Origin: an uncultured Candidatus Peregrinibacteria bacterium
Lineage (GTDB): Bacteria; Patescibacteriota; Gracilibacteria; Peribacterales; Peribacteraceae
Length of the DNA stretch: 27,841 nucleotides
NCBI GenBank assembly: GCA_913054215.1
Contig: CAJXJE010000001.1
Coordinates: 1 to 27,841, forward strand
Direction: 5' to 3'
In this document: piece by piece, positions 1-27,841 of the stretch
How positions within the stretch are numbered: position 1 is the first letter of the stretch
Layout: each line of letters opens with the position of its first letter
Program-made: the position numbers and the translations under genes
Notes under the pieces: generated by a model
Seen by the model: the letters and a program-made list of their open reading frames with translations, nothing else
What the model was told of the DNA's origin: nothing
Database searches by the model: none

Positions 1-689
1 TGCTGAGGAATTTCATCGAGGAGTACCTCACACAAATCGACAAGATGCCAGGGGTACTTCACCGCTTGCCACACACCATCATATTGGACGGCGGTGTAGT
101 GCTTGTCTGCGAAGAGTTTTGTGAGTGCCTGTTCATATCCATCATCTGTCGATTCATCGATGTCACTCAGTGCAGCACTTAAAGCAGCAGGGTCACGGTG
201 TACATGTGCGACGACGTTCACTAAATCTGATGGCTCATTTCCTTCACCAGGCTTTTCGACGATTCCGGTTATACGATCACCATCAGTAGAAAGGTAACCA
301 CCAGGGAAGTATCGATCCACCTTGTACGCAAGCAACGCACCATCTCCAGTAGAGTTCAAAAGCTCCGTATAGGCACGAGGCTCAATAACATCATTCCCAC
401 CAACAATCATCAGAGGGTCATTTCCATATTCTTTCAAAATACTTAAGACCGCTCCACGCATACCAAGTTCTAAATTCTCCTGCTGCACCGTTGGGAGGTC
501 TGGCAACTTCTGCCGTGCCTCATCAAGGTTGTGTGCGGAGCCGACGAGAATAATGTTCTCGCACCCTCCCTCCTTCAAGCGGTTGACTTGGTGCTCGAGC
601 AGTGTTTTCCCACATAGGGGGAAAAGCGTCTTTTCGGTGAGTGGCCAAAAACGTGTACTACGGCCGGCGAGGAGAAGGAAGGTATTCAT
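1..689 (-). CDS. Sugar-phosphate nucleotidyltransferase (GlmU/RmlA-like NTP-transferase domain), 3' end runs off the window
   Basis: Manual translation from ATG at 689: MNTFLLLAGRSTRFWPLTEKTLFPLCGKTLLEHQV...GNDVI...GIVEKP...WQAVKYPWHL. Open to position 1. Has the N-terminal LAG-x-x-TR-x-x-PL nucleotidyltransferase signature and the EKP motif. Not in the ORF track. Confidence 0.85.
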   Translation of the reverse strand, partial: MNTFLLLAGRSTRFWPLTEKTLFPLCGKTLLEHQVNRLKEGGCENIILVGSAHNLDEARQKLPDLPTVQQENLELGMRGAVLSILKEYGNDPLMIVGGNDVIEPRAYTELLNSTGDGALLAYKVDRYFPGGYLSTDGDRITGIVEKPGEGNEPSDLVNVVAHVHRDPAALSAALSDIDESTDDGYEQALTKLFADKHYTAVQYDGVWQAVKYPWHLVDLCEVLLDEIPQ

Positions 690-826
690 CGGTGCGAGTA
701 TTCTACAGTATATTGTGCCTCATATTATCAATATGTCAACCATACATATCAGGAGAAAATAGTCCGGAGTTCCTAGGCTATGCAGGAATTCTTTTGTACA
801 TTCAAGCACTTATTCCCCATCAAACT

Positions 827-1159
827 ATGAAAAATGCCGTATTTGCCTTCGTATCACTTGCTTTCCTCCTTGGAACGATTCCTGCCGCTCCTGCAGCTCA
901 GGCTGCTCCCTACCGCTACAGCGATAAAGAGCAAAGCGGTTGGCCCAAGTGGATTGGTCAAATTCCATCATTTTCATTTTCGAGCTGCATTGATGGCACC
1001 ATGTGTCGTCTTATAAAGCCTCGTCCAGAAATGGCTGCGATATACTTGCCGCTCAGCCTCATCAAGACCGGTCGCTTAGAAGAGATTTTGCAAGAAGTAG
1101 AGAACACGCCAAACGTTGATACAAGAAATTGGCCCAGTTGGATCGGAGGACTTCGGTAA
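827..1159 (+). CDS. Small secreted hypothetical protein (110 aa)
   Basis: ATG 827 gives MKNAVFAFVSLAFLLGTIPAAPAAQA, a classical signal-peptide pattern. Two WPxWIG motifs. The upstream start at 641 overlaps the opposite-strand gene and is unlikely. Confidence 0.6.
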   Translation: MKNAVFAFVSLAFLLGTIPAAPAAQAAPYRYSDKEQSGWPKWIGQIPSFSFSSCIDGTMCRLIKPRPEMAAIYLPLSLIKTGRLEEILQEVENTPNVDTRNWPSWIGGLR

Positions 1160-1972
1160 CTACTTAAATACCAGAGAGATCACCCCAGCATTGGCGGTGG
1201 TCTTTGTGGGTATGCCGAGTCGCTTATATCGATCCAGTACTTCTGTGTGCGGATGACCGAATCGATTGTCTTTTCCTACGGAAACAATTCCCACCTTCGG
1301 ATCAACTGCCAGAAGAAATCCTGTCGAAGATGACGTGCGACTTCCATGATGGGCCACCTTCAAGATGTCGGATCGAATGTCTGCACCCGTTGCAAGAATC
1401 GCTCGCTCCGCATCATGTTCAATATCCCCGGTTAGTAGAATCGCATGATCCTTATATAGAACCCGGATCACGATCGATTGATCATTGGAGGCTCCGGTGT
1501 ACGCTGTAGTTGGCCAAATAATATCCAATACCACACCATCCTCCATCGAAATATCTACAGAAGGATCTGGATACACCACTGGTATTGATCGGCTTTCGAT
1601 CACCGATCGCAGTGCATCATATCTTCCCGAGGTGTGACCTGCCCCCGTCATAAGTACGCGGTCAATGTCATACCGCCTCAGTACTTCTGGAAGGGCAGTG
1701 ATGTGATCGGCATCGGGGTGCGTTATCACGAGGAGCTCTATCGTGCGATCGAAAAAAGGCATGAGACGATCAAGATGCGAAAGAGCTGCTAGGTTTGGGC
1801 CACCATCAATCAACACCTGTTTTCCCGACGGAGTAACCAGAAGTATCGCATCTCCCTGACCGACATCCAGAATATGTACGTGCAGTGCGCCATCAGGAAG
1901 CAGAGTGATTTCACGGATCAGCAATAGCGCAATGATCATCAGGCCAGCGCTTACAAACAACGTTTTACCCAT
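1160..1972 (-). CDS. ComEC/Rec2-like metallo-beta-lactamase-fold protein (stand-alone MBL domain with N-terminal membrane anchor)
   Basis: Motifs LDVGQGDA, LIDGG, THPDADH, LTGDIE, LKVAHHGS, SVGKDNRFGHP are typical of the ComEC C-terminal MBL domain. Start moved to ATG 1972 because the ORF-track extension translates a 7-bp repeat. Confidence 0.9.
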   Translation of the reverse strand: MGKTLFVSAGLMIIALLLIREITLLPDGALHVHILDVGQGDAILLVTPSGKQVLIDGGPNLAALSHLDRLMPFFDRTIELLVITHPDADHITALPEVLRRYDIDRVLMTGAGHTSGRYDALRSVIESRSIPVVYPDPSVDISMEDGVVLDIIWPTTAYTGASNDQSIVIRVLYKDHAILLTGDIEHDAERAILATGADIRSDILKVAHHGSRTSSSTGFLLAVDPKVGIVSVGKDNRFGHPHTEVLDRYKRLGIPTKTTANAGVISLVFK

Positions 1973-1983
1973 AGCACAGTATT

Positions 1984-2025
1984 CTATTGACCAATGACTA
2001 TTGATCAATGACCAATGGCTATTCA
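1984..2025. repeat. Six tandem 7-bp units, consensus C(C/T)A(A/T)TGA
   Basis: ctattga ccaatga ctattga tcaatga ccaatgg ctattca read directly. Confidence 0.8.
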
Positions 2026-2074
2026 CTAAAAAACAACAATCACTTTTCCTTATCCATAAGCCCTGTAATCAGTT

Positions 2075-3517
2075 CTACGCCTCGGTGGAACTGTTCTTTT
2101 TTGCGGTCAGTGCGATACCACCAACAATCAAGATAATCAGCACAGCAACAGCGCTGGTGATAAGTGTGACCAGTTTCCAGTTCATGCGCAGGGTAGACTC
2201 ATCGAATGCCGCTGAATGATCGACACCTTCGAGTGTTTCCATTGGTGTATCTTCGGTAATCACTTCGAGTGTGGTGATGTTCTCTGGCTCAACTTCCACT
2301 TCATCCCCAAGGGGGACCCCTTTGGGGTCAACTTCATTAAACTGCACTTCGCCATCCGCATTCATACTGCCGAAGGTGAGGTCTCCATAAAAACCATAGC
2401 CAGGAATATAGATGGGAAGATTGGCGTACTGGAATATACCAGGAGAGACATACCCGTAGGAGTTAATGGTCTGTAGATACATACCAAAGAAGCCAGGAGT
2501 GACATCGGCAAGTTGTACGCCTCCGATATCAATTGGCAGAAGACTTGGCGGTCCAAATGTCTGACCATCACGTGTTTGGTATACGACGATACCATAAAGG
2601 TCTCCAGGAGTGTTGTCGACAGTCCACTGCAGAGTCACCAAATATGCACCATTGGGCTGGAGCTCCGGAACGATGGTGACATTTTCTAGATCTGGTGGAG
2701 CCATTGGGTCCGACACTCTCTGGGGTGGTGCGGTGGGTACTGGGTTTTTACCGTCTGCATGACCGGTAAGCAAAACCGATCGATCATCTGCATCAAGCTT
2801 CCGACCGGCTCGGCCTTCAAACGGCTCACTAAACTGTACGTTATAGACAGTGCCACGTTCCTGAACTTCTGTAGTGATTGTAATAGTCTTTGCTTCGATC
2901 GTAATGTTTTTAATCTGTAGCACAGTTCCACCAGGGCCCTCAATCTGTAAGCCTTCTGGTGCACGCGCAGAATCCACAGTCATAGAGGCCGAGAACTCGA
3001 TCACCATTTTCTCAGGCGTTGCTACGCTTCCTTTCAAAAGTCTTGCCGTAGCGGAGCCAGTTACAGGAGGAAGGCTGGGCGGCTTCTGCCCTGTAGGGGC
3101 TTTATCTTCGTCGTAGTCTTTAAAGACGCCTGTTGGAGGGAGAGGCTCCGCGTCGAGCTCCAACCTCGCTTCGTCTGTGAAAAATTCACTTTCGAGTCCG
3201 TTCTGTGCAACAGCGATTACCGCAATGTACAGATCACCGCTACCGAGTGGCGGCAAAAAGGTAAGCGTAGTTTCGTCACCATCGGTAACTTCGAAGTCAT
3301 CGTAGAGCCCGTCATTATCCAAAATAGATTCTGCACTGTAGTACACACGGTAGTATTCGATAGGATCACTGCTTACAGCCGTCCAGCTCACAGATACTTC
3401 TCCGTTTTGCAAGGTTGCATCTACACCCATGACGGCAGATGGAGCACTTTGAGCAAACACCTGACCCGAAAGGGCAAGGAATGTCAGTGTGCAGGCGACT
3501 GTGAGTTTTGTTTTCAT
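2075..3517 (-). CDS. Cell-surface protein: signal peptide, fibronectin-III-like and Ig-like modules, C-terminal TM anchor
   Basis: MKTKLTVACTLTFLALSGQVFA signal; FN3-like VSVSWTAV...YYRVYY...LYIAVIAV; Ig-like KMVIEFS...YNVQF; second FN3-like VTLQWTV; C-terminal hydrophobic helix followed by KK. Confidence 0.75.
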   Translation of the reverse strand: MKTKLTVACTLTFLALSGQVFAQSAPSAVMGVDATLQNGEVSVSWTAVSSDPIEYYRVYYSAESILDNDGLYDDFEVTDGDETTLTFLPPLGSGDLYIAVIAVAQNGLESEFFTDEARLELDAEPLPPTGVFKDYDEDKAPTGQKPPSLPPVTGSATARLLKGSVATPEKMVIEFSASMTVDSARAPEGLQIEGPGGTVLQIKNITIEAKTITITTEVQERGTVYNVQFSEPFEGRAGRKLDADDRSVLLTGHADGKNPVPTAPPQRVSDPMAPPDLENVTIVPELQPNGAYLVTLQWTVDNTPGDLYGIVVYQTRDGQTFGPPSLLPIDIGGVQLADVTPGFFGMYLQTINSYGYVSPGIFQYANLPIYIPGYGFYGDLTFGSMNADGEVQFNEVDPKGVPLGDEVEVEPENITTLEVITEDTPMETLEGVDHSAAFDESTLRMNWKLVTLITSAVAVLIILIVGGIALTAKKNSSTEA

Positions 3518-3578
3518 AGAATCTATACATTGTAACACAATTAGCTTAATCAGCCAATCCTACGAATATATCGAGAAA

Positions 3579-5027
3579 CTATAGTAGCGATTTATGCAAC
3601 CGCAATGTCCAGGCGAGTGTCCCCATGAGTACAGTCATTGCTATCAAGCCAATCACCGTACTTAGCTCATTGACTAGTATTGGCCTAAAGAGGCTGAGTC
3701 CAAGCCCTAGAATCAACCCAAACAACGCTAATTGCCGTATCAGATTCCTGTCTAGCCGCATGGGCATTTCTTTCAGTGCCTGTGGCAGCAGCATGGCAGC
3801 CAGCAGCACATGCACCACAATCGAGGTATACGCAGCGCCGACAAACCCATGGATCGGGATTAGAATGAAGTTTAACGAGAGCGAGACAACGGCTGCGAAA
3901 AAGAGAGAGAGCGTTAGCCGTTTCCATACATGACGATTTAAGAGCACATAGAACGAATACAGAATCACACCATTCAACAGGAACGGAATAGAGACCAGTC
4001 GCAGTGCCGTATCACTTCCCGGACGCATCGCAGTACTCAGGTATTGTGGAGTCGTTAGCAGGGCAATAAGCGGCCTGCTCCAGAGAGCCGCAAAGAGGAA
4101 AGCTACAACACCAATCAACAGTATCGCAATAAAGGTTTTTCCTAACAGTGCGCGTGTATCTTCGCCCTTATGGTCGCGCTCACTCAAGATTGGCAGTATG
4201 GAATTCAGCAAAAATGTCGGGAGCAAAAATGCCATGTCTGCCATGCGCACGACAAAACCATAGTAGGCGTTTTGCAATTGAAAGTCCGGACGCAGAAGTG
4301 CGATCATCGTAATATCAAACTGTCTATAAAATGCGAGACACAAATACGCGAGTCCAAATGGTGCAGCTTTTTTTGCAAGATCTTTGATCAATCCGCGGTC
4401 AATAGTTGGACGGATCTTCATGAGTCGATTCCCATAAAACAGTGAGATCGCAAACAGAACAAACGCACCAACGCCTCCAAAGAACAGCATCATGTGCAGG
4501 TGTTGTAAGTCTGTGCTTTGCCGCACCCCCAAGACAATAAACGATCCTATAAGTGCCGTAGTAATCACGCGCTGCGTTACTTCTGCGACGAACACGTAGT
4601 GCATCTTGTACTGAACTTGGAACACTGTGCGAATAATACCGGCAAGCAATGTAAAAAATGGTACAAGAGATGCGATCAACACACTCATCGGAAGCGGTGT
4701 CCCCTTCCACTGTGGCATGAACCAGACAAACAGCAGTGCTGCAGACAGAGAGATCATCAAAATAATTGTTCGTAGGACGATCAGTGCTCCAAGAACTTTC
4801 GCTTTATCTTTTGCTTTGCTCACCTCCCGCACACTCACGGCATACAGCCCAAAGTCTGCCAGTATCCCAAAGAGCTGTAGGTATCCGTAGGCGGAGTTAT
4901 AACTTCCGGCGAGTTCTTTGGTCAGCCCTATTGCCACAAACTTCACGGTCAAAATAGACAGCGCAGCCATAGTGATTTGGCTGGCCATTTGCCAAAGAGT
5001 CGAGGTGGCGATTTGCTTAGAAGGCAT
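3579..5027 (-). CDS. Oligosaccharide/polysaccharide flippase (Wzx/MOP superfamily)
   Basis: ~482 aa, many TM helices, early ADFGL motif and G-x-x-GAA-x-TS near the C-terminus. ATG at 5027. Confidence 0.85.
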   Translation of the reverse strand: MPSKQIATSTLWQMASQITMAALSILTVKFVAIGLTKELAGSYNSAYGYLQLFGILADFGLYAVSVREVSKAKDKAKVLGALIVLRTIILMISLSAALLFVWFMPQWKGTPLPMSVLIASLVPFFTLLAGIIRTVFQVQYKMHYVFVAEVTQRVITTALIGSFIVLGVRQSTDLQHLHMMLFFGGVGAFVLFAISLFYGNRLMKIRPTIDRGLIKDLAKKAAPFGLAYLCLAFYRQFDITMIALLRPDFQLQNAYYGFVVRMADMAFLLPTFLLNSILPILSERDHKGEDTRALLGKTFIAILLIGVVAFLFAALWSRPLIALLTTPQYLSTAMRPGSDTALRLVSIPFLLNGVILYSFYVLLNRHVWKRLTLSLFFAAVVSLSLNFILIPIHGFVGAAYTSIVVHVLLAAMLLPQALKEMPMRLDRNLIRQLALFGLILGLGLSLFRPILVNELSTVIGLIAMTVLMGTLAWTLRLHKSLL

Positions 5028-5075
5028 CAAAGGAATGGTACCTTAAAACGCTGTAGTACATCCTTCTTTCTTCGA

Positions 5076-6248
5076 TTACTGATCGACGATGTTTCCGTTG
5101 GGGTCGATCCTAATAAACCGAACAACATTCCTATGTTCGATTGGATTAAATTCATACACTTGCAGGCGAATGGAATCTTCGAAAGGGCGATACTCACAAC
5201 GTATCTGTGTGACTTCCCAGTCGGGGCCAGTCATTGAGCGAATAGAAATGCGCGCACCATACTTGGTAATAATTTCTCCATCAGTACCAAATCGTATTCC
5301 GCGTTCTTTCAATTTTTCTGCGATAAGCGAATTAAAAACGTGGATCTCTGCACCATCTTGCCGGTGCCCGTCGCTCCAGTGCGCGAATGTTCCTTGAGAG
5401 GCTTCGGACCGCGTTCCGTCTCTTGTGATCGTTGTCAGAGAAACAGCTTCTGTCTGTCCTCTTTCTTCAAACTGTCGTAGATACACGAGCAATTCTTCTC
5501 CGTTCTGCATGACTTCAAGCCGAGCACTGTCCAATGTGTGGTCGGCATCTCTTTGGGAAAAAATATGGTCCCCATCTGGGAGCACAATGGCGTTACCTTC
5601 AAAGGTGATACCAAGTTCTCGCATACGATCTGTCGCGTACTTCGTAATGAAAATATTCTTCACGTCTTTGTCACGCACTTCTGCTTTCCAGTGATCAAAA
5701 TCTGCGTCCCATTTTCCACGTTCGTAGTCTCCATCAATATACGAAGTGATCAGAGTGCTAGCAGCTCCACCAAGTAGCCCAGCGGCTATGACACCAACAC
5801 CACCCCATTTCAACAGGCTTCGTCGACTGAGTGCTGCCTCTGTCTTAACGTTATCCAGCGCTTGTTCTTGTTTCACTTGAGCGACGTCTTTTTTCTTCTG
5901 AGATTCACGGCAGAGCTCGTCGTCCTTTATCAAACGAGGATAAATGTTATTCCTCTTCAGCATTGCCGCATCAATAACACATGTGTCACAGTCTTGGGGA
6001 TCACGCGTGTTCTCATATTCAGCATTGATAATAGGAAGATCGGGATTTGAAGATTCGCGGATATTGAGAATGCGTATTACGTAGTCTCCATTCTCAACAA
6101 AAAGGCGTACGGGTACTATTGGTCTATATTCACCAAATTCCGGAAAGAAGATAAACATCGGCCGGTTATTCTCAATCGGCCTCTCCGCATTTAGCGGAGG
6201 CCACGGGTTTCCTCTAGGAGGGCCATTTGGGTAGTCCGTTCGGTTCAT
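5076..6248 (-). CDS. Hypothetical membrane protein with internal RR-TM segment and a duplicated ~104-aa C-terminal domain
   Basis: 390-aa ORF with a promoter directly upstream. LSRRSLLKWGGVGVIAAGLLGG at mid-protein. Two repeats beginning HWKAE/HWSDG, 312 nt apart. Confidence 0.7.
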   Translation of the reverse strand: MNRTDYPNGPPRGNPWPPLNAERPIENNRPMFIFFPEFGEYRPIVPVRLFVENGDYVIRILNIRESSNPDLPIINAEYENTRDPQDCDTCVIDAAMLKRNNIYPRLIKDDELCRESQKKKDVAQVKQEQALDNVKTEAALSRRSLLKWGGVGVIAAGLLGGAASTLITSYIDGDYERGKWDADFDHWKAEVRDKDVKNIFITKYATDRMRELGITFEGNAIVLPDGDHIFSQRDADHTLDSARLEVMQNGEELLVYLRQFEERGQTEAVSLTTITRDGTRSEASQGTFAHWSDGHRQDGAEIHVFNSLIAEKLKERGIRFGTDGEIITKYGARISIRSMTGPDWEVTQIRCEYRPFEDSIRLQVYEFNPIEHRNVVRFIRIDPNGNIVDQ

Positions 6249-6257
6249 AGTTCAAGT

Positions 6258-6285
6258 ATTCTACAATAACTACTATTTATGTCAA
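6258..6285 (-). promoter_or_regulatory. Sigma70-type promoter TTGACA-16-TAGAAT
   Basis: Reverse complement of tgtcaa (6280-6285) and attcta (6258-6263); ATG 9 nt downstream. Confidence 0.65.
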
Positions 6286-6322
6286 TGTATAACAAAAGGC
6301 CTGTTTAAACAAGAATTATGGG

Positions 6323-6351
6323 TAGACAAGCCAATTCAAGTTAAGTACTAT
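6323..6351 (+). promoter_or_regulatory. Sigma70-type promoter for pyrB, TAGACA-17-TACTAT
   Basis: Hexamers at 6323-6328 and 6346-6351; ATG 11 nt downstream. Confidence 0.5.
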
Positions 6352-6362
6352 CTGTGCACAAC

Positions 6363-7280
6363 ATGGCTCTCTCCTTCCAACACTTAACGTCCACCAAGCA
6401 ACTCACACGAGAAGATATGGATGCCATTTTGAAGGTATCTCTGGAGATGGAAAAGGTACGAGACAGCGGCAGTAGCGAATTACTAAAGGGTAAAGTACTC
6501 GCCTCTCTGTTCTATGAACCCAGCACCAGAACGCGTATGAGTTTTGAAGCTGCAATGCACCGCCTTGGAGGCAGTGTGATTACGGCAGAGGGTATCCAGT
6601 TTAGTTCGATGTACAAAGGAGAAACGATAGAAGATACCATCCAGATGGCATCGCAGTATGTAGACATCATTGTGATGAGACACCCCGAGCAAGGAAGTGC
6701 AGACAAAGCCGCACAGGTTTCTGGTGTCCCCTTCATCAATGCAGGAGATGGCCCTGGGCAGCACCCAACACAAGGGATCTTAGACATGGTCACGATCTCC
6801 AAAGAGCGCGGTACCTTAGATGGCATCAGCATCACCATGGTAGGAGATTTACTCTACGGTCGTACGGTGCATTCACTCAGCTTTCTGTTGGGGCTCTACA
6901 AGGATGTTACCTTTACATTTGTCGCACCGGATGCGTTGCAGATGCCAGAAAAAGTAACGTCGTATCTCGATGAAAAAGGGATGAAGTATTCCGTCACACA
7001 AGAACTTGAAGATGGACTCAATTCGGATGTGCTCTACATGACGCGTATCCAAAAAGAACGTTTCGCAGATAGCTCACAGTACGAAAAACTCAAAGACAGT
7101 TACATTCTCGAAGCAGCTCACGTGAAAGATCGTGACATCACTGTGATGCATCCCCTGCCACGGGTAAATGAAATCAGTACGGATGTCGATGCACTTCCCA
7201 ATGCTGCCTACTTCCGTCAAGCAAACAACGGAGTGATTGCACGGATGGCTCTACTGGCGATGCTTCTGGGTGAGGCATAG
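6363..7280 (+). CDS. pyrB: Aspartate carbamoyltransferase catalytic subunit
   Basis: FYEPSTRTRMSFE carbamoyl-phosphate motif, INAGDG..QHPTQ, GDLLYGRTVHSL, MHPLPR. ATG 6363. Confidence 0.97.
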   Translation: MALSFQHLTSTKQLTREDMDAILKVSLEMEKVRDSGSSELLKGKVLASLFYEPSTRTRMSFEAAMHRLGGSVITAEGIQFSSMYKGETIEDTIQMASQYVDIIVMRHPEQGSADKAAQVSGVPFINAGDGPGQHPTQGILDMVTISKERGTLDGISITMVGDLLYGRTVHSLSFLLGLYKDVTFTFVAPDALQMPEKVTSYLDEKGMKYSVTQELEDGLNSDVLYMTRIQKERFADSSQYEKLKDSYILEAAHVKDRDITVMHPLPRVNEISTDVDALPNAAYFRQANNGVIARMALLAMLLGEA

Positions 7281-7381
7281 ATCAAAACTCTGTTCTTGAT
7301 TGTTCCATAGCAAAAAGGAACGGAATTTTTGTGTATATATAAAGGAAAAGTGCATGTGTTTAAAAACATACATACCACAGC

Positions 7382-7400
7382 GCGGGGATACTTCCCCGCA
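7382..7400. repeat. REP-like hairpin left of transposase
   Basis: gcgggga-tact-tccccgc is a perfect 7-bp stem; shares cttccccgca with the right-hand copy. Confidence 0.7.
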
Positions 7401-7421
7401 GATGTATTAGGATAACCTTCT

Positions 7422-7826
7422 ATGTCACAGCCACACCCGATTCAAAGTGATGCATTAATGTTTATCACAACAAATATCAAAAACAAACATCCATTATTCA
7501 AAAATAATGCATATGCACGAGAGGCAACAGAGATGATGTATCGAATTCAAGAGCAGCCAGATCATTGTCACTTTCTTCTATTCCTTGATGAACATGGATT
7601 CATTTCAAAAATCATGAACAGGTATAAAATGGGAGTGAGCCATAGTATCGGTATCGGATCTATTTGGCAGCCAAGATTCCATCTTCGATTACCAGAGAAT
7701 GCTGCGGCAGTACTGCATTATATTCATAGAAACCCCGTGAAGGCTGGAATAGTGGATAATCCTGAAGATTATCCATGGTCTTCCGCATCGGGAAAATGGG
7801 ATATAGTCGATTTGAATGTCCTATAA
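7422..7826 (+). mobile_element. Y1 HUH transposase (IS200/IS605 TnpA or RAYT type), possibly internally deleted
   Basis: PDHCH (HUH), WQPRF, YIHRNPVKAG (catalytic Tyr), PEDYPWSS. The segment before HUH looks about ten residues short and lacks the usual hydrophobic strand ending in MP. Confidence 0.85.
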
Positions 7827-7829
7827 CAA

Positions 7830-7862
7830 TGCGGGCAGGTGTTCTTCCCCGCAATTAGCGGG
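7830..7862. repeat. REP-like hairpin right of transposase
   Basis: tgcggg (7830-7835) pairs with cccgca (7848-7853); cttccccgca at 7844-7853; an alternative stem cccgc-aatta-gcggg runs to 7862. Confidence 0.6.
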
Positions 7863-7898
7863 TGGGATTTTTTTGCATTGGATGGTAGCATTCCTGCA

Positions 7899-9161
7899 AT
7901 GACCTCCATTCTTATCAAAGGCGGCTCCATCATCACGGAAAATGGTCCAGTTCGTGCGGATATCTTGAAAGTGGATGGTGTCATTACAAAGGTTGGTGTG
8001 GTGGAAGATACCGCAGATGAAGTCATACAAGCATTGGGGTACATCATCTTTCCAGGGCTCATTGATTGCCATGTACACTTTCGCGAACCCGGTTACGAAC
8101 ACAAGGCAACCATGAAGTCCGAGGCAGCGTCTGCACGAGCAGGAGGAGTGACGTGTGTCTGTGACATGCCGAATACCGATCCGCCAACGGTAACTATTAG
8201 CGCACTGAGTGACAAGGTACGTCGCGCATCAGAGGTTACCGATTGTGACATTCGATTTTTCTTTGGTGTCACATCAGCGATACATCTTGCGACACTCAAA
8301 GATTTGTGGGTATCAACATCCGATGAACTCATAGCGCTCAAAGCATATTGTTGCGGTGTAAAACTCTATTTCGACCACTCCACCGGAGATCAAAAAATCG
8401 AAGAAGAACTCATCGAAACAGTGTTTGAAGCATGTGCAGAACTTAATATTCCTATCATTGCACATTGTGAAGATCCACAGGTAAACACCGAAGCCGCAAA
8501 AGCAAACATCGATGAAGATGTCGCCGCACACTCCATCATCCGCCCTACAAAATCAGAAGCAAAATCTATCAAAAAAGCATTGGCTCTTGTTGCGCAATTC
8601 GGCACAGCGTTTCATGTTGCACATCTTTCTTCGAAGCGTGGGCTCGAGTTTGTTGCAAAAGCAAAAGAGGAAGGCTTACCGGTAACGTGCGAAGTGGCAC
8701 CGCATCATTTAGTACTTTCGACACTCGACTATAAAAAGCTTGGCACACTCTGCAAGATGAATCCCCCCGTACGTTCTGTCTCTGATAACGAAGCACTATG
8801 GCAGGGTATAGAAGATGGCACAATCGATTGCGTCGCAACCGATCACGCACCACATACACTCGAAGAAAAGCAAGCAGGCAAGCCATTAGATGCTCCTAGC
8901 GGTGTACCAGGGGTAGAGACGGCTCTATCCATATTACTCACGCGCTTGCAGCCAGAAACTATTCATAAACTCATGTTCGAGAACCCCAATCGCATATTTG
9001 ATCTTGGGAAACAGGGCCTTGTTGTCGGGTCCGATGCGGACATCGTGATAGTCGACCCAACCGTGAAGCGGCAGATTCATGCTGCTGACTTACATAGCAA
9101 ATGTGACTGGACTCCATTCGAAGGGAAAGAAGTGCGAGGGGAGGTAATTCGTGTCGTCTAA
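7899..9161 (+). CDS. pyrC: Dihydroorotase (type I, cyclic amidohydrolase family)
   Basis: DCHVHFREPG (HxH), DMPNT, HCED, HVAHLS, EVAPHHL, KMNPPVR, ATDHAPH, SGVPGVE; next to pyrB. ATG 7899. Confidence 0.9.
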   Translation: MTSILIKGGSIITENGPVRADILKVDGVITKVGVVEDTADEVIQALGYIIFPGLIDCHVHFREPGYEHKATMKSEAASARAGGVTCVCDMPNTDPPTVTISALSDKVRRASEVTDCDIRFFFGVTSAIHLATLKDLWVSTSDELIALKAYCCGVKLYFDHSTGDQKIEEELIETVFEACAELNIPIIAHCEDPQVNTEAAKANIDEDVAAHSIIRPTKSEAKSIKKALALVAQFGTAFHVAHLSSKRGLEFVAKAKEEGLPVTCEVAPHHLVLSTLDYKKLGTLCKMNPPVRSVSDNEALWQGIEDGTIDCVATDHAPHTLEEKQAGKPLDAPSGVPGVETALSILLTRLQPETIHKLMFENPNRIFDLGKQGLVVGSDADIVIVDPTVKRQIHAADLHSKCDWTPFEGKEVRGEVIRVV

Positions 9162-9943
9162 ACCCCTTCTTCCGGACACTCATCTGGGCAGAACCTTTTC
9201 ATAAAGGCGTCCACAAGGTCGATAAACAGCTCACGGAACTCGATGACTTTCTCGGGGATTTTCTGGTCGTCTTTGCGTAGGTACAACCCTTGGTTGAGTT
9301 CAATCTGAATTCCCGGAACCAAGAATGGTGGGATACGACGACGGTGACAGTGATGTCCAAGAATATACTTGCCCGTATAGGGGAAGTTGATCGCAACCTT
9401 GTATCCTTTTTCCTCAAAGAAATCACGGAAGAAGAGGGTGTGTTCCCTTGTACAAGAGGAAAAGTTCATGTTGCCCAAGTTGATATCTGGTCGCTCTTTA
9501 CCACTATCCTTTTTCAGCTTCGGCCCAAAAGGGAGAAATGAGTGGCAGTCGATGAGAAACTGCACCTTCGGAATATGCTGTTCCAGTGCGTCGTGATATG
9601 GGTCGTGGTAGTTTTTGATAAGCAAATCGACAACCTCTGGGTCGGGTTCCACTTTGTACACACTTTTCCCGTCCCATGTGGTATGGACAGTCACTCCTTC
9701 TGCTGCAAGCTCGTACTCTTTGGAGATATCATCCGGTGCACGGTTTGGGTCGACGATAACTCGGGAGAAATTACTCTGCACCTTGTAGACATTATCGATA
9801 CTGAAAATTTCATCCGTAAACAGATCTGTATATCCCAAGAGCTCTTCGGCAGTGAGTGCGATTTTGTCTGCCACTTCCTCAGGGACTGCGGAGCTTGCGT
9901 GAGGGATGGAGACGAGTATCGGTCGTGGCGAGATACTAGCCAT
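9158..9943 (-). CDS. N-formylglutamate amidohydrolase family protein
   Basis: SIPHAS, TDLFTD, SRVIVDPNR, YHDPYH, IDCHSF, RPDINLG, NFPYTG, IQIELN match the FGase/HutG Zn-hydrolase pattern. Confidence 0.85.
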   Translation of the reverse strand: MASISPRPILVSIPHASSAVPEEVADKIALTAEELLGYTDLFTDEIFSIDNVYKVQSNFSRVIVDPNRAPDDISKEYELAAEGVTVHTTWDGKSVYKVEPDPEVVDLLIKNYHDPYHDALEQHIPKVQFLIDCHSFLPFGPKLKKDSGKERPDINLGNMNFSSCTREHTLFFRDFFEEKGYKVAINFPYTGKYILGHHCHRRRIPPFLVPGIQIELNQGLYLRKDDQKIPEKVIEFRELFIDLVDAFMKRFCPDECPEEGV

Positions 9944-10770
9944 TAACGTTTACTGTATGTATGTGTGAGTAAGTGTGAAGCAGGGAGGATCTTCGTACCA
10001 TCATTGGTGTCTAGTACGATGTTCGTTAGCGTAAATTCTTTTACTGTTCCTGTGACATCGTTGATAGAAATCTCATCACCGATAGCAAGCTGCCTTTTAA
10101 GTTGCTGACAGGCCGTTGCATTATCAATCACCGTTCGTGCACCAAATGCAGCACCAAGACCGAGCATCAGAAGTCCCACAGAGACGATGGTCACAATCCC
10201 ATTAAGGATGTAGTGCAAATTAAATCCGAGTTGGTCGATAGCGGCGACAAAGACAAAAACAAGCACCACCATTTGTACGGTTTTACCGGCAAACTTCTTG
10301 TAGGTGATATCCATTCTACTTAGCGTTTGGAATGTGAGCATCTGCAAGAACCTCGCAAGGAGCATTCCAAAGATGATCATGAGTAGTGCTGCTATGACCT
10401 GTGGAATGTAGTTGGTGATAACGGCAAGCCCATCACTTACTTGTTGTAAGTGCAATGTGTCAGAAGCGACAATCAGTGTCAGTAGTATGATCAACCAAAA
10501 CACCAACCAGCCAAGTATGTCACTGATACTTTTATGGATACCAATGCTCTTGAGCATGCCGGTGAGAGGCGTCTTGGCAGAAAGCTTATCAATGGCAAAG
10601 AATCCAAGAACCCACAGTACTGCATGATGGATTAGTACGGCTGCCACCCATCCGACAAAAACGACGACTATAGCGAATAAAATCTCTGGCAAAAGCCCCC
10701 ATACCTTGTCGGATACAGAAACCACGCTATGGGAGAGCATCAGCTGGAAACGTTCAAATATTGCATTCAT
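9943..10770 (-). CDS. Small-conductance mechanosensitive channel family protein (MscS-like, extra N-terminal TM helices)
   Basis: Several TM helices, then LGAAFGAR..IDN and IGDEISINDVTGTVKEFTLTNIVL (MscS beta domain). Confidence 0.8.
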   Translation of the reverse strand: MNAIFERFQLMLSHSVVSVSDKVWGLLPEILFAIVVVFVGWVAAVLIHHAVLWVLGFFAIDKLSAKTPLTGMLKSIGIHKSISDILGWLVFWLIILLTLIVASDTLHLQQVSDGLAVITNYIPQVIAALLMIIFGMLLARFLQMLTFQTLSRMDITYKKFAGKTVQMVVLVFVFVAAIDQLGFNLHYILNGIVTIVSVGLLMLGLGAAFGARTVIDNATACQQLKRQLAIGDEISINDVTGTVKEFTLTNIVLDTNDGTKILPASHLLTHTYSKR

Positions 10771-10831
10771 TAAGCTAAATTATAGCAGAATTACCCTTAG
10801 AGCGCGATAGGCATTAATCTGACAAGCATTA

Positions 10832-10859
10832 TTGACATGCAGCGAAATATTCGTAGAAT
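10832..10859 (+). promoter_or_regulatory. Sigma70-type promoter TTGACA-16-TAGAAT
   Basis: Hexamers at 10832-10837 and 10854-10859; ATG 9 nt downstream. Confidence 0.7.
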
Positions 10860-10868
10860 GCTCGCGCT

Positions 10869-11276
10869 ATGAGTAGAAGAACCAGATTACGAGAGCTTGG
10901 CCAACAGCTTGAAGAAAAAAAAGTTGCCTTAACAGCAAACCATACTGATGGGCATCCTATCCTTGGAGAGAAGAGCCACGGAGATGTTGGTGAGATTGAA
11001 CAACGAACGAAACAATATGAATCAGACAGAGTGCTTGCAGCTATCGACAGAAAGCACGAAGGACGGTTTGGTAAGTGCGATGGTTGCGATGGCGACGTTC
11101 TTATATCCCGCCTTGTAGCTGATATCTGTGCAGATATGTGTATCGATTGTCGCAGAACACTCGAAGCAAGAGATGAATTTGCAGAGGAGGATGAAGTTGA
11201 GCTGGATTTTGGCGGTGCAGAGCGCCATGAGTATACAATGAGTACAACTGAAGCAAATAAATTACTCGGTCGATAA
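10869..11276 (+). CDS. TraR/DksA C4-type zinc-finger protein
   Basis: N-terminal helical region, then G-R-F-G-K-CDGC-x17-CIDC; acidic C-terminal tail. Confidence 0.8.
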   Translation: MSRRTRLRELGQQLEEKKVALTANHTDGHPILGEKSHGDVGEIEQRTKQYESDRVLAAIDRKHEGRFGKCDGCDGDVLISRLVADICADMCIDCRRTLEARDEFAEEDEVELDFGGAERHEYTMSTTEANKLLGR

Positions 11277-11278
11277 TT

Positions 11279-11548
11279 ATGGATGAAGCAGAGAAAACAG
11301 ATGGGCTACCAGTAAATACCATGAGGGCATTTGATACTGGCAGTACAACATTTGGGTCGGAAGGAGATGCTGCGTCCACTAGAGCAAATCAGTTTAATAA
11401 TGCTGCTCTAGCGGCCCGCGGCCCTCGTACCCCTCGCAGTGCTGAGCCCCTCGAGAAGTGTGCTCGATGCAGTGGCCCTATAGAAGCCGCGCGCACAGAG
11501 CTCAGATTTGCTATATGTATAGCCTGCGCGAGAGCAGCTGAGTCCTAA
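11279..11548 (+). CDS. Second, shorter TraR/DksA-like C4 zinc-finger protein
   Basis: CARC-x15-CIAC with I-E-A-A-R; SEGDAAS resembles the DxxDxA tip. Confidence 0.7.
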   Translation: MDEAEKTDGLPVNTMRAFDTGSTTFGSEGDAASTRANQFNNAALAARGPRTPRSAEPLEKCARCSGPIEAARTELRFAICIACARAAES

Positions 11549-11590
11549 ACTTCCACAATAATCGGAACCACCATAGGTTCGCGGTTTAGC
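11545..11590. repeat. Direct repeat copy A: displaced 3' end of rnj
   Basis: 43/46 identical to 12849-12894; the minus strand encodes LNREPMVVPIIVEV*. Confidence 0.95.
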
Positions 11591-12500
11591 CGCTATTGGT
11601 GTTGAGTGGTGCACGCGTTCGTGGTTCCATATACCTGAGACTACCTTCGAGAGGTTGCACCAAAGCAAGAAAAGATGAAGGTGTAAAATTACCGCCAAAT
11701 CTACATACAAGAGATGTCACGTCCTTTCTTTTTTGTATGATAGTTATTCCAGATTGTTTTAATATTTTAGTGACAAAAGGTAGATCTTTTTCAGACGTAT
11801 AGCCAAGCGCAAACTCTTTTGCCTTATTATAGACATCTATTTCTGAATAAATATAGCAGTCTGCGCTCCTTACGCTACTACAGTATTCTCTTACACCTTT
11901 TAGTGTAGCGGGGCCTTCTTCGCGATTAGATCGTACCAGTGCAGCATTCAGAGTTAAGGACAACTCTTCTACCCCAATTGTTAATGGAGAATTTGAAGAA
12001 ACTAACCCCATAGATTCAGCTTTTTTCAACGTGGTACGCATGGCTTTTATATGAGCAGTAACTTTGCCGGAAGGCTGCTTACTGCTAAATTTAAAATTAG
12101 GATTTTTGAGTATCGTAATAAATTTCCTTGCAGTAGTTAATTGCTTTTTGGCAGCATCTTTAATATCTTGCACCTTAATAAAATTATGAGTTGGCACTCC
12201 TTTTATTCGGCGTAAAACATATGAAATATCAGCTTGTGCTCTGTCTATAGAAGCCTCTTGATTTTTTTGAAGTAAGTCAGATGCTTCTTCAATAATCTTC
12301 TGCCAATCTCCGTGTTCCTTTGCGGTAATAAACTTCTTAGCATGAAGGTTATCTAACATGGCTTCGCAAATCTCCGCCTTTCTTTCTAGCTCATTTTTTC
12401 GAGGATCAAGTTCTTCAGGTGTGTTACTTGCATTTTCTTTTCGTTCCGCACCGGGCCTCTGTCGGAATTGTTCTCCCGGTCCTGAAGATTGTGGACACAT
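11586..12500 (-). CDS. Hypothetical protein (304 aa, basic, helical), islet cargo
   Basis: Long AT-rich ORF; GTG start overlaps the stop of the upstream ORF; its stop lies within the repeat. No motif recognised. Confidence 0.6.
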   Translation of the reverse strand: MCPQSSGPGEQFRQRPGAERKENASNTPEELDPRKNELERKAEICEAMLDNLHAKKFITAKEHGDWQKIIEEASDLLQKNQEASIDRAQADISYVLRRIKGVPTHNFIKVQDIKDAAKKQLTTARKFITILKNPNFKFSSKQPSGKVTAHIKAMRTTLKKAESMGLVSSNSPLTIGVEELSLTLNAALVRSNREEGPATLKGVREYCSSVRSADCYIYSEIDVYNKAKEFALGYTSEKDLPFVTKILKQSGITIIQKRKDVTSLVCRFGGNFTPSSFLALVQPLEGSLRYMEPRTRAPLNTNSG

Positions 12501-12778
12501 TAGATTTCATCAAAAGAAGGTAAAACCTCATTGCGCCTATCTTCTTCCTCTGCCCGCATGTTTCCTTCCCGTTTTAGTGTATGAATGAGCTCATCTATTG
12601 TTGCCAAACTTTCTGCGAGAGCCTCGTGCTGTTTTGCAATGCTGACTTTTAATACATCAACAATTTGTATTTTTTCAGCTTCGCTTAATTGTTCGGCTAC
12701 TTCTACGAGATGATCTGAGTAATCACTCTCGAGAAAGGTACATTTTTGAACAAATACGATGAAGGTTTTTGTGTCCAT
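12500..12778 (-). CDS. Hypothetical protein (92 aa, acidic helical), islet cargo
   Basis: ATG 12778 (MDTKTFIVFVQKC...). The longer ORF-track start overlaps rnj and is unlikely. Confidence 0.6.
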   Translation of the reverse strand: MDTKTFIVFVQKCTFLESDYSDHLVEVAEQLSEAEKIQIVDVLKVSIAKQHEALAESLATIDELIHTLKREGNMRAEEEDRRNEVLPSFDEI

Positions 12779-12848
12779 ATATGCAAAAGATAATCTTAGT
12801 ATTGTACCAGAATTAGGCACTAAGAACAATATCTCTTGCGTTATATGG

Positions 12849-12894
12849 CTAAACTTCCACAATAATCGGAACCACCATCGGTTCGCGATTGAGC
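12849..12894. repeat. Direct repeat copy B: current 3' end of rnj
   Basis: See copy A. Confidence 0.95.
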
Positions 12895-14726
12895 TTACGA
12901 TCAAAGTATCGATACAGCGCACTATTCACAGCACGCTTGAGAGCTTTGCGGTCGTTATCACCACGGTCGAGTGCATCGATGTATGCCTTCTTGGCTCGTT
13001 GCACAACCTCTTTGGTAATCACTTCTTCTTCGGATCCATAGATCAATCCTCGGCTGAGGACATCGGGGTCTCCGACAAGTCGCTTACTATCTTTGTAGAC
13101 TTTCAAGACGACAACAACGCTGCCCCCTTTACTCATGATCTGACGGTCACGAATGACACGCTGACCTTCGCCAGCACCACCACCCTTACCATCGATAATA
13201 ATATCCTGTACTTCGATTTTGCTCTTACTTTTGCGAGCGCTACCATTGGCATCAAACTCGAGGATCTCTCCGTTTTTGAGCAGATGAATCTGGTTATCGG
13301 GATATCCAATCTTCTTTGCAAGTTCTGCGTGGGCATAGCGCATAGAAGGTTCCCCATGTTCGGGGATAATATGCTTCGCTTTAACCAAACGGTGCATCAG
13401 CAAAATGTCTTCAGCTTTTCCGTGTCCGGTAACGTGAAGAGCGAGCTCTGCGTTCGTCTTTACGATGGCACCTTGCATACTCAAGTTATTGATCACCTTT
13501 GCAACAGCACGTTCGTTTCCGATAATCGGATTGGAGCTGAGGATAATCGTGTCGCCTTTCTTCACACCAATTTGTCGGTGTGTACCAAGGCCGATACGTG
13601 CAAGTCCTGCCATCTCTTCTCCTTGGCTTCCTGTGGTCACAATAATCACCTGGTTATCAGGGAGTTTATCCATGCCGGGGCTGACTTTGCGGATCATGCC
13701 GCGTGGTGCTTTGATGTACCCGAGGTTCTGAGCAATTTCGATATTGGTCACCATACTGCGACCAGAAACAAACACCTTGCGGTTATATTTTTTCGCATGT
13801 TCTACCACCTGTTGAATACGATTGAGCAGTGAGCTAAATGTCGAAACAATCACGCGTCCTTCTGCATCACGAATCAACTTGTTTAATGTGTCAGAAATTT
13901 CTGCTTCACTTTTACTGTGTCCAGGCTTAGCAGCGTTTGTCGAGTCCGCGATAATCGCGAGCACTCCATCTTCGCCAAGCTTTGCCAGACGTTGAAAGTC
14001 TGCAGGCTCTTCACTCATCGGTGTGAGGTCGAACTTAAAGTCCCCCGTATGAACGAGTGTTCCGTATGGGGTATGCACTGCGATCGCTGCGGAGTCGGGA
14101 ATAGAGTGTGTTACTTTTAAAAATTCCACCTCTACTTTTCCAATGCGAATTTTTTGACCATATTTAGCATTATGTAGTCTGCATTTGCTGGTCAGCTTTT
14201 CTTCATCCAATCGCTTTTTAACGAATGCCATCGTCAGCTCGGTTCCGTAACATGGTGGGTAGTGCAATCCTGCCATAAGGTGCTGTACAGCACCGATGTG
14301 GTCTAAGTGCCCATGCGTAAAGAGCACGGCTTTTATGCGGTTCTCTTTTCCGCGAAGGGAAGAAAGATCCGGTATCAAATAGTCGATACCAAGCATGTCT
14401 TCGTCCGGAAACTGTAGACCCAAGTCTATAATATAAATGTCTTGGTCTACTTCTATAACGAAGCAGTTACGGCCTACTTGTTCAAATCCACCGAGTGGAT
14501 AGACACGAAGTTTGCCTCCTGCAAAATGAGCAGGCTTTTGCGCGGGGCGCGGTGCAGGTTTATGTGAGTCCTGCCTCACAGGCTTTCTCGCGGTATTGCG
14601 AAAGGGAGGCCTGTTCCCTTGGTGCGGCTTTCGTTGTCCGCCTTGATTTGTGTTGCCCCGCTGGGGCTGTTGTTTCTTCCGCTCGTCACCCTTATTGGAT
14701 CCGAGCCATTCTCCTACGGTTTTCAT
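12849..14726 (-). CDS. rnj: Ribonuclease J
   Basis: PLGGFEQVGRN, THGHLDHIG, HSIPD, HTGDFKFD, DSTNA, TGSQGE, HVTGHG and the REPMVVPII C-terminus; ~70-aa low-complexity N-terminal extension. Confidence 0.96.
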   Translation of the reverse strand: MKTVGEWLGSNKGDERKKQQPQRGNTNQGGQRKPHQGNRPPFRNTARKPVRQDSHKPAPRPAQKPAHFAGGKLRVYPLGGFEQVGRNCFVIEVDQDIYIIDLGLQFPDEDMLGIDYLIPDLSSLRGKENRIKAVLFTHGHLDHIGAVQHLMAGLHYPPCYGTELTMAFVKKRLDEEKLTSKCRLHNAKYGQKIRIGKVEVEFLKVTHSIPDSAAIAVHTPYGTLVHTGDFKFDLTPMSEEPADFQRLAKLGEDGVLAIIADSTNAAKPGHSKSEAEISDTLNKLIRDAEGRVIVSTFSSLLNRIQQVVEHAKKYNRKVFVSGRSMVTNIEIAQNLGYIKAPRGMIRKVSPGMDKLPDNQVIIVTTGSQGEEMAGLARIGLGTHRQIGVKKGDTIILSSNPIIGNERAVAKVINNLSMQGAIVKTNAELALHVTGHGKAEDILLMHRLVKAKHIIPEHGEPSMRYAHAELAKKIGYPDNQIHLLKNGEILEFDANGSARKSKSKIEVQDIIIDGKGGGAGEGQRVIRDRQIMSKGGSVVVVLKVYKDSKRLVGDPDVLSRGLIYGSEEEVITKEVVQRAKKAYIDALDRGDNDRKALKRAVNSALYRYFDRKLNREPMVVPIIVEV

Positions 14727-14760
14727 TAGTTATGAATTATGTATGAATTAATATGCCACC

Positions 14761-14789
14761 ATCATAGTCCACTCGAGGGTGTATTGCAA
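14761..14789 (-). promoter_or_regulatory. Probable rnj promoter TTGCAA-17-TATGAT
   Basis: Reverse complement of ttgcaa (14784-14789) and atcata (14761-14766). Confidence 0.5.
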
Positions 14790-15011
14790 GCAGTGCTTTG
14801 CAAAGGCATCGACTTTTTGGCTTAGGTTAAACGAATTTTTATCAGGAAAATTTGTTTTAGTACGGTGTTGTATTGTAATTTTCATTCACAATGCTCAGAA
14901 ATCACTCCAAAACAATCCAGCTTCATCATAGTGAGATACTACACCCTGAACATCATCTGTACTCGCTCCAGCTTGCTGAAACTCGCTTCCATCGGTAGCC
15001 TATAACACTGT

Positions 15012-16937
15012 ATGGAGATAACTGTGCAAACAGGCCACACCAGACCAAAGCGGGGGACCACACTCATCGCGGATAGTTTTGTGAGCAGCAGTGGGGAGGA
15101 TGTCGCTCTACTTATACAAGTAACCGGATCTCCGGCAGATGCAAAGACGCTCGAAAAAGAGTGTAAAACTGTTATCAAACACGCGCTTCTCGAAACAGAT
15201 GGTGATGCAGCCCAGCGATTAGATGGATCACTCAAAGAACTCAACGGACTCTTTAAAGGTCTCACCTTCTCTCAATCGGTTGAGGAAGTACATGCGATTT
15301 TAGGAATCATCGATAAGACCGGAATCTTACACGTGTCCCACGCAGGTCGTGCAGAGGCATATGTCGTTCGTGGCAGTGGAGCAAGTCAAATTACGGAGTA
15401 TACCCGTGGCAAACCCACTCCAGCATTTGTGCATATAGCGAGTGGTGTACTCGAGCAGCGTGATGTCATTATTCTATCTACTCAGAGACTCCTACGCACC
15501 GTAACACCTGCACAACTTGCACAACTTGCCCAGCGTGGAGAGCATCTTCTCGATGAGCTCATTACCGAACTCGAATCCGAAAAAGAACAGGCAGCCATTG
15601 GACTCTTCCATGTATCGGGCCGCGGCAAGGCGTCGTCTGGCAAACCCGTAAAGTCCGCACCATCGCGTCGCCGAAGGCGCAAGAGCGGAGCACTCTCGGC
15701 AGTACTTGCTTCTGCTGCTGATGTTACTGCACGTGTCAGCGACTATGTTCCATCAGGAATACCAGGGCGCATACAAGAGTTGGTATCGGGCTTTATGTCA
15801 GATCTCTCCGATCCAAAGAAAAAACGCAGAGCACACTTACTACTTCTTGCGGGGACAGTTGCGGCGTTCCTTATCGTATGGGCAGTAGTGAACTTGTCTA
15901 CAGGAAGCCAAAGCCGAGCATCTCGTGCAGAGCTTGAAGAGCGACTCGATGAAGTGAGCCAGCTCATTCGTACTGCAGAAAATCGCAGACTCTCCGGTGA
16001 GACCGATAGTGCAAACGCGATATTAGAGCAGGCCGAGCAGCGCGCGAAACAAGTGATGGATAACGAAAGTAATTTATTCCGTGCGCAAGCTTTGGATCTT
16101 TTGGAACGCATTCGCACCAAGCGTGAAGAGATTAATAACATCGTGCGGCTCTCTCCTCGGGTCGTCGTCAGCCTTGCCACAAAGAATAAAGACATTGATG
16201 CGCTTGGATTCATCGGACTTCCAGACGGTGAGTTTATCGCTTACGACAGACAAGATCTCTACCGTGTACTTCTAAACTCTGTCGAAGATGCCGACCGATT
16301 GGTTGAAGATGAGTTGATCTTAGATGCTGATGATTTCCCGCGGTACCAGACAACGGTATTCCAAACGACGGACAATAGTATTATCGAACTCATCAACGGT
16401 CAGCCGACATCCATGAAGACTGCAGACCCTGCAGGTTGGATAAAAGGTACCGACATCGAAACGTACTTGCGGTTCCTCTACGTACTCTCTCCAGAGAACA
16501 ATCAGATCTACAAATATGAGCGACTCGCAAACAGGTACACCGCTCCTGCGGAGTACAATGTGAACGGAGATCTCGAAGGATCTATCGACATGGCTATTGA
16601 TGGAAACATTTTCATCCTGAAAGAGGGGGGAGAAGTGATGCGGCTCCTGCGTGGCGAGGTGAAGCCATTTACCATCCGTCACCTTCCAGAGGAGGCTCTC
16701 AAAAATGCGACCAAACTCTACAAAGTATTCGATGGTCACTTGTACTTCCTCGACCCATCCGCTGGACGCGTCGTCGTTGCGACTCCGGGTGGAGGCGCGG
16801 GTGAAGGGTCGTATGTACGGCAGTACATTCTTGAGGGAGATCAGATCGGTGACCTCAAAGATATCTACGTTGATGAAGAGGAGACCAAGATGTATCTGAT
16901 TGATGATAAGAGAATCCATGTAGTTGATCTTCGATGA
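15012..16937 (+). CDS. Membrane protein: degenerate PP2C-like N-terminal domain, single TM, coiled coil, beta-propeller-like C-terminus
   Basis: HVSHAGRAEAYVVRG and DVIILSTQRL align with PP2C HxGDSRAY and LxSDGL but lack the Asp residues; TM LLLLAGTVAAFLIVWAVV; repeated propeller-like blades (LYVL, IFIL, LYFLD, MYLID). Confidence 0.65.
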   Translation: MEITVQTGHTRPKRGTTLIADSFVSSSGEDVALLIQVTGSPADAKTLEKECKTVIKHALLETDGDAAQRLDGSLKELNGLFKGLTFSQSVEEVHAILGIIDKTGILHVSHAGRAEAYVVRGSGASQITEYTRGKPTPAFVHIASGVLEQRDVIILSTQRLLRTVTPAQLAQLAQRGEHLLDELITELESEKEQAAIGLFHVSGRGKASSGKPVKSAPSRRRRRKSGALSAVLASAADVTARVSDYVPSGIPGRIQELVSGFMSDLSDPKKKRRAHLLLLAGTVAAFLIVWAVVNLSTGSQSRASRAELEERLDEVSQLIRTAENRRLSGETDSANAILEQAEQRAKQVMDNESNLFRAQALDLLERIRTKREEINNIVRLSPRVVVSLATKNKDIDALGFIGLPDGEFIAYDRQDLYRVLLNSVEDADRLVEDELILDADDFPRYQTTVFQTTDNSIIELINGQPTSMKTADPAGWIKGTDIETYLRFLYVLSPENNQIYKYERLANRYTAPAEYNVNGDLEGSIDMAIDGNIFILKEGGEVMRLLRGEVKPFTIRHLPEEALKNATKLYKVFDGHLYFLDPSAGRVVVATPGGGAGEGSYVRQYILEGDQIGDLKDIYVDEEETKMYLIDDKRIHVVDLR

Positions 16938-16962
16938 AGATCAACAATGTTGAAATGAAGAA

Positions 16963-16984
16963 ACCTGCCTGCCGGCAGGCAGGT
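16963..16984. repeat. Perfect 22-bp palindrome ACCTGCCTGCCGGCAGGCAGGT
   Basis: acctgcctgcc is the exact reverse complement of ggcaggcaggt. Confidence 0.9.
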
Positions 16985-17005
16985 GTTGAATAGGAGAAAA
17001 TATGC

Positions 17006-17037
17006 TTTTCAGGTTTTCAAATTTTCAGGTTTTCAGG
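17006..17037. repeat. Four tandem 8-bp units TTTTCA(G/A)(G/A)
   Basis: ttttcagg ttttcaaa ttttcagg ttttcagg. Confidence 0.85.
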
Positions 17038-17049
17038 TTTACTGATCAT

Positions 17050-17460
17050 ATGAAGATATTAACTTTCGGTACTTTCGATCACTTGCACCCCGGACATTTG
17101 GCATATCTCAATGAGGCAAAAAGCATGGGAGATCTTTTCATAATCGTTGCACGTGATAGTCATGTGGAGGAAATCAAAGGAGCAGCTCCCGACCAGTCAG
17201 AAGAATTCCGGATGGCAGCGCTCAAAGAGGCGTTTCCCGATGCCACTATCCTCCTAGGAGATAGTGAGGATTACCTGGTACCCGTCAGACAGATCAATCC
17301 AGACCTCATCGTTATGGGCTACGATCAGCGCCTTCCTCCAGGGGTCTCTGAGGAGGAATTAGGCTGTAAAGTAGTGCGTGCAGCCCCATTAGACCCAGAT
17401 ATTCACAAATCCAGCCTCCGGAAACAAAAGACGCCAAAGGCGTCCTTTAAGAACAAGTGA
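17050..17460 (+). CDS. Cytidylyltransferase-family nucleotidyltransferase (RibL-like FAD synthase or glycerol-3-phosphate cytidylyltransferase)
   Basis: GTFDHLHPGH (HxGH), IVARD, PDLIVMGYDQ, KSS. ATG 17050; the ORF-track extension translates the octamer repeat. Confidence 0.8.
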   Translation: MKILTFGTFDHLHPGHLAYLNEAKSMGDLFIIVARDSHVEEIKGAAPDQSEEFRMAALKEAFPDATILLGDSEDYLVPVRQINPDLIVMGYDQRLPPGVSEEELGCKVVRAAPLDPDIHKSSLRKQKTPKASFKNK

Positions 17461-17462
17461 TA

Positions 17463-17490
17463 TTGACAATTGAGGCTTATAGAGTAGAAT
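17463..17490 (+). promoter_or_regulatory. Sigma70-type promoter TTGACA-16-TAGAAT
   Basis: Hexamers at 17463-17468 and 17485-17490, upstream of ATG 17520. Confidence 0.7.
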
Positions 17491-17519
17491 TCCAGCCTCT
17501 ATTCATACCCTTTAATCAT

Positions 17520-17801
17520 ATGTCAGAGACTTTCGAACTACCAGAGACAGATGAGAACAGCGTGGCTGCACTCCAGCTTGGTGCCACAAAAGACGGCCAA
17601 GTTGAGGATACGACAGGTGCACTTAAAAATGCAGACACAGTGAGCTCAGTTGAGACCACAGATCTTACCGATGCAACACTTCGCGATCGCATCGAACCAT
17701 TGGTTGCAGGTGGAGCATCTGAGATTGATTTGGATGTTACCCGTGTAGAGCTTGATGAACAATTGCAAGAATCTATCGTGGCAAAGCAACTTGAACTCTA
17801 G
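17520..17801 (+). CDS. Acidic protein with STAS-like (anti-sigma antagonist) similarity that continues past the TAG
   Basis: LRDRIEPLVAGGASEIDLDVTRVELDEQLQESIV resembles the STAS core; the in-frame sequence after TAG reads RRGISLRVIGL. Confidence 0.55.
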   Translation: MSETFELPETDENSVAALQLGATKDGQVEDTTGALKNADTVSSVETTDLTDATLRDRIEPLVAGGASEIDLDVTRVELDEQLQESIVAKQLEL

Positions 17802-17953
17802 AGACGCGGTATTAGTCTTCGTGTTATTGGTCTAAAGAGTGCAGCAAATGAAGGACGCAATGACCGGTACGGGTAATGTTGTCACAAAGGCGAATATGGT
17901 AACAGAATTCCAGCAAGCAGCCTAAGGCCTAAATCATACTTTTGACCTATAGT

Positions 17954-17978
17954 AAGCGACTTCCGATGGAGGTCGCTT
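17954..17978 (+). terminator. Hairpin, probable intrinsic terminator
   Basis: aagcgacttcc-gat-ggaggtcgctt, 11-bp stem with one G-U pair; short T run follows. Confidence 0.5.
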
Positions 17979-18026
17979 TCTAAAATGGCCTATTTCTGCT
18001 ATAATTATCTGAATTCTTCACAAACT

Positions 18027-18734
18027 ATGGAAGAGCTAAAAAACACATTCAACACCGAACCAGACCAAAAGCCAGAGGACGATCGTCCGCCTCTCTGGAA
18101 GCAGATCCTCGGAGCCGTTATCGGTGGAGGACTCGCACTCGCTCTGTACTACGGATACGAGTATGCAAAACCTCAGGTGACTGCATACCTCACACTTCCT
18201 GTCGTAGAAGGTGGTCGCCTCTTCGATTTGGGAGCTTCGAACATTGCAGATAAAACAATGGATGCCGGAAACCGAAAGCGCATCCTCAGTCGTGGGCTTC
18301 GTGCTGCAGGTATGTTGCAAGATAACACCAAGAACGACCCATCACTGCTCAGCTCTGTCGATAATCACTCACTCGATATCGCATGGCCAGGTCATAACAA
18401 AGACGATCCAAAATATGCAGAGGCGATCAAAGAAGATATACAGCCAGGTATTTCACGAGCAGTAACAGATAAGCTTAAGGAGTGGGAGAAAGACGTCGAT
18501 AACCAGAAGCTCATGGCACGCGTAATGGAAGAGCAAATGGCTACAAAGGAAATGGAAATAGAAGATGCATGGGAAGACCTCTGGGGTGATATTCACGAAG
18601 AGGAAAGCGAGAACGCCGTAGAGCATTCCAATGCAAAAGGACTTCCAGATACTGGGTTCGGTATTGGGTTCGTAGCAATAGGAGCTGCAGGTGGTGCTTG
18701 GGGAACCAGAAAAAAGAAGAAAAGTAGAAAATAA
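18027..18734 (+). CDS. Membrane protein with N-terminal TM and C-terminal LPXTG sorting signal
   Basis: WKQILGAVIGGGLALALYYGY TM; C-terminus LPDTG-FGIGFVAIGAAGGAWG-TRKKKKSRK. ATG 18027. Confidence 0.7.
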   Translation: MEELKNTFNTEPDQKPEDDRPPLWKQILGAVIGGGLALALYYGYEYAKPQVTAYLTLPVVEGGRLFDLGASNIADKTMDAGNRKRILSRGLRAAGMLQDNTKNDPSLLSSVDNHSLDIAWPGHNKDDPKYAEAIKEDIQPGISRAVTDKLKEWEKDVDNQKLMARVMEEQMATKEMEIEDAWEDLWGDIHEEESENAVEHSNAKGLPDTGFGIGFVAIGAAGGAWGTRKKKKSRK

Positions 18735-18775
18735 GAAAACCTGAAAGAGGTTAAGCTTTTCAGTTTTTCAGTTTT
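18735..18775. repeat. Inverted TTTTCA-octamer array forming a hairpin
   Basis: gaaaacctgaaag (18735-18747) pairs with ttttcagtttttc (18757-18769) with one mismatch and one G-U pair. Confidence 0.65.
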
Positions 18776-18787
18776 CCATCTAAAGTA

Positions 18788-19531
18788 GTGGGCATGACAA
18801 TCTTATTCGTTGTCCTCGGCCTTGTTTTCGGAAGCTTCGGTTCTGTTCTTGTTACACGCATCCCGGGTGGTAAAACTATTGTTGGACGCTCCGGTTGTCC
18901 GCATTGCCACAAAACTCTTACACCGCTAGAACTCATACCCGTCATAAGCTATCTCTTTCTTCGAGGCAGGTGTAAAGAGTGCAAGGTACCGATTGGATGG
19001 ATGTATCCCACGATAGAAATCCTCTCAGCACTACTTTTCCTTGCTGCGTGGCAGCTGCATGGTGAACCTATTACTGCCGCTCTTCTGGGACTTGTTCTAT
19101 GGCTCCTCTTGATTATTGGATTTATCGATGCGTATACACAGACCATTTCGGATCTTCTCAACATTCCTCTACTCGTTCTTGCGGTTCTCTACAGCATGCT
19201 TCTAGGACAGTTTGAAATTGGTGGTATCGTCCTCGGAGTGGCTTTCTTTGGGGCTCAGTGGCTTCTGAGTCGTGGTAAGTGCCTCGGGAGCGGGGATATC
19301 ATCTTAGCCGCTGGTATAGGGGCTCTAGTAGGCAGCTGGGAGCGCATGGTGGCGTGCCTGTTCCTTGTGTATGTCATAGGGGCTCTCATCGCCAGTACCC
19401 TCCTGCTGACAGGGCGCGTCAAACGAGGACAGTACATCGCATTTGCCCCGTTTATGGCGATAGGAGCTATTGCTACAGTCTTCTTTCAGTCGAGGATAGA
19501 TCAGTTTATAGCGCTGTATATAGGCATATAA
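18788..19531 (+). CDS. pilD: Prepilin peptidase (A24 family)
   Basis: FGSFGSV..RIP, RSGCPHC...LIPVISYLFLRGRCKEC zinc site, FIDAY and GSGD catalytic Asp motifs, IAFAPF. Start is GTG 18788 or ATG 18794. Confidence 0.92.
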   Translation: MGMTILFVVLGLVFGSFGSVLVTRIPGGKTIVGRSGCPHCHKTLTPLELIPVISYLFLRGRCKECKVPIGWMYPTIEILSALLFLAAWQLHGEPITAALLGLVLWLLLIIGFIDAYTQTISDLLNIPLLVLAVLYSMLLGQFEIGGIVLGVAFFGAQWLLSRGKCLGSGDIILAAGIGALVGSWERMVACLFLVYVIGALIASTLLLTGRVKRGQYIAFAPFMAIGAIATVFFQSRIDQFIALYIGI

Positions 19532-19632
19532 AATAGCAGGCTCTCGCCCAAAACTGAGTGAAAGCCTGATAAGGCATCGCATGTTAACGGTATACACCGT
19601 GCCCGCTCCGGAGAGAGGCGACCATTACGATA
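19528..19632 (-). ncRNA. Candidate structured small RNA (three hairpins), family unassigned
   Basis: Downstream of a minus-strand promoter; C(UCCG)G hairpin 19601-19619, hairpin 19587-19600, terminator-like hairpin 19537-19568 followed by CUAUUUUAU. Confidence 0.45.
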
Positions 19633-19638
19633 TTAAGA

Positions 19639-19666
19639 AGCTTACTGTAAATTTGATATTTGTCAA
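19639..19666 (-). promoter_or_regulatory. Promoter TTGACA-16-TAAGCT, divergent from smpB
   Basis: Reverse complement of tgtcaa (19661-19666) and agctta (19639-19644). Confidence 0.55.
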
Positions 19667-19725
19667 GCCTTCAAAAAGGTCTAAATTGTATCTAAATGGC
19701 CAATTTGAGCTATAATTTAAAAGAA

Positions 19726-20166
19726 ATGAAGATTGTGGCTCAAAATCGGCGTGCAAGATACGATTATGACATCGTAGACACCCTAGAGGCTGGAATATCG
19801 CTTACAGGCCAGGAGGTGAAATCCTGCCGTATGGGAAACGTCAATTTGGGCGGATCCTACGTATCTCTCATCTCCGGAAAGCCCGTTATCAAGGGGATGA
19901 AGATTGCGAAGTATAACTTCGCTTCCACTGTCGAAGACTATCAGCCCGGACGAGATCGCGTGCTTCTTATGAAGAAACGCGAGGTGGAAAAGCTCACATC
20001 AACTCTCGCAGAAAAAGGGGTGTCGCTCATTCCACTCGAAGTAAAAGCGGGCAAATATATCAAAGTAACGCTTGGTCTTGGAAAGGGAAGAAAGCGATAC
20101 GACAAGAGACAGAACAAGAAAGAGAAGGATATTAAGAGGAGGCTGAAAGAAGGGCGGGAGGTGTAA
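19726..20166 (+). CDS. smpB: SsrA-binding protein
   Basis: NRRARYDY, EAGISLTGQEVKS, RVLLMKKRE, GKGRKRYDKR. ATG 19726 with TATAAT 9 nt upstream. Confidence 0.97.
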   Translation: MKIVAQNRRARYDYDIVDTLEAGISLTGQEVKSCRMGNVNLGGSYVSLISGKPVIKGMKIAKYNFASTVEDYQPGRDRVLLMKKREVEKLTSTLAEKGVSLIPLEVKAGKYIKVTLGLGKGRKRYDKRQNKKEKDIKRRLKEGREV

Positions 20167-20181
20167 CGACAAAAAAGCAAA

Positions 20182-20269
20182 TCTGAAAAACTGAAAAGTT
20201 GAAAAAGTACTATGGCTCTATATCCATAAAAGAATTACTTTCAGGTTTTCAAATTTTCAAATTTTCAAT
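20182..20269. repeat. Inverted octamer arrays: (x-x-TGAAAA)x3, spacer, (TTTTCA-x-x)x4
   Basis: tctgaaaa actgaaaa gttgaaaa (20182-20205) and ctttcagg ttttcaaa ttttcaaa ttttcaat (20238-20269). Confidence 0.8.
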
Positions 20270-20280
20270 ATTATTCTTAC

Positions 20281-20877
20281 ATGTCACTTCTTCCACCACA
20301 AATCCAAAAGACGATCGAAGAGTTTTCCAAGCTCCCCGGCATTGGCCCAAAGTCTGCAGAGCGTCTTACATTCCATCTTTTACGCAGTAGTAAGGCATCT
20401 CCAGAGGGTCTTGGTGATTCACTCAAGAGCCTGAAAAACGAACTGAAGTACTGCAGAGATTGTCAGATGGTCACCCTCCAAGAGCAGTGCAGCTTGTGTG
20501 CAGATACTTCGCGTGATCACACCACCATCCTCGTTGTCGAAAACCCACTCGATGTTATCGCGTTTGAAAAGACGTTATTTAAAGGTGTGTATCACGTACT
20601 ACACGGAGTACTCTCCCCCATCGATGGGATGGGTCCGGAGCAACTCAAAATGAAAGAACTCGTCGACCGTTGTACGGACGGCAGCATCACAGAAATTATC
20701 GTCGCGACGAATCCGGATGTCGAAGGAGAAGCAACGGCCAGTTATATTCTAAAGCAACTGGGTGGAAAGATAGAAAAAGTAACCCGTCTCGCACACGGTC
20801 TTCCGATGGGTGCCGATATCGAATTTGCCGATCAAGTTACCCTTAAAGAGGCTCTCGTTGGGCGGCGGGATCTCTGA
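20281..20877 (+). CDS. recR: Recombination mediator RecR
   Basis: LPGIGPKSAERL, C4 zinc finger CRDC...CSLC, VVENPLDV, YHVLHG, ATNPDVEGEATA, RLAHGLPMG. Confidence 0.97.
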   Translation: MSLLPPQIQKTIEEFSKLPGIGPKSAERLTFHLLRSSKASPEGLGDSLKSLKNELKYCRDCQMVTLQEQCSLCADTSRDHTTILVVENPLDVIAFEKTLFKGVYHVLHGVLSPIDGMGPEQLKMKELVDRCTDGSITEIIVATNPDVEGEATASYILKQLGGKIEKVTRLAHGLPMGADIEFADQVTLKEALVGRRDL

Positions 20878-20886
20878 GAAATTTGT

Positions 20887-21861
20887 TTAAGCGAGTCCGT
20901 TTTTACTTCTACAATGCTGTATTGCAGAATATCTAGGGTTAAATGCGCACCGAGTACCTGCTACATGAGTAAACATTTCTCCTTCGTCGCAGAACTTACG
21001 TACTCTTGCTAATGTTTTACCGGTGCTACGCGTGTCATCAATCAGCATTAATTCTTTTCCTTGTACTAATTCTTGTACTTTACCTGGTTCACTGATAGGA
21101 GTTACTTCTACAGAACCTCCGTCATAACGGACAACAAATCCATAGGTGTCATTTGGGTTTTGGATATGACTATCGAGAATCACAACAACTGTAGCTGTTT
21201 CTACCTCACTCAACTGCTGGCGCATTACTGATGCATATCCAATCATGCCGGAATAGGAGAGCACTGCAGGGACTGTTGATTCGGTATTCGTACCAATAGA
21301 TTGTCGTGCTATTTGATGGGAGAAGTTATGAGGACCCGCTTTATAGACTTGAAATGTTTTTCCTGCATCAACATTACGTAGTAACAAACCATCACCATAC
21401 ATAGCAGATTCTGCAATGTCTCCGAGATGCTCTAAATCTGAACTATCAGTGCTTTTACTAATACCTAGGGTATAGTTTCTCAGAAATTCTGTTTGCATAT
21501 CAGGCAAGCCATCCATTATCTTTAGTACATAATAAAAGAAAAGACCGTGCTCCATACCGGGGTAATGACGAGCTTTATTAGCGAGTATCCAGTTGATGTA
21601 TCGTTGTGGCGCACCAGGAAGAGTGCCTTTTGTAGTGTTGTGGTTAATATCAAATGCTAGATCTCGTGGAAGATAGACTCCATGGTCAGGATTAGAAGAC
21701 CTTGCGTCGTCAGTATTGCTTAAATGGAGAAGACGAAGAATGGCATCACGCATTTGCCCAATCGTTTCAAAGGGATTTTGCTCTACCATTCTCTTCAAAA
21801 AACTTGGAGCAGCATCCTCTTCATTTGTGCCGCCTCTTTCTCTTTGGCACTTTACACCCAT
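20887..21861 (-). CDS. Hypothetical protein with C-terminal type I phosphoribosyltransferase motif
   Basis: LMLIDDTRSTGKTL matches the PRPP-binding loop; the N-terminal ~200 aa are unrecognised. ATG 21861 is preceded by TAGATA-16-TATAGT. Confidence 0.6.
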   Translation of the reverse strand: MGVKCQRERGGTNEEDAAPSFLKRMVEQNPFETIGQMRDAILRLLHLSNTDDARSSNPDHGVYLPRDLAFDINHNTTKGTLPGAPQRYINWILANKARHYPGMEHGLFFYYVLKIMDGLPDMQTEFLRNYTLGISKSTDSSDLEHLGDIAESAMYGDGLLLRNVDAGKTFQVYKAGPHNFSHQIARQSIGTNTESTVPAVLSYSGMIGYASVMRQQLSEVETATVVVILDSHIQNPNDTYGFVVRYDGGSVEVTPISEPGKVQELVQGKELMLIDDTRSTGKTLARVRKFCDEGEMFTHVAGTRCAFNPRYSAIQHCRSKNGLA

Positions 21862-21921
21862 ATGTATACTATACAATAAAATAATAACTTATCTAGTATA
21901 AAGAAAGCCTTATTTTAAGCC

Positions 21922-23424
21922 CTAATGCCGAAACGCCCTGATTCCTGTGGTCACCATCACAATCCCCAGCTCGTTGGCTTTGGCGATCACTTCTTCGTCT
22001 CGGATAGAACCACCCGGTTGAATAATAGCGGTGATACCATTTTTAGCAGCCTCTTCAATGCTATCGGCAAACGGGAAGAACGCATCTGATGCCATGACAC
22101 TTCCCTTCGCTTTATCCCCCGCACGGCGAGCGGCAATGATCGTACTGTCGACACGACTTGTCTGGCCGCATCCGATCCCCGTGGTCACTTTATCTTTCGC
22201 AAACACGATCGCATTACTCTTCGCATTTTTCACAACGACCCATGTAAAGAGTAGGTCTTCGATCTGTGCGTCCGTCGGCTTGGCATCCGTCACCACCGTC
22301 AGGTCATCTTTGGTCAGCACCTTCGTGTCTTGTTCTTGAATGAGCATTCCACCGAGCATACTTCTGGCAGTCATGGGGTTCTTTTCTTCGGGGCAGCTCA
22401 TTTCTATCGCACGGAGCTTTGGCCGTTTCTTCAGTAGTTTAAGCGCTTCTGGCTCATACCCTGGTGCAATAATCACTTCGGCAAAAATCTTCTGATCGAT
22501 AATTTTTTGAATCACTTCTGCAGTACACGGTCGATTTAATGCAACGATCACACCGAAAGCACTTAAGCGATCGGCGTCGTAACATCTCTGGAATGCTTCG
22601 GCAATATCGTCGTGACTTGCAACACCCGACGGGTTGGCGTGCTTGATGCACGCTGCTGTTGGCTCTTCGTATTCGCACACCAAATTCCATGCACCATCTG
22701 CATCCAAAATATTGAGGTAGCTCATCTGCTTCTCTTCTTGGATTACTTTCCACGCGCGATCGTATTCATACAAATCATAATAATAGCCTTGCTGATGAGG
22801 GTTCTCTCCATAGCGAAGCTCCATTCTATTACGCACAAGTATTCCACCCTTTTCCGCTCCAGATAGGGCTTTTGTAATAGTCGCGTCATAGGCCATCGTG
22901 CGTTCAAACACTTTGACAGCCAGCTCCGATCGAAGCTCCAGTGACGTGTCACCGTCCTTCTCAATCTGTTCCATCACCCGATCGTAATCGGCAACGTCAC
23001 ACACAACAGTCACATAGTTTTTATTTTTCGCCGCACTTCTCAGAAGTGTCGGACCACCGATATCAATCTGTTTAATTAACTCGTCACCAGTGATTCCTTT
23101 TGCAACAGACTCCTCGAAAGGATACAAATTTACCACCACTAAATCGATCGGTTCGATCTCCATTTTTTTTGCGTCCGCATCATCCTCGCCACGACGGAAA
23201 AGCACGCCTCCCATAATCTTCGGATGCATCGTTTTGACACGGCCACCAAAGCACTCCGGAAATCCCGTGACATCATCCACGGCAGTCACCGCGATCCCTG
23301 CATCAGAAATAGTCTTCAAAGTGCCTCCTGTAGAGATAATTTCGTACCCAGCAGCAATAAGCCGCTTGGCAAATTCAGCAACTCCAGTCTTGTCAGAAAC
23401 GGAAATGAGAGCTCTTTTTGGCAT
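21922..23424 (-). CDS. purH: Bifunctional AICAR transformylase/IMP cyclohydrolase
   Basis: RALISVSDKTG, GGRVKTMHP, IDIGGPTLLRSAAKN, LRYGENPHQ, SYLNILD, KHANPSG, KSNAI, GQTSRVD, ASDAFFPF. ATG 23424. Confidence 0.97.
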   Translation of the reverse strand: MPKRALISVSDKTGVAEFAKRLIAAGYEIISTGGTLKTISDAGIAVTAVDDVTGFPECFGGRVKTMHPKIMGGVLFRRGEDDADAKKMEIEPIDLVVVNLYPFEESVAKGITGDELIKQIDIGGPTLLRSAAKNKNYVTVVCDVADYDRVMEQIEKDGDTSLELRSELAVKVFERTMAYDATITKALSGAEKGGILVRNRMELRYGENPHQQGYYYDLYEYDRAWKVIQEEKQMSYLNILDADGAWNLVCEYEEPTAACIKHANPSGVASHDDIAEAFQRCYDADRLSAFGVIVALNRPCTAEVIQKIIDQKIFAEVIIAPGYEPEALKLLKKRPKLRAIEMSCPEEKNPMTARSMLGGMLIQEQDTKVLTKDDLTVVTDAKPTDAQIEDLLFTWVVVKNAKSNAIVFAKDKVTTGIGCGQTSRVDSTIIAARRAGDKAKGSVMASDAFFPFADSIEEAAKNGITAIIQPGGSIRDEEVIAKANELGIVMVTTGIRAFRH

Positions 23425-23545
23425 CAGAAAGCAGATTGGAAGGCGAAATCGATTATAGAGGTTCCTCTTCACATTGCCAGCGGATTCCCAAATTGCTTAA
23501 AAGCGCTAATTCTGGGAGAATATAAGGATTATTCGCTAATTTAGC

Positions 23546-23961
23546 ATGGCCAAAAAGGACAAAAAAAACCAACAAAAAAGGCACCTGCAAAGCCCACCTC
23601 CGCCAAGAAGGGTAAAAAGATTCTGATTGTTGAGGATGAACGCCCTCTCGCACATGCGCTAGAACTCAAGTTTACGCACGAAGGATATGACGTCACTATC
23701 GCTACAGATGGTGCTGAAGGATTAAAAATTGCTAATGCAGAGAAGTTTTCGATGATTCTTCTAGATCTCATCATGCCGCAGATTGATGGGTTTACGTTTA
23801 TGGAACAGCTCAAGAAGAAGTCACCCATCATTATCCTCAGTAACTTAGGACAAGAAGAAGACAAAGAGCGGGCAAAGCAGTTGGGTGCTGTGGACTACTT
23901 CGTCAAATCGAATACCCCTATTGTTGAAATCATTAAAAAAGTTCAATCCAGCATTAAGTAA
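23546..23961 (+). pseudogene. Single-domain response regulator with a -1 frameshift in an A8 run (pseudogene, recoded gene or sequencing error)
   Basis: ATG 23546 is out of frame with KILIVEDE...LLDLIMPQIDG...ILSN...FVK. One extra A in 23561-23568 restores MAKKDKKKPTKKAPAK...; no in-frame ATG/GTG lies upstream of the receiver. Confidence 0.75.
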
Positions 23962-23963
23962 CT

Positions 23964-24794
23964 ATGGCTCTTAAAGACATCGAACTCGGCGAAATACTTC
24001 TAGCCCAGAGCTATGTCTCTGAGGAGGAACTTAAAACTGCACAAAAGTCTGCGAAAGATCGCAAGATGAGCTTGTTTGCTGTATTGATGGAGAAAGGTCT
24101 TCTCACACAGTCCCTCTACGAGCAGGCATTAGCCGAACATTACAAGTTGCCATTTTATGACATCACAGAAACCCCAACGAAGCCAGAACTGATTGCTAAG
24201 CTACCCGAAGAGATAGCACGCACGTATCACGTGATCATCGTCAAAAAAGAAGGCAATACGCTTACCGTAGCAACATCCGAGCCAGGTGATGTCACATTGG
24301 AAGAGGCCATTCGCTTAAACTTCGAGCAAGAGGAAGCGACCATGCCAGAAAAGCCAGAGAAAGAATCAAAAGATGCCAAAGGAAAGAAGGGTAAAAAGCA
24401 AAAGACAAAATCCAAACCAAAGCCTAAAAAGTCTGGAGGGCTTTTCTCCTCGAAGAAGACTAGATCAGCGAAGAAATTTAGCGGCAAGATCAACTTTGTG
24501 TTTACAGCACAGGAGAATATCGACTCTGCATTACATCACTTCCGCAAACCTCTTGCGACGCGGTTCCAAAAGATTATCGAAGAGCAGCACAAAGTCGCAC
24601 CAGAGATAGAAAACCTCATTATTCATCGTGCAACCAGTGCAGATATTAATGAGTTAGCACGCAAGAAAGGCATGAAACTGATGTTTGAAGATGGTTTTGA
24701 TAAAGCGCTTTCGGGCTTAACAACCATAGAAGAGTTGATGCGTGTCGCAGCTCCTCCTGCAATTATGTTCTCTAAGAAACGTGCCAAGAAGTAA
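23964..24794 (+). pseudogene. pilB: PilB/GspE-type assembly ATPase lacking the entire ATPase core (in-frame deletion)
   Basis: N-terminal LGEILL...LPEEIARTYHVI domain and C-terminal ELARKKGMKLMFEDGFDKALSGLTTIEELMRV are both present, but only 276 aa; no Walker A/B, Asp box, His box or Cys4 motif. Junction at ...KVAPEI|ENLII... near 24600-24608. Confidence 0.8.
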
Positions 24795-25020
24795 ATCCAA
24801 AAAAGCGGCAAAGAAGAAATCCACTCCTCGCAAGAAGAAGGATACAAAGAAGGTAAAGAGGAAATTCTTCACACTCACCTTAAGACTACGTTGCTCCTAC
24901 GGAGAAAAAAGGAAAGCTCGGACAGTTCTTTGCGTCCGTCAACAATATGGGAATGGGAAAGCAGAGAGTGGCCATGATGCAGAGCTTGGCTATGATGATG
25001 GGTGCAGGACTTCCGCTCTC
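24781..25020 (+). pseudogene. pilC: 5' fragment of PilC/GspF platform protein, frameshifted and truncated
   Basis: GTG 24781 Lys-rich leader; at least one frameshift at 24850-24890; then DYVAPT...RVAMMQSLAMMMGAGLPL, matching the T2SSF-domain start (QLAxMxxAGLPL); similarity stops abruptly. Confidence 0.7.
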
Positions 25021-25023
25021 TTC

Positions 25024-25388
25024 CGGCGAGGATTCCCCTCACAAGTAACACGTTACCCATCATTGATGCTGGCTTAGTACTCGCAGTAAACGGCCTGTCT
25101 ATTCAGCGGGACAACGGATTCGTCCGTATCATTTCCTATGGTGGGCTAGAGTCTGGTGGTAAGGAAGTAATCGATGCCACTATTCTATTCGATCGCGGCT
25201 ACATCGACCACATAGCAAACGAAGATGGAGAACATGAGGGAGAACAACCCTTCGATGGGAATACCAATGAAGGAGTTGGCGGTGATGAGTACACACTCGC
25301 AACAGACCAGAAGTCTGTAGAATTTCAAACACGAGTCACTAACGCAGGAGATACTATTTTAATTTTCTAGCAATCCGGCACTCCTTGA
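25024..25388 (+). pseudogene. 3' remnant of a pilin-associated gene paralogous to domain B of the downstream giant pilin
   Basis: IPL...AVNGLSIQRDNGFVRI...KEVIDATILFD...PFDG..NEGVGGDE...FQTRVT..GDTILIF aligns with IPL...AVTGLALQRKNGYIRI...KEIVDALITFD...PFDS..NDGVGGDE...FQTRVT..DDAILVY at ~26770-27110. No start codon; TAG at 25368-25370 sits where the paralogue has Trp. Confidence 0.75.
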
Positions 25389-25433
25389 GAAATGAAGAGA
25401 TATGATAAGATAGCGGGCAGCCCACCATCCTCT

Positions 25434-27841
25434 ATGGTATATCGAGCTCTCAGTCACCGGTCGCATCGTGCAGGTTTCACAGCCGTAGATGTACTTTTGA
25501 CTTTGGGTGTTATCGCAGTAACTGCAGGAGTATCGGTGCCAATGTTTCGTAGTTATCAGATCAGAAGTGATCTAGATCTTGCAGTGGTGCAAACCATTAC
25601 AGGGCTTTCGCGCGCGCAGCTGCTGTCCCAGACAGGGCAAGAAGATGACATGTGGGGATTTCGTGTCCCAGAAGGAACGATATTCCAAGGATCAAGTTAC
25701 TCCATTCGTGACCCAGATTTTGACGAGACACTAGTTCTTCCGCCAAACATTAGCGTGTATGGCATAGAAGAAGTGGTGTTTTCTCGTGTGGATGGAATAC
25801 CGACTCCTGTCGGAGACATCATCCTCGAAGCGCTTAATGGAGACTATAGAACCATCACCGTCAGTGCTGATGGTATGACGACCTCTTCGCAGATTGAAGA
25901 AGGTGAGATCGGAAGCGATAGCGGTGATACCGGTTCAGATTCGGGAGGCGATACTGGAGACTCAGGAGACTCAGGCTCCACAACAGGTGGCGATAGCGGC
26001 TCAACCACAGGTGGTGATTCAGATTCCACTACCGGAGGTGACAGTGGTGGTACAACAGGTGGTGATAGTGGCGGAAGTGATAGTGGCGGAGACTCTGGAG
26101 GTGATACGCCAACGTGTGAAGATCGTTTCACTGTAAGTGATGATGGCACTATTCAAACAACGGGAACGGTCAGTATGACTGTAAAGGCACTAGGTGCAGA
26201 GATTACTTACGGTGCAGGAGGTCCAGAGATATCAGTGACAGCACAGGTGAGTACCAATGGTGGAACCACATGGAACACGCTCTTTAACGGTGCGGAAATC
26301 GATGGTGGCGAAGAGCAAACAATCACCGATATTACGTCTGAGCAACAGGTAGTTATAAAGATCAACGGTCGCTATGGTTGGCTCTTTAACAAGACCTACC
26401 TCACCAACGATGGAACCGGACACATCGAAGTATTGCGCAACGGAGACGATCTGCCGGACTACGATGTGTTTGATAACCAAGATAGTCTCCCCTCTTTCCT
26501 TCAGGATATTATCGATGACAATGGCAAAATCAGTATTGGAGACTACGATGTTGTGCTTCTTGGAGAACTCGGTTCACTGGGAACAAGCTCATCAGATTTC
26601 CAAGATGCAGTCATACTTCTGAAGTTCGACCAGGCGGAAGGAAGTTGTGCGAGTGTCAATGAGCCACGTTTCAAGATTACATGGGATCGACTCGAAAATA
26701 CCGGACTGGGAGATGCTACTAAAACGTCCTATCTTGGCCAAGCTGCTTGGGCATACGGTGAAGGTCAGTGGATACCGCTCTATGGAATCGATGGGCAGAT
26801 TGCTACAGATGGAGGCATAACAGAGGCTGTTACAGGTCTTGCTCTTCAGCGTAAAAACGGTTACATCCGCATACTGGCACATGGTTCACATACCTCAGGA
26901 AATAAAGAGATAGTCGATGCACTTATTACATTTGATGGTGCCAAAGTTACGGCAATAGTGAACGATACAGGGGACAATAAAACAGAAGATCCTTTCGATA
27001 GTATAGTCAACGATGGTGTAGGGGGAGACGAGGCAGTTGTTGCATTCGATTCCACGTATGTGATCTTTCAAACACGCGTAACTACTGCAGATGATGCCAT
27101 TCTTGTGTACTGGACTCCGTACTCTTCAGGTGAAGATGGTGGTGATTCCGGTGGTGATTTCGGTGGCGGCCTTGATGATAGTGATGATGGCGATGGGGAC
27201 AATGATGATGGCATTGCCAAAAATGATGCTGATGATGGCGATGGAGACGACGATGATGGCGTTGCCAATAATGACGAAGACGACGATGGCGATGGCGATG
27301 ACGACGATGGCATTGCCAATAATGGTGACGGTGACACCGATGCGTGTGCAGCGGCATTTACCGTGAGTAACGGTCGTATCGTGCTACAAGAAGCAGCAGA
27401 CGTCTCCTTCCATGCCCTTGGTTCCCATTCCACCTACGGAAAAGGTGGACCAGAAATACAGGTGCGTATGAATGTGAGTACGGACAACGGAAACACCTGG
27501 AGATCACTATTTGGCTTCATTGATATTGATGGAGGAGAGCAGGAATATTTCACAGATCTTCCTTCTGGAAGTACTATCCTTCTCAAGGCAGAGGGGCGTC
27601 GTGCATGGCTCTTCCGTCAACAGACACAGTCAGGAGATGGTAGTGGTCGTATAAAGATTTTCAAGCGCAAGCAGTCAGATCCCAATACGGTAATCTACGC
27701 AACACCTGCAAAACTCAAGCCCTTCCTACGGACTCGCATCTCCAAGCGTAAAGTGATGATTGGCGCCAAAGAAGCACTCGCACTCATCGAATTACAAGAT
27801 CTTGGAACGGATGCAGATTACCAAGATGCTGCAATTCTTAT
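25434..27841 (+). CDS. Giant type IV pilin-like protein (>800 aa) with adhesin-like modules; runs off the window
   Basis: Manual translation: MVYRALSHRSHRAG|FTAVDVLLTLGVIAVTAGVSVP class III signal, pilin head, G/S/D/T linker, domain A, domain B, Asp-rich repeats, second domain A. No stop to 27841. Alternative in-frame ATG at 25392. Not in the ORF track. Confidence 0.85.
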   Translation, partial: MVYRALSHRSHRAGFTAVDVLLTLGVIAVTAGVSVPMFRSYQIRSDLDLAVVQTITGLSRAQLLSQTGQEDDMWGFRVPEGTIFQGSSYSIRDPDFDETLVLPPNISVYGIEEVVFSRVDGIPTPVGDIILEALNGDYRTITVSADGMTTSSQIEEGEIGSDSGDTGSDSGGDTGDSGDSGSTTGGDSGSTTGGDSDSTTGGDSGGTTGGDSGGSDSGGDSGGDTPTCEDRFTVSDDGTIQTTGTVSMTVKALGAEITYGAGGPEISVTAQVSTNGGTTWNTLFNGAEIDGGEEQTITDITSEQQVVIKINGRYGWLFNKTYLTNDGTGHIEVLRNGDDLPDYDVFDNQDSLPSFLQDIIDDNGKISIGDYDVVLLGELGSLGTSSSDFQDAVILLKFDQAEGSCASVNEPRFKITWDRLENTGLGDATKTSYLGQAAWAYGEGQWIPLYGIDGQIATDGGITEAVTGLALQRKNGYIRILAHGSHTSGNKEIVDALITFDGAKVTAIVNDTGDNKTEDPFDSIVNDGVGGDEAVVAFDSTYVIFQTRVTTADDAILVYWTPYSSGEDGGDSGGDFGGGLDDSDDGDGDNDDGIAKNDADDGDGDDDDGVANNDEDDDGDGDDDDGIANNGDGDTDACAAAFTVSNGRIVLQEAADVSFHALGSHSTYGKGGPEIQVRMNVSTDNGNTWRSLFGFIDIDGGEQEYFTDLPSGSTILLKAEGRRAWLFRQQTQSGDGSGRIKIFKRKQSDPNTVIYATPAKLKPFLRTRISKRKVMIGAKEALALIELQDLGTDADYQDAAIL
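25912..26106 (+). repeat. Low-complexity coding repeat (GGDSGSTT-like linker)
   Basis: GSDSGDTGSDSGGDTGDSGDSGSTTGGDSGSTTGGDSDSTTGGDSGGTTGGDSGGSDSGGDSGGD. Confidence 0.85.
27183..27330 (+). repeat. Three 48-51-bp coding repeats DDGDGD(N/D)DDG(I/V)A(K/N)N
   Basis: Read directly; DxDxDG spacing is typical of Ca2+-binding Asp-rich repeats. Confidence 0.85.

Follow-up and report, generated by a model that had tools for sequence, protein, structure and literature searches.

A strain-variable cassette without an integrase, set between two copies of the 3′ end of rnj in a marine Candidatus Peribacteria genome

To our knowledge, descriptions of mobile elements from CPR bacteria are very few, and gene movement in such reduced genomes is poorly known. 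In staphylococci, pseudo-SCC cassettes at the 3′ end of rlmH (orfX) have no recombinase of their own, are flanked by direct repeats and leave the conserved gene intact; they rely on Ccr serine recombinases and a 15-nt core. In E. coli K-12 the annotated e14 prophage begins inside icd, 165 nt short of the gene's end, with the displaced icdC pseudogene at the opposite end of the prophage; the 165-nt icd and icdC copies differ at 12 sites, 11 of which are third positions. CIMEs, described at streptococcal ICE and IME sites, have lost their integration and transfer genes and keep attL and attR at the 3′ end of the target gene (PMC5704250).

We analysed a window of 27,841 nt, the whole stretch of DNA considered here, from the bin of a marine Candidatus Peribacteria bacterium (CPR; 0.81 Mb in 136 contigs, 78.5% complete). 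An earlier note on this DNA had described a direct repeat at the 3′ end of rnj, and a repeat search of the window found it again: the 46-nt copies are identical at 43 of 46 positions and spaced 1304 nt apart (Table 1). For such a pair the chance expectation in the window is ∼4e-14. The three mismatches (11575/12879, 11584/12888 and 11587/12891) are all synonymous and at third positions, as the note had said, and the protein read from either copy on the minus strand is LNREPMVVPIIVEV*. All three lie in the 16 nt upstream of the shared core, which holds 6 of the 16 third positions (P = 0.036), and the homology between the copies ends exactly at the rnj stop codon. The overlap of the rnj-end copy with the stop of the convergent dksA-like gene (11545-11548) was also seen: the CTA stop of copy A (11545-11547) shares bases with the TAA stop (11546-11548) of the 89-aa gene, which has only weak DksA/TraR zinc-finger matches (PHROG 54 at 1.6e-5; TIGR02419 at 0.003, below the cut-off). 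A weak Y1-like gene is present in the window. The repeat search of the window revealed no inverted repeats around the cassette, and Rfam gave no match in 10500-15200. A GAACC-N6-GGTTC palindrome was considered as a recombinase core and dropped because it is not conserved in relatives. Other direct repeats of the source genome, on contigs C5, C56 and C45, proved to be intergenic or of low complexity and are not duplicated gene ends.

Table 1. Features of the rnj locus, in window coordinates
Feature	Position	Strand	Description
DksA-like gene	10869-11276	+	135 aa; conserved neighbour in closer relatives
DksA/TraR-like zinc-finger gene	11279-11548	+	89 aa; convergent with rnj; directly adjoins rnj in empty sites
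Repeat copy A	11545-11590	-	Displaced, untranslated rnj end
Core of copy A	11545-11574	-	Identical to core of copy B
Arm of copy A	11575-11590	-	Holds the three synonymous differences
ORF1	11586-12500	-	304 aa, basic (pI 9.4), orphan
ORF2	12500-12778	-	92 aa, acidic (pI 4.5), orphan
Promoter-like site	12801-12829	-	TTGTTC (12829-12824), 17 nt, TGGTACAAT with extended -10 (TACAAT, 12806-12801)
Repeat copy B	12849-12894	-	Functional last 15 codons and stop of rnj
Core of copy B	12849-12878	-	30 nt, ATG to TAG, identical to copy A
Arm of copy B	12879-12894	-	16 nt with the three variant bases
rnj (RNase J)	12849-14726	-	625 aa, intact; Pfam RNase_J_b_CASP 5.7e-45, RNase_J_C 1.1e-23, Lactamase_B

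The 1258 nt of unique DNA between the repeats have a GC content of 38.7%, against a genome mean of 45.6% (sd 2.2), which places them in the lowest 0.9% of windows of the same size. The description of an AT-rich insert with two orphan ORFs thus holds. On the rnj strand, the promoter-like site, ORF2 and ORF1 follow one another past the rnj stop. The site was read by eye and lies below the threshold of the consensus scan, so we treat it as putative. The stop of ORF2 overlaps the start of ORF1 (TAATG), and the stop of ORF1 (TAA, 11588-11586) depends on the copy-A-specific T at 11587. Neither ORF has a meaningful match in Pfam, NCBIfam, PADLOC or PHROGs, and neither matches a recombinase there; with RNase J intact at its full length, this agrees with the earlier picture of an integrase-less inserted unit whose duplicated end keeps rnj whole.

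Exhaustive HMMER searches of 1.84 billion representatives returned one match for each ORF, namely a 151-aa fragment with 99% identity to ORF1, which comes from the same locus in a JGI sample, and a 99% copy of ORF2 from the same population. Together with a word-seeded search, they found no relatives of ORF1 or ORF2 outside their own population, and none of ORF1 was found in IMG/VR. The structure model of ORF1 is poor (pLDDT 50). That of ORF2 (pLDDT 80) has three helices and is predicted to be all-helical, and its best match in the PDB has an E-value of 1.7. A PDB sequence search with the cassette ORFs gave nothing below E = 0.04, the Atlas gave no usable lead for them, and the predicted complex of ORF1 with ORF2 scored 0.01. 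No RNA runs carrying the cassette were listed. All three SNPs in the cargo between two strains are non-synonymous (3/3), so the ORFs may be decaying. Set against type II toxin-antitoxin pairs, the cargo has an acidic 92-aa product followed by a basic 304-aa one, with overlapping stop and start, and no family matches. Our guess, offered with low confidence, is that it may be an accessory conflict module, either toxin-antitoxin-like or for phage defence.

Occupied and empty forms of the locus were found by the exact sequence of the 89-aa neighbour and among contigs from runs compared with the window. The occupied locus is present in seven assemblies from ENA and JGI (L150, L152, L153, L154, L156, L157 and L158), and independent contigs run across each end of the cassette. 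The note had named an assembly artefact as a way in which its reading could fail, and the fragmentation of the metagenomic bin into 136 contigs might speak for an artefact or chimera; this is hardly credible when seven independent assemblies from different studies show the same structure with both junctions bridged. The empty site that had been predicted, with rnj adjoining the 89-aa gene, exists in the Logan contigs L151 (35.6 kb) and L155 and in the runs X7 and X6. A 3565-bp contig of run X7 joins 11544 to 12849 without a mismatch. In run X6, where the occupied and empty forms occur together, one contig joins 11575 to 12880 and a second lies inside the cassette. We take as shown the structure of the cassette, its foreign composition, its variable presence in wild cells and its loss through the repeats.

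The base at 11575/12879 adjoins the core boundary, is the sole variable site over 4 kb in four runs and occurs as three alleles, A, C and T. In the window and in L152, L153, L154 and L158, copy A has A and copy B has C (type I). In L150 and in the JGI pair L157 with L015, both copies have T (type II), and L156, also of type II, has T in copy A, the only copy seen there. X2 and X5, in which only copy B was seen, have T there. Among the empty sites, the base at the 12879 position is C in X7, A in X6 and T in L151 and L155. A crossover in the core of a type I site would give C, one in the eight identical nt between 11575 and 11584 would give A, and a type II site would give T. The three alleles match these products, and for A another origin is difficult to envisage; the empty sites thus resemble deletions from both occupied types. 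Occupied and empty haplotypes carry the flanking SNPs at 8722 and 11240 in mixed combinations, which indicates that the population recombines.

All empty sites (X7, X6, L151 and L155) carry the copy-B bases at 12888/12891. This suggests that the 16-nt copy-B arm is host sequence and that the copy-A arm came with the cassette and ORF1. The simplest reading of the aligned bases is thus that the copy-B arm would be native and the variant copy-A arm would derive from the incoming DNA, which, for the mismatched part, reverses the proposal of the earlier note that copy A was the original and copy B was brought by the element. The native arm could be that of copy A if all the empty sites seen are secondary deletions; since they may all be secondary, they would not prove which arm is native. 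The copy-A arm was also sought in a sister lineage, and the metagenome locus L112 matches it at 15 of 16 positions, but with an overall identity of ∼80% this may be due to chance, and we did not retain it as the source.

A degenerate 27-nt pattern for the last eight codons and the stop of rnj, with one mismatch allowed, was run over 200 genomes of the family. Tandem tails, two or three copies on one contig, occur in 7 of the 72 genomes with any match, the source genome included. Beside the spacing of 1304 nt in the source genome (G000), the spacings are 95 and 95 nt in G102, 95 nt in G145, 89 nt in G170, 73 nt in G190, 131 nt in G151 and 133 nt in G203; the metagenome locus L112, whose rnj protein is 90% identical to that of the source genome, has a spacing of 85 nt. 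Every extra tail starts directly after the same Met codon (ATG, GTG or a remnant), and the homology always stops at the stop codon. Third positions account for 32 of the 33 differences in the eight tail pairs, with one amino-acid change in 64 codons (P = 1e-14 under neutrality; P = 3e-5 if only the distal copy drifted). The common start at the Met codon and the third-position bias indicate that insertion recurs at this point and that the surrogate ends are truly recoded.

In L112, all eight codons differ between the proximal, working tail and the distal tail; the distal copy, which is genus-like, lies 21 nt before the next ORF, at the position of the working tail of G003. In G145, too, the distal copy is the genus-like one. 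Truly recoded surrogate tails therefore exist at this site in relatives, and the recoded replacement tail that the note had read in the source genome was borne out for L112, G145, G170 and G190. It failed for the source genome itself, where the replaced 30 nt are identical in both copies and nothing has been recoded. G151 and G203 share their insert; since their split, the spacer core has remained ∼96% identical against a divergence of 21% at rnj third positions, and the distal tail has changed at third positions only. G009 has a displaced rnj end, 67 nt with homologous flank, on a separate contig after a 978-aa LamG protein. No second tail was detected at the DNA level in 80 GTDB rnj loci by a search that is blind to recoded tails.

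The inserts of the relatives differ in content from that of the source genome. The spacers of G102, G145, G170 and, in degenerate form, L112 end in a GC-rich hairpin, GTAG-C(C/T)CCGC-loop-GCGG(G/A)GC-GAAGG..GGTG, of which further copies are dispersed in those genomes; one of these lies between two copies of a 13-nt stretch, the start of a tRNA-Gln gene. Rfam found nothing in the spacers of the relatives except a tRNA. The hairpin family is absent from the source genome, so that the insert content differs between lineages and the boundary is common to them. In the genus, rnj is followed by an MscS-like gene and then by FGase, and the gap after rnj is variable: it measures 42 nt in G007 and 90 nt in G002, both without content, ∼570 nt with one DksA-like gene in G001 and G006, ∼1 kb with a HAD hydrolase in G005, 2 kb with an orphan 472-aa ORF and a DksA-like gene in G004, and 1.7 kb with a 391-aa ORF and a DksA-like gene at L112.

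Tandem ends at one codon in at least six genera, with almost exclusively synonymous change in an untranslated copy, are hard to account for by known mechanisms. The pattern suggests that insertion is frequent and reversible or else that some unrecognised constraint acts on the second copy. As a tentative proposal, which we consider on balance unlikely, the Met-617 codon boundary might be a dedicated reversible insertion point across the Peribacteraceae, used by modules that carry surrogate ends, encode no recombinase and need little identity; both ends would then be under protein-coding selection, each working part of the time. Equally tentatively, these modules would be hairpin repeats in most genera and the two-gene cassette in the source genome.

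The reading we favour, with moderate confidence, is that rnj has a recurrent insertion point, where a cassette that lacks an integrase but brings a surrogate gene end was acquired by crossing over in the 30 nt common to both copies, and that the cassette is lost through the repeats. A 1304-bp foreign unit would enter rnj directly after the Met codon that lies nine codons ahead of the stop, with the last eight codons beyond it, and the incoming DNA would bring a 46-nt mimic of this gene end. A single reciprocal crossover inside those 30 nt would leave RNase J intact, ending in copy B, and would place the displaced end, copy A, beside the dksA-like gene. Since the cassette lacks a recombinase, its entry would have required either an integration enzyme supplied in trans or host recombination on short homology; we infer this mode of entry from the layout of the locus. 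A crossover between the two repeats would remove the unit and restore a single rnj end. The cargo would be a self-promoted operon whose first gene encodes a small acidic protein and whose second encodes a larger, basic protein.

The searches for partners of such an element were negative within their scope. No helper element or integrase for the rnj site was found in the source genome (at 78.5% completeness), in the 200 family genomes or in IMG/VR. The assembled contigs contained no joint of an excised circle, and the degenerate tail pattern had zero matches in IMG/VR, where no viral contig with an rnj-end mimic was found. The exact 30-nt core likewise had zero matches in metagenome, genome and viral collections, but these leave out near-identical records and the absence carries no weight. 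The source genome, at that completeness, has no serine recombinase; its one tyrosine recombinase lies on contig C29. A tyrosine recombinase of the same kind is present in 7 of 7 genus relatives, and none adjoins rnj where its placement could be judged; in G007, the only near-complete relative, the nearest one lies more than 100 kb from rnj on the same contig. Against the favoured reading, the two tails of a pair in relatives are too dissimilar for a classical crossover at an identical core. The relatives' inserts, moreover, are mostly 46-106 nt long, with the dispersed hairpin and no genes, so the common factor may be the site and not one family of elements.

A less probable explanation, but one to which we give some weight, is one-sided homologous capture after DNA uptake (homology-facilitated illegitimate recombination), with copy A as the native end of the recipient. 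The donor cassette would have lain downstream of its own rnj end, recombination within rnj would have formed the left side, and an illegitimate joint 46 nt before the recipient's stop would have formed the right; the empty sites would be later deletions between the repeats. The missing recombinase fits this course of events, as do the stop of ORF1 two codons past the repeat boundary, which a truncating junction could give, and the junctions of the relatives, which lie at 1-4 nt microhomologies (RTG) at the foot of a hairpin. At least one type of empty site resembles a secondary deletion, and the shuffled flank SNPs mark a recombining population. No type of empty site with copy-A bases at 11584/11587 was seen, however, and random illegitimate joining leaves it unexplained that about eight cases, from six genera, have one codon boundary in common; homology that ends exactly at the stop codon is better suited to a selected surrogate end.

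That recurrence could instead reflect the site itself, if the rnj end after Met-617 were fragile or specifically cut. Break repair would then capture DNA that restores the frame, or microhomology would mediate tandem duplication of the tail with its terminator hairpin, and the cassette of the source genome would be one such capture. We regard this as rather improbable. The diversity of inserts at one boundary, a REP-like hairpin, a perfect 46-nt hairpin, a terminator and the 1.26-kb cassette, is what it would lead one to expect; G102 holds two 95-nt units that are 97-100% alike, and the hairpin repeat has a right end (GCGAAGG..TGGTG) similar to the rnj site GCGAACCNATGGTG. After duplication in situ, however, the distal copy should decay neutrally; instead, synonymous changes make up 32 of the 33 differences, the distal copy has changed only at third positions since G151 and G203 separated, and no nuclease or motif was identified. 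An autonomous element, in which ORF1 is a recombinase of an unrecognised kind or the single Xer-like recombinase of the host is exploited, as by IMEX, appears very unlikely. ORF1 does adjoin the repeat and end inside its arm, where integrases often sit, and the genome has only one tyrosine recombinase; but ORF1 matches no recombinase family at E-values up to 10 and no solved structure at a meaningful E-value, its own model is poor, the GC skew shows no sign of a replication terminus at the site, and the core has no dif-like pair of 11-nt arms.

The rnj cassette is a clean case and polymorphic in the wild, and public data contain the occupied locus, its empty counterpart and the products of deletion. 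Among the papers searched, none names rnj as an attachment site, in keeping with the earlier remark that it would be an unusual one. Annotators should not dismiss as noise the short "pseudo-tails" that follow rnj in these genomes.

Several described classes share single traits with the islet. IMEX elements occupy a dif site near the terminus; here no skew switch occurs at the site, and the core lies in coding sequence without dif-like arms. The inverted repeats and transposase of a transposon that duplicates its target site were not found, and the two copies differ only at synonymous sites. No reverse transcriptase of a diversity-generating retroelement was found, the differences are synonymous, and the Avd match is weak, with an E-value of 0.066. 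The short inserts of the relatives recall REP/RAYT systems, in that they carry a dispersed GC-rich hairpin starting with GTAG, as REPs do, but the source genome has no such hairpin family and its insert holds genes; we know of no REP insertion that duplicates 14-46 nt of its target. The layout of pseudo-SCC cassettes is like that of the islet, although no counterpart of Ccr or of the 15-nt core was seen here. The islet also shares the CIME architecture, with attL/attR-like ends kept and neither integration nor transfer genes, and differs in that no ICE, IME or integrase targeting rnj is known and in that the host is a CPR bacterium with a genome of ∼1 Mb. Like e14 (and phage 21) in icd, it lies within the 3′ coding part of a housekeeping gene, for which it provides a surrogate end, and the third-position signature of e14 in icd is that of the islet and of the relatives' tails. 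As at icd, repeats of the target 3′ end accompany an intact gene and the empty site has one repeat copy. e14, however, is 15 kb long with its own integrase and excisionase, whereas the islet has 1.3 kb and neither enzyme, and its replaced 30 nt are identical and not recoded. Because no integrase is encoded, we class the islet as working like such an element and not as its proven descendant. The closest known case is prophage e14 in icd, and the best fit appears to be an integrase-less element of the CIME kind.

We found that C-terminal coding tails of rnj, the gene for RNase J, stand in tandem in relatives of the window, with two or three copies lying 73–133 nt apart at the seven loci listed below. 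The same Met codon directly precedes the start of every additional tail at these loci, and 32 of the 33 differences among the tandem tails fall at third codon positions.

Loci of the rnj end and associated features (L, locus or contig; G, Peribacteraceae genome; G000, genome of the window; C, contig)
Feature	Locus	Position
Tandem rnj tails	L134	G102:C11:192226-192442
Tandem rnj tails	L138	G145:C25
Tandem rnj tails	L133	G170:C6
Tandem rnj tails	L135	G190:C4
Tandem rnj tails	L136	G203:C26
Tandem rnj tails	L137	G151:C21
Tandem rnj tails	L112, metagenome	3405-3516
Base immediately 5' of the shared Met codon		window 11575 and 12879
Displaced rnj end	L022	G009:C38:3787-3863
rnj end compared with L022	L023	G009:C11
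REP-like hairpin copy within 16-nt duplicates	L142 (G102:C13:1500-2100)	about 236-345
39-nt direct repeat		G000 C91:2725-2872
SNP cluster in dihydroorotase gene		window 7909-8035
2-nt deletion in MscS-like gene	L154, JGI 3300026253	window 10655-10656
ORF with Y1_Tnp match		window 7422-7826

In the window, the base immediately 5' of the shared Met codon was the sole variable site across 4 kb in four runs. Three alleles (A, C and T) were present at this base over both repeat copies and the empty sites, which lack the cassette, and some strains carry T in both copies alike. This variability could result from conversion or repair at a crossover point, or the base could be a mutational hot spot.

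Approximately 85 nt of the spacer between the tandem tails is ∼96% identical in G203 and G151, and the third positions of rnj differ by 21% between the same two species. Within this stretch, a longer stem encloses a terminator-like hairpin. The spacer identity points to either a conserved RNA structure or a recent exchange.

In G009, a displaced rnj end was found after the gene for a 978-aa LamG-domain protein, on a different contig from L023. The displaced piece comprises 67 nt of the rnj end and ∼75 nt of homologous downstream flank; it is ∼87–90% identical to L023, with mostly synonymous differences. Its source may be another strain, or it may belong to a large island.

Several Peribacteraceae genera also carry a dispersed REP-like hairpin family (L139–L148; G102, G145 and G170), in which GTAG is followed by a 7-bp GC stem, GAAGG and a G-run ending in GGTG; its units of ∼96 nt are often tandem. 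This family of the relatives is absent from G000. One copy in G102 lies between perfect 16-nt duplicates, each made up of the initial 13 nt of a gene for tRNA-Gln together with the 3 nt preceding it. In G000, a tRNA gene is partly duplicated: the copies of a perfect 39-nt direct repeat, 109 nt apart, contain a TATAAT promoter and approximately the first 20 nt of the gene, so that the complete tRNA gene is preceded by a truncated 5' piece.

Elsewhere in the window, 14 SNPs in 130 nt of the dihydroorotase gene separate the window from a JGI contig (L014) that is otherwise almost identical around them, a cluster that looks like a short recombination tract. The deletion in the MscS-like gene was seen in one wild contig with an occupied site and gives a product of 234 aa, compared with 275 aa without it. 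For another ORF, the match to Pfam Y1_Tnp is weak and falls short of the cut-off (E = 4.5e-4, 19.7 bits); the hairpins flanking this ORF (GCGGGG...CCCCGC) differ in type from those in the rnj spacers of the relatives.

Follow-up and report, generated by a model that had tools for sequence, protein, structure and literature searches.

A predicted structured RNA gene between pilD and smpB in Peribacteraceae

Locus, promoter and fold of the predicted RNA

The window analysed here is a stretch of 27,841 nucleotides, contig C1 of a Candidatus Peregrinibacteria genome (family Peribacteraceae) of 812 kb that is 78.5% complete. A pilD-like prepilin peptidase gene (A24 family; plus strand, 18788-19531; Pfam PF06750 and PF01478) is followed by smpB (plus strand, 19696-20166; PF01668) and then by recR, the three forming a co-oriented run. 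The intergenic gap between pilD and smpB is 164 bp long. It holds a predicted RNA gene on the minus strand, antisense inside the run, with pilD as its convergent and smpB as its divergent neighbour (both are considered here as context only). Short TGAAAA/TTTTCA units form inverted arrays in the gaps before pilD (18735-18775) and before recR (20182-20269).

The promoter is of the sigma70 type. Its -35 hexamer, TTGACA, lies at 19666-19661 and is separated by a 16-nt spacer from the -10 hexamer at 19644-19639, both on the minus strand and just where an earlier note on this DNA had placed them. A simple promoter scan overlooked this promoter; its hexamers are nevertheless conserved among relatives. 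TTGACA is found in 84 of 88 homologues, and the second and sixth positions of the -10 hexamer are A in 88 and T in 86, counts that are partly due to the way the homologues were selected. The spacer is 16 nt in 60/88. Genome-wide there are 105 promoter-like sites, and the RNA architecture follows only one of them, the site in the pilD-smpB gap.

The RNA is predicted to be about 105 nt long (minus strand, 19634-19528), starting 5-8 nt after the -10 hexamer and ending in a U-rich tail. The 5' end often reads GYCA (64/88 homologues), which may partly be a start-site preference. At the 3' end, the hairpin of 13 bp described earlier (P4, 19568-19537) and its U-rich tail (19536-19527) are both present on the minus strand as a predicted intrinsic terminator, and the tail overlaps the pilD stop codon. 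In 69/88 homologues, a 10-nt stretch of the terminator has 5 or more U. Because an A-tract upstream of P4 occurs in only 8/88, the predicted terminator is one-directional; for the pilD strand, no terminator was found at the RNA locus.

The minus strand folds at -38.4 kcal/mol (z -2.79 against shuffles). The plus strand folds more weakly, at -29.9 kcal/mol (z -1.60). A single sequence is only modest evidence for a structured RNA, and it is conservation in relatives that places the structure beyond chance. The 5' part of the RNA folds into a three-way-junction domain (minus strand, 19632-19576). Helix P1 (19632-19623 paired with 19584-19576), which was overlooked in the earlier note, closes the first two hairpins into this junction; a short linker and P4 follow. 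The first hairpin, P2 (19619-19601), has a UCCG loop closed by C-G; in its purine-rich 3' strand, one C (19605) bulges out with G on either side. The second, the short helix P3 (19600-19587), is present as previously described. The last base of its loop (19595-19592) is U, and 9 nt separate the loop from the P2 bulge.

Conservation and distribution in Peribacteraceae

In relatives, the strand divergent from smpB carries TTGACA, 16-18 nt, TAnnnT, a junction, a hairpin and a U-run. Homologues were selected by promoter, two-domain fold and U-run, and 88 distinct ones were obtained from more than 50 genera of Peribacteraceae. Note that statistics on these three properties are partly built in, since they were the selection criteria, and that related genomes are not independent samples, so the counts describe one family and not separate events. 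The homologous RNAs are about 100-230 nt long (median 137). Sequence identity is low, with a median of 47% and a range of 32-70% to the window RNA, and the loops and the linker vary freely.

Strong covariation was found when upstream regions of smpB from relatives were compared, a check that had been proposed with the original prediction. With 9 sequences aligned by MAFFT alone, which is blind to structure, two-sided changes are seen in 13 of 28 pairs, a level reached by 0/500 shuffles, with slid controls giving 0-4. A model-fitted alignment, which leans towards the model, has changes on both sides in 23 of the 28 pairs, also above all 500 shuffles and the slid controls. P1 changes on both sides in 6/8 pairs in the MAFFT alignment and 8/8 in the model-fitted one. 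P4 likewise covaries in both alignments.

Several properties of the junction played no part in the selection. In 81/88 homologues P1 encloses exactly two hairpins. The 3' strand of P2 has a bulge of a single C or U flanked by G (G-Y-G) in 63/88, compared with 124/1760 shuffles (7%). U is the last base of the P3 loop in 78/81, and the spacing from the bulge to this loop is 9 nt in 49/67. Among 67 held-out sequences, which had no part in building the first two models, two hairpins are found in 60, the bulge in 44, the loop U in 57 and the 9-nt spacing in 34. The P3 stem has 4 bp in 53/81. Taken alone, the junction domain has a median z of -4.5; in 82% of cases the sense strand gives the better fold.

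The distal part of P2 is far less constant, its length differing greatly between species. In long variants P2 is extended, often with a recurring C.A mismatch beside CUG/YAG (34 C.A loops in the domain). The UNCG hairpin reported for this RNA is present in the window with its UCCG loop and C-G closing pair, but it is not a conserved feature, as only 12/88 homologues have the string cUNCGg in their junction domain. The bulge base and the penultimate base of the P3 loop do not covary (p=1), which argues against a Watson-Crick contact between them.

Strong matches of the model in whole genomes are single per genome, and those that were checked sit at the pilD/smpB locus. Matches in metagenomes are again at pilD-smpB (5/5). 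A model search outside the family gave 0 non-family matches and another search gave only E-values of 0.015 or worse, at a low sensitivity, no more than 55/149 inside the family itself. Viral contigs gave 80 pattern matches, 0 of which match the model. Matches to the promoter plus GYCAG in other families are mostly mRNA leaders or coding DNA. One such site in another family of the class (L193, G038:C2:288131) has the promoter and a GTCAG start followed by a structured leader, and the N-terminus of its gene resembles, by eye, that of ribosomal protein L10. So far, at this limited search sensitivity, the predicted RNA is found only in Peribacteraceae.

Five genomes of the set (G095, G113, G114, G013, and G015) gave no RNA, so it may be dispensable. 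In three of them (G095, G114, and G015) pilD lies directly beside smpB, and neither the locus nor the rest of the genome gave an RNA. In some relatives, near-perfect and very long intergenic hairpins, possibly palindromic repeats, are found near pilD/smpB (L228:2000-2250, L096:1075-1205).

Own promoter, own terminator and covarying structure all support the earlier prediction of a stand-alone transcript about 105 nt long. It is very probable, from these comparisons, that the pilD-smpB gap holds a real RNA gene.

Comparison with known RNA classes

Rfam was searched with the window and 40 homologous loci at gathering and E-value thresholds. The only matches were chance hairpins that lie outside the RNA or have no relation to it. 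ARAGORN found nothing in the window. The earlier view that the RNA is not a tmRNA, SRP RNA or RNase P RNA thus holds, and no Rfam family matches it.

The RNA resembles tmRNA (RF00023) in its three-way junction and its smpB neighbour. It differs in having a long unpaired strand on the 3' side of the junction, and T-loop, CCA, D-loop and tag frame are all absent. The real ssrA, which the earlier note suggested locating, is intact on another contig (C93:811-1224) and has a normal tRNA-like domain. The predicted tag of this tmRNA (L002) is unusually long, 29 residues.

RNase P RNA (RF00010) and 5S rRNA (RF00001) have no match at the locus and are found elsewhere in 5/5 and 4/5 near-complete relatives, respectively. 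The protein-titrating or scaffold RNAs, namely 6S RNA (RF00013), the CsrB/RsmZ RNAs and bacterial Y RNAs, are alike in the mode proposed here, that of an abundant, stable RNA recognised by its shape. 6S RNA is a long rod with a central bubble, whereas the fold of this RNA is a junction plus a terminator, and a separate 6S-like locus exists. Three of five relatives have 6S-like RNAs that score 33-39 bits, under the Rfam cut-off (L056:1501-1650, L057:1501-1654, and L058:1501-1656), and none was detected in two members of the window's genus. In Y RNA, as in this RNA, a pyrimidine that bulges from a helix is conserved; here, however, the bulge lies in an internal helix and not in the terminal stem. 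The Y RNA partner Ro60 (TROVE, PF05731) is found in 0/19 genomes.

CsrB/RsmZ have unpaired GGA repeats, which this RNA lacks. No unpaired GGA is found in 70/88 RNAs, and two are found in only 1. CsrA is encoded in 13/18 genomes, and its presence does not track that of the RNA. The presence of csrA is unexpected in such reduced Peribacteraceae genomes. In several of them csrA forms tandem clusters of 2-3 paralogues (G031:C1:1009665-1010687, L405; G017:C3:187000-187505, L407; also G078 and G197).

A core descriptor of the RNA, with a sensitivity of 44/88, is absent from tmRNA, RNase P RNA and the 6S-like RNAs. It gave three unconvincing matches upstream of a 5S gene, in a stretch without recognisable 16S markers. 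Resemblances to 5S helix III, 16S helix 21 and an extended Shine-Dalgarno sequence were considered and set aside.

The closest comparison is with orphan structured noncoding RNAs. The raiA motif (ModT; PMC11706538) and sets of motifs (PMC2864571) were found by comparative genomics, and their functions were unknown at discovery. Like them, the present RNA is free-standing and has its own promoter and terminator and a covarying fold of several helices. It differs from them in being smaller, in having far fewer invariant bases and no Rfam match, and in being found so far in Peribacteraceae only. Neither Rfam 15 nor the papers searched, which do not include subscription journals, describe it. By its predicted structure, the RNA is a new family of orphan structured bacterial noncoding RNA with no Rfam entry.

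Possible modes of action

In aptamers and ribozymes, many invariant bases are kept. In base-pairing small RNAs, a single-stranded seed is kept. RNAs recognised by shape keep their geometry and a few extrahelical bases. The present RNA keeps geometry and a few extrahelical bases in the same manner, which suggests that it is recognised by a protein. The free variation of loops and linker and the 32-70% identity fit shape recognition. In the mechanism proposed, the near-consensus sigma70 promoter would drive constitutive transcription of a stable RNA that ends at its own one-directional terminator. The 5' domain would fold into the three-way junction, with a fixed spacing between the bulged pyrimidine in P2 and the loop, ending in U, of the 4-bp hairpin P3. 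Packing of P2 against P3 would probably bring bulge and loop side by side, making one shape-defined surface, and a protein would recognise this surface by its shape. The RNA would then act in trans as a stable ribonucleoprotein that scaffolds or titrates a specific protein. That it acts in trans by binding a protein, rather than by pairing with mRNA, sensing a metabolite or coding, is given an even chance. Transcription, the bulge-loop contact and protein binding are proposed jointly, and the case for the three together is evenly balanced.

An unlikely alternative is that the RNA is a cis-acting antisense or transcription-interference element, insulating or tuning read-through from pilD into smpB-recR. 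The plasmid RNAs RNAI of ColE1 and CopA of R1, the models for such an element, are about 100 nt long, have three hairpins of which the last is the terminator, and keep structure more than sequence, the latter drifting along with the target. The present RNA shares this size, the terminal terminator hairpin and a conservation of structure above that of sequence. Its antisense position within the co-oriented run and the lack of a terminator for the pilD strand agree with such a role, as does the convergent pilD gene in 75/88 loci, with the 3' end of the RNA usually within about 15 nt of the pilD stop. RNAI and CopA, in contrast, overlap a fixed target, which this RNA seems to lack, and here P1 encloses the first two hairpins in a junction and single bases are invariant. 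Pairing with its own complement needs no invariant bulge, loop U or spacing. Moreover, the RNA is retained with smpB in three genomes in which pilD was not found (G009, G026, and G061). In one genus (L086, L413), the block of RNA plus smpB is inverted between pilD and recR, and the RNA, still kept, points into recR.

Riboswitches that act by antisense, such as the S-box behind ubiG (PMC2566862), have a promoter, a structured domain and a terminator directly behind a convergent gene and directed at its 3' end (PMC9943018), and the present RNA has the same layout. The earlier note argued that the RNA cannot be a riboswitch leader as no gene lies downstream. Since antisense-acting riboswitches exist, that argument is incomplete; a separate folding test makes a riboswitch unlikely. 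A ligand of the junction, or a protein in an attenuator, would here govern antisense read-through into pilD. In 21/88 homologues upstream sequence can capture the 5' strand of P4 before P4 forms. In the folding calculation, however, opening P4 has a median cost of 16 kcal/mol and costs less than 5 in only 1/88, and no conserved antiterminator or competing fold is found across the 88 homologues. The RNA has very few invariant bases for an aptamer, matches no known one in Rfam and is kept without a convergent gene. A riboswitch or attenuator is therefore quite improbable.

The neighbourhood of smpB led to another suggestion, a link to ribosome rescue, with the RNA as a decoy that binds SmpB or as an accessory. 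The promoter of the RNA is back-to-back with smpB in most genomes, and the RNA moves with smpB in G016, as it stays with smpB in the three genomes without a detected pilD and in the inverted genus. Yet it is kept beside pilD and parted from smpB in three other genomes (G141, G119, and G094), and genes are often inserted between RNA and smpB, the inserts reaching about 4.4 kb. The lack of a T-loop, CCA or large D-loop, the absence of the core descriptor from tmRNA, and the intact tmRNA elsewhere, with its normal tRNA-like domain, also speak against a decoy. No complementarity of at least 8 nt between tmRNA and the RNA was found. Beyond adjacency the link to ribosome rescue finds no support, and the decoy has a low probability. 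As natural rearrangements part the RNA from either neighbour, its position seems to reflect synteny by inheritance and not an obligatory link in cis. Among the neighbouring ORFs, no conserved candidate for an RNA-binding protein was found.

A base-pairing small RNA acting in trans would also have its own promoter and terminator, and the U/C-rich loops could suit pairing. It is distinctly improbable here, as a conserved single-stranded seed is absent, and Hfq is found in 0/5 genomes and ProQ in 0/19. An SRP RNA relic left after loss of Ffh is more doubtful still. In its favour, the M domain of Ffh (PF02978) is over the cut-off in 0/121 genomes of the class, a small SRP RNA was not found in five near-complete relatives, and recR is near the RNA as it is near the SRP RNA gene in Bacillus. 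Against it, the RNA has no helix-8 symmetric loop, its P3 loops are not GNRA, and SRP RNA (RF00169) has no match in the window or the homologues at permissive thresholds; Ffh is missing class-wide, whereas the RNA is found in one family only. The 13-aa peptide gene that had been offered as an alternative can practically be dismissed: the 13-codon ORF (minus strand, 19625-19584), though it runs from ATG to stop in the window genome, is absent or unrelated in 7/7 other members of the genus, has its start codon inside P1 and is judged incidental, and any ATG ORF of at least 8 aa occurs in only 40/88 RNAs.

Under the reading in which the RNA acts in trans through a protein, a bolder proposal, itself rather unlikely, is that it forms the core of an undescribed housekeeping ribonucleoprotein in a lineage without SRP, Hfq, ProQ, and Ro60. 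Through the bulge-loop site it would then target the ribosome, RNA polymerase or the translocon, as a near-universal stable RNA beside tmRNA, RNase P RNA, 5S rRNA, and 6S RNA. Two sharply defined bases for mutation, the bulged C at 19605 and the loop U at 19592, make the partner and the function directly testable in vitro. Peribacteraceae are ultra-small (CPR) bacteria whose genomes measure about 1 Mb and in which SRP and most known RNA chaperones are missing. Most of them nevertheless keep this RNA in single copy with a strong promoter. Its persistence in more than 50 genera suggests that selection maintains a function for it in these minimal cells.
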